The notes below the pieces were generated by a model, which saw only the letters and a program-made list of their open reading frames with translations, did no database searches and was not told where the DNA came from. This document shows positions 1-64,000 of a stretch of DNA of 64,000 bases, in pieces. The DNA is from Candidatus Hydrothermarchaeum profundi (GTDB taxonomy: Archaea; Hydrothermarchaeota; Hydrothermarchaeia; Hydrothermarchaeales; Hydrothermarchaeaceae). Within the stretch, counting starts at the first letter, position 1. Every line of letters begins with the position of its first letter. The translations under genes were made by a program, and so were the position numbers. The stretch spans positions 547,095-611,094 of the forward strand of contig MTMF02000009.1 of the NCBI GenBank assembly GCA_002011125.2, written 5' to 3'.

Positions 1-124
1 ATTTAAGCGATAATCAGCTCACTCATTTGCCGCCAGAGATAGGTAAACTTAAGAACTTAGAGGAGCTTGATTTAAGCGATAATCAGCTCACTCATTTGCC
101 GCCAGAGATAGGTAAACTTAAGAA
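1..124 (+). repeat. 69-bp-period tandem repeat encoding LRR units
   Basis: Bases 1-55 are identical to 70-124. Confidence 0.9.
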
Positions 125-221
125 GCTGAAATATCTCCATTTAGGCGGCAATCCCCTTCCCCGGAGCGAGAAGGATAAAATTAAAAAGCTGCTACCGGAG
201 TGCCGTATTTACTGGCTGTGA
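1..221 (+). CDS. Leucine-rich repeat protein, C-terminal part (5' end outside the window)
   Basis: 23-aa LRR units [21 protein letters not shown] ending in a capping motif (GNPL...LLPECRIYW). Confidence 0.9.
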
Positions 222-228
222 TTATTCT

Positions 229-648
229 TCAAATCAAAAGGGGCATAACTATCATCAATATTATGGAGAGAGGCAAATATAGTAGAAGTATAATGCCTTT
301 GAAAGCCTTGGCAAAGTCGTTGAGCTCGTAGATAAGACAAGAGGATCCCATAAAACACGCTTTGAGCGGGATTTCGAGGAGGGTGGACAGCACCGCTTTT
401 AGCATGAGAATCGTCCCTATATTTAGATACCATTGAAACCAGGCTGGCAGGGATTTCCAAGCTGGGAAGAATATCTGCCAGAGAAGGAACGCAATCCCTC
501 CCATAAAGAACCTGAGTCCCCTTAGGGGTTCCCCATGTTTGAAGGCGTCAAAAAACAGCCATAAAACACCAATTAAAAATAAAATTAATACGTAAGAGAG
601 TATCTTCGGAATAAACACCAGGGTCTCAACCATGAAGGGATCTACCAT
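229..648 (-). CDS. Hypothetical multi-pass membrane protein
   Basis: 139-aa ORF with about four hydrophobic segments. Confidence 0.55.
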   Translation of the reverse strand: MVDPFMVETLVFIPKILSYVLILFLIGVLWLFFDAFKHGEPLRGLRFFMGGIAFLLWQIFFPAWKSLPAWFQWYLNIGTILMLKAVLSTLLEIPLKACFMGSSCLIYELNDFAKAFKGIILLLYLPLSIILMIVMPLLI

Positions 649-718
649 AGCTATTCCTGCTCATAATAAGCAGGAAAAGCATAAATACTTTGCGAGAAAC
701 AGCCTCGATTTGAGAAAA

Positions 719-2161
719 ATGGAAGAAGATGTTGAAGCCCTGATAGATCTCCTGAAGGATGAAGATGGGGATGTCCGGGGTGATGCTGCCCGGAAACTTG
801 GGGAGATAGGTGACGAGAGGGCAGTGGAACCCTTAATCAGGGTTTTGTTGGAGGACGAGGGGGAATATGTCCGGTGGTCTGCTGCCGAGGCGCTGGGAAG
901 GATAGGGGACAAGCGAGCGGTTCCCGCGCTTATAAAAGCTTTAGAAGACGAAGATTACTATGTTCGATTAAAAGCTGCTTGCGCTCTTGGAGATATCGGT
1001 GATAGTAGGGCTGTGGGCCCCTTGATCAAGGCTTTAAAGGACCCTAACATTGACGTTCAGTGTGAAGCCTTAGACTCTCTTGGAAAAATCGGAGAGCCGG
1101 CGGTAGAGCCGTTACTCAAGGCTTTGAAAGACGATAATGAACTTGTCCGGGAGGGTGCTGCGGCAGCTCTTGGAGGCCTCGGCGATAAAAGAGCCGTAGG
1201 GCCCCTAACCCAAGCTTTAGGGGATGAGAGCTATGATGTCAGGTGCGCTGCCGCCCAGGCTCTTGGAGATATCGGCGACAGCAGGGCATTAGAACCATTA
1301 ACTAAGGCTCTGAAGGACAGTGAGGTGGGCGTCCGCATGCGTGCAGCCAAGTCCCTTGGGAAGATAGGAGATAAAAAAGCGATAAAGCCCCTCTCCAGGG
1401 CTCTGAGGGACGAGGACTGGAGCGTTCGAAGCTCAGCGGCAGAGGCGCTGGGAAGGATGAAAGACGATAAAGCGCTGGAAATTCTCATTCAGGCTTCAAG
1501 AGACACAAATCCCGGGATTCGTATGGAAGCGATGTACGGTCTTGGATGTACGGGCGATAAAAAGGTGGTAAAGCTCCTCATCGAGGCTTTGAGGAATGAG
1601 AAAGGCATAGTCAGATGGAACGTGGTGGAGGCTCTTGGGAGGATGGGGGATGCAAAAGCGGTGGATCCATTAATCCGGGCTTTAGGGGATGCGGACAGGG
1701 AGGTTCGATGGAGAGCAGTTGAAGCCCTAGGAGAGATAGGGGACAAAAGAGCAGTGGGATCTTTGATATGCGTATTAAAGGAAGATAAGGACATGCATGT
1801 TCGCCACTGGGCGGCCTGGGCTCTCGGTGAGCTAAGGGATAAAAGGGCTACTGAAGCTTTGATCCAGGCTTTGAAGAAGGGGGACTGGGAGGTAAGGCGG
1901 GTTGCAGCCTGGGCTCTTGGAAATATTAGAGATAGAAAAGCGGTGGATCCATTAATTCAAGCGTTAAGGGACGATGACAGGGATGTTCGATCCAACGCCG
2001 CCTGGGCTCTTAGGGAGATTGGAAGCAAGGAAGCAATAGCAGTCCTGCGCAAAGCCCTGGAGGACGAAAACATAGATGTGCAAAAGGTCGCCAAAGAGGC
2101 ATTAGAGGGCAGGATAGCCCCTATGATCACGACCAAGAGGCTATTTTTGTGGGATCATTAA
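719..2161 (+). CDS. HEAT-repeat (PBS-lyase type) protein
   Basis: About 15 repeats of LxxALxDxDxxVRxxAAxALGxIGDxRAV; ATG at 719 preferred over 632. Confidence 0.92.
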   Translation: MEEDVEALIDLLKDEDGDVRGDAARKLGEIGDERAVEPLIRVLLEDEGEYVRWSAAEALGRIGDKRAVPALIKALEDEDYYVRLKAACALGDIGDSRAVGPLIKALKDPNIDVQCEALDSLGKIGEPAVEPLLKALKDDNELVREGAAAALGGLGDKRAVGPLTQALGDESYDVRCAAAQALGDIGDSRALEPLTKALKDSEVGVRMRAAKSLGKIGDKKAIKPLSRALRDEDWSVRSSAAEALGRMKDDKALEILIQASRDTNPGIRMEAMYGLGCTGDKKVVKLLIEALRNEKGIVRWNVVEALGRMGDAKAVDPLIRALGDADREVRWRAVEALGEIGDKRAVGSLICVLKEDKDMHVRHWAAWALGELRDKRATEALIQALKKGDWEVRRVAAWALGNIRDRKAVDPLIQALRDDDRDVRSNAAWALREIGSKEAIAVLRKALEDENIDVQKVAKEALEGRIAPMITTKRLFLWDH

Positions 2162-2188
2162 TTCAAGCGTTAAAAGAGGTGAGATTTC

Positions 2189-2427
2189 GTGAGTAAGTAT
2201 AGGAACTATCTTTATGATCTTAGTTTTTTAATCAAAGAAAGGGCGCTGAATGCTAAGAAAGCTCGTGAGCAGGAAAAGAAGGGTTCAGAAGGTATATGTA
2301 CGAGTCAAGGCGTCTTATGGCGTTCAATGAGGTAGTCTCTATTATGCAGCAACAGGCTGAGGCATTTGGGATACCCCTGGAGGAATTAAGGCCGGATGAC
2401 ATATACCCCGACCGCGACCTTGTTTGA
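2189..2427 (+). pseudogene. Frameshifted small protein resembling toxin-locus immunity proteins
   Basis: GAGGTGA RBS then GTG; MSKYRNYLYDLSFLIKERAL... continues after a frameshift near 2290 as YMYESRRLMAFNEVVSIMQQQAEAFGIPLEELRPDDIYPDRDLV*. Confidence 0.6.
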
Positions 2428-2469
2428 CGAGAGATTACTCGACCTCCAGCACAGGGACGTCTATATCCT

Positions 2470-2977
2470 CTAACCCGCTGGCGAGGCTTTCCTGCAACTG
2501 TCAGAACCAAAAGTAACGACCACGATATGCATTGTCCCCTTGTATTTACTCAGTCTCAGACTAGTGGGCTCTCCCCCTTCTAAAATATACAGACAGTCCA
2601 GAAGAGATTCTGATATCCTAATCCCGATTCTTTCTTTAAGCTGAAGGAACTCTTCCTCTAAAACGATTAAGCTGAGCCCTTGCCTCGCCGATTTTTTCCC
2701 GCTCCCCCTGCGAAAGCTGCTCGCCCTTAAGCAATTTTTTCCCCGTTCTCTCGACGTACCGGTCAAGGGAGACAACCCGGGAGATAAAAGTATCCTGTTG
2801 CAGAACTTCCCTCCGGGCATCGAGGGGAAGGGAAGCGACATCTCCTAAGGTTTTCTCTATTTCTTCCTTGAAGATCGGCCCGGCAATACCACGGCTTAGA
2901 CCGCCTAGTGCTTCAAGCTTTTTGAGGAACAGGATGCGATATGTCTCCCTGGTAACCTCGACCTCGAATTGCTCCAT
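2470..2977 (-). pseudogene. Helical hypothetical protein, probably frameshifted at the T4 run (2660-2663)
   Basis: Removing one T joins ORF 2636-2977 to the 2470 frame and gives the heptad-like EARAQLNRLEEEFLQLKERIG. Confidence 0.45.
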
Positions 2978-3061
2978 CGATTTGCAGAGAAGGGAGACGA
3001 ATCTATTAACCCTTCTTCAAGAACCCTTTCTTTCCAATCTTCCATTCTAGTTCCCCTCGTG

Positions 3062-3324
3062 TCACATAACGCAGAAGAATAAAGTTATGTCAAAGTATAT
3101 TGTTTTCCGGGTTCCATCAGAAAGTCTTAGCTCCATTCTATCGTAATGTTGCTACCTTTTTTAATAAGGCGTTGCCCGTCCAGTCTCTAATCCTTCTCAC
3201 GCTTTCCAAATTTCCTTTCGAGGTATTCGTATTCTGTAGCTATACTTTCGATGTTATTTTTCACATCCAAAATTATGATTGCCTCCTTTATTGATTCACC
3301 GCTTTTTTCTATGTACCTCGCTAT
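3062..3324 (-). pseudogene. Decayed small hypothetical gene
   Basis: Start reads ATA, in-frame TAG at 3187-3189, then a frameshift into HYDRMELRLSDGTRKTIYFDIT. Confidence 0.6.
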
Positions 3325-3328
3325 TTTT

Positions 3329-3628
3329 TTATTCCTCTTTGGACGATGAGACGGCCTTTTTAACCGCTTCTTCAACCAGGTCAGCCCAGTTATTATCGAG
3401 GCTGATTGCTCCCCACTGAAAGCCCTCCCTTCGCAGGGTGTTTCTAACGCTCAAGCCTAAGGAATGATGATACCCGAGGGACCAGTCCTCTCCTTTTTCC
3501 TTTATCACCTTCTTGAGCTCCGGCAGGGCTTCTCTATGATGTTTGATGATACAGTCTACGGCTTGCTTCCATTCTTTGTCTGTGATTACCTCTCCGGTAT
3601 CTTTCAACCTTAACTCAGGCGCAGCCAT
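3329..3628 (-). CDS. Hypothetical protein (HHSLGLSVRN motif, possibly DUF6794-like)
   Basis: Intact 99-aa ORF; motif resemblance only. Confidence 0.55.
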   Translation of the reverse strand: MAAPELRLKDTGEVITDKEWKQAVDCIIKHHREALPELKKVIKEKGEDWSLGYHHSLGLSVRNTLRREGFQWGAISLDNNWADLVEEAVKKAVSSSKEE

Positions 3629-3675
3629 GTTTTTAAATATTCTTGCTACTAAATAAATAGCTAATGGGAAGAACC

Positions 3676-3947
3676 ATGACTATCTTATCTCCAGAACGGG
3701 TTGCAGAGATGATTCGGAAACGATTGAGAGGCGAAATATCTCAAGAAGAACTCTCTGACTGGGCATGGAATGCCCACTGGAAAGAGGAGAAAAGGGAACA
3801 ATGCTATGAAGAAGGCAGCTTTCAAATGATAGCGGAAATAATTTTTGCCCTGGCTCATAGCGGGACAGAGGGTTCGAAATCGGTGAGCAAGAGCTGCGGA
3901 AATATCTGAAGCGACTTGAAAGAGTGCATCATGAAACGAAGGTCTAA
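3676..3947 (+). pseudogene. Small helical immunity-like protein, frameshifted near 3870
   Basis: LRGEISQEELSDWAW pattern; the shifted frame continues FEIGEQELRKYLKRLE and overlaps the SMI1 start. Confidence 0.5.
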
Positions 3948-4389
3948 TGTTATTTCCGAATTGGTTAGGCAGATTATCCTTTTAGGTATTGCATCCCCTG
4001 AAGAAATTCAGGGATGCACTCCGGAGGAGGTAGCAGAAATCCAGGCCGATGCAGGCGTTAAATTACCGGCAATTTATATAGATTTTTTATATGCGATGGG
4101 ACGGGGTGCAGGAAATTTTTTTAAAGGTTCAGATATGTTCTACCCGAGTTTGCTCGGCCTTCGAAAAGCAGCGGAAGAATTACTATCTGAAGAGGGTGCC
4201 TCTTTTTCTCTTCCCAAAGATGCTTTTGTTTTTTTGATGCATCAAGGCTATCAATTTATGTTCTTCCGAACCATTGAGCGCAACGACGACCCTCCGGTTT
4301 ATCATTATATGGAGGGAGAAGGAGTACCTCGAAAGATTTCAGCTAGCTTTTCTCAATTTCTGGTCGAAAGCGTTAGAGACCAGGTGTAG
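3931..4389 (+). CDS. SMI1/KNR4 (SUKH) family immunity protein
   Basis: GCTPEEVAEIQADAGVKLPAIYIDFL, FLMHQGYQF, DDPPVY and SFSQFL signatures. Confidence 0.88.
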   Translation: MKRRSNVISELVRQIILLGIASPEEIQGCTPEEVAEIQADAGVKLPAIYIDFLYAMGRGAGNFFKGSDMFYPSLLGLRKAAEELLSEEGASFSLPKDAFVFLMHQGYQFMFFRTIERNDDPPVYHYMEGEGVPRKISASFSQFLVESVRDQV

Positions 4390-4398
4390 TAGAAGGGC

Positions 4399-5568
4399 TT
4401 ATAGGAAATCACGGGCTCTTTTTATCCCGTCGATTATAACCCGGGCTTCATTCCTTAACTTCGGGTCATTCTCGTAGACCCACTGAGCATGAGTCAAAGC
4501 CTCCTCCAGCCGTCTTGCCCCCACAAGATACCAAGCGAGGCTGAGATGAGCCCGCCCATAGTTGGGGTCGAGTTCCACGGCTTTCTCAAGCAGCTCAATA
4601 AGCTCCTGGCCCCTCGCTTTCCCCGTGCGGGAATAAGCGATAGCCAGGTTATAGTAGGCCGCCGGATGGTCCGGTTTGAGCTCCAATAACCGTCGGAGCA
4701 GCTTTTCCAATTTTTTCCATTCTTGGAGCCTCCAGCCCAGGGATATCGCCAGAGCTATGAGCCAGGCATTCCATGGTTGCTCCTCGATAGCCTTAGAGAA
4801 CAGACTAAAAGCCTTCTCGTCTTCTCCTTTTCTCTCTGCTTCCAGGGCTTTCTTGGCATTTGTGGGGAGAAGCTCCAGAGTCGCGTGCACTGCGTCCTCC
4901 AGGGAAACAAGGAGGGGATATGGAGGAAGGCAGTTCCTAATACTCTGGATTGCTTTCGCCTTAGTGGAAAGCTTATCACTGTCTGGGTCGCATAGCTTCT
5001 TAGTCGCTTGAGAGAAGGGGTGTATGCAGGCCGAGTGGAACTTTGTTGTGACTATATCCACGAAGGACTGGATGGGGTTTAGAGGGGGATACAGCGCCCA
5101 GACAGCGTTTCTATGCCTTACCAGCCACTCCCCCCAGAAGGCTCCCATGGCGTAGTAGAGCAGAGGCTCCCTTGGGATCCTAACGCCTTCGGCTGCCTGC
5201 TCATATTCCTCCAGTTCCTTCTCGGTGAGGTCCTGACGGAGCTTAACCCCTTCAAAGTATTTCCTAAGGGAGGGGTCAATTAGGTGTTTGTTTGCAAAAC
5301 AGTCAAGCTGGGTCGAGTCAGGATTCTCCAAGTCAAGGGCGAACCCGAATACCTCATGGGCACCCTTCTGGAATGCCTTTGCCGCCGCAGCTATTGTCTT
5401 TGAATCGACGGGGTAGTTCTTTGAGTTCCTCGGTAGACCTGTTTCTCTCTGGATGAACTCAATGAAACGTGCTATATCTGGGGGCGTCTCCTCCATGAAT
5501 TCTGCACAAGGCTCATAAAAGCTTTTTACTGCTGAATTTTCTTTTCTGATATACTTTCTAGAACTCAT
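4399..5568 (-). CDS. TPR-containing protein with an unknown N-terminal domain
   Basis: C-terminal TPRs (PDHPAAYYNLAIAY, LEKAVELDPNYGRAHLSLA). Confidence 0.8.
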   Translation of the reverse strand: MSSRKYIRKENSAVKSFYEPCAEFMEETPPDIARFIEFIQRETGLPRNSKNYPVDSKTIAAAAKAFQKGAHEVFGFALDLENPDSTQLDCFANKHLIDPSLRKYFEGVKLRQDLTEKELEEYEQAAEGVRIPREPLLYYAMGAFWGEWLVRHRNAVWALYPPLNPIQSFVDIVTTKFHSACIHPFSQATKKLCDPDSDKLSTKAKAIQSIRNCLPPYPLLVSLEDAVHATLELLPTNAKKALEAERKGEDEKAFSLFSKAIEEQPWNAWLIALAISLGWRLQEWKKLEKLLRRLLELKPDHPAAYYNLAIAYSRTGKARGQELIELLEKAVELDPNYGRAHLSLAWYLVGARRLEEALTHAQWVYENDPKLRNEARVIIDGIKRARDFL

Positions 5569-5635
5569 ATCAAGTCCTTTCTAAACTTATTTTTAGTAAC
5601 ATTTTTATTCATCAGGATATAAAAAAATTTCAAAA

Positions 5636-6745
5636 ATGGATGAGATAGTCGGGGCAGGCTTGAGTTTCGGCTTTAGGCTGTTTGCTGAACTCTATAAGAG
5701 GGAGCCGGGGAGAAATATCTTTGTTTCTCCTCTTAGTGTTTTGTTTGCTCTCTCCATAGCCTATAATGGCTCAAGGGGGGAGACGAAACATGCGATGGCA
5801 AAGGCGTTATGTGTCCATACTATTGGGTTGGATAAACTTAACCAGGCAAATAGCTCACTGCTAGCCGCCTTAGAGGAGCTTGATCCAAAGGTCCATCTGA
5901 TAATTGCTAATGCTCTCTGGACTAGTCATGATATCAGGTTTAAAGAGGATTTTCTGACTGATGTCAAGTTCTATAGGGCGGAAATAGTGAACCTAGATTT
6001 TCATAGCCCCGATGTTGCGAGTCTCATAAATGAGTGGATCAGAAAGAAAACCCGTGGAAAGATACCTCTGATTGTTGACGAGTTGCCGCTGAATGTAGTT
6101 CTGTTAATTCTGAATGCGGTCTATTTCAAAGGAACTTGGAAGCATGCGTTTGAGAAGTCAGACACCAGGGAAGAGGCCTTCATCCTGCCAGACGGTACTA
6201 AGAAAAGACATCCAATAATGTTTCAAAATGGACTCTATAAGTACTATAGAGATAAAGACTTTCAAGCGGTCAGCCTTCCCTATGGCTACGGAAGGATTAG
6301 TATGTACGTGTTCCTGCCTGATAAAGATCTCGAGGAATTTCACAGATTTTTAAACCCAGAAAACTGGAATCGCTGGATGCATCAGTTCCGCAAGATGGAG
6401 GGTACTATAGGCATACCAAGGTTCAAAATGGAATACGGTGCAGACTTGGAGAATGTCCTTACTGCTATGGGTATGGGAATAGCCTTTGATAAAATGAGGG
6501 CGGATTTTGGGGATATGGTAGAGGATGCGAAGGTCTGGATCAACAAAGTCATACACAAAACTTATTTGAAAGTTGATGAAAAAGGCTCTGAAGCCGCCGC
6601 TGTAACTGAGGTGATCCTAGAAAAGGAGGAGCCACCTGAGGAGACCTTCACTATGATTGTAAACCGTCCTTTCTTCTTTGCTATCAGGGACAACGATACA
6701 GGGGCGGTGCTGTTTATGGGTTCCGTCATTGACCCGGAGGAGTGA
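5636..6745 (+). CDS. Serpin (serine protease inhibitor family)
   Basis: NIFVSPLS, INEWIRKKTRGKI, LNAVYFKGTW, hinge DEKGSEAAAVT, NRPFFFAIRD. Confidence 0.95.
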   Translation: MDEIVGAGLSFGFRLFAELYKREPGRNIFVSPLSVLFALSIAYNGSRGETKHAMAKALCVHTIGLDKLNQANSSLLAALEELDPKVHLIIANALWTSHDIRFKEDFLTDVKFYRAEIVNLDFHSPDVASLINEWIRKKTRGKIPLIVDELPLNVVLLILNAVYFKGTWKHAFEKSDTREEAFILPDGTKKRHPIMFQNGLYKYYRDKDFQAVSLPYGYGRISMYVFLPDKDLEEFHRFLNPENWNRWMHQFRKMEGTIGIPRFKMEYGADLENVLTAMGMGIAFDKMRADFGDMVEDAKVWINKVIHKTYLKVDEKGSEAAAVTEVILEKEEPPEETFTMIVNRPFFFAIRDNDTGAVLFMGSVIDPEE

Positions 6746-6796
6746 TTACATAGGCTGCGATATTATTAAATCTGCTAGGGAGAACATAATAGTGGG

Positions 6797-7186
6797 GTGA
6801 ATAGATTGGATGAAATCACAGGGGAAGTCGTTGAGAGGTTGATAGAGCAGGAGCTTGATAAGAGTAGTAGGGAAGGAATAGAGCTGTATATGAGGCTCTG
6901 TCAGGAGCCGATGACGGAGGAGGAACGTAAAGAGAGGCTCAAAACTATAAGGGGTTATGGAGTATGGTGGAGCACCGATTCTGGAGTTCGCCTTAAAAGG
7001 GCAAAAGTAGCCGATGTCAAGAAGCTCCGGGAGGGAGGCTACGAAGTATCTGCGACCTGCATCTTGGAGATCGAAACAGCACATGAATTACTTCCGGGAG
7101 AGTTCTCAGAGGAGAACATTGCAAAAGTGAGGATGAAGGTCAGTGATACTCTCGAGGTTGAAGAATTCGATTTTCAGTGGATTTAA
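6797..7186 (+). CDS. Hypothetical acidic protein
   Basis: Intact 129-aa ORF co-oriented with the serpin. Confidence 0.55.
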   Translation: MNRLDEITGEVVERLIEQELDKSSREGIELYMRLCQEPMTEEERKERLKTIRGYGVWWSTDSGVRLKRAKVADVKKLREGGYEVSATCILEIETAHELLPGEFSEENIAKVRMKVSDTLEVEEFDFQWI

Positions 7187-7260
7187 TACCGCTTATCCCT
7201 CTAGTGGAGAAGGCTCTTAACCTTGGCGAAATCACTTACTACCAGTAAGAGGTAATATCA

Positions 7261-7613
7261 ATGGAGATGGAATTAAAAGGGAGCTGGAAATATGTGGGGT
7301 TTTAAAGATATTATCTCAGTCGTTGGTAAGATTTTATCAGAGAGTATACCTGGAGGATATATGTAGAAGAGCCAACAAAGAAACAAAAGCGATTCCTTAC
7401 GGCAAGAATGTTAGCATGAGTGGAGATGAGTTGGTTAGGCTTTCTAAGGAAAATATTCAATTCATAGAAGCAACTTTTTCTGCATATAAAAATAAGCAAC
7501 ATGTGTTTACTATAAAATCGATAGACTCATCCCTTTGGGTAGTGAATTCTGAAGGATCCGAAATCATTGAGTTTTTCAAAAAGAAGTTTACTTCAAAAGA
7601 GAAGAGGGGATAA
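7261..7613 (+). pseudogene. Multiply frameshifted immunity-like gene
   Basis: GAGGT RBS then ATG 7261 with an early stop; 3' frame ends FTIKSIDSSLWVVNS...IIEFFKKKF. Confidence 0.4.
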
Positions 7614-7614
7614 T

Positions 7615-8307
7615 ATGCTCAAAGAAATACAATTCAACAAGATCGTTGAAAAACTAAAATCTTTATCTAATTTTAAGGCAGTAGAAGGCATGGCAAAATA
7701 TGGGATTACACCTAAAAAGACTTATGGAGTCTCGATTCCAAATCTCAGAAAAATTGCTAAAGAGATCGGAGTAAATCACGAGCTTGCCTTACAGCTTTGG
7801 GAAATGGATACTCGAGAAACTCGAATACTTGCTAGTATGATCGATGACCCGGAGTTAGTAACTGAAGAACAAATGGAAGAATGGGTAAAAGAGTTTGATT
7901 ATTGGGAAATCTGTGACCAAGTATGTTTGAATCTCTTTACCTATACAAAATCTGCTTATCAAAAGGCTATAGAGTGGGGCGGGAGAGATGAAGAATTTGT
8001 TAAAAGGGCGGGGTTTGCTTTAATGGCGTGCTTGGCATTTAAAGATAGAAAAGCGAAGGATGAGCAGTTTGAGAAATTTTTTCCGATTATTAAAAGAGGA
8101 TCTACGGATAATAGGAATTTTGTTAGGAAGGCAGTTAACTGGGCATTAAGGCAGATTGGAAAACGAAATCTTAACTTAAATAGAAGAGCGATAGAAACTG
8201 CTAGAGAAATTCAACAGCTAGATCCAAAAAGTGCTAAATGGATTGCTTCAGACGCCATCAAAGAATTAACAAGTAAGAAAATCCAACATAGGTTGAAAAA
8301 GAAGTAA
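7615..8307 (+). CDS. alkD: DNA alkylation repair protein (AlkD-like)
   Basis: YGVSIPNLRKIAK, FDYWEICD, DNRNFVRKAVNWALRQIGKRN. Confidence 0.88.
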   Translation: MLKEIQFNKIVEKLKSLSNFKAVEGMAKYGITPKKTYGVSIPNLRKIAKEIGVNHELALQLWEMDTRETRILASMIDDPELVTEEQMEEWVKEFDYWEICDQVCLNLFTYTKSAYQKAIEWGGRDEEFVKRAGFALMACLAFKDRKAKDEQFEKFFPIIKRGSTDNRNFVRKAVNWALRQIGKRNLNLNRRAIETAREIQQLDPKSAKWIASDAIKELTSKKIQHRLKKK

Positions 8308-8963
8308 AATGAGGAATGGTATAAAATTCATAAAAGAAGGTGGACGGCTCGATTGTATGGGCAGTAAGAAGTACTACGACTATTCATTGAGCCTGGAAAG
8401 ATGAGAAAAATTGCATTAGATAGGAGCGTGGCAAAGACCGTATTTAGGGAGAGAAGACGCTTACTGACTCTCCAACGTAGAGATGACTCATACTTCCTTT
8501 AGTGATGACTCTCTGTCCTTACCCTAAATGTTATACGTGAATTTTTTTTAAGGAGTTTGCCTTTATTACTTATCATGCTTTCTAAGAGCCGGGTTAGAGA
8601 GATACTGGAGTGCTGTCTCTGCCCAGGGGACTATGTTTTTGTCTAGACGGCGAAGAGGTATTCTTTTGTACCCTTAATGGCGGCTAATTACTTAAAAAAG
8701 ATAGAAAAGCTTACTGAGAAACTTCTTCCCCCTCTTAGAGAAGGGGAAAGCCTTTTGGACGAGCTTGAGAGGTATCCGTATTAAAGGGTGTACTTGGGCA
8801 AGGGGAAGATATTCGCCATTACCGAGGAGGAAAAGAAGACGAGCACCCTTTCCTGGCTTATTTAACCAGAAGGGATCCTTTCTACAAATGGCTTTTAGAG
8901 CATTCTATCGTTGAACTCTTACTTTTTGTTGGGACCTTTAATAAAAGTCTCATTAAATCGCTT

Positions 8964-9257
8964 ATGAGGAAAAGCGGAGCTGGCTGTAGGAATGGTGCAC
9001 AGCACGTTTTCGTTTTTATTGATGTACCGAGAGAAAAAATCCTCAGGGATTTTCCATTTCAGGGGGAAAAACCAACTCCCTGGGAAAATATAAAGGACTA
9101 CTCTAGATACACAGGATGGGTGGAAGAAATTGGAGAAGGGTATTATAAATATTATTATACTTTTCATGAGTGGTGCGGTACCCGCCGAGGAGAGAGCTAT
9201 GAGCAAAGGCGGAGAAAACGATACTATTTAAAACAATATTATAAAGTCAAAGGATGA
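8964..9257 (+). CDS. Hypothetical protein or gene fragment
   Basis: 97-aa ORF lying in a degraded region. Confidence 0.3.
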   Translation: MRKSGAGCRNGAQHVFVFIDVPREKILRDFPFQGEKPTPWENIKDYSRYTGWVEEIGEGYYKYYYTFHEWCGTRRGESYEQRRRKRYYLKQYYKVKG

Positions 9258-9459
9258 AAAGCAATGCTAGATGTAGCACTTCTTGGAGTTTGAACAAAAT
9301 GAGAGTTTAACTCCTTATTTTTCCTCTATTTTTAGAGTTACACTTCTCTAAGAGCTCATGCTAGAAGATAAGAACCTTCTGTATCAGCCGTAAGGAGGTC
9401 AATTATCCTTAAACAATAAATATTATATTCAGTATACTTATAATCGTTCTGTGAAAAAT

Positions 9460-9711
9460 ATGGCTAAGAAAAAAAAAGTAAGAAGAAAAGAGAAAAAAAG
9501 AAAGATGGAGAAAGGTGAATTTGAGGAACCTCCTAGGAGTTTTTTAGATCTTGGAAGGCCTTTAAATATAGGAGTGGGGATTTTTTTGGTACTTATGGGA
9601 GCATTAAACTTTTCAGTTTCTCCGATATTTCGGTTTATACTTGGGGCAGGTCTTGCCTTCCTCACTAGAGGGCTATACCAACAATATAAGTTAATAAAAA
9701 AAGGATTTTAG
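9460..9711 (+). CDS. Small membrane protein with a basic N-terminus and two TM helices
   Basis: Lys/Arg-rich start followed by two hydrophobic segments. Confidence 0.55.
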   Translation: MAKKKKVRRKEKKRKMEKGEFEEPPRSFLDLGRPLNIGVGIFLVLMGALNFSVSPIFRFILGAGLAFLTRGLYQQYKLIKKGF

Positions 9712-9779
9712 TAAAATTTTCTAGTGTATTTTAATACCTCAGCAGGTCTTGCTCTAATAATGCAAAGGAAGACTGCGGC

Positions 9780-10541
9780 ATGAAAAATAAGATTAGGATA
9801 GAAAAATTATCAAAGATATTCCATACTCATGGTAGAGAAATAGAAGTCCTAAAAGAGTTATCCTTAGAAGTAAGAGAGGGAGAGTTTTTTGGAGTGGTAG
9901 GGCCGACAGGATGCGGTAAAACAACTCTTCTTAATCTAATAGCAGGTCTCGAAGAACCCAGCGAAGGAGCTATATTTATAGATGGTGAGGAGCTAAAGGG
10001 ACCTGGTTTCGATAGAGGAATGCTCTTCCAAGAGGGAGCACTTCTACCCTGGCGGAATTTAGTTAAGAACATTGAGTTTGGCATGGAAATTAAGGGAATA
10101 GAGAAAAAAAAGAGGAATGAACTTGCTATCAAATATTTGAAAATGGTTGGACTAGAAGGATTTGAAGAAAGTTATCCATATCAGCTTTCAGGAGGTATGA
10201 TTCAACGCGCAGCATTAGCTCGAGTACTTACTTTTGAGCCTGATATTCTATTAATGGATGAACCATTTGCGTCGGTGGATGCGCTTACTAGAGAAAAACT
10301 ACAGGAAGAGTTACTTAGAATATGGCAAGTAACCAAGAAAACTATACTATTCGTTACCCATAGCATAGATGAGATAATATATCTCTCGGATCGTGTGGCA
10401 GTTCTGACCTCTAGGCCAGCCCGAGTAAAGGATATACTAGAAATAAATGCATCGAGACCAAGAACAGAATTTAGAATGAGTAAAGAATTCTCCGACTATA
10501 GGAATCGAATTTGGAAACTACTCAAATCCGAGATACAATAA
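9780..10541 (+). CDS. ABC transporter ATP-binding protein, NitT/TauT (SsuB/TauB-like) family
   Basis: Walker A GPTGCGKT, YPYQLSGGM, LLMDEPFASVDA, FVTHSIDE. Confidence 0.93.
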   Translation: MKNKIRIEKLSKIFHTHGREIEVLKELSLEVREGEFFGVVGPTGCGKTTLLNLIAGLEEPSEGAIFIDGEELKGPGFDRGMLFQEGALLPWRNLVKNIEFGMEIKGIEKKKRNELAIKYLKMVGLEGFEESYPYQLSGGMIQRAALARVLTFEPDILLMDEPFASVDALTREKLQEELLRIWQVTKKTILFVTHSIDEIIYLSDRVAVLTSRPARVKDILEINASRPRTEFRMSKEFSDYRNRIWKLLKSEIQ

Positions 10542-10616
10542 ATCACAGCTTCTTATCTTGTTAATCTTCTTATAAATAATGAAAAGAAATCAAGAAATCA
10601 ACAGAGAGTTGATAAT

Positions 10617-11537
10617 GTGGAAAACAGAATCGAATACTTGGAAGCATGTCCAGAATGCGGAGGAAGAGACCTTAAGAAAGACGAAAGAAGGGCCGAAGTA
10701 GTGTGTAGAGAATGCGGACTAGTCGTAGATGAAAATATGGTAGATACAGGCCCGGAGTGGAGAGCCTTCGATAACGAGCAACTGCAAAAGAGAAGCAGGA
10801 CAGGAGCACCTATGACATACCTAATCCATGATAAGGGTCTTTCCACGGTTATTGACTGGAGGAACCGGGATAGCTATGGAAAAGACATCGTGAGGCATAG
10901 AGCACAACTTCACCGGATGAGGAAGTGGCAGCAGAGGATCAGGGTCTCTAACGCTACTGAGCGCAACCTCGCCTTCGCCTTAACAGAGCTAGACCGTGTC
11001 GCATCACGCCTAGGCCTGCCGAGGAACGTACGGGAGACGGCCGCGGTAGTCTACCGCAGGGCAGTGGAAAAAGGCCTTATACGCGGAAGAAGCATAGAAG
11101 GCGTAGCCGCCTCAGCCCTTTATGCTGCATGCCGGCAGTGCCGGGTGCCTAGGACCCTTGACGAGATCGCTGACGCGGCCAAGCTCAACCGGAAAGAGAT
11201 CGGCAGGACATACCGCTTCGTAGCCAGGGAGCTAGGCATCAACCTTAACCCGACCACGCCCATAGACTACGTGCCCAGGTTCGGCTCAGCCCTCAAGCTC
11301 TCAGGCGAGGTCCAGAGCAAGGCCATCGAGATACTTAAGAAGGCCATGGAGCAAGAGCTCACCTCAGGCAGGGGGCCTACGGGCGTCTCAGCCGCGGCGA
11401 TATACATCGCCAGCGTCCTGCTCGGCGAAAGAAGGACCCAGCGGGAGGTCGCCGACGTAGCCGGCGTAACCGAGGTCACCATCAGAAACAGATACAAGGA
11501 GCTAGCCGAAAGACTAGACATCGAAATCACCATCTAA
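10617..11537 (+). CDS. tfb: Transcription initiation factor IIB
   Basis: Zn ribbon CPECG...CRECG, B-reader GPEWRAF, cyclin repeats, [23 protein letters not shown]. Confidence 0.97.
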
Positions 11538-11588
11538 GACTATCTATAGGGATATATAGTCCTACGGCGATAAAGCTACGGGTATAAA

Positions 11589-11798
11589 ATGATACGAGTA
11601 ATATTATCACTAGGTAGACTTATAGTTCCAATTATTATTTTGTTTACATTACTTTACAAAATAAAAGTGCCCTGTCCAAAGTGCACAGGACCCTTCACAG
11701 TAATGCGTTGCCGTGAGTGTAGAGGAGTAGGAAAAGTCTCACTCTTACAATGGATTTTAATCAATTTGGGGTACAGAAAATATAGGAAGCAGTCGTAG
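11589..11798 (+). CDS. Small membrane protein with a DnaJ-like Zn finger
   Basis: TM segment followed by CPKCTG...CRECRGVG. Confidence 0.5.
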   Translation: MIRVILSLGRLIVPIIILFTLLYKIKVPCPKCTGPFTVMRCRECRGVGKVSLLQWILINLGYRKYRKQS

Positions 11799-11843
11799 GA
11801 GTTTAATAAGGAACTTTAAAAGGTAGAGAAGTAAAGAGGAATG

Positions 11844-14800
11844 TTAACTTAAAAATCGAACTTCAGGGGGTAAGTTAGTGGGGCAAACAAAACTGCATCC
11901 TGAGACGTTGCTTAATGTCTCATTTATATCATTCCAGTTTTCTGTTCTATCACAGAAATTCCTGAATCCTTTAATCCCATAGGAGCTTTCATTTCTTATG
12001 TCTACGGAGTTTGAGCAAATAAAACTCCTTTCTATCTTTGAATCATTGGTTAGGGACAGAGTGATACCATCTTCGTTTGAGACACTTCTAACCCCTATCA
12101 GGCTCGTATTGACTGAGTTAACAATCCTCATCCCCCATAAATTATCATGAATGGAGTTCTCCAAAATTGTACTGGCACCTGAGTATAAATAAATTCCGTA
12201 GTTATTTTCAAATATCCTGTTTCTAAAAACTAGGTTGGAATTACCAGAAATATCTATCCCTCTTATATCCCCAGATATGCTGTTTCCGAATACAGTAAAC
12301 ACCGGGCCAATTAGATTTCTTGTACTATAAATCAAAATACCGCTACCCTCCAGAAGGTTATCAGAAATCACGGTTTCATTAGCATCCACCTCTACTCTAT
12401 TATGGATAATTCGATTAATGCCTTGAATATGTAAAATAGAGCCAATAATATTCCTAGGTGATTTATTCTCTATTTTTATTCCCTTAACAATATTTTCAGC
12501 TATCACGCTATCTTGGATAACGTTTCCAGATGAATGAGAAATACTTATGCCATATGCATTAGAGGCGAAATGAGAGGAAGGCGATAGTGAAGTTATTCCT
12601 TGCGTGCCACTAGGCATAACCCACGGAAACTCCTTAGGTGCAACAAACGTGTGCAATACTGCAATAGAATTATTATGTGATCTCCTTAATTGTACTCCGG
12701 CCCCATTATTGGCACTTGAGTTAACAGGTCCAATGATGTTCTTATGGGACTCCAATAAAGATATTCCGACTTCATTCTTACTAATTCCTGTATCTTCACC
12801 CGAACCACCATACACAATGTTTTTATTAGAGCGCATCAACTGTATTCCACTTAGCGTATTTTGTTTTATTTCTTGGATGTAGGCTATTTGGTTAAACTTC
12901 GAACCATAAAGAACAATTCCATTCATTTTGTTTGAGTTAGCAAATCCGATTTGAATTTCATTAAAATCAGAATCGCGGAATCTTACTCCAGAGCCGCTAA
13001 GGCTGTTAGATGCATTAAAAATATTAATAAGATTATCATGAGAATCTGAAAATACTACATTATCTATCCCATTGTCCGTGGCTTGCCAAATATCAATTCT
13101 CGAATTATTTACATTTAAGAATTTGAAACCTTCCATCTTATTTTTCGAAGCACTTCCCCAAATCACGTTAAACTTTGAGTCGAAAATAATGAAACCAGCT
13201 TCTTCAATCGAATTATCTGCAGGAGAAACACCGAACGCATTGTTATTTGAATTAAAAATTTTCACGTTACTTTGTTGGTTTCTAGAGCTATTGATCCAAA
13301 TAAAATTCTGGTGAGAATCCTCGACGCTAATTCCATTATCTCCACTCGAATTTATTATGACGAAGGCACTCCGAAGGCCGCCGCCAATGTAGTTACCTAT
13401 TGATCTTTTTATTGTAATCCCGTCATCTGTTTTGGTATTCGTCACCGAATCTATATAGATTGAGTTCAAATTAGAAGAATCCATTAATAATCCGTGTCTT
13501 TGACTCTCAGCGATAGAAGATACAACAACTGTATTCTCTGATGAATGATCTATCTCAATACCGTCTTGAAAACTCTTTTCAATAGACTTAACATTGATAG
13601 CATTTCTATGAGAGTTTACAAGTTTTATCCCGGTTGAAAATCCAGTTATAGTGGAAACAGAAATATCATTTTCATTTGAGTCCTTTATTAGGATTCCAAT
13701 GTCGGTTCCAGTACCAGAAAGAGTATCCCAAGATAAAGTGACCTGATTACTATTTATAGTAATCCCGCCTTTAAGTTCTGAGCCTGTCAGCTTAAGGGGC
13801 TTGTTAATCATTACCGATTCCGCATAGGGCACGTCTGAAGAGCAAACCCAAACATTCCCGAAATTAGGGGCTTGATCCACTCCAGCTTGGATTGAAGTTT
13901 GGAAGTTACCCTGTCCTGGCCGTAGATTATAGACCCTCTCGGTTATGGGAGGGGCAGGACCGTCGCCATCAGGGTCGCAGGTAATTTCTTCATAATCTTG
14001 GGGATTAGTCCTACAAGGCACAAGCCTTACCGCACACTTATATCTTTTTTTCTCAGGGTCATTATCAACTACAACCATAGTATCGGAGTATTGGGGTACA
14101 CTCTCATCCAGCTTTATTGTAAACTTGATGGTATCGTTTCCCCAGTTCCCTCCTAAATCCTTAGCACAGACCGAGAGATAATTATCACCATCATTGACAT
14201 ATATTGTTGTGTTAGGCCATATTGGGATACCATTCTTACAGGAGAAAAAAGGTTTAGTGGACCAGAGCAAATATCTCCACTCTACTACAGGTTCATTAAC
14301 ACTAACATTGAGGGGGAAGGGATACCATCGAATTGTTTTCGGCCTATTAAGTGTTATTATTGAATCTTTTACTGGCGATAATATCTTTACAATTGGTTCA
14401 ACTTTATCCTCTACTTTAAAACTGACAGAGGCATCTGCACCTATAAATTTCAGGCTCTCCTGATCAACAGACGTAATCGAAAGACCTTTTTCCGCAAAAT
14501 ATTTTTGCAACGCTGTTGTTGTTTGGGCATCTGGAATTCCAGTTACTTGAACTTCTTGGCCAAAGAGTTTAAGAAAGATTTGAAGCTCTCGAACAGCCTC
14601 ACTCGATGAACCGGCCGTGATAGTCCCCTCTCTAACAGCTTTCGTAAGCTCGTTTAGATTTATTACATCTACCACATCTATACTTGGAGTAAAAATACCA
14701 TCCCTGTTAACATCCACGATCAGGTTATACAGATCAACGCTTCTTGTGTTGTCCCAGATTTTGGTATTGTCAGTAACTCCCTGAGCGTTAACATTTACAT

Positions 14801-17800
14801 TTTTCTTTTCAACTACCTTAATGCTATTTAAATCAAGGGTTCCTCTATTCCTCCAGTGAAGGAAGTCCTGATGCTTTACTATGTAGAAATCGACCTGGGT
14901 GTTCGGAGGCATGCCTTTTGCTATTGCATAAACAGGTTCATTGAGCTGGAATATCTTCTTTGGTTGTCCACTTGGATCTGTTGTCATGACGGCTCTAATA
15001 GTAAAACCAGGGCCTGTTGATGAATTAATCACGTCAACTAAGTCTTGTACTTCACTGTTGCGGTCAAAACGTCCATCGCTATCGGTGTCAACTATTAAAT
15101 TAAACCTGCCATCATAATTAGATAGATAAATATAATTTGAGGGGTCAAACCACACGTTCTCGTCGAAAATGAAACCATCAGGTCCAGGTCTAGTAGTAAC
15201 TGACCGAACCTTTATATTTTCTAGGTCTAAGCCGTCTACCCAATTTCTTGCCGGGTCATACGTAGTTACATATATTGTGACATTACTCTGATTTATCAGA
15301 CCCGTCACTTTTGATTTAACAACATAATCTAGAGGGCTAAAAATTTGGCTTTTATTAACAAACTTATCCATAGATGAGACGTTGCAAATATTTCCAGTTA
15401 AAGAGAACTTTCCGTGTCCGTCGTGCCACTTTACTACGATATAGTATTTTCCGCTTGGATAGTTAGGCGGTAGCTGGAAGTCAAGTATACTTTCGTCAAC
15501 GCCATTACCATCATTAATGCTCCTTGCTAGAATTTCAGGCTCTCCAATCTCCCAGAAAGGTCTGAATACATCGTTAGCAGGGGGTTTAAAGTGAACATTA
15601 TAAATGAATAAGTCATAATCTCCAGTAGGGGGATTGTCGAGAGCGAAGCTATATCGGACTCCTTTCTCCAGAATCACGAAGCGAGACCAGACTTTTTTCT
15701 CCCATGGGGTTGTACCAAACGATGCCGTCCCATAGTTGCAGAAGCCTCTTGTAACAGACTCTATCGCCGCATCAACGGCAATTCTCCCGTAACCTTCTTT
15801 CGGGTCTTTGCCTCCACGGTCAAAAACATCCGTCACACCATCATTATTGTTATCTCCTGGAGCATTACTTGCACCGTGTTGTGGGAATCCCGGTGGAACC
15901 ACCTCACCGCTATGAACTTCGAAGGTATTCATAAGTACGATTCTCTTAAGGGCTAGGGCATCTTGTTCCAGATAGCGCCAAGCGCTGAAATCTTCGTCGA
16001 TTCTTCCATCTCTATCGGTATCAATTCCGTCCCATGGGTCTTCATCGATGCTCTCATCACCGTCATCATCGATATGATCATAGTCCGTAATTGCATCAAT
16101 AATTAACGCAACTTCCCCAGCAACATGCGGTGCCGCCATTGAAGTCCCGGATTTTATGACATAATTATCCAGCCCCGGAACCATCCCTTCAATGTCAAGA
16201 ATATTATTATTATTAAAATCAAACCATAGTTCGCCACTGAACTTATTATCTGGCGCCCCTGCAGGATAAGTATCAAGGCACCTATCTCCTCCGGGTGTAA
16301 AGGCGCTATTACCATCCAAATCAAGGTAGGGCTCTCCCGCATCTCTTAGTCCATTGTTATTTAAATCCAGAAAAATATCGATTGGATTGTGTTGAGCACC
16401 AAAACCCACAATCTCATCAAAATTAAAGTGAGCAAAACTAACATCCCACATACTATTAGCATTATTATCTATGCATCTGTCTCCTCCATCGTGGGTATCA
16501 TCTCGATCTTCATCTTCAAATGCTTCAGGTACATCATTAGAATCTGCAGCTTCAATTAGAGTGCCTGGAGCAACCACATCAGGCTTATGACCTCTGATCC
16601 CTCCTCCCAAGTCCATTACATTGGGTCCATTCGAAGAGAAATATGCAACACTATCAGTGAGGGTAACAGCGCCTACAGTTATAATTGTTGGAGCACGACC
16701 CGGATCTGTTGTAGTAATTCCTCTATGAAACCAGTTTCCACCAGACTTTACAGTAACAACTCCTATATTGGTAAGATTTTTGACAGCTCTCTCTAAAGCC
16801 GGACTATTTCCGCTTCCATTTCCCATACTCATTGAGGTAACGACTATGTGATAATCTCTTGCGTTATCCTTGATAAAGTCATACGCTTCGAGCATTTCTG
16901 AACCTTTTTTAACCCTAGCCATGAAAAGTCTGGCGTCGCGTGCAACTCCAGCATGGCTTATTCCTCTCCCTGCAGCGATGTTTGCAACATGAGTTCCATG
17001 CCCATTGCTATCTTTTGGGGTTGTATATTTGTAAGCAATATCCACCCAGCCTACAATTTTTACGTCTGTGGGCAAGGTCTCCCATGCCTCTGAGGTTCTA
17101 GTTTCTTGATACCTTTCAAGCTCAGGATGGAAGTCATCTATCCCTGAATCTATCAGGGCAATAGTGGTATTTGGGTTGCCCCTAAATGGAAGATTTGGGT
17201 CGTTCCAGACATTCGTGGCCCTAATTTGCCATGTTGAAGACACTAACTCTGGACTCAGAACTAGATCCGGATCGATTATAAGAAGCTTTTTCTTGGCAGC
17301 ATCTCTGTATGCCTTTACTCTGTCAGCTGGTATCCCTCCCGCAAAACCGCTTATTATAGTGTAGGTGAAGGTAATACTTCCTCCCTTTCCTTTAAAAACA
17401 TCTAGGTCTGATCGGTTAACTGGATTCCTTAGTAAAACTATTACATTAATGTGTTGTGAACCTCTTCCCGCTTCTATAAGTGCATTGATATCCTTTTCCA
17501 CTAAATCATTTATCTGATTAAAGTTCTTATCTGCTGTATCAAAAGGTTCTGGTTCAAATCGTATCTCTTTATCAACCAGTGCGTCTGGCGATTTCTGATA
17601 GACTGCAGTTAAAATTATCGATTGATTTATTTCAAGGGCTTGACCATGTAATAGGCCAAACGAAAATGTTAGTTTGTTATTGACCTGATTAAAACCTGCA
17701 CTGAACTTTGATGGATCGCTTGTCGATGCTAATATCCCCTGTATAGTCCCTGCTTCTGCAATAAAAGTGAGGTAGACTTTGAAATCGTCTATTGGATGAT

Positions 17801-18053
17801 CAACATTGTTTTTGATGGTTATGTTAACCGTAACAGTTCCATCAACCTCAGAAACTTGTTTTGTAATCAGAGGAAATTGTTTGATAGTTATTACTTCAGG
17901 GATAGATTTTTCTTGGATAATGGTAATATTCTCTTTATCTTCTGTTAAAAAGACTTTTTCTCTTGCGAAATAAGTAAATAAAACAATAATAACTACAACA
18001 ACACCGAATATAAGCAAATAATGCCGGATTTGCTCTATACTCAATCTGATCAT
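11844..18053 (-). CDS. Giant membrane-anchored S8 subtilase with Ca-binding inserts, a PG-binding-like module and a C-terminal parallel beta-helix
   Basis: N-terminal TM; triad ALIDSG, NGHGTHVA, SGTSMAAPHVAG; KPDVVAPG; many GIxLxxSxxNxI repeats. Confidence 0.9.
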   Translation of the reverse strand: MIRLSIEQIRHYLLIFGVVVVIIVLFTYFAREKVFLTEDKENITIIQEKSIPEVITIKQFPLITKQVSEVDGTVTVNITIKNNVDHPIDDFKVYLTFIAEAGTIQGILASTSDPSKFSAGFNQVNNKLTFSFGLLHGQALEINQSIILTAVYQKSPDALVDKEIRFEPEPFDTADKNFNQINDLVEKDINALIEAGRGSQHINVIVLLRNPVNRSDLDVFKGKGGSITFTYTIISGFAGGIPADRVKAYRDAAKKKLLIIDPDLVLSPELVSSTWQIRATNVWNDPNLPFRGNPNTTIALIDSGIDDFHPELERYQETRTSEAWETLPTDVKIVGWVDIAYKYTTPKDSNGHGTHVANIAAGRGISHAGVARDARLFMARVKKGSEMLEAYDFIKDNARDYHIVVTSMSMGNGSGNSPALERAVKNLTNIGVVTVKSGGNWFHRGITTTDPGRAPTIITVGAVTLTDSVAYFSSNGPNVMDLGGGIRGHKPDVVAPGTLIEAADSNDVPEAFEDEDRDDTHDGGDRCIDNNANSMWDVSFAHFNFDEIVGFGAQHNPIDIFLDLNNNGLRDAGEPYLDLDGNSAFTPGGDRCLDTYPAGAPDNKFSGELWFDFNNNNILDIEGMVPGLDNYVIKSGTSMAAPHVAGEVALIIDAITDYDHIDDDGDESIDEDPWDGIDTDRDGRIDEDFSAWRYLEQDALALKRIVLMNTFEVHSGEVVPPGFPQHGASNAPGDNNNDGVTDVFDRGGKDPKEGYGRIAVDAAIESVTRGFCNYGTASFGTTPWEKKVWSRFVILEKGVRYSFALDNPPTGDYDLFIYNVHFKPPANDVFRPFWEIGEPEILARSINDGNGVDESILDFQLPPNYPSGKYYIVVKWHDGHGKFSLTGNICNVSSMDKFVNKSQIFSPLDYVVKSKVTGLINQSNVTIYVTTYDPARNWVDGLDLENIKVRSVTTRPGPDGFIFDENVWFDPSNYIYLSNYDGRFNLIVDTDSDGRFDRNSEVQDLVDVINSSTGPGFTIRAVMTTDPSGQPKKIFQLNEPVYAIAKGMPPNTQVDFYIVKHQDFLHWRNRGTLDLNSIKVVEKKNVNVNAQGVTDNTKIWDNTRSVDLYNLIVDVNRDGIFTPSIDVVDVINLNELTKAVREGTITAGSSSEAVRELQIFLKLFGQEVQVTGIPDAQTTTALQKYFAEKGLSITSVDQESLKFIGADASVSFKVEDKVEPIVKILSPVKDSIITLNRPKTIRWYPFPLNVSVNEPVVEWRYLLWSTKPFFSCKNGIPIWPNTTIYVNDGDNYLSVCAKDLGGNWGNDTIKFTIKLDESVPQYSDTMVVVDNDPEKKRYKCAVRLVPCRTNPQDYEEITCDPDGDGPAPPITERVYNLRPGQGNFQTSIQAGVDQAPNFGNVWVCSSDVPYAESVMINKPLKLTGSELKGGITINSNQVTLSWDTLSGTGTDIGILIKDSNENDISVSTITGFSTGIKLVNSHRNAINVKSIEKSFQDGIEIDHSSENTVVVSSIAESQRHGLLMDSSNLNSIYIDSVTNTKTDDGITIKRSIGNYIGGGLRSAFVIINSSGDNGISVEDSHQNFIWINSSRNQQSNVKIFNSNNNAFGVSPADNSIEEAGFIIFDSKFNVIWGSASKNKMEGFKFLNVNNSRIDIWQATDNGIDNVVFSDSHDNLINIFNASNSLSGSGVRFRDSDFNEIQIGFANSNKMNGIVLYGSKFNQIAYIQEIKQNTLSGIQLMRSNKNIVYGGSGEDTGISKNEVGISLLESHKNIIGPVNSSANNGAGVQLRRSHNNSIAVLHTFVAPKEFPWVMPSGTQGITSLSPSSHFASNAYGISISHSSGNVIQDSVIAENIVKGIKIENKSPRNIIGSILHIQGINRIIHNRVEVDANETVISDNLLEGSGILIYSTRNLIGPVFTVFGNSISGDIRGIDISGNSNLVFRNRIFENNYGIYLYSGASTILENSIHDNLWGMRIVNSVNTSLIGVRSVSNEDGITLSLTNDSKIERSFICSNSVDIRNESSYGIKGFRNFCDRTENWNDINETLSNVSGCSFVCPTNLPPEVRFLS

Positions 18054-18207
18054 TTAGCTTTTTATTTTTGATCTATAAAAATTTTTATGTATTTTATCCA
18101 TCATTTCTGTACTCTAGCTTTTTGAAACAATTTTTTTATATTTTCTTGTGGCATAAGATAGAATTTTATTTATATTATGAAACTTATAAATTTTAAGGGG
18201 TAATATC

Positions 18208-20598
18208 ATGTCTATCCTATCTAATAGGTATAGGCTATATTTTTTCCTCTTGATCATTTTGGCCGTGGCTGGAGGCTTGCTTATTCTCCATAGCTCACAA
18301 AAGGTTAAAATTGATTCCACAATACCTGTAATTAGTTCTGGTGAGATCAGGGTTGACTCAGCGGTAATCGGACCCCGCGGCGGTGCCTTTACCTTTGATG
18401 AGGGTCAAGTTACTATACTCCTACCTGAGGGGGCAGTGTTATCTAATATCAATATCACCTGTGAGGCTGCCCCGACGAGCAAGCTACCAGAGGCATTAAA
18501 GGAGATGGCAGTAGTTGGGCAGCTTTATCGCCTAGGACCTGAGAGCATAACCTTCAAGAAGCCGGTGACTATTAGAGTAACCTTAGATAACTCCCTTTAT
18601 AATGTTGCCGAAGACAGCACAGAAGTAGTGCCACCCATCCTCTTCACCGTAAATGAGAAAGGGGAAGCTGAGCCTTTACAGGATCAGAAAATAGTAGTTG
18701 GACCGGGAGAGGCGTATATTCAGGGAAATATTACCCGGTTTAGTTGGATAGTTAAGGAACAGGGCACGAGTATATTTAGAATGATTCCACCAGAGGATAG
18801 CAGTTTTATTAGCGGTAATTGGTTTTCTGCTGACTTCCATATTTATAACCTACGTGAAGAGGAATTAGGAGATAGGACATCGACTACTATATTTAATGTA
18901 TTGTTATGGCCAGTTGGTAGTCATACGGTGGAAGCAGAGCCTATTCAAATGTCGAAACAGGAAAGATTTGATCTTTTTCCAGGCAGAACTCGTAAAAATT
19001 CTTTCTGGTATTTCTGCGGTCAAAAAGGCATAGGAGAATATGGCGCAGGCTTTCACTATTATGTGTCAGAGCTAGAGTATCAAAACGCTACAATTGAGAT
19101 GTCTTTACTGATAAAAAATCAAGCCAAATGCGGTGTACCTGAAGAAAGCGGAAAGGTGATCCAAATCGGAGAAACTAAAGTTGAACGCAAGGGTACAGTC
19201 GAATTATTAATGTCTCCGGCAAAAGTTAGCCCACAAGTTGGTAGTAGATTCATCGTTACTTTTAATGTCCGAAATCTTGGTAAAAGCGAAGTAGGAGAAG
19301 AGTTAATAGAAATAAATCGGGCAATCCTCGCACCTTACTATTCTGACCCAGTAGGGATTTATGCGATAAACGGTAGTGTAGTAGGTATTGCGGGAGTTCC
19401 TCTCAGATCCTTTAGTCTTTCTTCAGGTGATCATCATCAACAAACTTTTACTTTTTACTGCAAAGAGAAAGGGATAGGGGAATACGGTGCCGAACTTACT
19501 TATTCAGGAAGGGGACTAGACTCTCAACAAATTGAGGAGAAACTAGATATAAGAGGCGTGGCTCATTGCAGCATTGAAGAAAATGAAACTGTAACGATGG
19601 GTAAGAGGATAGCTATTCAACCGGAAGGAAACATGAAGTGTAGTTACGCTGGGTGGGAGGCGAAATTCACTGCAGTGACTCTCGACTCTCAAGGTAATAT
19701 AATAGGCCCGGTTGTAGTTACATGGAGTTCTAATGAGTTTGGGATATCTCAAGTGGGTTCTTCTCTCATTTTCACTTCAGAAAAAAGTGGAGCAGGATAT
19801 ATTAATGCCACCGATATTTTCGGGCATTCCGCCTCTATACCGTTTATTGTAAAAAAAGTGCCTAAGGGAGAAGTGCTTCTAGACAATGTAAATATAAAAG
19901 AGAAGTCCAACTCGATCTTTAATATTTCAAAACCGGTCTATGGATACAATTATTTGTATGTCTCTGAGAGTGAGCCGCAAGCTATTGTTCAATTTGTGAA
20001 ACAACTCCTTCCGGACCCCTCTCCAGGTGAGGTCTTTAAGCTCAACGAGCAGCATTACTTGGTTATCGACTCAGAGTCCTACTCAATGCTAATAGCTCCT
20101 GCCATAGTTAAGAGGATATTACCAGATAACCATTTCAACATCGATTCAGCGCTACGCATCAGTGAGGGTCTAAAAGCTCAGTACGTGGTAAGTAATGGAG
20201 TTCCCAGCCTTCACTTCATCGTAGATGGCGCCTACGTTGGATTCATTGAGCTTAAGCAGACCCAGTTACCTCAGAAGGTCACTAAAAGTGTTAGAGAACT
20301 ATCACCAGCTTTAAATAACATGATTTTCTGGGTAAGCAATGTATCGTCTAACATGGTAATATTGGTGGTGGCTGAAGAAAAGAATAAAAGAAATATCAAT
20401 GACGGTGAAAGCCTTGAAGGCTTTCCATTAAGTGTAAACAATCCTGACTTCCCTCTCCATGGATTGTCGAAATTGAGCACTAAGTATTATATTAGCAAAG
20501 GTGAAGAGAAACGGTTATTAGGGACAGAATATTATCTTATCTTCCAATATTCTATGGCTGGCGATCTTACTATGAAACGCATACCGCCTCCATGTTAA
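18208..20598 (+). CDS. Membrane-anchored or secreted protein with a ZU5-like domain and duplicated beta-sandwich repeats
   Basis: N-terminal TM; IGPRGG...LLPEGAV...LGPESITFKKPVTI...TRFSW; CxxKGIGEYGA occurs twice. Confidence 0.7.
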   Translation: MSILSNRYRLYFFLLIILAVAGGLLILHSSQKVKIDSTIPVISSGEIRVDSAVIGPRGGAFTFDEGQVTILLPEGAVLSNINITCEAAPTSKLPEALKEMAVVGQLYRLGPESITFKKPVTIRVTLDNSLYNVAEDSTEVVPPILFTVNEKGEAEPLQDQKIVVGPGEAYIQGNITRFSWIVKEQGTSIFRMIPPEDSSFISGNWFSADFHIYNLREEELGDRTSTTIFNVLLWPVGSHTVEAEPIQMSKQERFDLFPGRTRKNSFWYFCGQKGIGEYGAGFHYYVSELEYQNATIEMSLLIKNQAKCGVPEESGKVIQIGETKVERKGTVELLMSPAKVSPQVGSRFIVTFNVRNLGKSEVGEELIEINRAILAPYYSDPVGIYAINGSVVGIAGVPLRSFSLSSGDHHQQTFTFYCKEKGIGEYGAELTYSGRGLDSQQIEEKLDIRGVAHCSIEENETVTMGKRIAIQPEGNMKCSYAGWEAKFTAVTLDSQGNIIGPVVVTWSSNEFGISQVGSSLIFTSEKSGAGYINATDIFGHSASIPFIVKKVPKGEVLLDNVNIKEKSNSIFNISKPVYGYNYLYVSESEPQAIVQFVKQLLPDPSPGEVFKLNEQHYLVIDSESYSMLIAPAIVKRILPDNHFNIDSALRISEGLKAQYVVSNGVPSLHFIVDGAYVGFIELKQTQLPQKVTKSVRELSPALNNMIFWVSNVSSNMVILVVAEEKNKRNINDGESLEGFPLSVNNPDFPLHGLSKLSTKYYISKGEEKRLLGTEYYLIFQYSMAGDLTMKRIPPPC

Positions 20599-21008
20599 TT
20601 GATAAAAGTGAGTTACGGCTATATCTACTTATAAATTATTGAGCTGTACGCTTACATCCTTCAATAGGTATTCAAAAGGATTCAGGTGTGAAAGAACGCT
20701 GGCACTACGCTGTTCCTTTTTTAAATGGGAGAAAAATAAATTACCACTTTTATAGATAAGGGCCTCTGAAGTAGTAAATTGCACTTTAACTGCTTTAATG
20801 TGCTTTTAGACAGTTTAAATGATGCTTTAGTCCTACCGTATGCTGTTACACTTCTATTCCTTAGGGCCTCTTTTAATTTCTTTCCAGGTTGAAAACAAGG
20901 TTTCTCAGTTTTTGTAAAACTATTAGTTAAATTCTTTCTTTACATTTACTTAACTTATATATATGAGAACAAGTAAATATTTAATCAAAGTTGAGGGGGC
21001 ATTAAGCG

Positions 21009-23531
21009 TTGCAAAGTAAAGGTTTGTCCACAGGACTAAAAGAGATGGATAGACTACTAGGGGGCCTAAAACCAGGAGATAATATTGTTTGGCTGGTTCC
21101 TTCTATGGATGAGTATAAGCTTTTCTTGGAACCTTTTATTTCTCATGCTAAAGAATGCAAATTTACTCTAATTTACGTATCTATAGATTCCTCTCTTACT
21201 GATATTATCGGAAGAGACGTAGAAACTTTTCATATATCAGAATACAATCAAATTTCAAGCCTGATAAAAGACATAAAGACTTTAATAGAAGAAAAAGGAA
21301 GGGGTACTCACTATGTATTTGATCCTTTAACTCTTTTTAAAAATCGATGGGGCGAGGATGCATTAGTTGAATTCTTTCTATCAGTATGTCCGTATCTTTT
21401 CGAAATGGAGACCACTGCTTACTTCAGCATGTATAAGGGTGCTCAAAAAAATGAAACAATTGCTAAGATAAAAGAAACCACTCAGATACTTGTTGATGTG
21501 AGTAGGGTGGGTGGGGAGGTGTATATTCAGGTTCAGAAGGCGTGGGATAGGTATGCGGATGAGATGTTTAAGCCTCATAAGTTTAGGATGGGGGCTTTAA
21601 AGGTCCTTGAGGAGATTGATGTAAGTAATTATGTTTTGAAGTTGGAGGAGAAGGTGAGGGAGCTTAATATTATTAAGAATAAGTTGAAGGAGTCTGAGGA
21701 GAAGTATCGTGATTTGTATGATAATGCTCCGGACATGTATCATTCGCTGGATGAGAATGGTGTTATTATTGAGTGTAATGAGACTGAGGCGAGGATGCTG
21801 GGCTATTCGAAGGATGAGATAATAGGTAGGCCTCTTACAGACTTTTTTACCGATGAGTCCAAAAAACTCTTTCATAAGGATTTTCCTAAATTGAAAAAAG
21901 AAGGATCGCTTCTTAATCTTGAAAGGGAGTTTGTAAGGAAGGATGGAACTACTTTTCCAGTTAGCTTGAATGTCTACGCAGAGTTTGATGAAAATGGTAG
22001 ATTTATTAAAACGAGGTCAATAGCTAGGGATATAACTGTGCTTAAGGAAGCTGAGAAGAAGTTAAAAAAGTTAGCTCATGATCTCGGTGAAAGGGTTAAA
22101 GAACTTAATTGTCTTTACGCTATTTCAAAACTTGTAGAAAGAGAGGGCTCTACATTGGAAGATATCCTTCAAGATACGGTTAATCTTATCCCACCTGCTT
22201 GGCAATATCCTGAGATCACATGTGCAAGGATCACTTTCGGGGATAGTGTATATAAAACTACCAATTTTAGAGAAACCCGGTGGAAGCAAGCAGCTGAAAT
22301 TTTTTCTGATGGAAAGAGAGTTGGAAAAATAGAGGTCTGTTATCTTGAAGAAAGACCGGAGATAGATGAGGGTCCTTTCTTAAAAGAAGAGAGAAATCTA
22401 ATTAACGCTATTGCAGAGCGGTTGGGAGAAATAATATTCCATAAAACAGCTGAAAAAGAGCTTAGGAGACTAAAAGAGTTTAACGAAGGTATTGTTAAGC
22501 GGATGGAGGAGGGCATAATTGTAGAAGATAGGGAAGGTTTTATTACCTTTACTAATCCAAGGATGCTGAAAATGTTAGGGGGGAGTAGAAGTAATATAGT
22601 GGGTAGACATTGGAGCGAGATATTCTCTCCCGAGTCTATAAAGAAGGTAGAGGAAGAGAACTTAAAGCTTATGGAAGGGATGATATCCCGTTACGAGGCC
22701 GTCTTGGATTTTAATGGTAAGAAAGTCGATGTCATGGTTAGTGCTACTCCTATTTCCGAGGATGGTAGATATTCTGGCAATATAAAAGTATTTGTAGATA
22801 TAACTGAGAGGAAAAAAGTTGAAGAAAGGCTTAGATTGAAGGCTTTAAAATACAATATTGAAAAGGGTTCAAGTTACTTAATTACAGAGAAAGCATTAAA
22901 TAAAGGCTTAGATGTTTTTCTTGATCTTTTAAATGCAGGTTATAAAGGCTTAATAATAAGTAGGACTGAGCCTGGAGAAATGGTTGAAAAAGCAGAGGGG
23001 AAGGCTGATGTGATATGGCTTAGTAAGAAAATAAAAGGTGAAAATATTCTTCCTCCATTGCTTAGTGTATTAGCAAAGTTCGTTGAGGATTTTGTTTCGT
23101 CTAATAGGGTTTTGTTGTTAGATAGGCTGGAGTACTTAATTGTGCAAAATGGATTTAATGAGGTTATGAAGTTCTTGCAGGAGCTCAATGAGGTAGTTTA
23201 TGTTGCTAAATCAATTCTTATTGTAGTTGTTGATCCCTCTACTTTATCGGCCCAAGAGCTGGGATTATTGGAAAAGGAAATGAAAAAAGTTGAAGCAAAA
23301 TACCAGGTTGAATTAGATAAAGATCTTTTTGAGATTCTTATGTTCGTAAAAAGCGAGAACGAGTCTGGGAGGTTTCCTGCCCACAAGGATGTGGCACATA
23401 GTTTTGGTATCACACGACCTACAGCTATTAAACGAATAAAGGAATTAAAAAACAGAGGCTATATTGTGGATAGAAGAAGAGGTAAATTCAAGATTATTGA
23501 GTTAACTGAGCGAGGAAAGGCTATATTGTAA
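21009..23531 (+). CDS. Multi-domain sensor/regulator: degenerate KaiC/RecA-like fold, PAS, GAF-like, PAS, DUF835, winged HTH
   Basis: STGLKEMDRLLGGL without Walker A; SEEKYRDLYDNAPD...RDIT; LLLDRLEYLIVQNGF; C-terminal HTH. Confidence 0.85.
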   Translation: MQSKGLSTGLKEMDRLLGGLKPGDNIVWLVPSMDEYKLFLEPFISHAKECKFTLIYVSIDSSLTDIIGRDVETFHISEYNQISSLIKDIKTLIEEKGRGTHYVFDPLTLFKNRWGEDALVEFFLSVCPYLFEMETTAYFSMYKGAQKNETIAKIKETTQILVDVSRVGGEVYIQVQKAWDRYADEMFKPHKFRMGALKVLEEIDVSNYVLKLEEKVRELNIIKNKLKESEEKYRDLYDNAPDMYHSLDENGVIIECNETEARMLGYSKDEIIGRPLTDFFTDESKKLFHKDFPKLKKEGSLLNLEREFVRKDGTTFPVSLNVYAEFDENGRFIKTRSIARDITVLKEAEKKLKKLAHDLGERVKELNCLYAISKLVEREGSTLEDILQDTVNLIPPAWQYPEITCARITFGDSVYKTTNFRETRWKQAAEIFSDGKRVGKIEVCYLEERPEIDEGPFLKEERNLINAIAERLGEIIFHKTAEKELRRLKEFNEGIVKRMEEGIIVEDREGFITFTNPRMLKMLGGSRSNIVGRHWSEIFSPESIKKVEEENLKLMEGMISRYEAVLDFNGKKVDVMVSATPISEDGRYSGNIKVFVDITERKKVEERLRLKALKYNIEKGSSYLITEKALNKGLDVFLDLLNAGYKGLIISRTEPGEMVEKAEGKADVIWLSKKIKGENILPPLLSVLAKFVEDFVSSNRVLLLDRLEYLIVQNGFNEVMKFLQELNEVVYVAKSILIVVVDPSTLSAQELGLLEKEMKKVEAKYQVELDKDLFEILMFVKSENESGRFPAHKDVAHSFGITRPTAIKRIKELKNRGYIVDRRRGKFKIIELTERGKAIL

Positions 23532-23583
23532 ATTTTTACATATTATTTACATTAATTTCAATATTAAGTAAAATACAAGAAAA

Positions 23584-23680
23584 GAAAGAGGTTTATTTTG
23601 AGGTTAAAGACCTCCTACAATGAGCCTCTTTCAACTAGGTGCCGGGAGGTTTCACTCTCGGCGGCTTTCTTTTCATTTTT
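23584..23680 (+). other. Two stem-loops followed by a T tract (terminator or small RNA)
   Basis: gaaagaggtttatt/aatgagcctctttc encloses gaggt/acctc; then gccgggag/ctctcggc; G-U pairs favour the plus strand. Confidence 0.5.
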
Positions 23681-23705
23681 TGGAGAAAACTAGTATTTAA
23701 AATTA

Positions 23706-23766
23706 TGCCCTCAGCGCTCATAGGGTTCATCATATATTCAGATCGCCCATCATTCATCATTGGGCA
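23706..23766 (-). ncRNA. Box C/D sRNA (2'-O-methylation guide), sR-tMet-like
   Basis: Minus strand reads TGCCC A ATGATGA [ATGATGGGCGAT] CTGA ATAT ATGATGA [ACCCTATGAGCG] CTGA GGGCA: four perfect boxes, two 12-nt guides and a 5-bp terminal stem. Confidence 0.93.
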
Positions 23767-23788
23767 CTCAAAATTAATAAACTTACCA

Positions 23789-23798
23789 TTATAAAAAA
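23789..23798 (-). promoter_or_regulatory. TATA box of the C/D sRNA
   Basis: TTTTTATAA about 25 nt upstream of the terminal stem. Confidence 0.55.
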
Positions 23799-23807
23799 TA
23801 CTTCACA

Positions 23808-24029
23808 CTATTTTAAGTCCCTGCGTCCTTCAATTGTTTCTTTTATTTCTTTTAATCTCTCGATGAGCACATGTGCATTGTCTGTGCTCATATTTACAAC
23901 CTTTTCAATTTTCTCTAGTCTACTTGCAAGGTTTGTCAATTTAGTGCTTAAAATGTATATGTATGTCATAGAGAGCAGTAACATAAAAAATAATCCGACA
24001 AAGGCAAATCCAATCACATATTCCTCCAT
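23808..24029 (-). CDS. Small single-TM coiled-coil protein
   Basis: N-terminal hydrophobic helix followed by heptads. Confidence 0.6.
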   Translation of the reverse strand: MEEYVIGFAFVGLFFMLLLSMTYIYILSTKLTNLASRLEKIEKVVNMSTDNAHVLIERLKEIKETIEGRRDLK

Positions 24030-24223
24030 ATAACAACAAGAGCTTTTAAGGAGTAAATATATTTTGTTTAAATTTACTTTTAAAAGAATCTACAATCCGA
24101 GATTATGAGATTTTTGCATCGGGAATCTCTATAGAACCAATATTATCAACTTCCTAATTAAAATCTACTTTGCAAACATACTTGAACAAAATATATTAGA
24201 TAAAAAAACTTCATTGCTAACTA

Positions 24224-24658
24224 ATGAAGGGTATTTATATACTTATCACTTACCTAGAAAAAAACAGTGAAATAGTGATTGGAAGGTTGGGAAAACTTAC
24301 ACTAAAAAAAGGGTTTTATTTGTATGTTGGTTCTGCAATGAACTCTCTTGAAGGAAGGATAAAAAGACATTTCTCAGTAAAAAAGAAAGTTTATTGGCAC
24401 ATTGATTATCTGTTAAAGAACGCGAAACCGCTTTATGTCGTCATCATAGAAACAGAGGAAAATCTAGAGTGCACTCTAGCTAAGAAATTAAAAGAGAGAT
24501 TCATAGAGATAAATAGATTCGGTTCAAGTGATTGCTTATGTGTAAGTCACTTATTTTATTCAGAAGATGATCCTAGTGAAGTTCTAAATAATATCAAGGG
24601 ATTAAAGCCACTTACCTTATTTCAGGATCTTCCCAGTCTTTCTGCTCCAGAGGAGTAG
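24224..24658 (+). CDS. GIY-YIG/Uri superfamily endonuclease (DUF123)
   Basis: MKGIY, YLYVGSA, WHIDYL, FGSSDCxCxSHL. Confidence 0.9.
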   Translation: MKGIYILITYLEKNSEIVIGRLGKLTLKKGFYLYVGSAMNSLEGRIKRHFSVKKKVYWHIDYLLKNAKPLYVVIIETEENLECTLAKKLKERFIEINRFGSSDCLCVSHLFYSEDDPSEVLNNIKGLKPLTLFQDLPSLSAPEE

Positions 24659-25258
24659 ATCAAGCTCATCGAAATCGATTCCTATTCTTTTCGAGAAATC
24701 TTTCATCTTATTCTCTATTCTAATATAATCCTTCTTTTTTGAGATTTTTGGTAGTTCTCCCTTTTTGCAAGGGATTACAGAAAACTCGCATAGGCTTCTT
24801 AATATGTGTTTATCCAATATGGCGTAACCCTTAAAACCTATGTTGCGTAGGAAATGACTTGCTTCTTTATATCCAAATCCCTTTATTTTTTTTACAAAAT
24901 AGTCTCTAAGTTCTTGTTTATCAGTAAAAGATTCGATTTTACCTTTAATATCAAAGTTCAACTCTTTTCTAAGAGTTTCTCTCGCTTCTACAATATACTC
25001 TGCTCTTTTAAATGGATATCTATAGCTGCAATCTTTTAGTGAGCGCTGTATTTCTTCTAGACTACCTGAGAATAGTATATCCTTTAGAGACTCCATAGCA
25101 TTCAGCCCCATCTCAGCACTGGTATTAGCTGTCAGTATACAGAAGCAGAGTTCTTCAAAAATCTTTTTGTTTCCCTTATGGTACACTTCGCTGAACTCTT
25201 GCATCCTCTTCTTGATCTCGTTTTTCCTTATCCGATAAAGTTCCTCTAATTCCTTCAT
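24617..25258 (-). CDS. ogg: 8-oxoguanine DNA N-glycosylase/AP lyase
   Basis: ELCFCILTAN, HhH motif IKGFGYKEASHFLRNIG, ILDKHI, LDLLLW. Confidence 0.92.
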   Translation of the reverse strand: MKELEELYRIRKNEIKKRMQEFSEVYHKGNKKIFEELCFCILTANTSAEMGLNAMESLKDILFSGSLEEIQRSLKDCSYRYPFKRAEYIVEARETLRKELNFDIKGKIESFTDKQELRDYFVKKIKGFGYKEASHFLRNIGFKGYAILDKHILRSLCEFSVIPCKKGELPKISKKKDYIRIENKMKDFSKRIGIDFDELDLLLWSRKTGKILK

Positions 25259-25941
25259 TTTAGATCTACTTCTAATCTTCCCTCAATATTTATCTCTCTG
25301 CCTCTAAAGCATGTATAGTAGGAGTAGACTTCTACTCCATTGGCAAATGCCTTTCTCAGGGCTTCTCCAAAAGTAGGGTCGGTATTGTCATTTGGCTTAA
25401 ATTTTTTGGCGTCAGATCTTTGAACTACAAATATGATACTTGTACGATAGCCTTTCTCTCTAGCTTTAGAAAGCTCCTCCACATGCCTCCTTCCCCTCTC
25501 AGTAGGAGCATCTGGAAACATAGCCACTTCCTCTTTAACTAGTGTGCATGACTTTACTTCTATCAGGCAATCTTGGCCATTGAGAAGAAGAAAATCAAAT
25601 CTGCTATTGCCGTATTTATATTCCGGTATAATTTTTCTATATTTAGAAAATTCTTTCAATGATCGATTTTCTAAGCATTCTTTAATAAGCATATTTGGGA
25701 TTCTAGAATCTATTGACACAATTTCATCGTTAAGCCTAACTCCTATTAAATCGTAGCGAGTTCTCCTATGCCGACTTTCCGTCTCTCTTAGTATAACCCT
25801 TGCTCTAGGGAGTAAGAGTTCCTCGAGTCTCCCCGGATTAGGCAGGAAACATTCTACAGTATCATGTATCCTGACTTTAACCAAGAATCTGTTAACTCTT
25901 ACTAAGAATTTTGCTTCGACCAATTTCCCAGAGAGTTCCAT
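25255..25941 (-). CDS. sfsA: SfsA family nuclease
   Basis: RVNRF, LPNPGRL, SRFDF, IEVKSCTL, FPDAPTERGRRH. Confidence 0.95.
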   Translation of the reverse strand: MELSGKLVEAKFLVRVNRFLVKVRIHDTVECFLPNPGRLEELLLPRARVILRETESRHRRTRYDLIGVRLNDEIVSIDSRIPNMLIKECLENRSLKEFSKYRKIIPEYKYGNSRFDFLLLNGQDCLIEVKSCTLVKEEVAMFPDAPTERGRRHVEELSKAREKGYRTSIIFVVQRSDAKKFKPNDNTDPTFGEALRKAFANGVEVYSYYTCFRGREINIEGRLEVDLK

Positions 25942-25975
25942 AAGTTTAATAGGTTAATGTTAATATGATAATAAT

Positions 25976-27421
25976 ATGCTTAAAAATAAGTTGAAAAAAA
26001 TTAGGGAGGGAGTATATGAACTCCCGAGGGGAGCAAAGCCGGGAATGCGTGTGCCGGCATGGCTATTTCTTAGTGAGAAGTTATTGAAGGAGGTAGAGGA
26101 AGGGGCAATTGAGCAAACAGCTAATGTGGCCACGCTTCCAGGAATTTATAAGCATTCTATCGCGCTTCCTGACATGCATTTTGGATACGGTTTCCCGATT
26201 GGGGGAGTAGCAGCCCTTGATTATGAAAATGGGGGTTTATCTCCAGGTGGAATCGGTTTTGACGTTAACTGCGGTGTCCGTGTATTGAGAACAAACTTAA
26301 AAGATAGTGAAGTAATACCAAAAATGCGAAATCTAGTTGATACTATTTTTAGAAATGTCCCATCTGGTGTTGGTTCAAAGGGGAAAATAAAGCTTTCAAA
26401 GAGCGAACTTGAAGAAGCTATTGAGATAGGAGCCCGATGGGCTGTTGAAAACGGTTATGGTAAAGAAGAAGACCTTGAGCATTTAGAAGAGAAGGGATCA
26501 TTACCCGCGAGGGCGGAGGTTGTTTCCGATAAGGCTAAAAGTAGGGGCATACCTCAGTTGGGAAGCCTGGGAGGGGGTAACCATTTCTTGGAGATACAGA
26601 GGGTTGAAAAGATTTTTGATAAAGAAATTGCGAAGTTTATGGGGATAGAAGAAGAGGGACAAGTCTGTCTCATGGTCCATACAGGCTCTAGGGGATTTGG
26701 GCACCAAGTTTGCACTGATTACTTGAGAATACTTGAGAGCAGGTTTAGAGATATAATCTCCAAGCTCCCGGATAGAGAGCTGGTATATGCGCCTTCCGGT
26801 ACTAAAGAATGTGAGGACTACTTTTACGCTATGAATTCTGCGGCTAACTTTGCGTGGTGTAATAGGCAGATGATTACTCATTGGGTTAGGGAAAGTATAA
26901 CCAGAGTATTTGGAGTTTCAGAAGAAGATATTGGATTAGATGTAATTTATGATGTCGCTCATAATATCGGCAAAGTAGAGGAGCATAAAGTTGATGGCGA
27001 GGTTAAAAAGGTTTATGTACATAGGAAAGGTGCAACCCGGGCCTTTGGTCCGGGAAGCTCTGATATCCCAAGGGACTATCAGAAGATAGGACAGCCTGTT
27101 CTAATTCCTGGCTCTATGGGAACCGCTTCTTATATTTTAATAGGCACAGAGAAAGCGGAAGAAGAAACCTTTAGTAGTGTTTGTCATGGTGCTGGAAGAC
27201 TACAATCGAGAGCAAAGGCTCTGAAGAGTTATAGGGGAGAGCAAGTAAAGAGGGAGCTGGAAGGTAGGGGTATAATAGTTAGATCGGCTTCTTGGAAAGT
27301 GCTTGCGGAAGAAGCTCCTGCTGTTTATAAAGATGTAGATGAAGTTGTTAAAACCTGCGAGTTAGCCGGAATATCTAAAATAGTCGTTGAGCTTCGGCCT
27401 CTCGGAGTAGTTAAGGGATGA
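25976..27421 (+). CDS. rtcB: RNA-splicing ligase RtcB
   Basis: LPDMHFGYGFPIG, DVNCG, GGGNHFLE, HTGSRG, YDVAHN, HGAGR, EEAPAVYK. Confidence 0.97.
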   Translation: MLKNKLKKIREGVYELPRGAKPGMRVPAWLFLSEKLLKEVEEGAIEQTANVATLPGIYKHSIALPDMHFGYGFPIGGVAALDYENGGLSPGGIGFDVNCGVRVLRTNLKDSEVIPKMRNLVDTIFRNVPSGVGSKGKIKLSKSELEEAIEIGARWAVENGYGKEEDLEHLEEKGSLPARAEVVSDKAKSRGIPQLGSLGGGNHFLEIQRVEKIFDKEIAKFMGIEEEGQVCLMVHTGSRGFGHQVCTDYLRILESRFRDIISKLPDRELVYAPSGTKECEDYFYAMNSAANFAWCNRQMITHWVRESITRVFGVSEEDIGLDVIYDVAHNIGKVEEHKVDGEVKKVYVHRKGATRAFGPGSSDIPRDYQKIGQPVLIPGSMGTASYILIGTEKAEEETFSSVCHGAGRLQSRAKALKSYRGEQVKRELEGRGIIVRSASWKVLAEEAPAVYKDVDEVVKTCELAGISKIVVELRPLGVVKG

Positions 27422-27650
27422 AAGAAAAGGATTGAAAGACTTTATTAGATTTTAACAGATTTCACGGCAGAGAAGCTACGGGGAAATTGGGGAATCCACA
27501 GGTAAGTTCTGTCGCGGAATTTTCTGGTGCTTTCTTGCGGTGTTTATGATTATTTTGAAGACTTGTGGTTGAATTAAAAAGTTAGGAATAAATGCTAAAT
27601 TCTTGAAAATTATAGGAAACGAAGTGATAAAAGTTTCATATTCTATCTGA
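27418..27650 (+). pseudogene. Decayed small archaeal hypothetical gene
   Basis: ATG overlaps the rtcB stop; fragments FNRFHGREA, EFSG and YDYFED are interrupted by stops and frameshifts. Confidence 0.4.
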
Positions 27651-27756
27651 AAGTTCCTTTTGCAGGAGTGCCTTTTTCGGTATGATACTCACATTCAGGA
27701 CATATCCATTGATTCCCTATCTTCTCAAGACGTGATCCGCAGTTGGGGCATTTCAT
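27643..27756 (-). CDS. 37-aa CPxCG zinc-ribbon microprotein (not in the ORF track)
   Basis: MKCPNCGSRLEKIGNQWICPECEYHTEKGTPAKGTFR; ATGA overlap with the archease stop. Confidence 0.75.
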   Translation of the reverse strand: MKCPNCGSRLEKIGNQWICPECEYHTEKGTPAKGTFR

Positions 27757-28169
27757 ATATCCAGTATCACTTGGGTCATCCATTTATCGTTTTTCTTAAT
27801 TTTTAGTTTATGATATGTTGCTGATTTAATTGGCGTACGAGTTTCATGTCTTGCTTGGTCTATTTCTTCGCCCTTACATACGGCTCTTACGATAAGGTTT
27901 TTTTCGTCAACAGTTACTTGGAATGATTTGAATGCCAGATTTTCCGCATCTGAATAATACAGAAGTTCATTCAGCCAGTTAAACATCAAAGACTCAAGGT
28001 CATTTCCAGTAACTTCTATTTCTCTGAAGACTTTTTCTTGTAGGTCATCAGTTTTGATCATTACCTCGAACATGGCTAGTGCGGCATTGGCGAATAATTC
28101 TGAGAGGTCTTTCCCATAGGCTCTAAACGCTACATCTGAGGTAGTTATGTCGACAAATTCAAATTTCAT
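27753..28169 (-). CDS. Archease
   Basis: TSDVAFRAYG, LESLMFNWLNELL, IKSATYH, terminal LDI. Confidence 0.93.
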   Translation of the reverse strand: MKFEFVDITTSDVAFRAYGKDLSELFANAALAMFEVMIKTDDLQEKVFREIEVTGNDLESLMFNWLNELLYYSDAENLAFKSFQVTVDEKNLIVRAVCKGEEIDQARHETRTPIKSATYHKLKIKKNDKWMTQVILDI

Positions 28170-28374
28170 ATCTAAACCAATTTAGGGTTATAGCGTGAGT
28201 AGGGCAAAATGCTGCACAGTTTCCGCAGTTAATACAATAATCTTCATCTAAAACGTATGCTTTCTTTTCTCCATTCCTATTTTCTATCTTCCATATTCTC
28301 GGTCCCTTTGGACAAACTTCATAACACTTACCACATCCAATACATTTATCCTCGTCTACTATAATACCTTTCAT
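28159..28374 (-). CDS. 2[4Fe-4S] ferredoxin
   Basis: Two CxxCxxCxxxCP motifs. Confidence 0.9.
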   Translation of the reverse strand: MKGIIVDEDKCIGCGKCYEVCPKGPRIWKIENRNGEKKAYVLDEDYCINCGNCAAFCPTHAITLNWFRYEI

Positions 28375-28401
28375 CGGAAGTCACCATTGGTAGAGGGAAT
28401 A

Positions 28402-28602
28402 CTACTGCCAGTTGATCTTTATAGCATGCGCAGGGCAAAAAGATGCACAGGTACTGCAGTTTATACAATATCCTTCGTCTATAATTGATGCTTTTCTACT
28501 ACCATTTTGGTTTTCTATCTTCCATATTCTCGGTCCCTTTGGACAAACTTCGTAGCATTTTCCGCATCCCGTGCATTTATCTATATCAACTATGATTCCC
28601 AT
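28402..28602 (-). CDS. 2[4Fe-4S] ferredoxin (tandem paralogue)
   Basis: Two CxxCxxCxxxCP motifs; shares CPKGPRIWKIEN with its neighbour. Confidence 0.9.
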   Translation of the reverse strand: MGIIVDIDKCTGCGKCYEVCPKGPRIWKIENQNGSRKASIIDEGYCINCSTCASFCPAHAIKINWQ

Positions 28603-29435
28603 TTTACTTCACCTTCAAAGACAAATTCTGCTGGACCATTCATAAACCATTCGCCTTTTTTATTTTTTTCGACATATAATGTTCCGCCTTTAGCTTCGAG
28701 TTTTATAGGCATTTCGATACTAGCTTCTCCCAATATACAGGCTATAACCGCACTAGCTACTATACCAGTTCCGCATGCTAAGGTTTCCCCTTCTACTCCT
28801 CTTTCGTAGGTTCTGACTTTAAAGGAGTTCTCTCCTACTTTTTCTAAAAGATTTACATTAGCGCCCTCCGGAAATATAGGATGAAACCGTATCGCTCTAC
28901 CTATCTTCATTAAATCAGCATGGGCAATGTCCTGCACAAATACTACTGCGTGAGGAACTCCGGTATTTACCCCGTGTATCTCTATTTCTCCGCTGTTAAT
29001 CTTTATTTTTTCTCCAAGCAACTTTCCTTCACCTAGTGCTGGTATATCTCTTCTTTCGAGTTTGGGTTTTCCCATATTCACTTTTACATACGAAATCTTT
29101 CCATTAGAAGTTATTTCAAGCTTCTTTATGCCGGCTAAGGTTTCTACTGATATCTTCTTATTGCTTTTTATTCCTGAATCTCTAACATACTTAGCCACGC
29201 ATCTAATGGCGTTACCACACATCTCAGGCTCGCTTCCGTCAGGATTAAATATCCGCATCTTAACATCAGCTACCCGAGATTTTTCTATTAAAACAAGCCC
29301 ATCAGCTCCTATGCTAAACCTTCTTCTACAAAGCTTTTTAGCTAGAGTAGACTTTTCCTCTTCCCCGATTTCTTCATTGAGATTATTAATTATTATGAAA
29401 TCGTTTCCAGCACCATGATATTTATAAAATTTCAT
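28590..29435 (-). CDS. dapF: Diaminopimelate epimerase
   Basis: KYHGAGNDF, EMCGNAIRC, GVPH, ERGVEGETLACGTG. Confidence 0.95.
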   Translation of the reverse strand: MKFYKYHGAGNDFIIINNLNEEIGEEEKSTLAKKLCRRRFSIGADGLVLIEKSRVADVKMRIFNPDGSEPEMCGNAIRCVAKYVRDSGIKSNKKISVETLAGIKKLEITSNGKISYVKVNMGKPKLERRDIPALGEGKLLGEKIKINSGEIEIHGVNTGVPHAVVFVQDIAHADLMKIGRAIRFHPIFPEGANVNLLEKVGENSFKVRTYERGVEGETLACGTGIVASAVIACILGEASIEMPIKLEAKGGTLYVEKNKKGEWFMNGPAEFVFEGEVKWES

Positions 29436-29538
29436 AAATTTTAGTGGCAATTAATCTTATAAATGCTTTCCTAGTGATCTTCGTAAGATTTTTATACTAA
29501 ATCATTCTACACATCGGTCTTCTTTTGGGTGTTTCTCT

Positions 29539-29847
29539 ATGAACATAGAACACTTTGACTCAATCGACTCCCATGAGTATTTGGTATGGGATGAAAATTA
29601 TTCTAGAATTATAGCTTCAGCCAGAATTAAAAAGATCAATGAGGGATTTGAGTTGAAGATTATAAATGTTGAAAGATGGTATAGGGGCGAAGGAGTAGGT
29701 TCAATGTTATTAAATAAAATAGTGGCTGACTTCTCCGACACTACTTTAATCGCGTGGGTATTTAGCTCTAGAGTAGAATGGTACCTGAAAAATGGATTTA
29801 AAGTAAAAGAAAGAGCAGGAAGGCTGGTTAAAGTAGAGATAGAATAG
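29539..29847 (+). CDS. GNAT family acetyltransferase
   Basis: VERWYRGEGVGSMLL, WYLKNGF. Confidence 0.8.
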   Translation: MNIEHFDSIDSHEYLVWDENYSRIIASARIKKINEGFELKIINVERWYRGEGVGSMLLNKIVADFSDTTLIAWVFSSRVEWYLKNGFKVKERAGRLVKVEIE

Positions 29848-29855
29848 ATGAATTT

Positions 29856-30059
29856 GGGTCTAGGAGGGGAAGAACATCGCTTGGTTTTATTTGCATACGC
29901 TTATTAGGCGAATGCAAACATTTTCCACACTTATTTCTTCCCGGCGAATCTCCCTGAAATGCGTCATAAGTTTTCACAAACTTTGACACACTTCCAAGAA
30001 TTCCGTCATTCCAAATCGAATATCTTTCGATATACGATTTGAAATCACCTAGATTCCCC
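29856..30059 (-). ncRNA. Unassigned structured RNA (closing stem plus three long hairpins)
   Basis: Stems TCTAGG/CCTAGA, 30009-30044 (GAAA loop), 29946-30003 (GUGA loop) and 29867-29942; G-U pairs work only on the minus strand. Confidence 0.7.
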
Positions 30060-30082
30060 TTATTCTTAGAGGGTACCTAATG

Positions 30083-30099
30083 GTATAAATAATTTTCCG
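30083..30099 (-). promoter_or_regulatory. BRE/TATA promoter for the structured RNA
   Basis: Minus strand CGGAAAATTATTTATA about 25 nt upstream of GGGG at 30059. Confidence 0.55.
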
Positions 30100-30112
30100 T
30101 AAAAGTAAAATT

Positions 30113-30853
30113 ATGAGACTCGGGAGCATTGAGGTAATAGAGCCTTACCCCGCTATATACATAAAAGAGTTGGAAGCTATTGTGATCTGTGATCTTCATC
30201 TTGGATATGAAGGAATAATGGCGGAGCAAGGGATCTTTATGCCTAAGGTTCAGTTTGAAAGAGAAATGGAAATTCTTTCTAAAATCGTTGATTATAAGTC
30301 TGCGTCCAATTTTATTATTGTAGGGGATGTGAAGCACGAATTTTCTGAAACAACATACCATGAATTCAGGGAGGTCAAGGACCTTTTTGAATATTTGAAA
30401 AACAATTTTGAGAGGATCGTCCTAGTAAAAGGGAATCATGATAATTATATTATTTATACTACGAGGAGGTATGGGGTAGAACTCTATGACGAGTTTCTTT
30501 TTAAAGATTTTCTATTTTTGCATGGTGATAAGCCCTTGAAAGAAACTAAAGGCAGGTATATAATAATGGGACATGAGCATCCAGCAATCGCTCTTTATGA
30601 TGAAATAGGGGCAAAGGAAAAACTTAAATGCTTTTTGTACGGGGAAGTGGAGGCAAGGAAATTTTTGGTAATGCCAGCTTTTTCTTATTTAGCCTTAGGC
30701 TCTGAGGTTAATACTATACCCCGAGAGGAGCTTCTTTCCCCAATACTCAAAGAATTGGAGATTGATGACTTTAGAGTAATAGCTATTAGTGAGGAAGCAG
30801 GAATAATGGATTTCGGCAGGTTAGGGGATATTAGGCCAGAAAAATTATTCTAA
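30113..30853 (+). CDS. Metallophosphoesterase (COG1407-like)
   Basis: DLHLG, GDVKH, GNHD, HGD, GHEHP, MPAF. Confidence 0.9.
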   Translation: MRLGSIEVIEPYPAIYIKELEAIVICDLHLGYEGIMAEQGIFMPKVQFEREMEILSKIVDYKSASNFIIVGDVKHEFSETTYHEFREVKDLFEYLKNNFERIVLVKGNHDNYIIYTTRRYGVELYDEFLFKDFLFLHGDKPLKETKGRYIIMGHEHPAIALYDEIGAKEKLKCFLYGEVEARKFLVMPAFSYLALGSEVNTIPREELLSPILKELEIDDFRVIAISEEAGIMDFGRLGDIRPEKLF

Positions 30854-31669
30854 AATTAAATCAACAACTTCGGAGATATTCCTAACCTCTATCAGATCAA
30901 TTCCTTCTATGAATCTCTTCTGGCCTCTGGGAACTAATATGATCTTGGCACCATATTCTTTAGCTGCGAGGGCTTTTTTTGTTACATGTGCTACACTCAG
31001 TATTTCTCCATTTTCATTTATTCCCCCAGTAACCATAATTCCTTCTTTTAGAGTTTTATTTTTTAGTGCAGCTATAAGAGCTACTGTCATTATGGTACCA
31101 GCACTGCTACCAGTAAGGGTTAGAGTATTATTGTAGGGATTTGAAACATGAAATATTACGTTGTATTTTGAGATTTCTTCTCCAGTAAAATTCTGGGCAA
31201 CTTTTAAAGAAATTCTCATAGTATTTTGAAAGTCCTTGGTAAAAGATACATTAGATGCATCTAGTAGCAGTTCGCCGCTTCCATATTCAAGCTTTGTTTC
31301 TAAGGGCAGAACTATCCCGGTATTAGTATCGGTTTTAACGCCTAGGATGTATGCTTTTACTATCCTCGAAAAGTTAAGGGTTTCTATAATTTCCTTTTGC
31401 TTCGAGATAGAGGCATTGAGTGCAGTAAGAGTAGCTATGACTCTTTTTAGCTCAGCTTCAGTCTTATTAAGTTCCAATTCAGATTCTTTATAATTTTTTT
31501 CTAATGCTTCAAGGCGATGCAGAGCCTCTTCATACGTTTCTTTTAAATCTTGAAAATCCGATCTAAGAGCCTTAAGTTCTTCTTTACTAGAAGCACTGTT
31601 TTTAAATTGAATGAGATTAGCGGTAACTGAAAGCAAAAGCAATAATATTAGTATCTGAGTTGTTTTCAT
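30845..31669 (-). CDS. Membrane-anchored or secreted Lon-like S16 protease domain with a coiled coil
   Basis: Signal/TM, heptads, TGSSAG (Ser), VTGGI, VTKKALAA (Lys), ILVP. Confidence 0.8.
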   Translation of the reverse strand: MKTTQILILLLLLSVTANLIQFKNSASSKEELKALRSDFQDLKETYEEALHRLEALEKNYKESELELNKTEAELKRVIATLTALNASISKQKEIIETLNFSRIVKAYILGVKTDTNTGIVLPLETKLEYGSGELLLDASNVSFTKDFQNTMRISLKVAQNFTGEEISKYNVIFHVSNPYNNTLTLTGSSAGTIMTVALIAALKNKTLKEGIMVTGGINENGEILSVAHVTKKALAAKEYGAKIILVPRGQKRFIEGIDLIEVRNISEVVDLILE

Positions 31670-32697
31670 GATTTAAACGCTTTTTCTATACTCTCTTCGA
31701 AGGGCGGTTTTAAAACACCTTTATCTGTTATTATCCCTGTTATATATTCATTGGGAGTTACATCAAATGCAGGATTCAAAATTCCCACGCCATCTGGGGC
31801 TACTCTTTTATTATTAAAGAACTTTATCTCTCTAGGGTTTCGATATTCAATAGGTATCTCCTCGCCAGTTGCGATGCCTACGTCAATCGTGGATAGTGGA
31901 GCAGCCACATAGAAGGGTATTCCATGTTCTTTGGCTAATATCGCTATGCCGTAGGTTCCTATCTTATTAGCTGTATCTCCGTTCCTAGCAATTCTATCAG
32001 CTCCAACGATTACCTTCGTAACTCCAAGATTCTTCATGGCAAAGGCAGCCATATTATCGCATATTAAATCGACTGGAATCTCTTCGGCAACCATTTCAAA
32101 CGTTGTCAATCGGGCTCCCTGTAATAATGGCCGAGTTTCATCAGCTATAACTTTTATCTTTTTTCCCTGTTTCCATGCCGTCTTGATTACCCCGAGTGCT
32201 GTCCCTATACCGGTTGTAGCTAGTCCTCCTGCATTACAATGAGTAAGAACTACATCTCCATCTTCTAATAAGTCAGCTCCATACTCGCCTATCCGCTTAT
32301 CAGATATCTTGGTTTCATCATGAATTCTCAGCGCTTCTTTAACTGTTTCAGCAGCTATATTTTTAGAGGATTCAGCTCTTTTAATCACTCTATCCAGCGC
32401 CCAAAATAAGTTTACGGCTGTTGGTCTTGTTTTCTTCAACCTATCGTAGGATTTCTTTAATTCTATGAGAAGGATTTCACTAGGCTTATCTGCATTTTTT
32501 ATGGCAGTAATAGCCATACCCAAAGCTGCTGCAACTCCGATAGCAGGAGCTCCTCTTATCCTTAAATTTTCAATAGCTTCAGCAATACATTCTACGTCTT
32601 CGCACTCTATATACTTGACCTCAGTAGGGAGGAGCGTTTGGTCTAATATAATAACACTAGAATCTTTTAACTCGATTACTTTCAAGCCTATCACCAC
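31666..32697 (-). CDS. mtnA: S-methyl-5-thioribose-1-phosphate isomerase
   Basis: LDQTLLP, RGAPAIG, RPTAVNL, THCNAG, ETRPLLQGARLT, NKIGTY. Confidence 0.95.
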   Translation of the reverse strand: MVIGLKVIELKDSSVIILDQTLLPTEVKYIECEDVECIAEAIENLRIRGAPAIGVAAALGMAITAIKNADKPSEILLIELKKSYDRLKKTRPTAVNLFWALDRVIKRAESSKNIAAETVKEALRIHDETKISDKRIGEYGADLLEDGDVVLTHCNAGGLATTGIGTALGVIKTAWKQGKKIKVIADETRPLLQGARLTTFEMVAEEIPVDLICDNMAAFAMKNLGVTKVIVGADRIARNGDTANKIGTYGIAILAKEHGIPFYVAAPLSTIDVGIATGEEIPIEYRNPREIKFFNNKRVAPDGVGILNPAFDVTPNEYITGIITDKGVLKPPFEESIEKAFKS

Positions 32698-32733
32698 AAA
32701 CCTTTTTTATTGATATCTCTGTATTTATAGGCT

Positions 32734-33387
32734 ATGGAACTGGTGGGGATATCAGTCTTCGCAGCTGATAGAAAAGGCCTGTTAAGAGACATAACAACGG
32801 TAATAGCCAAGCATGGAGGTAATATAAGGTATATACAGCAGTTCCCCATGGATGAGGAAGTGCAAATCTATTTTGAGCTTGAGGATATAAAGGACTTTGA
32901 GTCTTTAATCTCAGATCTTAATAAAGTTGAAAGTGTTATCTTGGTAGAAAAGACACGCTCATTTGAAAGCATTTATGGTAAACGAGTGATAGTTATTGGG
33001 GGTGGAGCTCAGGTCGCGCAAGTCGTGCTGGGTGCTGTTAGTGAGGCGGACAGGCATAATATTAGAGGCGAGAGAATAAGCGTAGATACTATACCATTAG
33101 TCGGTGAAGAAAAGCTAGCGGAAGCCATTAGGGCTGTTGGAAGGCTTCATAGGGCGGCTATCCTAGTATTAGCGGGTTCAATAATGGGAGGTGAAGTCAC
33201 TAAAGCTGTGAAAGAACTGCGCGAGGATCATGGCATCCCCGTGATCTCGCTAAATATGGCTGGAGGCGTTACAAAAGTGTGCGACCTTGTTGTCACAGAT
33301 CCGGTCCAAGCAGGAGTTATGGCTGTTATGACAGTAGCTGATACGGCTAGCTTTGATATTAATAAGGTGAGGGGGAAAAAATTCTGA
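32734..33387 (+). CDS. ACT-domain protein (DUF5612 family)
   Basis: N-terminal ACT domain; [34 protein letters not shown]. Confidence 0.85.
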
Positions 33388-33398
33388 AGCAAAAACTT

Positions 33399-34169
33399 TT
33401 GAAATGGTTCGAAGATAAAGACGGAGCCGTAATAGCATTCTCTGGCGGGGTAGATAGCTCAGTTGTAGCAAAGGCGGCCAAAGAAGTTTTGGGTGGAAGG
33501 GCTATCGCTGTAACTTCTTTTTCACCTACATTTCCAAAATGGGAAGCAGAGTTAGCTAAAAAAGTTGCCATGGAAATAGGCATTAGATTGGAGATAGTAA
33601 ATGAAAATGAGCTGGAAAACCCGATGTTTGTTAGAAACCCGCCTAATAGGTGTTATTACTGTAGAAAAGGTCTTATCGAGGAGATAAAGAAGGTGGCGGA
33701 TGAGAATGGCATATCTCTAATTGTAGATGGTGCGAATTATGATGATATTAAGGAACATAGACCTGGTTTAAAGGCTATGAGAGAAGCTGGCGTCAGAAGT
33801 CCTCTAATTGAGCTTAAGTTAGGGAAAGAGGAAGTACGGGAGATCGCTAGAGAGTTTGGGCTTTCGGTAATGGATAAGCCTTCAATGGCGTGTCTTGCTT
33901 CTCGTATTCCTTATGGAGAATCTATTACGGGTTTTAAGTTAAAGAGAGTGGAAATGGCGGAGGATTTTTTAAGATCCATGGGAATTAAGCAATTAAGAGT
34001 TCGAAGTCATAAAAATACCGCTAGAATTGAAGTTTCTAATGGAGATGTTCTACGGGTGCTGGAGAATAGAGAAAAGATATTAAATAGGCTAACTCAGCTA
34101 GGTTTTGCCTATGTTACCCTCGATCTTGAAGGATATCGATCTGGCAGTATGGATGAAGTTTTAAAATAA
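33399..34169 (+). CDS. larE: ATP-dependent sulfur transferase LarE family
   Basis: PP-loop AFSGGVDS, RCYYCR, RPG, KPSMACLASRI, GYRSGSM. Confidence 0.9.
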   Translation: MKWFEDKDGAVIAFSGGVDSSVVAKAAKEVLGGRAIAVTSFSPTFPKWEAELAKKVAMEIGIRLEIVNENELENPMFVRNPPNRCYYCRKGLIEEIKKVADENGISLIVDGANYDDIKEHRPGLKAMREAGVRSPLIELKLGKEEVREIAREFGLSVMDKPSMACLASRIPYGESITGFKLKRVEMAEDFLRSMGIKQLRVRSHKNTARIEVSNGDVLRVLENREKILNRLTQLGFAYVTLDLEGYRSGSMDEVLK

Positions 34170-34286
34170 TTCTACGATAAAATTACAATTTTGCACATGT
34201 TTATTTTTTGTAGTCGAAAATATTCTCAAAATTTCGTTTGGTATTGTTCAACAGAAATAATTTATTACTAGAAATAATATTTTCAC

Positions 34287-34302
34287 CGAAAAATATTTAT
34301 AA
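34287..34302 (+). promoter_or_regulatory. BRE/TATA promoter of the sulfur-relay operon
   Basis: CGAAAAATATTTATAA about 30 nt before ATG 34332. Confidence 0.6.
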
Positions 34303-34331
34303 TAAGACATAAAGCGGTATTAGTGATTCTT

Positions 34332-35570
34332 ATGATCGTCGGATTAAAATGTAGAAATTGCGGTAAGAGGTATCCCGAAGAGCCTGTAAGCATCTGTGAG
34401 GATTGCTTTGGGCCACTAGAGGTTGAATACGACTACGAGAAAATTAAAGAATCTTTGAGTATAGAGAAGATAGAGAAAGGACCTAACACGCTCTGGAGAT
34501 ATAAAGATTTACTACCAGTAAAAAGCAAGGTCGTAGATTTAAAGGCAGGCTTTACGCCTCTTCATAAGGCGGATAATCTTGCTGAAGAACTCGGTTTAAA
34601 AGAGCTTTATATTAAAAATGACTCTGTTAATCCTACTTTTTCATTTAAGGATAGGGTGGTATCAGTCGCAGTTTCTAAAGCCTTAGAGTTTGGTTTCGAT
34701 ACAGTGGGGTGTGCTTCTACAGGGAATCTAGCAAATTCTGTCGCAGCTCATGCAGCGAAAGCTAAGTTAAAATGTTATATTTTTATACCTGCTGATCTGA
34801 ATTTGGGAAAAATTATTCAAACCCTAGTTTACGGTCCGAACTTAATAGGGGTAAAGGGGAATTATGACGAAGTAAACCGACTTTGCACAGAGATCGCAGG
34901 CTATTATGACTGGGGTTTTGTTAATATAAATTTACGGCCCTACTACGCAGAGGGCTCTAAGACATTAGGCTATGAAGTTGCTGAGCAGCTAGGATGGACT
35001 ACTCCAGATAGAATTGTAGTGCCGGTAGCATCAGGGTCTCTCTTAACCAAAATATGGAAAGGTTTCAATGAGTTGGTTGAAGTTGATATCATAGATGAAG
35101 TTAAAACAAGAGTTACGGCTGCACAGGCACAAGGATGTTCTCCAGTGGTTACTGCATTTCTAACAAACAGTGAGGTGAAGCCTGTAAGGCCTAATACTAT
35201 CGAAAAGAGTCTCGCAATAGGTAATCCTGCTGACGGCTATTATGCCGTTAAAGTGCTTAAAGAATCTATGGGCACTGCAGGTGCGGCGTCAGATGAAGAA
35301 ATTATAGATGGTATAAAGCTCTTAGCAAAGACTGAGGGCATATTCACAGAGACGGCCGGGGGAGTCGTTGTAGGCACATTAAAGAAACTTGTTGAAAATG
35401 GTGAAATCGATAAAGATGAGAGAGTTGTAATATACATTACTGGCAATGGGTTAAAGACTCAAGACGTATTGGCAGATTATCTGCCTTCACTTATTAAGAT
35501 AAATCCAGATCTTAATGAATTCAATGAACTTTTGAAAAAAAAGACTACTGTAAAGGAGGTGGCTATTTAA
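34332..35570 (+). CDS. Threonine synthase-like PLP enzyme (MoaD-associated clade)
   Basis: N-terminal CxxC/CxxC, NPTFSFKDR, ASTGNLA, RPYYAEGSKT, TGNGLK. Confidence 0.88.
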   Translation: MIVGLKCRNCGKRYPEEPVSICEDCFGPLEVEYDYEKIKESLSIEKIEKGPNTLWRYKDLLPVKSKVVDLKAGFTPLHKADNLAEELGLKELYIKNDSVNPTFSFKDRVVSVAVSKALEFGFDTVGCASTGNLANSVAAHAAKAKLKCYIFIPADLNLGKIIQTLVYGPNLIGVKGNYDEVNRLCTEIAGYYDWGFVNINLRPYYAEGSKTLGYEVAEQLGWTTPDRIVVPVASGSLLTKIWKGFNELVEVDIIDEVKTRVTAAQAQGCSPVVTAFLTNSEVKPVRPNTIEKSLAIGNPADGYYAVKVLKESMGTAGAASDEEIIDGIKLLAKTEGIFTETAGGVVVGTLKKLVENGEIDKDERVVIYITGNGLKTQDVLADYLPSLIKINPDLNEFNELLKKKTTVKEVAI

Positions 35571-35839
35571 TGGCTATTGTTAGGCTTGCTACTCCCCTGC
35601 GGAAATATAGTCAGGGAAAGCCTGAGATTACAGCTCCGGGGAAAACTTTGAAAGAGGTTATTATGAACATAGATTCTGCTAGCCCGGGTTTTGCTGAAAA
35701 AATCTTAGAAAATGACGAGATAAAGAGATTTGTAAATATCTATGTGAATAATGAGGATGTAAGGTTAGGGGATGGGTTGAATACAAAAGTGGGAGAAAAA
35801 GATACTATCTCTATACTTCCAGCAGTATCAGGTGGTTAA
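35570..35839 (+). CDS. Ubiquitin-like sulfur carrier (MoaD/ThiS/SAMP/CysO family)
   Basis: FVNIYVNNED and C-terminal ILPAVSGG. Confidence 0.93.
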   Translation: MAIVRLATPLRKYSQGKPEITAPGKTLKEVIMNIDSASPGFAEKILENDEIKRFVNIYVNNEDVRLGDGLNTKVGEKDTISILPAVSGG

Positions 35840-35842
35840 CTA

Positions 35843-36331
35843 ATGGTACTCATTTATAGTACACCTATCGAAAAGTGGGAATGTGCGTATAAGGAATGCG
35901 GAGCCAAATGTTGTACAGGCGGTAGAGAAGTTACTGCCGGGGATATAAGAAGGATAGCAAGGGCTACCGGACTTAAGCCGGAAAAGTTTGTGCATTTAGA
36001 GGATGAGAAAGGACTTTTCAGGTTAAAAAATGGTGATAGATGCGTATTCCTTAATGACGACTACTCGTGCCGTTTGCATAAAAGGGGAGTCAAGCCAATA
36101 TTCTGCCGTATGTACCCCTTTAAATTTGAAGGAGTTATTTATGCGGATGAAATAGTCCTTAAGGTTAAAGTCACGGATAACTGCCCTGGAATCGGTAGGG
36201 GACATAAGATTGGGGAAGATTTGGAGGCTACTATAGAAGAACTTGGGAATAAATTTGTAAACGAGATAAAAGATTTCTTAAGATTAAAGGGAGAAGGGTT
36301 GTCAAATGAGTCTATCATTGGAAGAGATTAA
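35843..36331 (+). CDS. YkgJ family cysteine-cluster (Zn/Fe-S) protein
   Basis: CAYKECGAKCC, CVFL, KPIFCRMYPF, CPGIG. Confidence 0.85.
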   Translation: MVLIYSTPIEKWECAYKECGAKCCTGGREVTAGDIRRIARATGLKPEKFVHLEDEKGLFRLKNGDRCVFLNDDYSCRLHKRGVKPIFCRMYPFKFEGVIYADEIVLKVKVTDNCPGIGRGHKIGEDLEATIEELGNKFVNEIKDFLRLKGEGLSNESIIGRD

Positions 36332-37103
36332 AAGGTATAGCAGGCAACTCGTGTTGCCGGACTTTGGTAGTAGAGAGCAGAATAGGCTTAAAAAAGCCAA
36401 GGTAGCTGTTACTGGCGCTGGAGGACTTGGATGCCCGATATCAACTTACTTGACCTTAGCAGGCGTAGGAAGAATCGACATAATTGACATGGATAAGCTA
36501 GATCTTACTAATTTGAACAGACAATTTCTGTATAGTGTTGAGGATATAGGAAAGCCTAAGGCTGAACTGGCTGCTAAGCGTTTGAGCGAGATAAATCCAG
36601 AGATAGAAATCAATGGTATCACAGAAATGATAACGTACGATAACGCGTTTGACCTCCTTAAAGGATACGATGCGGTAGTTGATGGAACAGATAATTTTCC
36701 GGTTAGATATGCGGTTAATGATGCGTGTGCGGTTAACAGAGTACCTCTCTTCCATGGAGCAGTGCTGATGTATGAGGGCCGGGCTATGAGCATAATTCCT
36801 AAGGAAACTGCATGTTTTAGATGCGTTTTTCCAGAAGCACCGCCTGCAGGTACAGTGCCCACTTGTAGGGAAGCCGGCGTTATAGGCGCAATGACAGGAA
36901 TGGTTGGAGCTATTCAAGCATTAGAGGCGATAAGATATCTTGCTGGAAAAGAGATAGCCCTTAAGAATACACTATTGGTTATAAATGCCGATACTATGGA
37001 TTTCGATAAGATCAAGGTAACTAGAAAGGAAGATTGTACTGCATGCGGCGAGAAATTTATCGCTAAGCCTGTAGTTTATGTTTGCGAAGATGAGGGAAAC
37101 TAA
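36306..37103 (+). CDS. MoeB/ThiF/UbaA E1-like adenylyltransferase
   Basis: RYSRQ, GAGGLG, NLNRQ, DGTDNF, CFRC, catalytic TCREAG, CTAC. Confidence 0.93.
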   Translation: MSLSLEEIKRYSRQLVLPDFGSREQNRLKKAKVAVTGAGGLGCPISTYLTLAGVGRIDIIDMDKLDLTNLNRQFLYSVEDIGKPKAELAAKRLSEINPEIEINGITEMITYDNAFDLLKGYDAVVDGTDNFPVRYAVNDACAVNRVPLFHGAVLMYEGRAMSIIPKETACFRCVFPEAPPAGTVPTCREAGVIGAMTGMVGAIQALEAIRYLAGKEIALKNTLLVINADTMDFDKIKVTRKEDCTACGEKFIAKPVVYVCEDEGN

Positions 37104-37104
37104 A

Positions 37105-37350
37105 ATGGAGCCTGAAGTCTTTGACCTTAGAGGGGAAAAATGCCCGGATACCTTCGTTTACACAAAAGTGAAGTTAGAAGAGCTGGCGTACTCTGGCGGT
37201 GGTCTTTTAAAGGTTATCGTAGATTATCCGCCGGCAGCTGAGAATATCCCTAGGAGTCTGAAGGAGGAGAAAATAAAGTACGAGGTTTTAGATGTTAAAA
37301 AAGTTGGAGATAAGACCTACGAATTGCTAATAAAAGCTCCTCCGGTATGA
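37105..37350 (+). CDS. tusA: TusA/SirA family sulfurtransferase
   Basis: DLRGEKCPDTF, DYPPAAENIP. Confidence 0.85.
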   Translation: MEPEVFDLRGEKCPDTFVYTKVKLEELAYSGGGLLKVIVDYPPAAENIPRSLKEEKIKYEVLDVKKVGDKTYELLIKAPPV

Positions 37351-38279
37351 TGATTATGGAAAACATAAGAGCACATTTAGGGATGAAGTACAACTTAGTT
37401 GGGGTTAAAATCCTCAAGGAAAAACCAGTAGATATAGAAAAGCCTACTAGAAAGCTTCGTTACTGTGAGATGGTAAGAAAAGCTGCTAATGGCGAAGTGA
37501 TTACTGCGGAGCATGAGGATATAGCATGCCCCAATGCTGAGGTAACCCTCGGTTTTGTTGAGCCTGTGTATGTTGACATACAGCCACGTATTTCTCCAGC
37601 GGAAACTAAAGTGGTTAAGGTTGGTCCATTAGATAAAATTCGAGATCCTGATATCATACTAGCGATTCTTAATCCGAGGCAGGCAATGGAGGTTGCGTCC
37701 ATAATGGACGGCCTTGAAGCAAAGTTTGCGGGCAGTATGGCGGTTTGCGGAGAGGCTACCGCTAAGCCATATATGGAGAAAAAAAGTAATGTAACGATGC
37801 TTTGCGGTGGAGCGAGGACTTTTGCGGATTTCAGGGATTCAGATCTGATAGTAGGAGGTCCCCCTGAGTTTTTTGAAGAACTGTCAAAGAGAATATCTGC
37901 TCTTTCAAAGACCTGCGTGGCTCTTTGCGGTTGCAAAACAAGTGACCTCTCTCCACGTATAATTGAGAGCTTTAGGAAGATAGGCTTCGAGAAGGGAACT
38001 GACTATTTCTTTGGCAAGGTTGATGGTACAAATGTTAGGATATATTTAAACAAAGACACGCATGGTAAGATAAAGTACATAACTGTGCATATACCCCTTA
38101 GGGGAGTTGAAGTAAAAGCAAAAGAACCTTTGATAGTCAAGAAGAGGGGAAATTGGACAGATGTGGCGATGACCTTCGGTTTAGGCGAGGCGATTGATTT
38201 AAACACTGGCAGGGGACTCAAAGAGGCTATTATGGATATACTCAAAAAGGTTAGTGATTCAAAGGTAATAGCCAGATGA
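37347..38279 (+). CDS. DUF169 protein with a C-terminal extension
   Basis: YCEMV, ACPNA, AVCGEA, LCGGAR, plus CVALCGC. Confidence 0.75.
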   Translation: MMIMENIRAHLGMKYNLVGVKILKEKPVDIEKPTRKLRYCEMVRKAANGEVITAEHEDIACPNAEVTLGFVEPVYVDIQPRISPAETKVVKVGPLDKIRDPDIILAILNPRQAMEVASIMDGLEAKFAGSMAVCGEATAKPYMEKKSNVTMLCGGARTFADFRDSDLIVGGPPEFFEELSKRISALSKTCVALCGCKTSDLSPRIIESFRKIGFEKGTDYFFGKVDGTNVRIYLNKDTHGKIKYITVHIPLRGVEVKAKEPLIVKKRGNWTDVAMTFGLGEAIDLNTGRGLKEAIMDILKKVSDSKVIAR

Positions 38280-39460
38280 GTGTATCACCCGAGTTTTCTG
38301 CTATGGATGTGGGTAATTTGAGTTACAGGTATAAAGACTTCATAATAATAAATCCGCTGATGAGGGGGGGAATAGTGCCTAAGAGTGTTACTGAGAGGCT
38401 CTGTGATGAAGGATGGTTAGAAGTAGGGTATAATCTCTGCCACGATTGCATTGAAGGTAGATCGAGTCTAATAACAAAGCCGAATGTGAAGGAATTTCTT
38501 TCGGAGATAGCTGTATTTTTTGGTGGTGACGAGGCAGAGCATACCTTTGGATGTAGGGCAGCGCAGTTTGCAGTCATGAAAACCATATCAGAGGTATCTC
38601 CGGATGGGGTAGTTTTATCGGATCCTAACAGCCACTACTCTACGAACATAGCTGCGGAGATGTGTGGTCTGAAAGTCGTTGAGTCACCGCATACGGGATA
38701 TCCTGAATATAAAGTTGAGGTGGACTCCGTTATTGAGAAGATAGAGGAGATAGGTAATCCTGCTCTTGTGGTAATGACTCATGCTGATCCGTATTATGGG
38801 AACCTAGCTCCAGTTAAAGAAATAGGTAAAGTATGTGCTGAGAAAGAGATACCTTATATGGTGAACTCCGCTTATACTGGCGGTGTAATGCCTATCAATA
38901 TGAAGGATTTAAACGCCGACTTCTTGACTTTATCCGCTCATAAGTCGATGGCGTCTATTGGTCCTCTAGGATTTCTAGTCACAACTTATGAGTGGTCTAG
39001 AAAGGTATTTGCGCTTTCTAAGTCTAAGCCGGATTGGACTGGCAGGGCGTTTGGTAAAAAAATCCCTAATGTCTTTGGCTGCAGTATTGGCGGCCTCCCC
39101 TTGGTCTGTGCAATGAATTCATTCCCCTATGTTAAGGAGAGAGTCAAAAAATGGGACGAGGAGATAAATAAAACCAATAAGTTTATTGATGCAATGGAGG
39201 ACCTGGGAGATATAATGCTTCTGGGTGAGCGGCCTCATAGGCATCATCTTCTTCATTTTGAGACGCCTCTCTTCTGGGAGATATCTAAAAAGCATAGGCG
39301 GAAAGGATTCTTCCTTGCGGAAGAAATGATAAAACGAGGCATTGTTGGCCTGCACAAGGGTCTAAGCAAGCATATAAAGCTGTCGGTATATGGGCTCAGC
39401 GATGAAGAGGTCAGCAAGGTGTTAGAGGCGTTTAAAGAGGTTGCTGAAATATCAGCTTAA
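38276..39460 (+). CDS. pscS: Sep-tRNA:Cys-tRNA synthase (SepCysS) homologue, divergent
   Basis: INPLMRGG, CHDC, SHYS, NSAY, SAHKSMAS (PLP Lys), FGCS, FETP, KLSVYGL. Confidence 0.82.
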   Translation: MSVSPEFSAMDVGNLSYRYKDFIIINPLMRGGIVPKSVTERLCDEGWLEVGYNLCHDCIEGRSSLITKPNVKEFLSEIAVFFGGDEAEHTFGCRAAQFAVMKTISEVSPDGVVLSDPNSHYSTNIAAEMCGLKVVESPHTGYPEYKVEVDSVIEKIEEIGNPALVVMTHADPYYGNLAPVKEIGKVCAEKEIPYMVNSAYTGGVMPINMKDLNADFLTLSAHKSMASIGPLGFLVTTYEWSRKVFALSKSKPDWTGRAFGKKIPNVFGCSIGGLPLVCAMNSFPYVKERVKKWDEEINKTNKFIDAMEDLGDIMLLGERPHRHHLLHFETPLFWEISKKHRRKGFFLAEEMIKRGIVGLHKGLSKHIKLSVYGLSDEEVSKVLEAFKEVAEISA

Positions 39461-39711
39461 TCACTAAATCCTCTGATTAAGACCTCAACGTTGGCGTCTT
39501 TTACTCCTTCAATTTTTTTAATTTCTCTCTCACCTCTAACGGCTAGCACGAAATTATATGGGCAGCTGCTCAAGATGCCTCGCATCTTAACATTTACCAC
39601 TTCACCCTCTATTTTTACTTCTTCTATGAGGCCTAGGTCAACTATGTTGCTGCCTGCCCTTATGCTGTGCACTCTTCTTAGTGCTCCTAATACTTCTTCC
39701 TCCGTTACCAT
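39457..39711 (-). CDS. DUF59 / metal-sulfur cluster assembly factor
   Basis: NIVDLGLI and SSCP. Confidence 0.8.
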   Translation of the reverse strand: MVTEEEVLGALRRVHSIRAGSNIVDLGLIEEVKIEGEVVNVKMRGILSSCPYNFVLAVRGEREIKKIEGVKDANVEVLIRGFSD

Positions 39712-40526
39712 ATTACCCTTAAGCTCATGTCAAGCCATTTACTGGCGGTAGTTAGTGATCCCATGGAGATTATATCCGGCTTTAACTTTATGTAGGAGTC
39801 TATATTCTTCTCAGTGATTCCTCCGGAGATCTCTATTTTTACCTTTTTCCTATATCCTTTTTCTTTTATCTTCTCTATTATTTTTTCTGCTTTATCAGGT
39901 GTCATATTATCAAGCATTATTATATCAACTCCTAACTCGCAGGCTGTGAGGGCTTCTTCAGCGTTCTTAACCTCAACTTCTAATGTCTTGGATTTATTTT
40001 TACTTCTTGCTTTTTTTATAGCCTCTTCTAATCCTACGATAGCAATATGATTATCCTTGATTAAATATGCTTCATCCAAAGTATTTCTATGAGGCCATCC
40101 TCCTCCGACTTTTATGGCTTTTTTCTCGAAGTATCTAAACCCTGGGGTGGTCTTCCTAGTGCCCGCTATGATAACACCATAGGCTGAGCTTTTTTTTACA
40201 AGCATGTGGGTATAGGTGGCGATCCCACTCATCCTCATAAGTATATTGAGGAGGACTCTTTCGATCGTTAGAATATTCCTGGCGTTGCCGTTAATCTTGA
40301 GAATGACATCTCCTTTTCCAATGGCATCACCGTCTTTCAGGCTTGACTCATATTTAAGGCCGAAATGTTCTAAGAGCAGTATTGATTCTTCTAGGCCAGC
40401 TAGAACCCCATCTTCTTTAGCGATTACTTCTGCGCTTATTTTTTGGTTCTTAGGTATAGTAGCCTGCGTAGTAATATCCTCTTTCCCTATATCTTCTTTT
40501 AAAAAATCTAATAATTTAGAAATCAT
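39705..40526 (-). CDS. nadC: Quinolinate phosphoribosyltransferase
   Basis: EDIGKEDIT, RMSGIAT, TRKTTPG, IKDNH, EVEV, IMLDN, SGGI. Confidence 0.95.
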   Translation of the reverse strand: MISKLLDFLKEDIGKEDITTQATIPKNQKISAEVIAKEDGVLAGLEESILLLEHFGLKYESSLKDGDAIGKGDVILKINGNARNILTIERVLLNILMRMSGIATYTHMLVKKSSAYGVIIAGTRKTTPGFRYFEKKAIKVGGGWPHRNTLDEAYLIKDNHIAIVGLEEAIKKARSKNKSKTLEVEVKNAEEALTACELGVDIIMLDNMTPDKAEKIIEKIKEKGYRKKVKIEISGGITEKNIDSYIKLKPDIISMGSLTTASKWLDMSLRVIW

Positions 40527-40570
40527 GCTATTGAAATTATTTATACACGGCATATAACTATTAATTTTTT

Positions 40571-41089
40571 ATGCGTGCTCTATTGGTAATCGATATGCTA
40601 AACGACTTCGTAAGAGAGGATGGGGCGCTTCCAGTGCCGGGCGCTAACAAGCTAATAGAGCCTATAAACAAATTAATTGGGGAATTTCGGGAGAGAAAGG
40701 AGCCAATAATCTTCGTACAGGATTCCCATGATGAGGATGACAGGGAATTCAAGGCATGGCCTAAGCATGCGGTAGAGGGAACTGAAGGGGCTGAGGTAAT
40801 AAAGGAGCTGGATAAAAGGCCAGAGGATATAGTGGTTAAAAAGAAGAGGTACTCTGCCTTCTACAATACTGATCTAGATGATATATTGAGAGAGAAGGGC
40901 GTTGACACGCTCGTGTTGACCGGAGTGCTCACAGATATTTGTGTGATGCATACTGCTACCGATGCAGCCATGAGGAATTATAAGATAATTGTGCCTGAAA
41001 ATTGCGTAGCATCATCTACCGAGGAAAACCATAAGTGGGCGATAAAGCACATGAAGGAAATCCTCCTTGAAGTCGAAGTCATTGCCTGA
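40571..41089 (+). CDS. pncA: Nicotinamidase (isochorismatase family)
   Basis: VIDMLNDF, DSH, WPKHA, KKRYSAF, GVLTDICV; lies within the NAD cluster. Confidence 0.85.
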   Translation: MRALLVIDMLNDFVREDGALPVPGANKLIEPINKLIGEFRERKEPIIFVQDSHDEDDREFKAWPKHAVEGTEGAEVIKELDKRPEDIVVKKKRYSAFYNTDLDDILREKGVDTLVLTGVLTDICVMHTATDAAMRNYKIIVPENCVASSTEENHKWAIKHMKEILLEVEVIA

Positions 41090-41500
41090 TCCTTCCCAAA
41101 GCGTCCACAACGATTCCTTCATGTAGCCATAGTAGGGCGTGTACTCTCTATTATCTTTTACGTAGGTATAAGTCAGGGCAGGGTTATGGTCTAACTGCTT
41201 TTGAAAGGATGACTATCTCCTCAGGGATAATATTAGGGGCTCCTTCGTCGGCGAAGACCTCGCTTATGAAGCTGAAGATGTGTCCCATGAGTTATCCTTC
41301 TTGACGGCGGATTACCCTGTTTTATCTTAGGCTTTTCCTTGGGGTAGCTTGTCCTTGGCTTTATCTTCTTTCCCTTACTAGTCCTGGTTGGCAACTCTTT
41401 TGGGATATTGACCTCCTACCTTTTAGCTTTTTGCCGTCTCCTCTAAGGCTATGTTGAGTTCTGTCAGCTGTGTATAATTCCTGAAAGTTGCTGATTTCCA
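41070..41500 (-). pseudogene. Remnant of a transglutaminase-like domain gene
   Basis: PEEIVILSK (frameshift) QLDHNPALTYTYVKDNREYTPYYGYMKESLWTLWEGSGNDFD. Confidence 0.55.
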
Positions 41501-41630
41501 ATATAGGAATTATAGCGGTACTTGTTTTATACTTTATTAGAAAAATTTCTTTTTAATGATTTTATTGTAAAATGATAAGATTTTTCTAATGTGCCTTGAA
41601 AATAATATGGATAACTGGGGGTAATCGTTT

Positions 41631-42005
41631 TTGGCGGAGATTATTGTAACTATCGGCGGCAAAATAATTGAAGTAGAGCTTTGCGAGTCTCTTATATGTT
41701 CAAAAATACTAGATGCCTTGCCTATCCGCTCAAAGGCAAGTAGATGGGGTGATGAGGTTTATTTTTCAATACCGGTTGAGGCAAGCTCAGATGAAAATAA
41801 AAAAGAAATTCTTGAGATAGGAGATGTTTGTTACTGGGAAGCAGGGAGAGCAATCGCTATATTCTTCGGCCCAACTCCAGTAAGCGAGGGCGATGAATGC
41901 AGGGCATATGAACCCGTTAGTGTAATAGGAAAGGTGGTTAAAGGCATTGAGCTGTTAAAGTCGGTAAAAGACGGAGATGAGGTTAAAGTTGAGTTAGCAA
42001 GGTGA
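41631..42005 (+). CDS. Cyclophilin-like fold protein (DUF369)
   Basis: ALPI, RWGDEVYF, GDVCYW, IFFGPTP. Confidence 0.88.
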   Translation: MAEIIVTIGGKIIEVELCESLICSKILDALPIRSKASRWGDEVYFSIPVEASSDENKKEILEIGDVCYWEAGRAIAIFFGPTPVSEGDECRAYEPVSVIGKVVKGIELLKSVKDGDEVKVELAR

Positions 42006-42011
42006 AAAAAT

Positions 42012-42152
42012 ATGAAGATCAAAGATGTGGTATGTGATTGCGAGGTTGATAAAAACAAGGCATTTAAAAAAGAGTATAAAGGCAAAATCTATTTCTTCTG
42101 CACCCCAACATGCCGGGTAGCATTTGAGGATAATCCAGAGAAATACATCTAA
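42012..42152 (+). CDS. YHS/TRASH metal-binding microprotein (not in the ORF track)
   Basis: MKIKDVVCDCEVD...YKGKIYFFCTPTCRVAFEDNPEKYI; AGGTGA RBS. Confidence 0.85.
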   Translation: MKIKDVVCDCEVDKNKAFKKEYKGKIYFFCTPTCRVAFEDNPEKYI

Positions 42153-42155
42153 GAT

Positions 42156-42398
42156 TTATCTCATCTCTTTAGAGATCTGTGCAAGAGTCTTTATACCGTC
42201 CTCTGTGAGAAAGTAGCTATCTTCACGCTTTTCTACTAAACCCTTTTTTGAAAGCTCCTCAAGCGATTTATTCACCCTTGGGAGACTTATCCTGAGTTTG
42301 TGGGAAATAGCCTTAGGCGTTGCTTCAGATTTAAGTACCTCCATTATTCTCAGCCTATACTTATCTGCTTTAACAAACCCTATTATCGAAACATCCAT
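42156..42398 (-). CDS. Winged-helix transcriptional regulator
   Basis: TPKAISHKLRISLPRVNKSLEELSKKGLV...YFLTEDG. Confidence 0.8.
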   Translation of the reverse strand: MDVSIIGFVKADKYRLRIMEVLKSEATPKAISHKLRISLPRVNKSLEELSKKGLVEKREDSYFLTEDGIKTLAQISKEMR

Positions 42399-42400
42399 AA

Positions 42401-43558
42401 CTACACCTCAAGCTTTTTCAACTGCTCAAGAGTATAATCTCTGATCTCATCCACCGAGGGTAAATCTCTAACTATCTTCCCACCCCTAATAAGAGGAGTT
42501 AGCATACTTTTCATTTCCACTTTACAGCTATCGCATATTACACTTTTAGAGCCGTTGCTTGGCATAATTTTATCCTTAAGGCAATTAGGGCACCGGTAGA
42601 CCTCCTTCTTTCCACCGTATTTACCCCTTTTAGCAACAGGCTTTCCTTCCATTTCAACAATATCCATGGCGAAGTCTATAGTCTTAGAGTTGCTTATACT
42701 CGTCCCAATACCAAAGCCGTCTGCATTTGTGAACTCGACTATATTATTCTCGTCAACTCCACCTGACACAAAAATCATTACGTCCTTGTACCCCCTCAAA
42801 TCCAGTTCCCAACGGACTTCATCAATTATCTTCTTCATATTACCCCTCCTAGATCCAGGAGTATCAAGACGTACCCCTTTAAGCCCTTTGACGGCTTCAG
42901 CTGCCATTATTGACTCGATTTTCTCATCATAATAGGTGTCAACTAGAGCGATCCTTGGCACATCCTTGTCAACTACCTCGTCAAAGTACCTCCAAGCTGT
43001 AACTTGGTCTCCTACAACAATAATTAGTGCATGAGGCATAGTACCAGAAGCTCTCTTGCCGATGATTTTTTCTGCAGCAACGCAAGAAAATCCATCTAAG
43101 CCTCCTATATAAGCAGCTCTATCTATCATTGGCGCAAGGATTGGATGCATCCTACGAACTCCAAAGCTCAGTATAGTCTTATCGCCTGCAAGCTTTTTCA
43201 GCCTCGCTGATTTAGTTGTTATTCCTGAAGCCTGGCAAATTAATCCTAGCATGGGCGTTTCAAGCTCGCAAAACTCGGAGTACATTCCCTCAATCCTTAC
43301 AACGGGTTCAATAGGATAAAACACGCTTCCTTCAGGGAATGTATCTATGTTAACATTATATCCCTCAAATAAATATGCCAGCTCTTCTATTCCGGATAAT
43401 ATGCCCCATTTATAGTTCAGGGGTAGGGAGCTAGTAGTGCATTCTGCGATAACTCTTTTATCAATGCCCTTCTTTTTAATGACTTCTCTAGCCCTAACGA
43501 AATAGATATCTGTGGTTCTACCTTTCTTTACCTCGTCTTCAGATGCTGTATGAAACAT
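42401..43558 (-). CDS. pncB: Nicotinate phosphoribosyltransferase
   Basis: TDIYF, SFGVRR, GTMPHA, LVDTY, GVRLDT, SGG, GFGIGT. Confidence 0.93.
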   Translation of the reverse strand: MFHTASEDEVKKGRTTDIYFVRAREVIKKKGIDKRVIAECTTSSLPLNYKWGILSGIEELAYLFEGYNVNIDTFPEGSVFYPIEPVVRIEGMYSEFCELETPMLGLICQASGITTKSARLKKLAGDKTILSFGVRRMHPILAPMIDRAAYIGGLDGFSCVAAEKIIGKRASGTMPHALIIVVGDQVTAWRYFDEVVDKDVPRIALVDTYYDEKIESIMAAEAVKGLKGVRLDTPGSRRGNMKKIIDEVRWELDLRGYKDVMIFVSGGVDENNIVEFTNADGFGIGTSISNSKTIDFAMDIVEMEGKPVAKRGKYGGKKEVYRCPNCLKDKIMPSNGSKSVICDSCKVEMKSMLTPLIRGGKIVRDLPSVDEIRDYTLEQLKKLEV

Positions 43559-43599
43559 GAGAATAGTATATAACCTATTATGTTTAAAAAGTTGTCTTC

Positions 43600-44415
43600 A
43601 TGGAGACGGCTTTAATTGGATGTGGAGCCATAGGAAATGTACTGGCAAGAGGTATTGCTGAGAAAATCGTTGACGCTACCTTGGAGGTAGTATACGATAA
43701 TAATCATGAGAAAGCCTTAAGCCTACTGGAGTTCTTTCAGATTAAGCCGAAGGTTGCGAAGGACATAAATGAGATCTTAGAATCAGAAGTAGATTTAGTA
43801 ATAGAAGCAGCTTCCATAGAAGCCGTAAAGCAATACGGTCCAAGAATATTGAGGTCAGGTAAAAATCTTATGGCCATGAGCGTAGGAGCATTTGCTGATG
43901 TGTCTTTCGCAAGCGAGATGGAGAAACTAGCAAGAGAAAACAAAGTCAAAATATATCTACCCTCCGGAGCCATAGGGGGGCTAGATGCTCTAAAGTCCGC
44001 AGCAGCTGGCAAGATATATAAAGTTACTTTGAGAACCACAAAGCCTCCTAAGGCGTTAGAGAACGCTCCTTATCTTAAAGAGAAGAATATTAGTCTGAAA
44101 GATCTAAAAGAGAAGAAGTTGGTATTCCAGGGTAATGCCCTTCAAGCGATCAGAGGTTTTCCGGCAAATGTCAATACAGCAGTAGCAGTAAGTCTTGCAG
44201 GAATAGGAGCTGAAAAAACAACTGTGGAGATAGTGGCAGATCCGCAGTCTACGAGAAATATCCATGAGATATCAGCAGAGGGAGAATTTGGAAAATTATA
44301 TTTTAAAGTAGAAAACCTACCTTCGCCAGAGAATCCACGGACCAGCTTACTCGCAGCATTCTCCGCTATAGCAACATTAAAATCTATTACAAAGCCGATG
44401 GTGATAGGGACATAA
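43600..44415 (+). CDS. nadX: L-aspartate dehydrogenase
   Basis: GCGAIG, EAAS, SGAIGGLD, FPANVN, NIHEI, NPRTS. Confidence 0.93.
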   Translation: METALIGCGAIGNVLARGIAEKIVDATLEVVYDNNHEKALSLLEFFQIKPKVAKDINEILESEVDLVIEAASIEAVKQYGPRILRSGKNLMAMSVGAFADVSFASEMEKLARENKVKIYLPSGAIGGLDALKSAAAGKIYKVTLRTTKPPKALENAPYLKEKNISLKDLKEKKLVFQGNALQAIRGFPANVNTAVAVSLAGIGAEKTTVEIVADPQSTRNIHEISAEGEFGKLYFKVENLPSPENPRTSLLAAFSAIATLKSITKPMVIGT

Positions 44416-44461
44416 ACTTCATAAATTTTTTCATACGCTCAGGATTCCTTACGGTGATGTT

Positions 44462-45364
44462 ATGGGTGAATTGAGAGAAATCGAAGAGCTTAAAAAAGAC
44501 TGCATAGTTCTAGCTCATAATTACCAGATACCACGTATCCAAGATGTAGCCGATTTTGTAGGAGACTCGCTTGGCTTGTGTCAGAGGGCAACCAAGGTAG
44601 ATAAGCCTTATATCTTATTTTGCGGTGTTGACTTTATGGCCGAGTCAGCAGCGATGTTAAATCCTGATAAGACAGTGCTGATGCCTGAATTCATGGCTAA
44701 GTGTCCGATGGCTGCCCAGCTTCCGGCTGAAAAAGTACGAGAGGCTAGGAGAAAATATCCCGACGCCGCAGTTGTTTTATATATTAATACAAGGCTTGAA
44801 GCTAGAGCTGAGGCAGATATAGTTTGCACCTCAGCTAACGCAGTGAAGATAATAAAATCACTGCCTGAGAAAGAGATAATCTTTGGGCCTGACTGGGCTT
44901 TGGCTTGGCATGTGCAAAGGAATGTGCCTGAGAAAAAAATAATTACAATACCTGCCCAGGGAGCATGCCGCACGCATCTTTTATTCAAGCCGGAGCACAT
45001 TCTAGAGGCTAGGGAGAAGTATCCTAATGCCGAGGTTTTAGTTCACCCAGAGTGCAAACCAGAAGTGCAACTATTAGCTGATAAAATATGCAGTACTGAA
45101 CAAATGATACGATGGGCGAAAGAATCAAACAGTAGAGAGTTTATAATAGCAACTGAGATCGGCTTATTACATCGGTTGAAAAAAGAGAATCCGGGAAAAA
45201 CATTTATTCCTGCATATAAAAGAGCAGTCTGCATTAGTATGAAGAAAAACACTTGGGAAAAATTTATGGAAGAGCTGAGAGGAAGAAAGAATGTAGTAAA
45301 GATAGACCCAGTTATAGCAGAAAAGGCACGGAAATCTTTGGATAGGATGCTTAAAGCGGTATAA
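44462..45364 (+). CDS. nadA: Quinolinate synthase
   Basis: LAHNYQ, GDSL, FCGVDFMAE, CPMA, CTS, HPEC, TEIG, CISMK. Confidence 0.95.
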   Translation: MGELREIEELKKDCIVLAHNYQIPRIQDVADFVGDSLGLCQRATKVDKPYILFCGVDFMAESAAMLNPDKTVLMPEFMAKCPMAAQLPAEKVREARRKYPDAAVVLYINTRLEARAEADIVCTSANAVKIIKSLPEKEIIFGPDWALAWHVQRNVPEKKIITIPAQGACRTHLLFKPEHILEAREKYPNAEVLVHPECKPEVQLLADKICSTEQMIRWAKESNSREFIIATEIGLLHRLKKENPGKTFIPAYKRAVCISMKKNTWEKFMEELRGRKNVVKIDPVIAEKARKSLDRMLKAV

Positions 45365-45394
45365 TTAAATAGAGAGGATAAAAAAAAAGTAAAT

Positions 45395-45727
45395 ATGCCT
45401 ATTGAGAATGTCGTAATTTTTATGGGGGGGATTCTTCTAACTTACCTTTGGATTAAAAGTATGAGAAACATTCTATCTGCTAAAGGAGAGGGGGCAAGAA
45501 GGAGGTCTTATCTGGAGGATAATTTGGTAAGAGAGTTGAAGGATGCTATAGGCAGGAAGGGAGAGGATTTGGATAAGTCAGATATTGCGGGAATACTTGT
45601 AGAAGTATATGATGACCTGTACTCCAGAATATCAGAAGAGGAAGAGAAAAGGAAAAAAGAGATATCCGCTATTAGAGCTGAAATAGAAGACTTGAAATCT
45701 AAACTTAGGTCCCTCAAAGAGAGATAA
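45395..45727 (+). CDS. Single-TM coiled-coil hypothetical protein
   Basis: N-terminal hydrophobic helix and C-terminal heptads. Confidence 0.6.
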   Translation: MPIENVVIFMGGILLTYLWIKSMRNILSAKGEGARRRSYLEDNLVRELKDAIGRKGEDLDKSDIAGILVEVYDDLYSRISEEEEKRKKEISAIRAEIEDLKSKLRSLKER

Positions 45728-45728
45728 T

Positions 45729-46628
45729 ATGGAAGTAATAGGGATAGGAGCCCTAAACGTAGACAAGCTGTTTTTTGTCGAAAGAATAGCTGGAGCCGGA
45801 GATGAAGTACCAGTAAATCGCTGGGTTAGAGCACCTGGCGGTTCTGCAGCAAACACTATAATAGGGCTAGCAAGGTTAGGGGTTAAAACCGGTTTTATCG
45901 GGAATGTCGGTTATGATGATGATGGGACTTACCTTCTAAACGACATGGAAAAGGAAAATGTAGATACCGGTGGAATAAAGAGAATTAAAGGTTCAACAGG
46001 GATAATTTTAGGATTTGTAGATAAAAAAGGTGAGAGAGCTCTATACGCATATCCTGGAGTAAATAATACCGTGGAAATAAGCCCTGATATTTTAGAATAT
46101 GCAAAAAAAGCTAAAATGTTGCATCTATCCTCTTTTGTTGGAGAAAGAGCTTATGAGGCTCAGAGAAGGCTTTTAAAAGAGTTATCAGATATTGAAATAA
46201 GTTTTGCTCCCGGTGCCTTATATGTTAGAAAAAAAATTAAGGCATTGGAGCTGATGATACGTAAGAGTTCTGTGATTTTCCTTAATAAAAGCGAGGTTGA
46301 AATATTAACCGGTAAAGAATATAAGAAAGGTGTATACGAGCTGCTTAAAAAAGGCGCAGGCATAGTAGCTGTGACTTTAGGGGAAGCAGGTTGTTATATT
46401 GCTGATAACCGGGAGAACCATAGGATTAATGCCTATAAAACACAGGTAGTAGATACAACAGGAGCTGGAGATGCTTTCGCAGCCGGGTTTTTATATGGTT
46501 ATCTCAGGGGCAAGACTCTTATTGAGTGCGGTAAACTAGGAAATTGGGTTGCCTCGAGATGCATCTCACGAGTTGGCGCTAGAAGCGGTCTACCCTATGC
46601 CAGCGATCTAGATTCTGCGAACCTCTAA
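45729..46628 (+). CDS. PfkB family carbohydrate/nucleoside kinase
   Basis: GGSAAN, VTLGEAG, DTTGAGDAFAAG. Confidence 0.93.
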   Translation: MEVIGIGALNVDKLFFVERIAGAGDEVPVNRWVRAPGGSAANTIIGLARLGVKTGFIGNVGYDDDGTYLLNDMEKENVDTGGIKRIKGSTGIILGFVDKKGERALYAYPGVNNTVEISPDILEYAKKAKMLHLSSFVGERAYEAQRRLLKELSDIEISFAPGALYVRKKIKALELMIRKSSVIFLNKSEVEILTGKEYKKGVYELLKKGAGIVAVTLGEAGCYIADNRENHRINAYKTQVVDTTGAGDAFAAGFLYGYLRGKTLIECGKLGNWVASRCISRVGARSGLPYASDLDSANL

Positions 46629-46636
46629 AAAATAAT

Positions 46637-47041
46637 TCATTTCTTATTGGGTATGTTAGATTCATAATTTTTTAAAAACATTTCAAAGCTTTTTATAAAA
46701 GTATTTATTTTCTGTAGTTCATATCTCAACGTTTCTGTCTCATTTTCCCATAATAACTGTAGGTACTCAATCTTGTCTTCAATCTGCTTCAATTCATTAT
46801 GTAGTTCCTGTTGGCCTTCCCACATCGCTGATTCCACTTCTTCCCTTATTAGAGTTTTTCTATCTTTTACCCCTTGCAGGTCTATAGCCTCTTTGACTCT
46901 ACCTAACATAGAGATTGCCATTTCATTGGGCATTCCAGCCTTTTCCAGTACATCTACTATATCGTCGTCGGCCATACCCTGTAATTTCATGCCTCTTACA
47001 AAATCCCTTGCAAGGAAATCTTGACTTGATTTTTTAAACAT
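46637..47041 (-). CDS. Hypothetical coiled-coil protein
   Basis: Intact ORF immediately downstream of the co-oriented gene at 47048. Confidence 0.6.
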   Translation of the reverse strand: MFKKSSQDFLARDFVRGMKLQGMADDDIVDVLEKAGMPNEMAISMLGRVKEAIDLQGVKDRKTLIREEVESAMWEGQQELHNELKQIEDKIEYLQLLWENETETLRYELQKINTFIKSFEMFLKNYESNIPNKK

Positions 47042-47047
47042 TCCTTG

Positions 47048-48592
47048 TCACTCCAGTATATCGAATCCTACGAATAAGTTGAGTATTAGGAAAGCAGAGG
47101 CTATCACAGTTGAGTATAATATTAAGTTTACTATTCCTGAGGGTATCATTCCTCCAACCAATAGTTTTTCTTCATGGAATATTCGAAACTTCCCGAATTG
47201 AGAGTGGTTTAGATCCATAACTAATTTTAGCTGATACTCACCGATTTTATCGGGAGTAATTGCCTTGAAAACCTCAAATTCATATTTGCTTTTTCCGGCT
47301 ATATAGATACTTGAACTGTTAATTTCGATATCTTTCCAGTTTTTATCACATAGTAGTGAGATATTATTAATCTGAACAGGCGTTATCCCTTCATTTTCCA
47401 CCGATAAAAGGAATTTTTGTGAGACATTTCTTTTAAGCTTTTTAGGATAAAGTTCAAATTTAATAGGGGTCTGCTGTAGTTTGATTAGTCCTTCTGCACT
47501 AGTAGAGTAGTTTTTTCCAGATTCTACGGCATATCTTGCATAGGCTTTTAGAGTGTATGTACCCTCTCTTTCCCCAATAAGAAAATCTGTTAAAATCTTT
47601 TTTCCTTTTCCTCTGCCGAGGTGACCCATATCAACCGATTTTTCAATCTCAAAAGCCGGAATCTCAACTACTACCTCTAGATCCTCTATATCCAGAAAAC
47701 CCTGGTTTTCTAATTTTACGATAATGTTAACTAAACTTCCAGCAATATATCTTTCTTTTAATGTAAATACCTCTAAAGATATCCTTGGTCTAATAGCAAT
47801 CAAATGAAACTCCCTACTTAGAGCCGTTAATGCCAAAGCCGTAGCTAGGGGCTCTCCCTCTGAACTTGAACTCCAACTTCCATCACTATTCTGTCTTTTT
47901 AGGAGTTTCATCTGCGAATCTTGATAAGAAGCTTTCAAACTCTCCGTCTGCAACAAGCTGTATAAGAGCTTATAGACTAGTACCATGTTGTTTATGGTGT
48001 AAAAGTCATCATGCTTGCTTTCTTCTAACCATTTTTTACCTTTTAACGCAGCTAAAAGATATCTGTCTTCTCTGGTATAATTATACAAACGCAATAATGC
48101 GTAAACGCAATTTGAAGTTATCAGCGAACTATTACTCCATTCGCCACTATCTTCTTGAAGCCTGATTAGAAAGTCCCCACCAAGCTTTGCAGAAGTAAGG
48201 TTCGAGTCTAACTGGGATATAAGGGACACACTAGTATACCACGGAGTGCTCTTATGGCTATCTGTTTTACCCCATCCACCGTCATTGTTTTGCCGTTGGT
48301 TCAACACTCTTCCTTGCTTATGTATTACTTCTGAAGATTTTGCTAGAGCAGCTGTATCGTAGGGTTCCACACCGCTGATCCAATAGAGGCTTTTATTGAT
48401 TTTGACACCATTTTCTTCTAGTGCTTGGATAACTATCGAGGTAGAGTATATTCTTGAATCTATTCCATCTGACAATTTACCCCAGCTTCCATCAGGGTTT
48501 TGATGATTTATTAGCCATGTTACGGCATCATTACTTCTATCAGCGAAAACAACAGAGGGAAGGAAAAGAGCCATTATTAAAATAGCCTTCAT
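47048..48592 (-). CDS. Surface protein with prenyltransferase/squalene-cyclase (QW) repeats, CARDB-like domains and a C-terminal TM
   Basis: Signal peptide; QNPDGSW, QNNDGGW, QEDSGEW, QNSDGSW; LENQG/VENEG. Confidence 0.78.
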   Translation of the reverse strand: MKAILIMALFLPSVVFADRSNDAVTWLINHQNPDGSWGKLSDGIDSRIYSTSIVIQALEENGVKINKSLYWISGVEPYDTAALAKSSEVIHKQGRVLNQRQNNDGGWGKTDSHKSTPWYTSVSLISQLDSNLTSAKLGGDFLIRLQEDSGEWSNSSLITSNCVYALLRLYNYTREDRYLLAALKGKKWLEESKHDDFYTINNMVLVYKLLYSLLQTESLKASYQDSQMKLLKRQNSDGSWSSSSEGEPLATALALTALSREFHLIAIRPRISLEVFTLKERYIAGSLVNIIVKLENQGFLDIEDLEVVVEIPAFEIEKSVDMGHLGRGKGKKILTDFLIGEREGTYTLKAYARYAVESGKNYSTSAEGLIKLQQTPIKFELYPKKLKRNVSQKFLLSVENEGITPVQINNISLLCDKNWKDIEINSSSIYIAGKSKYEFEVFKAITPDKIGEYQLKLVMDLNHSQFGKFRIFHEEKLLVGGMIPSGIVNLILYSTVIASAFLILNLFVGFDILE

Positions 48593-48686
48593 ATTCCAAA
48601 AAAGTTAAATTATATTTTTTTATTACCTTTGAAAATCGGAATAATTACCAAAAATATTATAAGTTGTTATAGGATTGGTTATGGCT

Positions 48687-49589
48687 ATGGAGAATGATGT
48701 GAAAGCTGAAGTAACTCCCAAGGCTAGGGATGAAGCCGGGTTCATAATGACCCGGAAGGGAGATGTTATATCTTTTGAAAGAGAAACTCAGAAGCAAACT
48801 AGAACTGTAATTTATGAGCCGGCAAAATGTACTGGGTGCGGGCTATGCTATGAGGCATGTCCTATGAATGCTATCGAGCTTGGACCTGTAGGAGCAGTTA
48901 CGACTCATCAGCTGGAAGGAACCCAGATAACGATAGATCCTCATAAATGTGTTCTATGTGGCATATGCAGTGAAGTATGCATGTTTGGGACAATTGATAT
49001 GCGAATAAACGGCGAGTCAATAAAAAATTCTAGTGATTATCTCAAATATGCTCGTGTATTTGAATTTTATCAGGATAAGTGTAAGATGAAAGATGAAGAA
49101 AAGGGCGTAATGTGTAAAGACTGTGAAGAAGTATGCCCTCGCGAAGCTATTGAAGCAAAGCTGATTGAAAAAAATGGTAAAACTATTAATTCAATAGATC
49201 ATTTCAGCGATAAATGCATATATTGTTCTACTTGTGCAAGAGCATGTCCGCAGGATGCCATAATAGTTAAAAAAGCTTTTGAAGGAAAGACGGAAGTAGA
49301 TCTTGATAAATGCCAGGGATGCGGAGTATGTTACGAGGTATGTCCTTCAAAGGCTATTTCGATGCCTAAACCTAGTGTTCCTGGAGAGAAGGTGGATAAA
49401 ATCGTAATCGATAATGAGGTATGTATTTTTTGCAGCGCCTGCGAAAAAGCATGTCCGGTTGATGCTATCACAGTAAATAGGACCGAGGTTCATTATGTGA
49501 AAAGAAAAGAAAAATCATGGATTAAGAGATGGGAGGAAGCCTTCAATAAACTCAAAAAAGTAAAGGAAGAGGGAATTTCAGATGTTTAA
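48687..49589 (+). CDS. fwdF: Formylmethanofuran dehydrogenase polyferredoxin subunit F
   Basis: About six CxxCxxCxxxCP-type motifs; first gene of the fwd operon. Confidence 0.85.
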   Translation: MENDVKAEVTPKARDEAGFIMTRKGDVISFERETQKQTRTVIYEPAKCTGCGLCYEACPMNAIELGPVGAVTTHQLEGTQITIDPHKCVLCGICSEVCMFGTIDMRINGESIKNSSDYLKYARVFEFYQDKCKMKDEEKGVMCKDCEEVCPREAIEAKLIEKNGKTINSIDHFSDKCIYCSTCARACPQDAIIVKKAFEGKTEVDLDKCQGCGVCYEVCPSKAISMPKPSVPGEKVDKIVIDNEVCIFCSACEKACPVDAITVNRTEVHYVKRKEKSWIKRWEEAFNKLKKVKEEGISDV

Positions 49590-50238
49590 ATTAGAGATCG
49601 ATAAGGACAATTGTACTGGATGCGGGAATTGTATAATAGTTTGTCCTGTTAATTCAATGAGCAATGATGACGTTTCAGGCGGTAAAGGTTCGCCCATAGA
49701 GATCAATATGGGAGTAACACTAGGCGCGGTAGATGTATATGAAGATTTTTGCAGGGGATGCGGTAGGTGTATGGCGGCATGCGCTTACGATGCTATCAAG
49801 GTAATACCTATTGAACAAAAAGAAGACCTTAGGCTCCAAAAGGCTGAAGAATTTCTCTACGGGAAAAAGAGAGACATATATGAACTTATAAAATCCAATG
49901 GTCCGATGACAATACCCCAGATTTCTGAAAAAATCAATATGCCCAGAAGAGAGGCATATAAGTTAGTATTCGCTCTTAAAAATGATGGTAAGCTTTTTGA
50001 ATATGAAAAAATAAATGGGATGTTCACTTATTTCATTGAGCCCTTAAAGAAAAAAGAAGAGAAAAAGGAAAAGACTGAGGAAGTAATCGTAGAGGTTCCA
50101 CCAGAGGTCGTAAATAAGATTAAGAATCAGATTAACTCGATGATGGAGTTATTTAAGAAACCTAAAATTCGCCTGTTCATAGAAATGGAGAAATTGGACA
50201 AAGCAAAGGAAGCATTATTAAAAAAGGGTGAGAAATGA
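49582..50238 (+). CDS. fwdG: FwdG-like ferredoxin fused to a winged-helix domain
   Basis: CTGCGNCIIVCPVN...GGKG...CRGCGRC, then GPMTIPQISEKINMPRREAY. Confidence 0.72.
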   Translation: MFKLEIDKDNCTGCGNCIIVCPVNSMSNDDVSGGKGSPIEINMGVTLGAVDVYEDFCRGCGRCMAACAYDAIKVIPIEQKEDLRLQKAEEFLYGKKRDIYELIKSNGPMTIPQISEKINMPRREAYKLVFALKNDGKLFEYEKINGMFTYFIEPLKKKEEKKEKTEEVIVEVPPEVVNKIKNQINSMMELFKKPKIRLFIEMEKLDKAKEALLKKGEK

Positions 50239-50636
50239 GCCTGGAAGTTAAGCTTATTACTGGTAGAACTCTCCATCAAGGAGCATCAATGGAGAGACTA
50301 GGTAAAGAAAGTGAGGAATACACGAAGTCTGTAGCAGTTTGTGAAATGGACCCTGCAGATATGGAAAAACTTGGGGTTAAGGAAGGAGATATCGTGAAAG
50401 TGGCAACCGATTCAGGGGAAGTTTTTTTGTGGGCTGCTAAGTCGCGACAAGCTCCGCATGAAGGGACAATTTTTATTCCTATGGGGCCTTGGGCGAATGC
50501 GCTGGTTGATGCTGGAACTAATTCGACCGGGATGCCCGATTTTAAGGGCGTGAAAGCAAGGGTTGAGCCAGCTCCAGAAGGAAAAGTATTGAACGCAGTT
50601 GAACTGGTAAGGGAGATATATGGCTACAATTACTGA
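50235..50636 (+). CDS. fwdD: Formylmethanofuran dehydrogenase subunit D
   Basis: ITGRTLHQG, FIPMGPWAN, TGMPDFKG. Confidence 0.93.
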   Translation: MSLEVKLITGRTLHQGASMERLGKESEEYTKSVAVCEMDPADMEKLGVKEGDIVKVATDSGEVFLWAAKSRQAPHEGTIFIPMGPWANALVDAGTNSTGMPDFKGVKARVEPAPEGKVLNAVELVREIYGYNY

Positions 50637-51918
50637 TGTGATTTGCCCATTCTGTGGTACTCTTTGCGACGACATAGAGGTCGTGGTTAATGGCAGTAAG
50701 ATTGAGAGTGCAAGGCATGCATGTAAAATTGGGAATTCTAAGTTCCTTAGTATAAATGACATTCCCAGACCTATAAAGCCATTAATAAGAGAAAATGGCG
50801 CTTCGAGAGAAGCCAGCATAGATGAAGCTATCGCTAAGGCAGCTGAGATATTGAGTAACTCAAAGAGAGCTTTACTATTTGGCTGGTCAAGTACAAGTTG
50901 TGAGGCAACAGCAGTAGGTATCGAGATAGCTGAAGAAATAGGCGGGTTAATAGATGGAACTACAACAGTTTGCCATGGACCGACGGTAATGGCTGTTCAA
51001 TATGTTGGTTTACCGTCAGTTACCCTTGGCGAAATTAAAAACAGAGCTGACTTAGTGATTTACTGGGGAGCTAATCCCATGCATGCTCATCCTAGACATC
51101 TTTCTAGATATAGCATTTTTCCAAGGGGCTACTTTAGAGAGAGAGGCCAGCAAGACAGGGAGTTAATAGTAGTGGATGTAAGGAAAACCGATACAGCTAA
51201 AATAGCGAATCACTTCATCCAAGTAGAGTTTGGTAAAGATTATGAACTCTTAAGTGCTCTGCGGATGATAGTAAATGGGGGCGAACTCGAAGAAGAAGAG
51301 GTAGCTGGAGTGCCAAAAGAGAAGATCATCGAATTAGCAGATAAGATGATGAACTGCCAGTTTGGGATACTATTTTTCGGGATGGGTCTAACTATGAGCC
51401 CAGGAAAGCATAGGAACATTGACAATGCTATTTCCCTAGTCAAAAACCTGAATAGGCATACAAAATTTTCTATAATGCCAATGAGGGGGCATTGGAATGT
51501 TACTGGATTTGGGGAAGTGATGACTTGGCAAACTGGATATCCTTTCGCTGTTGACTTTTCAAGGGGCTATGCTAGATATAATCCCGGTGAAACTTCAGCT
51601 AATGATGTCCTTCAGAGAGAGGAAGTAGATGCAGTGTTAGTGGTTGCCTCTGATCCTGTGGCTCACTTTCCAAGAAAGTCTGTTGCCCACCTCGCTAGAG
51701 TCCCTATGATTACAATAGCTCCCCATCACTCTTTGACAACGGAACTTTCTGAGATATTCATACCTAGCTCTATGGTAGGGATTGAAGAAGAAGGAACCGC
51801 TTATCGTATGGACACTGTTCCATTGTTCACTAGAAAAGTGATAGATCCTCCACAAGGAGTCCTCTCTGATGTTGAGATTCTTAAAAGAATTTTAGAAAAA
51901 ATAAGGGAAATGAGATGA
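50620..51918 (+). CDS. fwdB: Formylmethanofuran dehydrogenase subunit B (Cys form)
   Basis: CPFCGTLCDD, VCHGP, WGANPMHAHPRH, MRGHWNV, GTAYRMD. Confidence 0.95.
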   Translation: MATITDVICPFCGTLCDDIEVVVNGSKIESARHACKIGNSKFLSINDIPRPIKPLIRENGASREASIDEAIAKAAEILSNSKRALLFGWSSTSCEATAVGIEIAEEIGGLIDGTTTVCHGPTVMAVQYVGLPSVTLGEIKNRADLVIYWGANPMHAHPRHLSRYSIFPRGYFRERGQQDRELIVVDVRKTDTAKIANHFIQVEFGKDYELLSALRMIVNGGELEEEEVAGVPKEKIIELADKMMNCQFGILFFGMGLTMSPGKHRNIDNAISLVKNLNRHTKFSIMPMRGHWNVTGFGEVMTWQTGYPFAVDFSRGYARYNPGETSANDVLQREEVDAVLVVASDPVAHFPRKSVAHLARVPMITIAPHHSLTTELSEIFIPSSMVGIEEEGTAYRMDTVPLFTRKVIDPPQGVLSDVEILKRILEKIREMR

Positions 51919-51919
51919 A

Positions 51920-53623
51920 ATGAGCGAACTAGTCCTTAAAAACGGCATAGTATATGATCCAATCAACAATGTGAACGGAGAAAAGATGGATATATTAGTT
52001 AAAGATGGAAAAATAGTGGAAAAATTAAACGGAAACGCTAAAACTATCGACTGTTCGGGTAAAATAGTTATGCCGGGGGGAATAGAGATTCACAGTCATA
52101 TGGCTGGGGGGAAAGTCAATGGCGGGAGATTATTCCAACCCGAGGATCATGTCAGGTTTGCTATGCCTAAAACAAAAGTTACACGATCTGGCACCGGATT
52201 TTCGACTCCAACTACCTTCTTGACTGGGTACTTATATTCAAAAATGGGTTATACAACCGGCATGACAGCTGCTATGCCTCCTTTAATGGCAAGACATACC
52301 CATGAGGAGCTTAAGGATATACCTATGATTGATAAGGGCGCATATTGTCTAACCGATGGTAACTGGTTCATAATGAAGTACCTTAAAAATGGTGAGATAG
52401 AAAAATGTGCTGCTTATGTTTCATGGCTTTTAAAGGCAACCAAAGGCTATGTAGTTAAGATAACCAATCCTTGTGGTACAGAGGCATGGGGTTGGGGTAA
52501 GAATTGTAGATCCTTAGATGACCCCGCACCATACTTTGATATAACTCCTCGAGAGTTAGTTAAAGGACTTGTAGAGGTAAACGAGATTCTAAAGCTACCT
52601 CATTCAGTTCATCTTCATGCTAATAACTGTGGAAGGCTAGGTAATTTTGTTACAACCTTAGAGACTTTTAAGGTTCCGAATGGAACAAAGCCTGCTGCTA
52701 AGAGACAAATTATGCATGCGACGCATATTCAGTTTCATAGTTACGGGGGGGATACTTGGCATAACTTCGAGTCTAAAGCAGATGAAATTGCAAAGGCTGT
52801 AAATAGCAATAAAAATATTGTGATAGATACCGGTACTGTAACATTAGATCACACTACCACCATGACGGCAGATGGGCCACTGGAATATTACCTTCAGAGT
52901 CTAACTCATCTTAAATGGATGAATAGGAACGTGGAAATGGAAACTTCTCCGGGTATAACTCCTTTCATATATTCTCGGAAGATGCCTACTGCCTCTATCC
53001 AATGGGCTATAGGACTTGAGTTATCTTTACTTATTAAAGATCCATGGCAGGTTCTAATGACAACCGATCATCCAAATGCAGGACCTTTTATACGTTATCC
53101 TAGGATAATAGCGTGGTTGATGAGTAGGAAATATAGGGAAGAGACTGCATCTAAAGTTCATAAAGTAATTTATGATAGAAGCACTATAGATGGTATAGAT
53201 AGAGAATACTCGTTTTATGATATAGCGATCGTCACAAGAGCTGGGGAGGCCAAGGCATTAGGATTGAGCGACAGAAAAGGCCATCTTGGGGTAGGGGCTG
53301 ATGCTGACATAGCGGTTTATGATATTAATCCTTCAGAGATTGATCCAAGCAGGGATTACAAAGAGATTGAGAAGAAATTCTCATCTGCGGCATATACTAT
53401 AAAAGATGGAGAAATACTTGTGAAAAATGGAGAGATTGTGCAAACGCGATATGGTAGAACACTATGGGTAAATTCAAAAGTTGACGGAGAATTAGAGAAA
53501 GAAGTTATGAAGGATATAGAATACAATTTCAAGCGCTATTATTCTGTTAATCTTGCAAATTATCCGGTTAGAGAAGAAGTTCTTACAAGATCTACTGAAG
53601 TAACTAGATCTGCGAGTGTGTGA
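51920..53623 (+). CDS. fwdA: Formylmethanofuran dehydrogenase subunit A
   Basis: IHSH, HTHEE, HSVHLH, HIQFHSYG, TDHPNAGP. Confidence 0.95.
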   Translation: MSELVLKNGIVYDPINNVNGEKMDILVKDGKIVEKLNGNAKTIDCSGKIVMPGGIEIHSHMAGGKVNGGRLFQPEDHVRFAMPKTKVTRSGTGFSTPTTFLTGYLYSKMGYTTGMTAAMPPLMARHTHEELKDIPMIDKGAYCLTDGNWFIMKYLKNGEIEKCAAYVSWLLKATKGYVVKITNPCGTEAWGWGKNCRSLDDPAPYFDITPRELVKGLVEVNEILKLPHSVHLHANNCGRLGNFVTTLETFKVPNGTKPAAKRQIMHATHIQFHSYGGDTWHNFESKADEIAKAVNSNKNIVIDTGTVTLDHTTTMTADGPLEYYLQSLTHLKWMNRNVEMETSPGITPFIYSRKMPTASIQWAIGLELSLLIKDPWQVLMTTDHPNAGPFIRYPRIIAWLMSRKYREETASKVHKVIYDRSTIDGIDREYSFYDIAIVTRAGEAKALGLSDRKGHLGVGADADIAVYDINPSEIDPSRDYKEIEKKFSSAAYTIKDGEILVKNGEIVQTRYGRTLWVNSKVDGELEKEVMKDIEYNFKRYYSVNLANYPVREEVLTRSTEVTRSASV

Positions 53624-53625
53624 TG

Positions 53626-54417
53626 ATGACTGACGTGATTCTAGTACCGAAAGTCCAGCATAAAATAAGCCTCGAGGCCGAGGTTATAAAGCCTGATGAA
53701 TTCGCTGGTAAGACTATTGAAGAAATAAAAGAACTCCCGGTTTATTTTGGAAATACAGTTCAAAAACTGGGGGATTTCTTTGAAGTATCCGGGTCTGCAG
53801 AGGAAAATGCTGAGAATTTAAGAATAGTCGTTGAGGGGGATGTTTCTAGGGTAAAAAGAATAGGCGAGGGTATGACGACAGGTGAAATCCTAGTTAAAGG
53901 CGATGTGGACATGTATTTGGGAGCTAGGATGAAGGGGGGCAGAATAGTTGTAGAGGGCTCTGTGGACTCTTTTGCAGGACAGCAGATGAGGGGCGGAGAA
54001 ATAGAAATAAAAGGAAATGCAAAAGATTATTTAGGGGGGTCCTACAGGGGTGATTGGAGAGGAATGAGAGGGGGCCGAATTATTGTTGAGGGAAATGCTG
54101 GGAAGGAAGTAGCAGAATTCATGAGAGGTGGAGAGATAATAATAAAAGGAAACTGTGATTCATTCGCAGGAGTCCATATGAAGAAAGGCCTAGTGATAAT
54201 AGAGGGCTCGGTGGCTGAAAGAGTTGGAGCAGAAATGGTAGGTGGCAGTATAATTGTGCTTGGAGAGATGGCTAATCTTCTTCCTAGTTTTAAAATCGGG
54301 GAGGTAGTAGAAGGACTAAAGATAGACGGACGAGAATTTCCAGGTAAGTTTAGAAAGTATATTGGAGATTTTGCGGAAGGCCCCAGCGTAAAAGGGGTAA
54401 TTTATAAAAGATTATAA
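53626..54417 (+). CDS. fwdC: Formylmethanofuran dehydrogenase subunit C
   Basis: GxxMxGGxIxVxG beta-helix repeats; YRGDWRGM. Confidence 0.95.
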   Translation: MTDVILVPKVQHKISLEAEVIKPDEFAGKTIEEIKELPVYFGNTVQKLGDFFEVSGSAEENAENLRIVVEGDVSRVKRIGEGMTTGEILVKGDVDMYLGARMKGGRIVVEGSVDSFAGQQMRGGEIEIKGNAKDYLGGSYRGDWRGMRGGRIIVEGNAGKEVAEFMRGGEIIIKGNCDSFAGVHMKKGLVIIEGSVAERVGAEMVGGSIIVLGEMANLLPSFKIGEVVEGLKIDGREFPGKFRKYIGDFAEGPSVKGVIYKRL

Positions 54418-55020
54418 ATCCTTAACCGATTCCCAAAGGCTTAACTTTTCTTTCAACTTTTCTACTTTTTGTTTTAGCTCTTCGTTTTCCTCCTTTAGCT
54501 TTGAGATTGCCTCTTTAGTTTTCTCCTTTAGTTCTGCTTTTAATGCTTCCAGTTTCTCCTTCTCTGTAGAAAGTTCTTTTTCTTGAAGCCGTGATAAATT
54601 ATTTAATCTATTTTGCAAGTCTCTTTTCTCGGTTTCAAGGACCCCTATCTTAATCCGATGCATTTCTAGGGATTCTTCCATAGCCTTTATTTTTTTAAGT
54701 TTCTCTTCTAGTTCTTTAGCATCTTTTTCAATTTGGGTCTTCTCTTCTTCAAGTTTTTTAAATTTCTCTGAATATTCTGCTTCAATTTCTTGAAACCTTT
54801 GTTTTAATGAGTTATTTTCTTCTTCTAATGCTTTTACTTTTGAATAAATTTCTGCTTTTTCTCTATCAGATTCGTCTAAGTTTTTTTGAAGCAAGTCGCA
54901 CTTCTTTTTTTCTCCTCTCCATTTTGAGATAGTGATGATAGTCATTATGAGTAATATGCCGATTATTCCTAAATGCACTACGCCGAAGGTTACTCCATAT
55001 ACATTAAATTCTGTGGCCAT
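54412..55020 (-). CDS. Membrane-anchored coiled-coil protein
   Basis: N-terminal TM followed by E/K-rich heptads. Confidence 0.75.
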   Translation of the reverse strand: MATEFNVYGVTFGVVHLGIIGILLIMTIITISKWRGEKKKCDLLQKNLDESDREKAEIYSKVKALEEENNSLKQRFQEIEAEYSEKFKKLEEEKTQIEKDAKELEEKLKKIKAMEESLEMHRIKIGVLETEKRDLQNRLNNLSRLQEKELSTEKEKLEALKAELKEKTKEAISKLKEENEELKQKVEKLKEKLSLWESVKDL

Positions 55021-55030
55021 CTTACTCTCC

Positions 55031-55939
55031 CTATAGTTTCTCTACTTCTAGTATTCTTATTTTTTCTCGTAGTCTCTCTATTTCATCTTTGAGACTGGAA
55101 TTTTCCTTTTCAAGTTTTCTTATTAAATCTTCTTTTTCATCTATAATTTTCTGTATGGTCTCTTTAGTCTTGGTTTTGACTTCTAATATGCGATCCTCGT
55201 ATTTCTGTGTCGTCTCTCTCAATTCAGTTTCAAATTCTTCAACAAGTTTCTTTTTCTCCATTTCATGGGAGTTTTTTAGCTCGTTTATTTTTAGCTCATA
55301 TTCTTTGAGCATTGATTCGTATCTCTTTTTTTGAGCCTCCAGTTCGTCTTCAAATTTATTTATTAATTCCTCTTTTTTCTTCTCAGCGTCTGCTAGTAGC
55401 CTTTCCTTTTCAGCTTTATGACCTGTTTTCAGCGATTCTATTTCTGCCTGAAGCTTCTCAAGTTCAGATTCATGTTTTTTCTTCTCTTCATTTAATTTTG
55501 CTTCTGCCTCTCGTCTTACTTTTTCAGTCTCGGTGTCTAACTTTTTCTCTAGCTCTTTTTTCTCAGAATCAAGCTCTCCGAGCCTTTTACTTAACATATC
55601 TACTTCATCGCGCAGAGCAGTGACCTTTAATAACTCGCTTTCTAGGTCTTTATCACGCTTCTTAGCTTGGGCTTCTTGGGCTCTCAGCTTCTCTCGCTCA
55701 AGTTTTAGTGAAGCAGTAAGTTGCTCAACTCTCTCCTTATATCTGTCCCTTTCCTCTTTTAGTCTCCTTATATTCTCATTTTGCATCGATGTTTCTTCTT
55801 TTAAAGTCTCCCTATGACTAAACTCGATTTCGCTTGAATTACTACGTCTTCTGCCTCTCACCTTGGATATTATCACAATAACTACTAGAAGTAGTAGTAT
55901 TGCGATTCCACCAGCTGCATAGACAGTATATTCTAGCAT
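55031..55939 (-). CDS. Membrane-anchored coiled-coil protein
   Basis: N-terminal TM followed by about 250 aa of heptads. Confidence 0.75.
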   Translation of the reverse strand: MLEYTVYAAGGIAILLLLVVIVIISKVRGRRRSNSSEIEFSHRETLKEETSMQNENIRRLKEERDRYKERVEQLTASLKLEREKLRAQEAQAKKRDKDLESELLKVTALRDEVDMLSKRLGELDSEKKELEKKLDTETEKVRREAEAKLNEEKKKHESELEKLQAEIESLKTGHKAEKERLLADAEKKKEELINKFEDELEAQKKRYESMLKEYELKINELKNSHEMEKKKLVEEFETELRETTQKYEDRILEVKTKTKETIQKIIDEKEDLIRKLEKENSSLKDEIERLREKIRILEVEKL

Positions 55940-56509
55940 TTATTTTCCCTTCTCAATCAACTTCAATATATCCGCCTTTGTAATAATACCAACTATTTTA
56001 CCTTTCACTGTTACTAATACTGCAGGATTAAACTTCATCAATCGTGAAATGACTTTTAGGTCGGTGTTTTCACCAACTGTGGGAAACACATCATTCATTA
56101 ATTCCTCTATCTTCTTTTTTGAAACTAAGGATAAATCTTTTTCCATGTTCATCTCTTTTATCAGCTTTGATTCAGAGATAGCACCTACTTGGACACCATT
56201 CTTTAATACAGGCAGCTGTGAGATGCCATACTTTTCCATTAATCTATAGGCATGTCCTACAGTATCACTTGGGCGTATAAAAATCACTGGAGATTTCATT
56301 ATGTGTTTAGCTTTTATTTCTTTCTCCTTCTCCTCTTTAAGAGCGGTTACTATTTTTCTCAAGGTTGATAGTCTAGGATCTATATCGCCTGATTCAATTC
56401 TTGCAATTAACGATTGGCTAACTCCCGCCCTTTTTGCTAACTCAGTCTGTGTTAGTCGCAACTCCAGTCTGTATCTACGTAAGTCTTCATGCGTAGGGAG
56501 GTCAAGCAT
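55940..56509 (-). CDS. XRE-HTH plus tandem CBS transcriptional regulator
   Basis: LTQTELAKRAGVSQSLIARIESGDIDPRLSTL; ISQLPV; GIITKADI. Confidence 0.92.
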   Translation of the reverse strand: MLDLPTHEDLRRYRLELRLTQTELAKRAGVSQSLIARIESGDIDPRLSTLRKIVTALKEEKEKEIKAKHIMKSPVIFIRPSDTVGHAYRLMEKYGISQLPVLKNGVQVGAISESKLIKEMNMEKDLSLVSKKKIEELMNDVFPTVGENTDLKVISRLMKFNPAVLVTVKGKIVGIITKADILKLIEKGK

Positions 56510-56534
56510 AAATAGGCAATTACTTTTAGTAATA

Positions 56535-57296
56535 TTATAAACTTTTCGCCATCTGTCGGTGTTTCTTGCAGAATTCTGGTTCAGTAAACTGTGAATTAAT
56601 TACTTCTTCTTGCCAATGAGAATTATAAAGCCTGCATATTTTATTATCACAAAAAGCTTCATTAAACACCTGATAAAATACCGCCTGCATTGCGTAGCCC
56701 TTCAACACTTCCTCCATTCTTGGATCTCCATGATCAATAAATCTCCCTCTAAACTGTTCTTTAATTTCCTCATATGCCAAAGGATCATGTCCAAGCAATA
56801 TTTTTTGTATATAAAATTCTCTGGGTTTTGCAGGAGCCTCGACTATACCGGTAGTGGAAATTAAGGAGGGGTATCCTAGAAGTATAACTCTACTGTGATA
56901 TCTCCTATCTACTTCGTCAAAAGTTCCAAAAAGGCGATCTGTGAATATTATATGAACCTGCTCTAATGATCTTTTATCCAGGGGTATTAGTTCCCGGTAA
57001 ATGTACTGAAGCATAAAGCCATCATATAGAATTCCATGGGGAGATATTTTTCTTTCTAAAACCTTTTTTTCAAACTGAATCTCTCCATAGGTGACATCAT
57101 TATACTCAAATTCTTTATTAGGGTTTAGTACTCTTATTCTTGCAATCTCGTGAGAAAGTCTGTCGATATTTGAGGGGGGATATTTCTCCAGGAAGTCGCC
57201 TGCAAATTCTACACAATGTTGCTTGATTTTTTTAGAGAGATATTCTACTACTTCGGAGACTTTAATTGTGGGTTTCGCATATAAGATAACTCTCAT
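56535..57296 (-). CDS. Putative archaeal metallopeptidase-like protein (DUF6775-like)
   Basis: [35 protein letters not shown]. Confidence 0.7.
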
Positions 57297-58081
57297 TTCC
57301 CAAGGAGATCCAATGCTATTTCAGCGGCTCTTTTCCCGGAAAGGAGCATAGCTCCGAAAGTTGGACCCATTCTCGGTAACCCATAAACAGTTGATACAGC
57401 CATTCCCATCACTATTAATCCCGGATGTGCCTCCCCAGTATGTTCTACAACGGCGTCCTCGCTCTTTTCGACCCACATGGCTCCATATCCTTTAATTTTC
57501 ATCAAACCTCTCCTTACAAGAGCTTGGACTACCTCTGCGTCATGGCCGGTGCCATCTATTACTAATTTAGACTCTAAAGCGACAGGATCTACACAGGTTA
57601 TCTCCCTTGGTAGTGCAGATATGGGAGTCCAATTAACCACCACTCCTGCTACCCGGTTATTCTCTCTCAGAACTACGTCATCAACACGTGTCATGCTTAA
57701 AATCTTCGTTCCTGCGTCACAAGCTGCTGCGATCAATTTTGAGCAAGCATGTGGGCCAGATGTCACATATAATCCAGAAGAATATTTCTGTAAAGGCACT
57801 CCTATTTCTTCTAGAATCTTATGTGCAGGAACTCTCACCGTGACCTTGTTCATCAAATATCCGCCGATCCAAAATCCTCCGCCGAGGTAATTGTTCCGTT
57901 CTATCAATAGTGTTTTGACGCCTCTACTAGCTAGTTCTTTTGCTGCCATTAAACCGCTTGGCCCACCTCCGACTATTATTACATCGCTTTCTGCGCTCTC
58001 TTGAAATTCTTTCGAGAAACTTTCCATTATGGCCCGAGTAACGTCTTTTTCGTCTACTTTATCGAACATTGGAATCACCAT
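57293..58081 (-). CDS. thi4: Thiazole synthase Thi4
   Basis: [37 protein letters not shown]. Confidence 0.95.
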
Positions 58082-58129
58082 ACTTTCTATTAGTTTAACT
58101 TAGATAACATTATCTAAATTTCCTATTGG

Positions 58130-58627
58130 TTAGAGAGTAGGGATAAGAGCTATCCTCTCTTTAATTATCTCTACCAAGGCTTTTTTCTTCTCTTCAAATC
58201 CTTCTCCCGCAACAGCGCTAATCTCTTCATCACCTATATCGTAGATTTTCTTCAGCCTTTCAAATTTTTGTCCGTCTAATGAAAGGATTTCACTTCTACG
58301 ACATTTATATTCTTGCATCATTTTTCTAGGTATTTTTTCGCATACTGCAATAACTTTTCTGGATTTCTTTAGTCCCAATAGTTCAAGAGCTTTCTTTATT
58401 TGTCTCTGAGCAGAGGCTCTTACTAATACCTCAACTAAAAAATTATTGCTGAGATTTTCTTTTCTCTCAAAGGCCTTATATGCTTGATCTATTGCAAATT
58501 TTATTTGCTCTACTGAGGCTATATTCGAGGGGTCAATAAATTGAATATCTGGATACTTTTTTAAAGCTTCAGGCCCAATCTCTCTGTTACAGCACAATTG
58601 AAATATATGGATTTTTTTATTTCGCAT
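58130..58627 (-). CDS. cgi121: KEOPS complex subunit Cgi121
   Basis: EVLVRASAQRQIKKALE; terminal ERIAL. Confidence 0.8.
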   Translation of the reverse strand: MRNKKIHIFQLCCNREIGPEALKKYPDIQFIDPSNIASVEQIKFAIDQAYKAFERKENLSNNFLVEVLVRASAQRQIKKALELLGLKKSRKVIAVCEKIPRKMMQEYKCRRSEILSLDGQKFERLKKIYDIGDEEISAVAGEGFEEKKKALVEIIKERIALIPTL

Positions 58628-59396
58628 TCACTTTCGCACCCTCAAGTGCTCTAGCACATCGACATTCTCGTTCTTTTGGAAGAATCTCTATTGCCTTTAT
58701 TATTATATTTTTAAGTTTTTCTTCGTTTTCTTTTACTACCTCAATCACTTCAGTGGCAGTTAATTTATCTTCACTTATACCTGCTGCATAGTTTGTTACT
58801 GTACATAATGCTGCATAACAAATTTCCTGTTCTCTCGCTAAAACTACTTCGGGATAGCCTGTCATACCAACAAGGTCACAACCTAGCTTTGATAGCATTC
58901 TTATCTCAGCTGGCGTTTCAAATCTAGGTCCTTCTGTACAAGCGTATACTGCATTGGTGTAAACGCGGGGATATACATTAGCTGCATCAGCTAAAGCCTT
59001 CATTATTTCCGGGCAATAAGGCCGGGATAGATCTATATGAACGACTTCCTCGTCGTAGAAAGTTTGTTCTCTGCTCTTAGTAAAATCTATAAGATCGTGG
59101 GGAATTACTACATCGCCAGGTTTTAATGTTTTATTAATCCCCCCCACAGAATTAGTAGCTATTATTCTTTCTACCCCTAGCATCTTTAACCCATAAATAT
59201 TTGCCTTATAATTCACTTTATGCGGAGGAAGTTCATGGTGTTTTCCATGCCTAGGGAGAAAAAAAATCTTATCTCCTTTAAATTTCCCCACACTTATCTC
59301 TGGAGTAGGCCCATAAGGTGTTTCTAACTTTATATTTTCTACTTTTTTAAAGATTCTTGGGTCGTAGATCCCCGTTCCTCCAATGATAGCGATCAT
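58617..59396 (-). CDS. mtnP: S-methyl-5'-thioadenosine phosphorylase
   Basis: IIGGTG, TPYG, PRHG, EGPRFETPAE, VGMT, VTNYAAG (Asn may indicate 6-oxopurine/MTI preference). Confidence 0.88.
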   Translation of the reverse strand: MIAIIGGTGIYDPRIFKKVENIKLETPYGPTPEISVGKFKGDKIFFLPRHGKHHELPPHKVNYKANIYGLKMLGVERIIATNSVGGINKTLKPGDVVIPHDLIDFTKSREQTFYDEEVVHIDLSRPYCPEIMKALADAANVYPRVYTNAVYACTEGPRFETPAEIRMLSKLGCDLVGMTGYPEVVLAREQEICYAALCTVTNYAAGISEDKLTATEVIEVVKENEEKLKNIIIKAIEILPKERECRCARALEGAKVNAK

Positions 59397-59439
59397 TAAC
59401 CTAAAGTGTTTTATAACTCTTATTATAGATTTCTGTCTG

Positions 59440-60801
59440 GTGGTAGGTATAGTACTCTCAGAAAACTTTATACAAAAGCTAAAAAAACTTATTTCAGTAA
59501 AAAACTGGAAAATTTTTAATAAAGAGGTTAAAAAACTTCATCCGTATGATTTATCAGAATTTATAGAGGATTTAGAAGAAAAAAAACGAAAAGAAGTATT
59601 ATCTAATCTTAATAATGATATTTTATCTCAAATTTTGCCAGAATTGCCAGATGAGATTAGATTAGATTTCATAAAATCTCTTACTCCAAAAAAGGCAGCG
59701 GATCTCCTCTTAAAGCTTCCGCCTGACGAAACTGCAGATATTCTCAGAGACTTACATAGAGACTTTAGACGTGGGATTCTAAGATATTTCGCATTGAAAG
59801 ATGCGGAGGAAGTCAGAAAGCTTCTGAAGCATCCCTCAGATACTGCTGGAGGATTGATGACTCCTGAGGTCATATCCCTTCCGATGGATATGACAGTAAA
59901 AGACTCTATTGAATATATAAGGAAGAAAGCTACTGAGGTTGAAACTATTTACTATTTGTATGTAGTTGATGAAAACAATAAATTAGTTGGGGTTTTGTCC
60001 CTTAGAGATCTAGTACTAGCAGCGCCTGAAAAAAAACTCTCAGAAATAATGAACCCTGATGTAATTAAAGTGCCTGCAGATATGGATCAAGAAGAAGTTG
60101 CTAGAATAACAGCAGATTATGATTTACCAGTAGTGCCTGTTGTAGATAAGGATGATAGGTTAATCGGTATAGTTACGGTAGATGATGTCATTGATGTGAT
60201 AGAGGAGGAAGTTTCAGAAGATTTTGGATATCTTGCAGGCGCTGGAGAGAAGATAGATAAACTTATAGATGCACCAGTATTATCGGTTGTGAAATATCGT
60301 TTGCCTTGGTTATGTTTTGCATTAATTGGGGATGGATTAGTAGCAGCTTATGTTTTAAAATTATTCGAAAGAACTTTAGCGTCGGCAGTGGCTCTTGCCC
60401 TCTTTATACCGGTAATAATGACAATGGGAGGCGGGGTTGGAGTTCAGTCTTCTACCATTTTCGTTAGGGGCTTGGCGACGAAAGAGATAGAGGATTCGTG
60501 GAGATACTTTCTTAAGGAAATAAAGGTGGGGTTTACGATGGGGATAGTCGTGGGACTAGGTGTAACTTTAGTTGCTCAAATAGTAGTAGGAGAACCTATC
60601 TTAGGCCTTATTGTGGGAACTAGCATGTTTATTACAATGACATTGGCAAGTGCAACAGGCATACTAATCCCGAAGCTGTTTCACCGTGTAGGGATAGATC
60701 CAGCCGTTTCGTCCAATCCATTTATTACAACAACTCAAGACATTACAGGACTTTTTATCTATTTTAGTCTCGCCACTTTAATGATACATTATTTTGTATA
60801 A
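59440..60801 (+). CDS. mgtE: Magnesium transporter MgtE
   Basis: TAGGLMT, CBS pair, RLPWL, GGGVGVQS, IDPA, PFITT; start moved to GTG 59440 to avoid overlapping mtnP. Confidence 0.92.
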   Translation: MVGIVLSENFIQKLKKLISVKNWKIFNKEVKKLHPYDLSEFIEDLEEKKRKEVLSNLNNDILSQILPELPDEIRLDFIKSLTPKKAADLLLKLPPDETADILRDLHRDFRRGILRYFALKDAEEVRKLLKHPSDTAGGLMTPEVISLPMDMTVKDSIEYIRKKATEVETIYYLYVVDENNKLVGVLSLRDLVLAAPEKKLSEIMNPDVIKVPADMDQEEVARITADYDLPVVPVVDKDDRLIGIVTVDDVIDVIEEEVSEDFGYLAGAGEKIDKLIDAPVLSVVKYRLPWLCFALIGDGLVAAYVLKLFERTLASAVALALFIPVIMTMGGGVGVQSSTIFVRGLATKEIEDSWRYFLKEIKVGFTMGIVVGLGVTLVAQIVVGEPILGLIVGTSMFITMTLASATGILIPKLFHRVGIDPAVSSNPFITTTQDITGLFIYFSLATLMIHYFV

Positions 60802-60883
60802 TTTTTTAAGTAAGTATATTTTCGTTTGATAATTAATCTGGACTTCTCTGAGTGTAAATCTAGACATGTTTAGCTAAGGATAG

Positions 60884-61942
60884 TTATTCTGTAATGGCTG
60901 CTTTTCCAGATCTTATTGACAAAAAAGTAAACATAGATAAAGTTAAACCTAAAATTATCCAAAGGGCAAGTTCCATTTCTCTGATTTCTCCTAGGATATA
61001 AAGACTTATTGCATCTACTATTATCCTAAGAGCAAGTACGAAAAAAATCATAACTATATATTTCGATATTCCTAGCCCCTCTATTAATGAATCGATTATT
61101 TTACCTCCTAACGGAACAAGAACAGCAAACATCAAAAGATCAATTGAGCTAGAAATAAAAATAGGTAAAGCTTCTAGCAGTTTTCCGTGAGTTATATTAG
61201 CTTTACTTACGGCATCCATACCTGTTATAATCCCGACAGTTCCTAAAAGAAATCCGACCGCATATGCGAAGAAAGTTATTCTGCCCGTTATAAAAGATGA
61301 TTTAATTTCTTGATAGAATTTATGAACATCACTTTCTAGACCGAACCCCTTTATAATTAAAAATACTCCTATAATGCCAACAGTCAGCCTCCACCCATGC
61401 ACTCCGAGAAGCATATAAAGTACTGCCGCTATACCTGGAAGTCCAACAATAATTCTAGATAGTTTAGGGTCTCTGACTATCTCTTTTAAGAATTCTTGCA
61501 TCACAAAATAAGTACTTTCAAGATTCTCACTTTGTCTCACCACAACACGTTTTAATGAAATTACATTAACTTTAGACTGGACAATTGGAAGTATGTATTC
61601 GTCTTCAGCGCCGTCTGTTACGACTATTACTCCCTCCGGACTAAACTCCGATAGTACTTCCTCCAGCTGTCTTGAGATTTCAGCGTCTGATTCCACTCCG
61701 ACATTCTCTTTACCAACTACAACAGAGACCATTACCTCCTTTCCTTCTTCTTTAAGCTTGTCACCTATTCGTACAGCTTCGAAAAGTGCATTTGCATCGG
61801 ATTCTGATGGGTCAGCTAAGGCTAGTTTTATCGCGGTGTCAAGGGTTTTTTGCCTCCCCATTATAGGTCCAGGTTCGCCCGTTTTTCTGAGGATATCAGC
61901 GTCCCTGTCTACTCCTAGAACAAGTATTTTTTTATATTTCAT
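60884..61942 (-). CDS. DUF373 family membrane protein
   Basis: VDRDAD, DPSESDAN, TDGAEDE, VVVRQS, multiple TMs. Confidence 0.88.
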   Translation of the reverse strand: MKYKKILVLGVDRDADILRKTGEPGPIMGRQKTLDTAIKLALADPSESDANALFEAVRIGDKLKEEGKEVMVSVVVGKENVGVESDAEISRQLEEVLSEFSPEGVIVVTDGAEDEYILPIVQSKVNVISLKRVVVRQSENLESTYFVMQEFLKEIVRDPKLSRIIVGLPGIAAVLYMLLGVHGWRLTVGIIGVFLIIKGFGLESDVHKFYQEIKSSFITGRITFFAYAVGFLLGTVGIITGMDAVSKANITHGKLLEALPIFISSSIDLLMFAVLVPLGGKIIDSLIEGLGISKYIVMIFFVLALRIIVDAISLYILGEIREMELALWIILGLTLSMFTFLSIRSGKAAITE

Positions 61943-62781
61943 ACCAAATTGAATCTCCTAAGGAGGTAGATATCGTCGAGATTAAGCTTTTCACCGTTTT
62001 TAAATCTTTCATAGATAATCTCGGCGCGCTCCTTTAACTCCTCCTCAGATACTTCATATTCAGCTTCAGCTTCTAACTCAAGTTTTCGAAGCTTATCTTC
62101 AACTTCTCTTAGTCGAGCTTTTTTTTCCTCCAACTCCTCCTTCTTCTTATCTATTTGAGGACCGATCTCCGCTATCTCCTTGTTTATTTCATCTATTTTA
62201 GCTTCTAATTCTTTTATTTTTTCAACAGCGGCTAGGAATTTCTCATGATGGGTTTGAGATTCCTCTGAGAGATTAAGGATTTTTTCATGTATTCTCTTTG
62301 ATATCTTTCTCTGGTTATCTATCTTTTTAGAAAGTTCGAGTAGGTCTTTATGTTCTTCAAGTTCTTTTCTCAGGTTTTCAATTTTTTCTACTAATTTATC
62401 TTCCTTATGGATTTCCATTACACTTGTCTGAAGTTTCCATTCTAATGCCTTAAGTTCTTTCTCCATTTTCTTGAAATTTACTTTTGGGGCGCCCTCTCGA
62501 AGTTTTTTGTACTGCGCGACCAGCTCCTTAACTGTGTTATTTGCTTGTTCACGTTCCTTTTTTAACCTTTTTATTTTTAAGTTGATTTGCTCTCTAAGCT
62601 CTCTCTGCTTATTGGCCTCGCTATTCTTTATTTTAATGGAATTTATAATATCCCGTTTCCTTAGATTATGTTTCCGTAAGAGTGCCTTACTCTGGGATAT
62701 CTCGTTCTTGAGCTGTCTTATACTAATCTTCAGCTCGTTTCTCTCTCTAAGTATCTCTTTGATGTTCATTTCTTGTTGCAT
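61939..62781 (-). CDS. Archaeal coiled-coil protein (COG1340-like)
   Basis: LEWKLQT, ESQTHHE, FKNGEKLNLDDI. Confidence 0.8.
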   Translation of the reverse strand: MQQEMNIKEILRERNELKISIRQLKNEISQSKALLRKHNLRKRDIINSIKIKNSEANKQRELREQINLKIKRLKKEREQANNTVKELVAQYKKLREGAPKVNFKKMEKELKALEWKLQTSVMEIHKEDKLVEKIENLRKELEEHKDLLELSKKIDNQRKISKRIHEKILNLSEESQTHHEKFLAAVEKIKELEAKIDEINKEIAEIGPQIDKKKEELEEKKARLREVEDKLRKLELEAEAEYEVSEEELKERAEIIYERFKNGEKLNLDDIYLLRRFNLV

Positions 62782-62798
62782 ATTCTAAACCCTTATCC

Positions 62799-64000
62799 TC
62801 AAAAACAAAATTTAACTTCTTGAAATCCGTCCTTTAACTCTATTACGTAGTTTTTAATATTTTCGGCATCTTCCTTATTTAAAGCTAGTTTTGCCATTAA
62901 TTCTGCAATCTCTGTCATCTCACTTTCCCGCATACCATATCTAGTAACTTCCGGAACTCCAATTCTAATACCCGATGGGTTTGCTGTTCTCTCCAGAGAA
63001 TCCCATGGTAATAAGTTTTTATTAACGATGATATTTGCCTGCTCAAAAAGTTCTGCAATCTCTTTGCCTCCACCAAGATTTGATACATCTACTACTACCT
63101 GATGGCTTTCAGTAAATCCTTTTTCCTCACATAGAACATTAAATCCTCTCTCATATAGAGCCTGAGCTAAGGCCTTTGAATTTTTTATCATCTGCTTGGC
63201 ATAGTCTCTGCCAAACTTTTTCATTTCTTCCGCTGAGATCGCAAAGCCGACCACATGGTGTAAGTGGTGGTTGCTCATAAGACCGGGAAAGGCGGCTCTA
63301 TCTATTTTTTCAGCAAGATAATTCTTGCATAGCACCATGCCACCCTGAGGACCAGGGAAGGTTTTATGAGTACTTGAAGTTATTACATCTGCTCCTTCAG
63401 AAAAAGGATCCTGAAATTGTTTCCCAGCTATTAAACCTGCCACGTGTGCTGCATCATATACGATATAGGCATCAATTTCATCTGCAATCTCTTTTAACTC
63501 TTTAACGGGGTGGGGAAATAAAAATAAGCTTCCACCAAATAACATCAGTTTAGGTTTTTTCTCTAGTATCAGTTTTTTTGCTTTATCTACATCTATGTTC
63601 ATTTCTTCATAGTTAAAGGGGTACGGAAAATCTTTCAACCCTCTTATTCCTGCAGCACTAATATGTGTATGACTTATATGCCCCCCGCATTGAATACTCA
63701 GCCCAGTTATTGTATCACCATACTCTGCTAATGCAAAATATGCAGTTAAATTTGCAACCGCACCAGATATAGGTACGAGATTTGCATGATCTGCGCCAAA
63801 AAGCTCCTCAGCGGATTTCATTGCTATTGCTTCTATTTGATCGTAAAACTTCGTTCCTTGGTAGAATCTTTGGAAAATTTGAAAGCCTTCTTCATCCCTA
63901 CCACCTAAGAGACCCTCGGCATATCTATGCCCGAAATCACTTGCAAGGGCTTTTCTAACCGCAGGAGAGGTTATGTTTTCGCTAGCTATCATATTAAGGC
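62799..64000 (-). CDS. glyA: Serine hydroxymethyltransferase (5' end outside the window)
   Basis: IASEN, RYAEG, GGHISH, YDAAH, STHKTFPGPQGG, SGIRIG. Confidence 0.95.
   Translation of the reverse strand, partial: LNMIASENITSPAVRKALASDFGHRYAEGLLGGRDEEGFQIFQRFYQGTKFYDQIEAIAMKSAEELFGADHANLVPISGAVANLTAYFALAEYGDTITGLSIQCGGHISHTHISAAGIRGLKDFPYPFNYEEMNIDVDKAKKLILEKKPKLMLFGGSLFLFPHPVKELKEIADEIDAYIVYDAAHVAGLIAGKQFQDPFSEGADVITSSTHKTFPGPQGGMVLCKNYLAEKIDRAAFPGLMSNHHLHHVVGFAISAEEMKKFGRDYAKQMIKNSKALAQALYERGFNVLCEEKGFTESHQVVVDVSNLGGGKEIAELFEQANIIVNKNLLPWDSLERTANPSGIRIGVPEVTRYGMRESEMTEIAELMAKLALNKEDAENIKNYVIELKDGFQEVKFCF

What the first reader, a model, noticed from the sequence alone, without database searches (positions are those of the whole stretch)
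29856..30059. Unassigned ~204-nt four-way-junction RNA with its own promoter
Seen: on the minus strand almost the whole intergenic region folds. The 5' GGG-GAA-UCUAGG pairs with the 3' CCUAGA-CCC. Hairpin A is UUUCAAAUCGUAUAUC-GAAA-GAUAUUCGAUUUGGAA. Hairpin B is GAAGUGUGUCA-AAGUUU-GUGA-AAACUU-A-UGACGCAUUUC. Hairpin C is GGGAAGAA...UGUUUGCAU..AUGCAAAUA...UUCUUCCC. Two loops are GNRA tetraloops, and the imperfect pairs are G-U on the minus strand but A-C on the plus strand, which points to selection on RNA structure. A BRE/TATA sits about 25 nt upstream. I do not see the hallmark motifs of RNase P, SRP, C/D, H/ACA or tRNA. Inference: an independently transcribed, possibly undescribed archaeal ncRNA, or a transposon-derived guide RNA or MITE.
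Basis: partly seen in the sequence, partly recalled or inferred. Interest (0 to 1): 0.82.

Follow-up and report, generated by a model that had tools for sequence, protein, structure and literature searches.

The report
Orphan archaeal four-way-junction RNA gene
A very strongly folding small RNA gene with a tRNA-type archaeal promoter, seen so far in one uncultured hydrothermal archaeon; it has the shape of, and may descend from, a conserved but undescribed RNA family of the same phylum, and its function is unknown.

Summary
Window 29856-30059 (minus strand) folds into P1 plus three long hairpins: -84.2 kcal/mol, z -8.2, against -64.4 on the plus strand. It has 9 G-U pairs and no A-C mismatch, which favours the minus strand. 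A BRE/TATA almost identical to this genome's tRNA-Phe and tRNA-Cys promoters lies 22 nt upstream and points to the minus strand. Rfam 15 gives no match. The element is single-copy, and RNase P, SRP and 5S RNAs lie elsewhere. There is no transposase and there are no dispersed copies, so MITE and guide-RNA readings fail. I found no sequence homologue in 37 genomes of the class (Hydrothermarchaeota by relatives' titles), in 151 genomes of another phylum, in metagenome loci, or at the syntenic site in the sister genus. A genome-wide fold scan found a second orphan with the same architecture. That one belongs to a covarying family (22 copies in 18 of 38 genomes) that Rfam lacks. Covariance models of the target and of this family hit each other weakly (21.5 and 14.9 bits, arms in register). 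Sequence-only profiles do not, and the family's invariant termini and UUCG loops are missing. Best reading: a real, lineage-restricted structured ncRNA gene, possibly a diverged paralogue. Expression and function are untested.

The parts
29856..30059 (-). Candidate 204-nt structured RNA (four-way junction: P1 plus hairpins A, B, C)
   Evidence: MFE -84.2, z -8.2. 9 G-U against 0 A-C. No Rfam match. Single copy.
30046..30058 (-). P1, 5' strand (RNA positions 2-14, AA bulge at 5-6)
   Evidence: structure; pair list
29856..29866 (-). P1, 3' strand (RNA positions 194-204)
   Evidence: structure
30008..30045 (-). Hairpin A: 16 pairs, one U-U mismatch, GAAA tetraloop
   Evidence: inverted repeat I1
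29945..30005 (-). Hairpin B: 26 pairs, A-A and G-A mismatches, one bulged A, GUGA tetraloop; holds 6 of the 9 G-U pairs
29867..29942 (-). Hairpin C: 8-bp base, 4x4 and 4x3 internal loops, 9+3 bp tip, 7-nt loop CUAAUAA
   Evidence: I3, I11
30082..30097 (-). BRE/TATA (GAAAATTATTTATACC) pointing to the minus strand, 22 nt upstream of the RNA 5' end; the same TATA lies about 22 nt upstream of the plus-strand ATG at 30113
   Evidence: 10.9 bits on the tRNA-promoter matrix. The best plus-orientation site scores 5.6 bits and is misplaced. The 12-mer core occurs 9 times in the genome, 2 of them before tRNA genes.
29842..29855 (-). 3' flank AAATTCATCTATTC: pyrimidine/U-rich, with no run of four or more T; overlaps the stop codon of the convergent GNAT gene
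   Evidence: 11 of 14 identical, in register, to the 3' flank of one family copy (L172); empirical p 0.004, noticed post hoc.
29885..29892 (+). TTTTATTT on the plus strand, 38 nt after the GNAT stop and inside hairpin C: possible terminator of the GNAT transcript (inferred)
   Evidence: I8. That oligo-T acts as an archaeal terminator is established knowledge, not tested here.
29539..29847 (+). GNAT acetyltransferase gene, convergent with the RNA
   Evidence: Pfam PF13508 E 1.4e-7. 51% identical orthologue next to DapF in the sister genus.
30113..30853 (+). Archaeal SbcD-related phosphoesterase gene (TIGR00024), divergent from the RNA; its start lies 53 nt from the RNA 5' end
   Evidence: Orthologues confirm the start codon.

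Best explanation
Window 29856-30059 (minus strand) is a genuine, lineage-restricted gene for a stable, highly structured ~204-nt non-coding RNA. It would be transcribed from a strong tRNA-type BRE/TATA, which probably also fires weakly in the opposite direction to give a leaderless mRNA for the neighbouring phosphoesterase. It folds into a four-way junction of P1 plus three long hairpins. About three quarters of its bases are paired, and only two GNRA tetraloops, one 7-nt loop and two internal loops are exposed. It therefore most likely acts in trans as a folded particle (a protein-binding or scaffold RNA) and not by antisense pairing or as a cis leader. It is probably (about even odds within this reading) a fast-diverged, AT-rich paralogue, with expanded arms, of a conserved and so far undescribed four-way-junction RNA family of Hydrothermarchaeota. 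A canonical copy of that family lies elsewhere in the same genome. Shown: the fold, the strand bias, the promoter match, single copy, and no known family. Inferred: transcription, the transcript ends, paralogy and mode of action.
For: Fold: z -8.2, 0 of 200 shuffles as good. The element is among the top 4 of 2709 intergenic windows genome-wide even when out of register.
Strand: 9 G-U pairs and no A-C mismatch. The minus strand is 20 kcal/mol more stable than the plus.
Promoter: 10.9 bits on the genome's own tRNA-promoter matrix (838 of 4.37 million sites reach this). The spacing is the same as for tRNA-Phe and tRNA-Cys. No comparable site exists in the plus orientation.
Not a known RNA: 0 Rfam matches at gathering score across the window, and only two chance-level matches at E>4 locally. 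RNase P, SRP and 5S RNAs lie elsewhere.
Not a repeat: one copy in the genome.
Not a leader: downstream on the minus strand lies the antisense of a real GNAT gene.
Kinship:
- The target's own model R1, run without filters, puts its top 9 hits in 61 kb on family RNAs, on the right strand. The best is the same genome's copy at 21.5 bits (E 1.8e-4), the next the sister genus at 15.5 bits. All three arms are in register, and by my hand count 61 positions are identical.
- Control loci (the tRNA, 5S, RNase P and SRP loci) score at most 6.4 bits. The reverse strand of the same-genome copy scores 8.1 bits.
- The family model R3 scores the target 14.9 bits. That is the top hit in the 64-kb window; the next is 8.5 bits.
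- The family genes have the same layout, with a BRE/TATA about 23 nt upstream.
Against: There is no expression evidence of any kind.
Covariation cannot be tested, because only one sequence is known.
No homologue turned up by BLASTN or by the single-sequence model in 37 other genomes of the class, in 151 genomes of another phylum, or in 53 loci holding orthologues of the neighbouring gene. The same method did find 9 homologues of the second element.
The sister genus keeps the DapF-GNAT pair but has a convergent gene 8 nt beyond GNAT, which leaves no room for the RNA.
GC is 40.7%, the same as the genome (40.0%). RNase P and SRP RNAs of this organism are 57-60% GC.
No run of four or more T follows the 3' end, unlike all family copies.
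Against kinship:
- Sequence-only profiles (nhmmer) of the family find nothing at the target, even when searched directly.
- The family's invariant termini (UGCG...CGCA) and UUCG-type loops are absent.
- R3 gives 13.7-22.8 bits to reverse complements of true members, so 14.9 bits can come from architecture alone.
- R1 does not hit the second copies L172-L174.
The geometry, with a TATA shared with a head-to-tail gene and starts about 50 nt apart, is the one described for non-functional upstream antisense transcripts in Pyrococcus furiosus (PMC6640164, passages read).
Confidence: 0.5

Rival explanations
1. It is a by-product of a bidirectional promoter. The TATA belongs to the phosphoesterase gene, and TBP binds it in both orientations. 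The minus-strand transcript is then an upstream antisense RNA without a function of its own. The hairpins would have no function, or would merely stabilise the transcript.
For: The RNA 5' end and the ATG at 30113 are 53 nt apart, with one TATA midway. The flanking genes are head-to-tail. This matches the roughly 50-bp geometry and BRE-TATA-BRE motif reported for P. furiosus, where such RNAs were judged mostly non-functional (PMC6640164, passages). The element is absent from relatives.
Against: Noise transcripts do not explain a fold at z -8.2 with 9 G-U and 0 A-C. The BRE is good on the RNA side (10.9 bits) and poor on the gene side, the reverse of what a gene-owned promoter predicts. The 265-nt spacer exists only here: in 11 of 16 orthologous loci an open frame runs to within about 50 nt of the gene start.
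Confidence: 0.15
2. It is a cis-acting element of the GNAT/phosphoesterase locus. It could be a structured spacer that insulates or terminates the GNAT transcript, or a cis-antisense RNA whose transcription or pairing tunes the two flanking genes.
For: A TTTTATTT run on the plus strand lies inside hairpin C, 38 nt after the GNAT stop. The RNA 3' end abuts the GNAT stop codon and its 5' end shares the TATA with the phosphoesterase gene. The plus strand also folds well, z -6.8.
Against: All 9 wobble positions favour the minus strand. Archaeal termination uses oligo-T and does not need hairpins (established knowledge). A promoter of tRNA-gene strength suggests a product RNA. Relatives lack any such spacer.
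Confidence: 0.15
3. It is an independent, recently arisen structured RNA gene, unrelated by descent to the conserved family. The shared P1-plus-three-hairpins shape is convergent.
For: There is no sequence-profile similarity. The family's invariant termini and loops are absent. Reverse complements of family members score as high against R3 as the target does.
Against: R1 scores are highest for the same genome's copy and then for the sister genus, and 13 bits above that copy's reverse strand. Promoter spacing is shared, and the 3' flank partly so.
Confidence: 0.15
4. It is a decayed mobile-element remnant: a MITE, a TnpB/IscB-type guide RNA, or a piece of an integrated element.
For: The P1 arms look like short terminal inverted repeats. 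The element sits at a synteny break between the DapF-GNAT block and the phosphoesterase-Lon-MtnA block. A 9-nt direct repeat AAAGTAAAA lies at 29800 and 30102.
Against: There is a single copy in the genome. No transposase, TnpB or IscB lies nearby. No match was found in phage or plasmid collections. The 9-mer is A-rich, is expected by chance in 550 nt, and includes part of the GNAT gene. Decay would give A-C as often as G-U mismatches, but 9 to 0 is observed.
Confidence: 0.04

Closest known systems
Undescribed Hydrothermarchaeota four-way-junction RNA family found here (same-genome copy at G000:C9:274888-275046, minus strand; not in Rfam 15)
   Same: P1 plus three hairpins in the same order. 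Hairpin 1 has the same length (37-38 nt). BRE/TATA lies 22-24 nt upstream. It is a stand-alone gene. Reciprocal covariance-model hits keep the arms in register.
   Different: The family is 145-164 nt and 45-67% GC, with invariant UGCG...CGCA ends, UUCG-type tetraloops, an 18-bp P1 and an oligo-T flank. The target is 204 nt and 41% GC, with GGGG...CCC ends, GAAA and GUGA loops and a 10-bp P1. It carries 38- and 48-nt insertions at the tips of hairpins 2 and 3 and has no T-run. Sequence profiles show no similarity.
Upstream antisense transcripts from bidirectional archaeal TATA boxes (Pyrococcus furiosus; PMC6640164, passages read)
   Same: One TATA lies midway between two divergent starts about 50 nt apart, upstream of a gene that is head-to-tail with its neighbour.
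   Different: Those transcripts were described as largely non-functional and were not reported as structured. Here the stronger BRE faces the RNA, and the RNA has an exceptional, strand-specific fold.
Orphan stable ncRNAs of AT-rich thermophilic archaea (HgcC/E/F/G, SscA; names recalled, not from a call)
   Same: Small stand-alone structured RNA genes of unknown function in archaea.
   Different: No Rfam family of any kind matches the element at E up to 10 beyond two chance hits. As I recall, those RNAs stand out by high GC; the target has genome-average GC.
tRNA
   Same: Four-way junction closed by a terminal stem. The promoter sequence and spacing are nearly identical to tRNA-Phe and tRNA-Cys of this genome.
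   Different: The element is three times longer and its arms are 38-76 nt. ARAGORN finds no tRNA in the window and Rfam gives no tRNA match.

Membership tests
Any Rfam 15 family (RNase P, SRP, tRNA, C/D, H/ACA, riboswitches, ribozymes, HEARO and other guide RNAs) | Covariance-model score at or above the family's gathering score | tested here: not met
   0 matches in the 64-kb window at gathering score. At E up to 10 in 29700-30250 there were only PyrD_leader at 17.3 bits (cut-off 47) and DUF805b at 10.2 bits.
   R3 aligns model positions 14-146 to window 29862-30050 (-) with all three hairpins in register. R1 aligns full length to the same-genome family copy.
   The target has GGGG...CCC. R3 aligns only locally and leaves out model positions 1-13 and 147-159.
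   The target loops are GAAA, GUGA and CUAAUAA. The family has CUUCGG-like loops.
   14.9 bits. That is the top of 64 kb, and controls score at most 7.6-8.5 bits. Accepted members score 40-156 bits, and reverse complements of members score 13.7-22.8 bits. In the reciprocal direction R1 gives 21.5 bits, E 5.5e-5 to 1.8e-4.
   nhmmer --max with the 22-sequence profile, and with a 5-sequence subfamily profile, gives no hit at the target, either genome-wide at E up to 100 or in a direct search.
   The promoter part is met. The 3' flank has no T-run. It shares 11 of 14 positions with one copy, L172 (p 0.004, post hoc), but R1 does not hit L172.
MITE | Many dispersed copies with terminal inverted repeats and target-site duplications | tested here: not met
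   1 full copy. The other 10 matches are at most 27 nt, with E 0.72 or more. There is no convincing duplication.
Transposon-associated guide RNA (TnpB/IscB type) | Adjacent or overlapping TnpB, IscB or transposase gene | tested here: not met
   The neighbours are DapF, GNAT, an SbcD-related phosphoesterase, a Lon-like protease, MtnA-like, archease and RtcB.
Riboswitch or cis-regulatory leader | A regulated gene downstream on the same strand | tested here: not met
   Downstream on the minus strand lies the antisense of the GNAT gene, whose orthologue is confirmed.

The most novel reading that the evidence does not exclude
The target and the conserved family together define a new, phylum-specific class of cloverleaf-shaped, almost fully helical RNAs. 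These would form an abundant ribonucleoprotein or catalytic particle with a cellular role not yet described in archaea. The target would be a neo-functionalised paralogue that swapped UUCG for GNRA loops and grew two arms, gaining new tertiary or protein contacts.
Probability: 0.2. Interest if true: 0.75.

Novelty: new variant of a known kind. Interest (0 to 1): 0.55.

Why it matters
Few stable structured RNA classes are known in archaea beyond the universal ones, and none has been described for the uncultured Hydrothermarchaeota. The search listing showed only metabolic and ecological papers, and I did not read them. If the element is expressed, it is a clean case of a young or fast-evolving structured RNA gene, and it may show how such genes duplicate, drift in composition and grow arms. 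The larger result is a by-product: a covarying four-way-junction RNA family of about 155 nt, with 22 copies in 18 of 38 genomes of the class and no Rfam model. That family can be tested directly by metatranscriptomics, structure probing and pull-downs, and it gives the orphan a context.

Tried and rejected
Known RNAs. RNase P RNA, SRP RNA and 5S rRNA are each found elsewhere in the genome above cut-off. ARAGORN finds no tRNA in the window.

BLASTN in 40 relatives. It gave only matches of 15-42 nt at E 0.04 or more. Many clustered on query positions 103-144, which looked like a conserved core. On inspection, 14 of them lie in unrelated, mostly coding contexts, so I rejected them.

Synteny. Orthologues of the phosphoesterase gene in relatives and in metagenome loci carry no such element. 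The best metagenome relatives are only 64-67% identical in protein, so no close genome was available.

Sequencing runs. No RNA holder was listed. Two DNA runs hold the stretch identically and may be its source. A third run holds a related strain, with 5-11 differing bases per laid contig piece, but its contigs laid here do not cover 29781-30078. It therefore gave no comparative information and supports no conclusion.

Phage and plasmid collections gave no match.

BHB splicing motif, K-turn, H/ACA and C/D boxes, the 11-nt GAAA receptor, and an anticodon-like reading of the 7-nt loop. I considered these by eye only and saw none in canonical form. They were not formally tested.

A GC-rich, strongly folding region at G000:C9:65850-66300 turned out to look like a broken HEAT-repeat coding region.

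Identity at the family's conserved columns did not discriminate. The target matched 15 of 22, and the reverse-complement controls matched 52-70%.

The literature search for a matching archaeal RNA class returned nothing relevant in its listing. Supplements are closed and I did not ask for them.

Full report
The sequence. A closing stem of ten pairs (AA bulge, one U-U mismatch) opens onto a four-way junction with linkers of 0, 2, 2 and 0 nt. Three arms leave it: hairpin A (38 nt, GAAA loop), hairpin B (61 nt, GUGA loop) and hairpin C (76 nt, two internal loops, 7-nt loop). The energy is -84.2 kcal/mol against -45.9 +/- 4.7 for 200 dinucleotide shuffles (z -8.2). The plus strand reaches -64.4 (z -6.8). 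Of the 77 pairs, 9 are G-U, and none of the six single mismatches is A-C. A palindrome decaying at the DNA level should give G-U and A-C equally on a given strand. Nine to none (about 0.004 two-sided, by my own binomial reckoning) points to selection on the minus-strand RNA. The fold is unchanged in a 313-nt context. I scanned 2709 windows of 200 nt from the 530 gaps left by ORFs of 90 or more codons in the whole genome. An out-of-register window over the element ranked 4th after correction for GC, among the rRNA and SRP RNA regions.

The setting. The element fills the spacer between a 102-aa GNAT gene (29539-29847, +) and an archaeal SbcD-related phosphoesterase gene (TIGR00024; 30113-30853, +). 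DapF, archease and RtcB lie on one side and a Lon-like protease and an MtnA-like gene on the other. No mobile-element gene is near. The genome holding the window (2.19 Mb, 19 contigs, 97.7% complete) has one copy of the element. Its RNase P RNA, SRP RNA and 5S rRNA lie elsewhere, as do the 45 tRNA genes called by ARAGORN. Titles of related records name Hydrothermarchaeota. The class holds 38 species genomes in the collection searched.

The promoter. I built a 16-column matrix from the 60 nt upstream of the 45 tRNA genes. It recovers a BRE-TATA of the form GAAAA-TTTAWAWA. The site at 30097-30082 on the minus strand scores 10.9 bits, a score reached by 838 of 4.37 million positions, and would rank about 12th among the tRNA promoters. 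It ends 22 nt before the 5' GGGG, against 23 nt for the near-identical tRNA-Phe and tRNA-Cys promoters. Its 12-mer core occurs nine times in the genome: twice before tRNAs, three times before ORFs that begin 39-47 nt from the start of the 12-mer, once here, and three times in unclear settings. In the plus orientation nothing comparable exists. The best site scores 5.6 bits and overlaps the ATG. Yet the same TATA lies about 22 nt upstream of the phosphoesterase ATG, whose position orthologues confirm. The two putative starts are 53 nt apart. This is the geometry shown in Pyrococcus furiosus for bidirectional transcription from one TATA box, where such upstream antisense RNAs were judged mostly non-functional (PMC6640164; abstract and passages read). 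Here the better BRE faces the RNA. A TTTTATTT run on the plus strand inside hairpin C (29885-29892) could end the GNAT transcript, so the phosphoesterase probably depends on this shared promoter (inference). The RNA's own 3' flank is U/C-rich but has no run of four T, and it overlaps the GNAT stop codon.

What it is not. Rfam 15 gives no match at gathering score anywhere in the window, and only two chance-level matches at E above 4 around the element. It is not a MITE, because it is single-copy and the one flanking 9-mer repeat is A-rich and at chance level. It is not a transposon guide RNA, because no such gene is near. It is not a leader, because the downstream minus-strand sequence is the antisense of a real GNAT gene. 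Phage and plasmid collections hold nothing similar.

Relatives. BLASTN in 40 relatives gave only short chance matches. A covariance model of the single sequence with its structure (R1) found nothing beyond itself. I ran it on the other 34 genomes of the order and 37 of the class, on 151 genomes of another phylum, on 53 loci around orthologues of the phosphoesterase gene from genomes and metagenomes, and, without filters, on six loci of the sister genus. In 11 of 16 orthologous loci an open frame runs to within about 50 nt of the phosphoesterase start, so the spacer itself is peculiar to this genome. The sister genus keeps the divergent DapF-GNAT pair (GNAT 51% identical), but there a convergent gene ends 8 nt beyond GNAT. 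The element therefore sits at a synteny break and is either young or evolving fast. No metagenome contig came from a close relative.

A second element, and a family. The top window of the genome-wide fold scan was another unannotated region, G000:C9:274888-275046 (minus strand). It lies between a Top6A gene and a BioY-like gene, has 57% GC, folds at -87 kcal/mol (z -9.0), and is again a long P1 closing three hairpins. Rfam does not know it, and BLASTN finds no relative. Its single-sequence model (R2) nevertheless found nine full-length homologues in eight other genomes of the class. This doubles as a sensitivity control for the method that failed on the target. A family model (R3, 10 sequences) finds 22 copies in 18 of 38 genomes, with four genomes holding two copies, and none in 151 genomes of another phylum. 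On the model-fitted alignment of 22 sequences, 55 of 62 pairs show changes on both sides, 90% of cells pair, and 0 of 500 shuffles reach the observed values. Sliding the partners drops pairing to 37-45%. An independent MAFFT/RNAalifold run used 17 of the 22 sequences; I left out four near-duplicates and one truncated copy. It recovers P1 and the three hairpins, with 30 of 38 pairs compensated. Every copy has a BRE/TATA 22-24 nt upstream of an invariant UGCG 5' end, and an oligo-T-rich flank after the CGCA 3' end. This is a real, conserved, undescribed RNA gene family.

Is the target related to it? The evidence for:
- R3 run without filters hits the target at 14.9 bits. The three hairpins are in register, with insertions of 38 and 48 nt at the tips of hairpins 2 and 3. 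The E-value is 0.0017 in 2 kb and 0.055 in the 64-kb window, where it is the top hit and the next scores 8.5 bits.
- Control loci holding tRNA, RNase P and part of the SRP RNA gene score at most 7.6 bits.
- In the reverse direction, R1 without filters over 61 kb of family loci puts its nine best hits on family RNAs, on the right strand. The order is phylogenetic: the same genome's copy scores 21.5 bits (E 1.8e-4) and the sister genus 15.5 bits.
- The alignment to the same-genome copy is full length. By my hand count of the printed match line, 61 positions are identical, concentrated at the junction-proximal parts of each arm. That copy's reverse strand scores only 8.1 bits, and the tRNA, 5S, RNase P and SRP loci at most 6.4 bits.

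The evidence against:
- nhmmer profiles of the family see nothing at the target, even in a direct search.
- The most conserved family features, the UGCG/CGCA termini and the UUCG-type loops, are missing.
- R3 gives 13.7-22.8 bits to reverse complements of true members, so a score near 15 bits can arise from shape alone.
- The one flank similarity I noticed (11 of 14 positions with copy L172; empirical p 0.004) is post hoc, and R1 does not hit L172 itself.

I put descent from the family at about even odds, given that the element is a real RNA gene.

How it probably works. What is shown is a strand-specific, exceptionally stable fold, a strong correctly placed promoter, and the absence of any cis target. 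About 154 of 204 nucleotides are paired. The exposed parts are two GNRA tetraloops, one 7-nt loop and two purine-rich internal loops in hairpin C. That anatomy fits a particle recognised by shape, such as a protein scaffold or a tertiary-folded RNA, far better than an antisense regulator. This is inference. Its genome-average GC (40.7%, against 57-60% for RNase P and SRP RNA) and the missing T-run argue that it is young, weakly constrained, or not an abundant stable RNA. Rivals are listed with their tests. The main ones are a functionless upstream antisense transcript of the shared promoter, and a cis-acting spacer of the GNAT/phosphoesterase locus.

Verdict. The element is an orphan candidate RNA gene known from one species and untested for expression. 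It is made more credible and more interesting by a conserved, covarying, undescribed family of the same architecture in the same phylum. All E-values from the session's models are rough, because the calibration is shortened.

Noticed in passing
Outside the window: G000:C9:274888-275046 (-) = L153:1501-1659 (-); homologues in L154-L174: A conserved, covarying four-way-junction RNA family of about 155 nt, absent from Rfam 15. It has 22 copies in 18 of 38 genomes of the class, and four genomes hold two. The ends are an invariant UGCG...CGCA, the loops are UUCG-type, a BRE/TATA lies 22-24 nt upstream, and an oligo-T flank follows. In 5 loci it is followed by a convergent BioY-like gene, and in 3 it is preceded by Top6A.
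   Followed up: yes
Upstream flanks of the family copies, L153-L174, about 41-50 nt before the RNA 5' end: Most copies share an AAGGTNGG-like word roughly 10 nt upstream of the BRE. It could be a regulator site. The target lacks it.
   Followed up: no
window 23709-23764 (-) (= L139:354-409): A candidate C/D-box sRNA. It matches the archaeal families sR41 (42.5 bits, cut-off 54) and sR3 (40.2 bits, cut-off 41) just below their gathering scores, so the gathering-score scan of the window missed it.
   Followed up: partly
Outside the window: G000:C9:1321583-1321652 (-): ARAGORN calls a tRNA-Pyl gene, preceded by a good BRE/TATA-like word. I did not check for pyl genes or in-frame TAG codons.
   Followed up: no
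window 29800-29808 and 30102-30110 (+): A direct 9-mer AAAGTAAAA brackets the end of the GNAT gene, the RNA and the promoter, 302 nt apart. It is A-rich and at chance level for 550 nt.
   Followed up: partly
Outside the window: G000:C9:65850-66300: A GC-rich (58%), strongly folding stretch without a long ORF. Its translation looks like HEAT/PBS-lyase repeats, so it may be a broken gene and not an RNA.
   Followed up: partly
Outside the window: G000:C9:516570-516689 (+) (= L143:221-340): A 120-nt Rfam tRNA match (43.5 bits), presumably an intron-containing tRNA gene, in one of the best-folding gaps.
   Followed up: no
L172:123-497 (a relative's locus): The second family copy of that genome lies about 1 kb from a cluster of three tRNA genes.
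   Followed up: no

Follow-up and report, generated by a model that had tools for sequence, protein, structure and literature searches.

Protein thiocarboxylates act as the nucleophile for a PLP enzyme in CysM/CysO/MoeZ/Mec of Mycobacterium tuberculosis and in HcyS/HcyF/HcyD/MetY of Wolinella succinogenes, and the PLP aminoacrylate chemistry of CysM is the same as that of SepCysS (Sep-tRNA:Cys-tRNA synthase). Sulfur relays are also familiar from Escherichia coli, in which TusA passes sulfur to MoaD/MoeB and to tRNA thiolation, and from the UbaA/SAMP system of Haloferax. The operon classes of the CysM/CysO- and Wolinella-type systems appear in Iyer et al. (2006). In Streptomyces albulus, MetM/MetO pairs an O-phosphohomoserine sulfhydrylase with a carrier thiocarboxylate (Hasebe et al., 2024, AEM), as described in the citing papers PMC13759103, its preprint, and PMC12172450. 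Extracts of the literature citing that study mention a Microcystis ThrC, encoded beside a metO-like gene, that shares 51.6% identity with S. albulus MetM, and the GapMind summary gives MetM, MetO, MoeZ, and Mec as a thiocarboxylate route from O-phosphohomoserine. The sulfur supplier of SepCysS has long been sought; a 2008 review states, in its available text, that sulfide alone is enough for the enzyme in vitro. For methanogens, roles in persulfide loading of SepCysS and in homocysteine formation were proposed for COG2122 (MA1715) and DUF39 with a NIL-ferredoxin, according to the passage citing that proposal in Price et al. (2018). Our literature search returned no paper that connects SepCysS with TusA, ThiF, or MoaD.

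We analyzed a window of 64,000 nucleotides from the uncultured hydrothermal archaeon Candidatus Hydrothermarchaeum profundi. All genes of the cluster named in the first-pass annotation were confirmed where it had placed them, above curated family cut-offs, and the coordinates and family scores agree with its description of a tight gene run with larE upstream and a DUF59 gene converging on it. The features are as follows.

32734..33387, + strand: protein with ACT and DUF5612 domains (PF18462 243.7 bits, PF01842 56.6 bits), 12 nt 5' of larE
33399..34169, + strand: LarE-type PP-loop ATP-dependent sulfur transferase (TIGR00268 310.7 bits, cut-off 150)
34170..34322, + strand: AT-rich intergenic region of 153 nt with a TATA-like box, the only sizeable gap
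34323..35570, + strand: MetM-like ThrC paralogue (PF00291 235.2 bits; TIGR00260 312.5 bits, cut-off 167.1)
35570..35839, + strand: MetO-like ThiS/MoaD-fold sulfur carrier (PF02597 47.8 bits, cut-off 22.5)
35843..36331, + strand: YkgJ/CxxCxxCC protein (PF03692 34.2 bits, cut-off 23)
36306..37103, + strand: MoeB/UbaA-type E1 adenylyltransferase of 265 aa (PF00899 279.9 bits), no rhodanese domain
37078..37350, + strand: TusA-family persulfide carrier (PF01206 56 bits, cut-off 28.6)
37347..38279, + strand: long-form DUF169 protein (PF02596 112.4 bits, cut-off 27)
38276..39460, + strand: SepCysS (NF006810 394.1, cut-off 301; TIGR02539 365.9, cut-off 365.25)
39457..39711, - strand: DUF59/FeS_assembly_P protein (PF01883 41.5 bits), convergent, overlapping the SepCysS stop by 4 nt

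The seven genes from the ThrC-like enzyme to SepCysS (34323-39460, + strand) abut or overlap, the successive junctions being a 1-nt overlap, a 3-nt gap, overlaps of 26 and 26 nt, and overlaps of 4 and 4 nt. A TATA-like TTTATAATAA lies about 25 nt 5' of the ThrC-like start, and 34170-34322 is likely to be the archaeal promoter of the run, which may plausibly form one transcript behind it. The sigma-70 promoter scan, a bacterial model inapplicable to an archaeon, gave only shuffle level. An Rfam search of the whole window matched zero families, and a SAM riboswitch is therefore absent from the window. Upstream, LarE has three cysteines (C85, C88, and C165) that are kept in 3/3 sequences, and larE also precedes the cluster in L107/L154, L111, and L161; the genome search found LarC and did not find the LarA N-domain. 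The ACT-DUF5612 protein is possibly an amino-acid-sensing regulator, and its membership of the unit is uncertain, while the order MtnA (- strand), ACT-DUF5612, LarE, ThrC-like recurs in L107 and L154, two loci of one MAG. The DUF59 gene is probably outside the operon; a convergent DUF59-QRPTase pair also lies 3' of SepCysS in L013/L131 and L144. Because related genomes repeat the gene order, it is not due to chance. Linkage within an operon could in general mean co-regulation only.

The ThrC-like enzyme, which carries a Cys4 ribbon at its N-terminus, is not the only ThrC of the genome. A separate thrC (G000:C9:408840-410051) scores better (376.7 vs. 313.3 bits) and is 41.6% identical to it. 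In a tree, the enzyme falls in a carrier-linked clade apart from the canonical ThrC clade (SH-aLRT 89 and 95). The neighborhood survey of this clade placed a GG carrier just downstream in 73/80 loci, and the tree gave 72/78, with a carrier ≤ 1 kb downstream in 76/82 rows. Its bacterial homologues in the scan, cyanobacterial ones included, are 56–66% identical, and most have a carrier downstream. The carrier itself ends in PAVSGG-stop, with a conserved PA(V/I)(A/S)GG tail; GG is the exact end in 33/74 homologues, including all six Hydrothermarchaeota relatives, and the genome encodes three stand-alone GG carriers. Based on these sequences, the enzyme is predicted to be a carrier-thiocarboxylate-dependent homocysteine synthase acting on O-phosphohomoserine. 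The first-pass annotation had reached this reading; it is correct yet not new, because it corresponds to the route to homocysteine via MetM/MetO that appeared in print in 2024, to the extent that the route is described in the sources cited above. Its other option, action on O-phosphoserine to make free cysteine, found no support. The enzyme scored 23.7 bits against the CysM model TIGR01136.

We also searched the genome, which is 97.65% complete, for alternative pathways. The organism is without a free-cysteine synthase and without classical or methanogen-type homocysteine enzymes: there was no CysK/CysM (best 81.9, cut-off 344), no real Cys_Met_Meta_PP enzyme of the MetY/MetB type (best 26.8 bits), and no match to DUF39/HcyBio or to the ApbE family (PF02424, which stands in only roughly for COG2122). 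No PF01717 or PF02574 match was found for the homocysteine-to-methionine step, and a MesC-type enzyme could be missed, since the M. acetivorans control, which has only MesC, also lacked a PF01717 match. A ThrB2-type homoserine kinase (561, cut-off 446.3) is encoded elsewhere. A Prok-JAB gene, likewise unlinked, gave 76.7 bits and scored 119.4 against the NCBIfam desampylase model, below its cut-off of 130, and a NifS gene lies on another contig (595.6, cut-off 530.75). With JAB and NifS elsewhere and the carrier already GG-ended, DUF169 and YkgJ need not fill the peptidase and desulfurase roles suggested for them earlier.

Within the cluster, the E1 is the single ThiF-family match in the genome, and its C170, C173, C244, C247, and C187 are kept in 41/41 sequences. 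TusA is the sole copy found by tblastn, with Cys22 kept in 26/26 sequences. YkgJ has eight invariant cysteines (8/8 in 13/13 sequences) and occupies the same position in relatives, L116, and L158, and is absent in L159; it is presumed to be an Fe-S or Zn accessory of the sulfur relay. The last gene, earlier called a SepCysS homologue, was correctly placed in its family and understated. It is the only copy above the cut-off in the genome, keeps C55, C58, and C269 (catalytic) and the PLP lysine K223 invariant, and matches PDB 3wkr, 5x6b, and 2e7i at E 3e-87 to 4e-84; SepRS is found elsewhere in the genome (749.6 bits).

The DUF169 protein consists of a core (residues 1-190), an ALCGC linker, and a C-terminal alpha/beta domain (200-310), and was modeled by AlphaFold2 at a pLDDT of 91.5 overall and 95.9 for the core. 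Near-invariant cysteines (C40, C61, C134, and C153) mark the core and are also present in short forms without the C-domain. The C-domain resembles the T3SS-chaperone/YbjN fold (Z 7.0–7.7), and the core had no informative counterpart among solved structures (best Z 4.1, Foldseek E 0.1). Fold searches with DUF169 gave neither a peptidase nor a desulfurase fold. In some bacteria, DUF169 is fused to 4Fe-4S ferredoxin domains, and the family is also found where SepCysS is missing, as in the B. thetaiotaomicron control. A predicted SepCysS-DUF169 complex reached an ipSAE of 0.44 (runs 0.44, 0.45, and 0.38), against 0.00 for the best of three controls; agreement between runs was ≥ 62% of contacts, with a partner pLDDT of ≥ 81. 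Of 80 solved complexes, 58 reached the mark used for such predictions, as did 2 of 110 mismatched pairs; only 7 of the 80, and both mismatches, did so at ≤ 0.60. The model gives weak support to a complex.

Based on these results, we consider that the run is one operon assimilating reduced sulfur, in which a single protein-borne relay feeds both the MetM-like enzyme and SepCysS (probability about 0.55). The sole E1 would adenylate the C-terminal Gly-Gly of the carrier, and sulfur would then be added to give the thiocarboxylate. Because the E1 has no rhodanese domain, sulfur donation by the adjacent TusA is likely, perhaps with assistance from the 8-Cys YkgJ. The MetM-like enzyme would convert O-phosphohomoserine, supplied by the ThrB2-type kinase, and the thiocarboxylate to homocysteine, and the stand-alone JAB peptidase may release the product. 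On the other branch, SepRS would make Sep-tRNA(Cys), which SepCysS would turn into Cys-tRNA(Cys) with sulfur from the same relay via long-form DUF169. The latter may hold sulfur on its cysteine cluster, either as persulfide or as sulfide bound to Fe-S, with its C-terminal domain possibly serving as the docking site for SepCysS. The cysteine-rich DUF169 beside SepCysS is thus a testable candidate for the long-sought supplier. An uncultured hydrothermal archaeon would then carry genes for both sulfur amino acids in one tight operon, whose DUF169-SepCysS side is the less charted part, the MetM/MetO side being already published.

The linkage to SepCysS claimed for this window recurs in other genomes. 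A DUF169-seeded scan gave 15 loci representing 14 genes, and in 14/14 the long-form gene abuts SepCysS (gap ≤ 245 bp), with the order swapped in L113 and L114; these loci span several phyla, including a Caldisericum MAG, an Altiarchaeota MAG, and unclassified archaea. The E1-SepCysS link also occurs without DUF169. Among 25 retrieved loci with SepCysS of the G022 type, 5 (one Methanocellales and four Hadarchaeota) have E1 immediately upstream in the same direction, and 2 more have it divergent. Such arrangements (L164, L178, L180, L181, L182, and L158/L163 of G022) would fit an explanation in which the E1-activated carrier thiocarboxylate itself donates sulfur to SepCysS, as CysO-COSH does for CysM, with TusA, YkgJ, and DUF169 placed earlier in the relay, where they would load or reduce the sulfur of the E1-carrier intermediate, and with no contact between DUF169 and SepCysS. 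The shared aminoacrylate chemistry is consistent with this, as are the N-terminal extension of the Hadarchaeota E1 reading frames, which matches the carrier in L178 and L182, the separate GG carrier of L182, and two loci (L014 and L016) in which the cluster ends at DUF169, still with E1 and TusA, and SepCysS has moved among unrelated genes. Against it, DUF169-SepCysS pairs with no E1 or TusA detected nearby are found in L147, L183, and L112, and carrier loading does not need DUF169, because G018 retains MetM/MetO/E1/TusA without it. An adduct on tRNA-bound cysteine would also require a hydrolase, and none is linked. We therefore regard direct donation by the thiocarboxylate as unlikely.

It is even more doubtful that the genes are merely co-regulated, with MetM/MetO/E1/TusA making homocysteine, SepCysS using the free sulfide that suffices in vitro according to the 2008 review, and DUF169 and YkgJ serving unrelated redox or housekeeping roles. 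The order to which the archaeon belongs has DUF169 in 29/35 genomes and SepCysS in 33/35, and comparison of coordinates shows the two as neighbors on one contig in 17/35 genomes and 9/10 families; in 10 of the 29 genomes having both, they lie at a distance from each other or on separate contigs. In the SepCysS-seeded view, DUF169 is next door in only 7/25 genes, and most Bathyarchaeia SepCysS genes are without any of the cluster neighbors, as co-regulation would allow. However, the adjacency recurs across several phyla, with stop and start codons that overlap, and E1 and SepCysS became neighbors anew in G022 and Hadarchaeota, where the gene versions differ. Moreover, DUF169 presence follows SepCysS type in G012, G013, G018, and G022, and since G018 and G022 keep MetM/MetO/E1 with no intact DUF169 and a different, higher-scoring SepCysS type, DUF169 tracks SepCysS type rather than MetM. 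That DUF169 is a structural adaptor carrying no sulfur, a functional analogue of SepCysE/SepCysSn bridging SepCysS to SepRS or tRNA, is very improbable: its occasional position flanking SepRS (noted in extracts of Mukai et al., 2022), the protein-binding fold type of its C-domain, and the weakly supported complex would suit an adaptor, but its core cysteines persist in short forms, it is fused to ferredoxins or found without SepCysS elsewhere, and its linkage to TusA and E1 is consistent.

Compared with known systems, the operon resembles MetM/MetO, as far as published descriptions of the latter go, in having a ThrC-type PLP enzyme directly before a ThiS/MoaD-fold GG carrier, plus a thiocarboxylating E1. 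By the same descriptions, it differs from that route, which works with MoeZ and Mec, in several respects. The E1 here lacks the rhodanese domain of MoeZ, with TusA and YkgJ present instead; the carrier ends at GG, so that trimming is unneeded; the JAB/Mec-like gene is unlinked and there is no SAM riboswitch; and SepCysS and DUF169 are appended. As in the CysM/CysO and HcyS/MetY systems, E1 and carrier share one operon, but the PLP enzyme is of the ThrC type, not CysM or MetY, and the cysteine branch is tRNA-dependent. TusA persulfide would feed the E1/carrier pair, and a single E1 would serve several carriers, as in the E. coli TusA relay and Haloferax UbaA/SAMP, whereas the end products here would be amino acids and no IscS partner is in the cluster, NifS being on another contig. 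The SepCysS shares its catalytic residues with that of the SepRS-SepCysE-SepCysS transsulfursome of class I methanogens (PDB 3wkr and 5x6b; E 3e-87 to the M. jannaschii enzyme), but its neighbor is DUF169, and, unlike the M. jannaschii enzyme, it carries an insertion of 8 residues ahead of the catalytic Cys. Finally, like the COG2122/DUF39 system as outlined in the citing text, the operon would bring sulfide into homocysteine and tRNA-bound cysteine via accessory proteins that co-occur with SepCysS; unlike in that system, DUF39 is absent and no ApbE-family match was found, and the operon would be a non-homologous alternative to it.

Every gene named in the first-pass annotation was recovered where it had been placed, both in the ORF list and in two profile scans. 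The ORF list contains seven consecutive genes with junctions of -1, +3, -26, -26, -4 and -4 nt, and these genes and their immediate neighbours are as follows.

33399-34169: LarE-type PP-loop sulfur transferase, ending 153 nt upstream of the run
34323-39460 (+): the run of seven genes
Gene 1 (+): ThrC-like PLP enzyme, N-terminal Cys4 ribbon
Gene 2 (+): ThiS/MoaD-fold carrier, 89 residues, C-terminus SGG-stop
Gene 3 (+): YkgJ/CxxCxxCC protein
Gene 4 (+): ThiF-family E1, 265 residues, without a rhodanese domain
Gene 5 (+): TusA
Gene 6 (+): DUF169 protein, 310 residues
Gene 7 (+): SepCysS (Sep-tRNA:Cys-tRNA synthase)
Converging on gene 7 with a 4-nt overlap: DUF59 gene

The gap in front of the run (34170-34322) is AT-rich, and a TATA-like element lies approximately 25 nt ahead of the first start codon. 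A scan for sigma-70 promoters returned a signal at the level of shuffled sequence, and that model is irrelevant to an archaeon. No Rfam family was matched anywhere in the window, so no SAM riboswitch was found in it. Beyond the DUF59 gene is an NAD salvage/synthesis group (39705-43558), composed of a QRPTase (NadC-like), an isochorismatase-family protein, a cyclophilin-like protein, a small wHTH regulator and an NAPRTase-like protein. A LarE gene is also found directly 3' of SepCysS in an unrelated archaeal contig (L184:835-1569, +). In the genome that holds the window (G000), LarC is present, and a genome search did not find the LarA N-domain.

The first-pass annotation would have lost ground if the ThrC-like gene were the only ThrC of its genome, which is not the case. 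In the G000 assembly (2.19 Mb, 97.65% complete), a second, canonical thrC was found on contig C9 (C9:408840-410051), which scored higher against TIGR00260 (376.7 bits vs. 313.3 bits for the window gene) and whose product is 41.6% identical to the window enzyme. The start of the carrier gene overlaps the stop of the ThrC-like gene by 1 nt, and this pairing is widespread. With the ThrC-like protein as seed, a scan collected 80 loci with 56-78% identity from Archaea, Nitrospirota, Aquificota, Chloroflexota, Cyanobacteriota, Actinomycetota and other phyla, 73 of which had a carrier homologue downstream. With a stricter script, whose filter dropped two loci (L024 and L029), the carrier was located within 1 kb downstream in 72 of 78; of the six carrier-less loci, in three less than 700 bp of sequence remained, and the other three, from Aquificaceae, had room yet no carrier. 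A quick maximum-likelihood tree placed the carrier-linked proteins together in one group (SH-aLRT 89; carrier present for 76 of 82 rows), and the other G000 thrC fell with the second ThrC copies of Nitrospirota in a separate group (SH-aLRT 95), none of which had a carrier. The carrier tail, PA(V/I)(A/S)GG, is conserved among the homologues; the protein ends exactly at GG here and in all six Hydrothermarchaeota relatives, and 1-20 residues follow the GG in 41 of 74 homologues.

This arrangement matches that of MetM/MetO, the ThrC-homologous homocysteine synthase and ThiS/MoaD-fold carrier of Streptomyces albulus (Hasebe et al., 2024). A paper in mSystems describes a cyanobacterial ThrC that adjoins a metO-like gene and is 51.6% identical to S. 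albulus MetM. We infer the MetM identity from this chain through the cyanobacterial homologues, together with the lack of another route to homocysteine: G000 had no match to DUF39/HcyBio and contained no genuine enzyme of the MetY/MetB/MetC family (best score, 26.8 bits). The ThrC-like enzyme and its carrier are therefore probably MetM/MetO, a candidate homocysteine-making pair, in agreement with the carrier-using O-phosphohomoserine sulfhydrylase proposed earlier. The substrate can be made according to prediction, because a ThrB2-type "proposed homoserine kinase" is encoded (561 vs. 446.3), and nothing in G000 exceeded the cut-off for classical ThrB (TIGR00191). The companion proposal, a CysM-like role on O-phosphoserine, found no support, as the ThrC-like gene scored 23.7 bits against TIGR01136 (CysM/CysK; cut-off 344.15). 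Cysteate synthase was likewise rejected as the identity of the gene (71 bits vs. a cut-off of 324.9). The true cysteate synthase, a third ThrC relative, is located at L004:895-2151 (-), i.e., G000:C9:1574338-1575594 (TIGR03844, 495.4 vs. 324.9), and may point to coenzyme M or a different sulfonate as the product. Despite the homocysteine pathway, no MetE (PF01717) or MetH (PF02574) domain was detected in G000. A MesC-type methionine synthase would probably be missed by PF01717, because the control genome of M. acetivorans, which is described as having MesC only (Price et al., 2021), also lacked a PF01717 match.

Similar searches were made for the cysteine branch and for the partners of the relay. 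No CysK/CysM exceeded the cut-off in G000 (best TIGR01136 score, 81.9 vs. 344.15, at an IlvA-like gene), and there was no match to the ApbE family. By these genome searches, SepCysS is the only route to cysteine in G000, and homocysteine has no recognisable route other than MetM/MetO. The window E1 is the sole ThiF-family gene of the genome. It was rejected as a MoeZ-type E1, since its only Pfam match is ThiF (residues 11-245 of 265) and the C-terminal rhodanese domain is missing, which places it with the MoeB/UbaA type. Three stand-alone GG carriers are encoded, one MoaD-like, one ThiS-like and the window carrier, and one more carrier domain is fused into a ferredoxin-containing protein. The latter gene, at L096:1-1725 (-), i.e., contig C11 of G000 (C11:935-2689), encodes 584 aa, of which a MoaD-like domain at the N-terminus and a 2x[4Fe-4S] ferredoxin segment are the only parts assigned. 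TusA was confirmed by PF01206 (56 bits vs. 28.6), and its Cys22 was retained in 26 of 26 sequences. As the first-pass annotation had noted, the cluster contains neither a JAB/MPN metalloprotease nor a cysteine desulfurase; its suggestion that DUF169 or YkgJ may fill those roles is unnecessary, since both kinds of gene are present elsewhere in G000, namely a single Prok-JAB gene at C9:867546-867953 (76.7 bits against PF14464; 119.4 against the desampylase model, below its cut-off of 130) and a NifS cysteine desulfurase.

The window SepCysS is the only one in G000 and is very probably the working enzyme. It scored 394.1 against NF006810 (cut-off 301) and, at the borderline, 365.9 against TIGR02539 (cut-off 365.25), and it matched the M. 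jannaschii and A. fulgidus structures with E-values of 3e-87 to 4e-84. Its PLP lysine (K223) and three cysteines (C55, C58 and C269) were invariant in alignments of 21 and of 9 sequences and align with those of PDB 3wkr. SepRS, the enzyme that makes its Sep-tRNA(Cys) substrate and for which the first-pass annotation had advised a genome search, is located at C9:1186717-1188270 (TIGR00470, 749.6 vs. 380.65). A full CysRS is also present. A second, shorter CysRS-like gene (L118; G000:C9:444536-445750, +) has an open frame of 413 aa that covers positions 1-401 of the 466 of the cysS model (376.8 bits vs. a cut-off of 340), and it apparently lacks the C-terminal part.

The linkage of SepCysS with DUF169 is conserved in other genomes. 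A scan seeded with DUF169 returned 15 loci; since one gene is spread over two contig ends (L111 and L115), these represent 14 genes, all of which abut SepCysS. The hosts, as labelled, include a Caldisericum MAG (bacterium), an Altiarchaeota MAG and unclassified archaea, and in two loci (L113 and L114) the order is E1-TusA-SepCysS-DUF169. Among the 35 surveyed genomes of the order to which the window organism belongs, DUF169 was detected in 29 and SepCysS in 33 (E ≤ 1e-50); the two methanogens used as controls also carry both genes. When coordinates were compared by hand, the two genes were neighbours in 17 genomes, spread over nine of the ten families (one pair is convergent, as confirmed in L161), and separate in 10; six genomes gave no DUF169 match, and contig ends prevented a call in two. 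Of the 25 genes from the scan seeded with SepCysS, only 7 had DUF169 upstream, including two in Bathyarchaeota. The JdFR-16 lineage has a cluster that stops at DUF169 (L014 and L016), and its SepCysS is located amid unrelated genes (L155). Two other genomes of the order separate the branches. G018 retains the ThrC-like enzyme, carrier, E1 and TusA without YkgJ or DUF169. G022 retains the ThrC-like enzyme, carrier and YkgJ at 72-78% identity without TusA or an intact DUF169, and at the place of E1-TusA-DUF169-SepCysS its locus L158:2436-4309 (-) carries another E1 (41% identity) with another SepCysS (36% identity, 572 bits) immediately after it. The gene content of these two genomes suggests that the homocysteine branch needs no DUF169 and that DUF169 follows the type of SepCysS. 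Two candidate SepCysS markers of DUF169 were discarded: an 8-residue insertion before the catalytic Cys does not track DUF169, since it is absent in G022 and present in G018, and L113, which has DUF169, lacks a 3-residue "GW" insertion.

We propose, with a probability of roughly 0.4, that long-form DUF169 is the dedicated in vivo sulfur-transfer partner of one type of SepCysS, taking up sulfur carried by TusA or by the E1-activated carrier and passing it to the active site of SepCysS, and more generally that a ubiquitin-like E1/carrier relay, not free sulfide, feeds tRNA-dependent cysteine synthesis in many archaea. The first rival to be weighed is that the carrier thiocarboxylate itself is the direct sulfur donor of SepCysS, and the loci of the G022 type bear on it. 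The E1-SepCysS junction persists in G022 although both genes were replaced. A scan seeded with this SepCysS type gave 25 further loci, in five of which E1 is directly upstream and co-directional (one Methanocellales and four Hadarchaeota) and in two more of which it is divergent. In the Hadarchaeota loci (L178, L180, L181 and L182; ~2940-5190, +), an E1 frame of 340-345 aa stands right before SepCysS; it is longer at the N-terminus than the window E1, and the extension matches a ThiS/MoaD carrier in L178 and L182, the latter with a separate GG-ended carrier upstream as well. In an Archaeoglobaceae locus of the same scan, SepCysS is followed by DUF169.

The proposed transfer role of DUF169 was also considered against a second rival, that the protein is an adaptor. 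The family is small, with 280 cluster representatives at E ≤ 0.001 among 1.84 billion. The window protein matches PF02596 in two stretches (112.4 vs. 27) and is of the long form, i.e., a core and a 110-residue C-domain. Residues C40, C61, C134, C153, G155, R157 and D102 are near-invariant, and long forms additionally have ALCGC in the linker between the domains; no cysteine occurs beyond residue 195 in the window protein. AlphaFold2 models were confident, with a pLDDT of 91.5 overall and 95.9 over the core. No solved structure was matched by sequence at E ≤ 1, and for the core no convincing solved counterpart was found with Foldseek (best E 0.1) or with VIA-align against 48,161 chains (best Z 4.1, thiolase-like halves; none at Z ≥ 5). 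The C-domain (200-310), for which an E2/UEV fold with a catalytic cysteine was considered, comes closest to T3SS-chaperone/YbjN-type domains (Z 7.0-7.7), and its matches to E2/UEV chains are weaker (Z 4.5-6.2); all are under the caution line of Z 8. The predicted complex of SepCysS and DUF169 scored 0.44 vs. 0.00 for the best of three controls, which is classed as weak support; of 80 solved complexes, 58 reach the mark, as do 2 of 110 mismatched pairs, and among those that reach it with 0.60 or less are only 7 of the solved complexes and both mismatches. At least 62% of the contacts agreed between runs, with a partner pLDDT of at least 81. We regard direct sulfur donation by DUF169 as a tentative assignment. 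Elsewhere, 4Fe-4S ferredoxin domains are fused to some bacterial DUF169 proteins; on plasmids, one weak match (26% identity) was found in an unannotated Acetoanaerobium record, with no NifS, SepCysS, TusA or E1 within 4 kb. In the literature, a DUF169 gene adjoins a TauE/SafE sulfite exporter in Desulfovibrio, DUF169 is listed among the families that co-occur with YedE, and DUF169 genes are described as occasionally lying beside SepRS (Mukai et al., 2022).

A functional link of SepCysS with the E1, TusA and DUF169 genes appears likely, and a third rival, that the genes are merely co-regulated, is held less probable. The evidence fits best with a single operon that serves both sulfur amino acids and would be fed by one protein-borne sulfur relay: E1 and the carrier would supply the MetM branch, and TusA/DUF169, possibly with the carrier, would supply the SepCysS branch.

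A 2008 review states that the natural sulfur donor of SepCysS "awaits further investigation," and COG2122 was later proposed as the supplier in methanogens (Price et al., 2018). In the literature covered, which included few subscription journals, we found no paper that joins SepCysS to TusA, ThiF or MoaD and nothing functional on DUF169; a search for SepCysS and thiocarboxylate gave an unrelated mention only. This locus and its relatives offer donor candidates that can be expressed, namely TusA, the four-cysteine DUF169 and the E1/carrier pair, as well as a first entry point to the function of DUF169, a family without a solved structure or known role. If the proposal is true, a new function would be assigned to a protein family, and a gap open since the discovery of SepCysS would be closed.

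The homocysteine half is to be read as an archaeal member of the pathway published in 2024, and the pathway itself is already known. Unlike in the Streptomyces MetM/MetO system, the E1 here lacks a rhodanese domain, nothing follows the GG of the carrier, and the JAB gene is unlinked. The MetM/MetO pathway would be extended to archaea by this locus, with a different sulfur-loading module.
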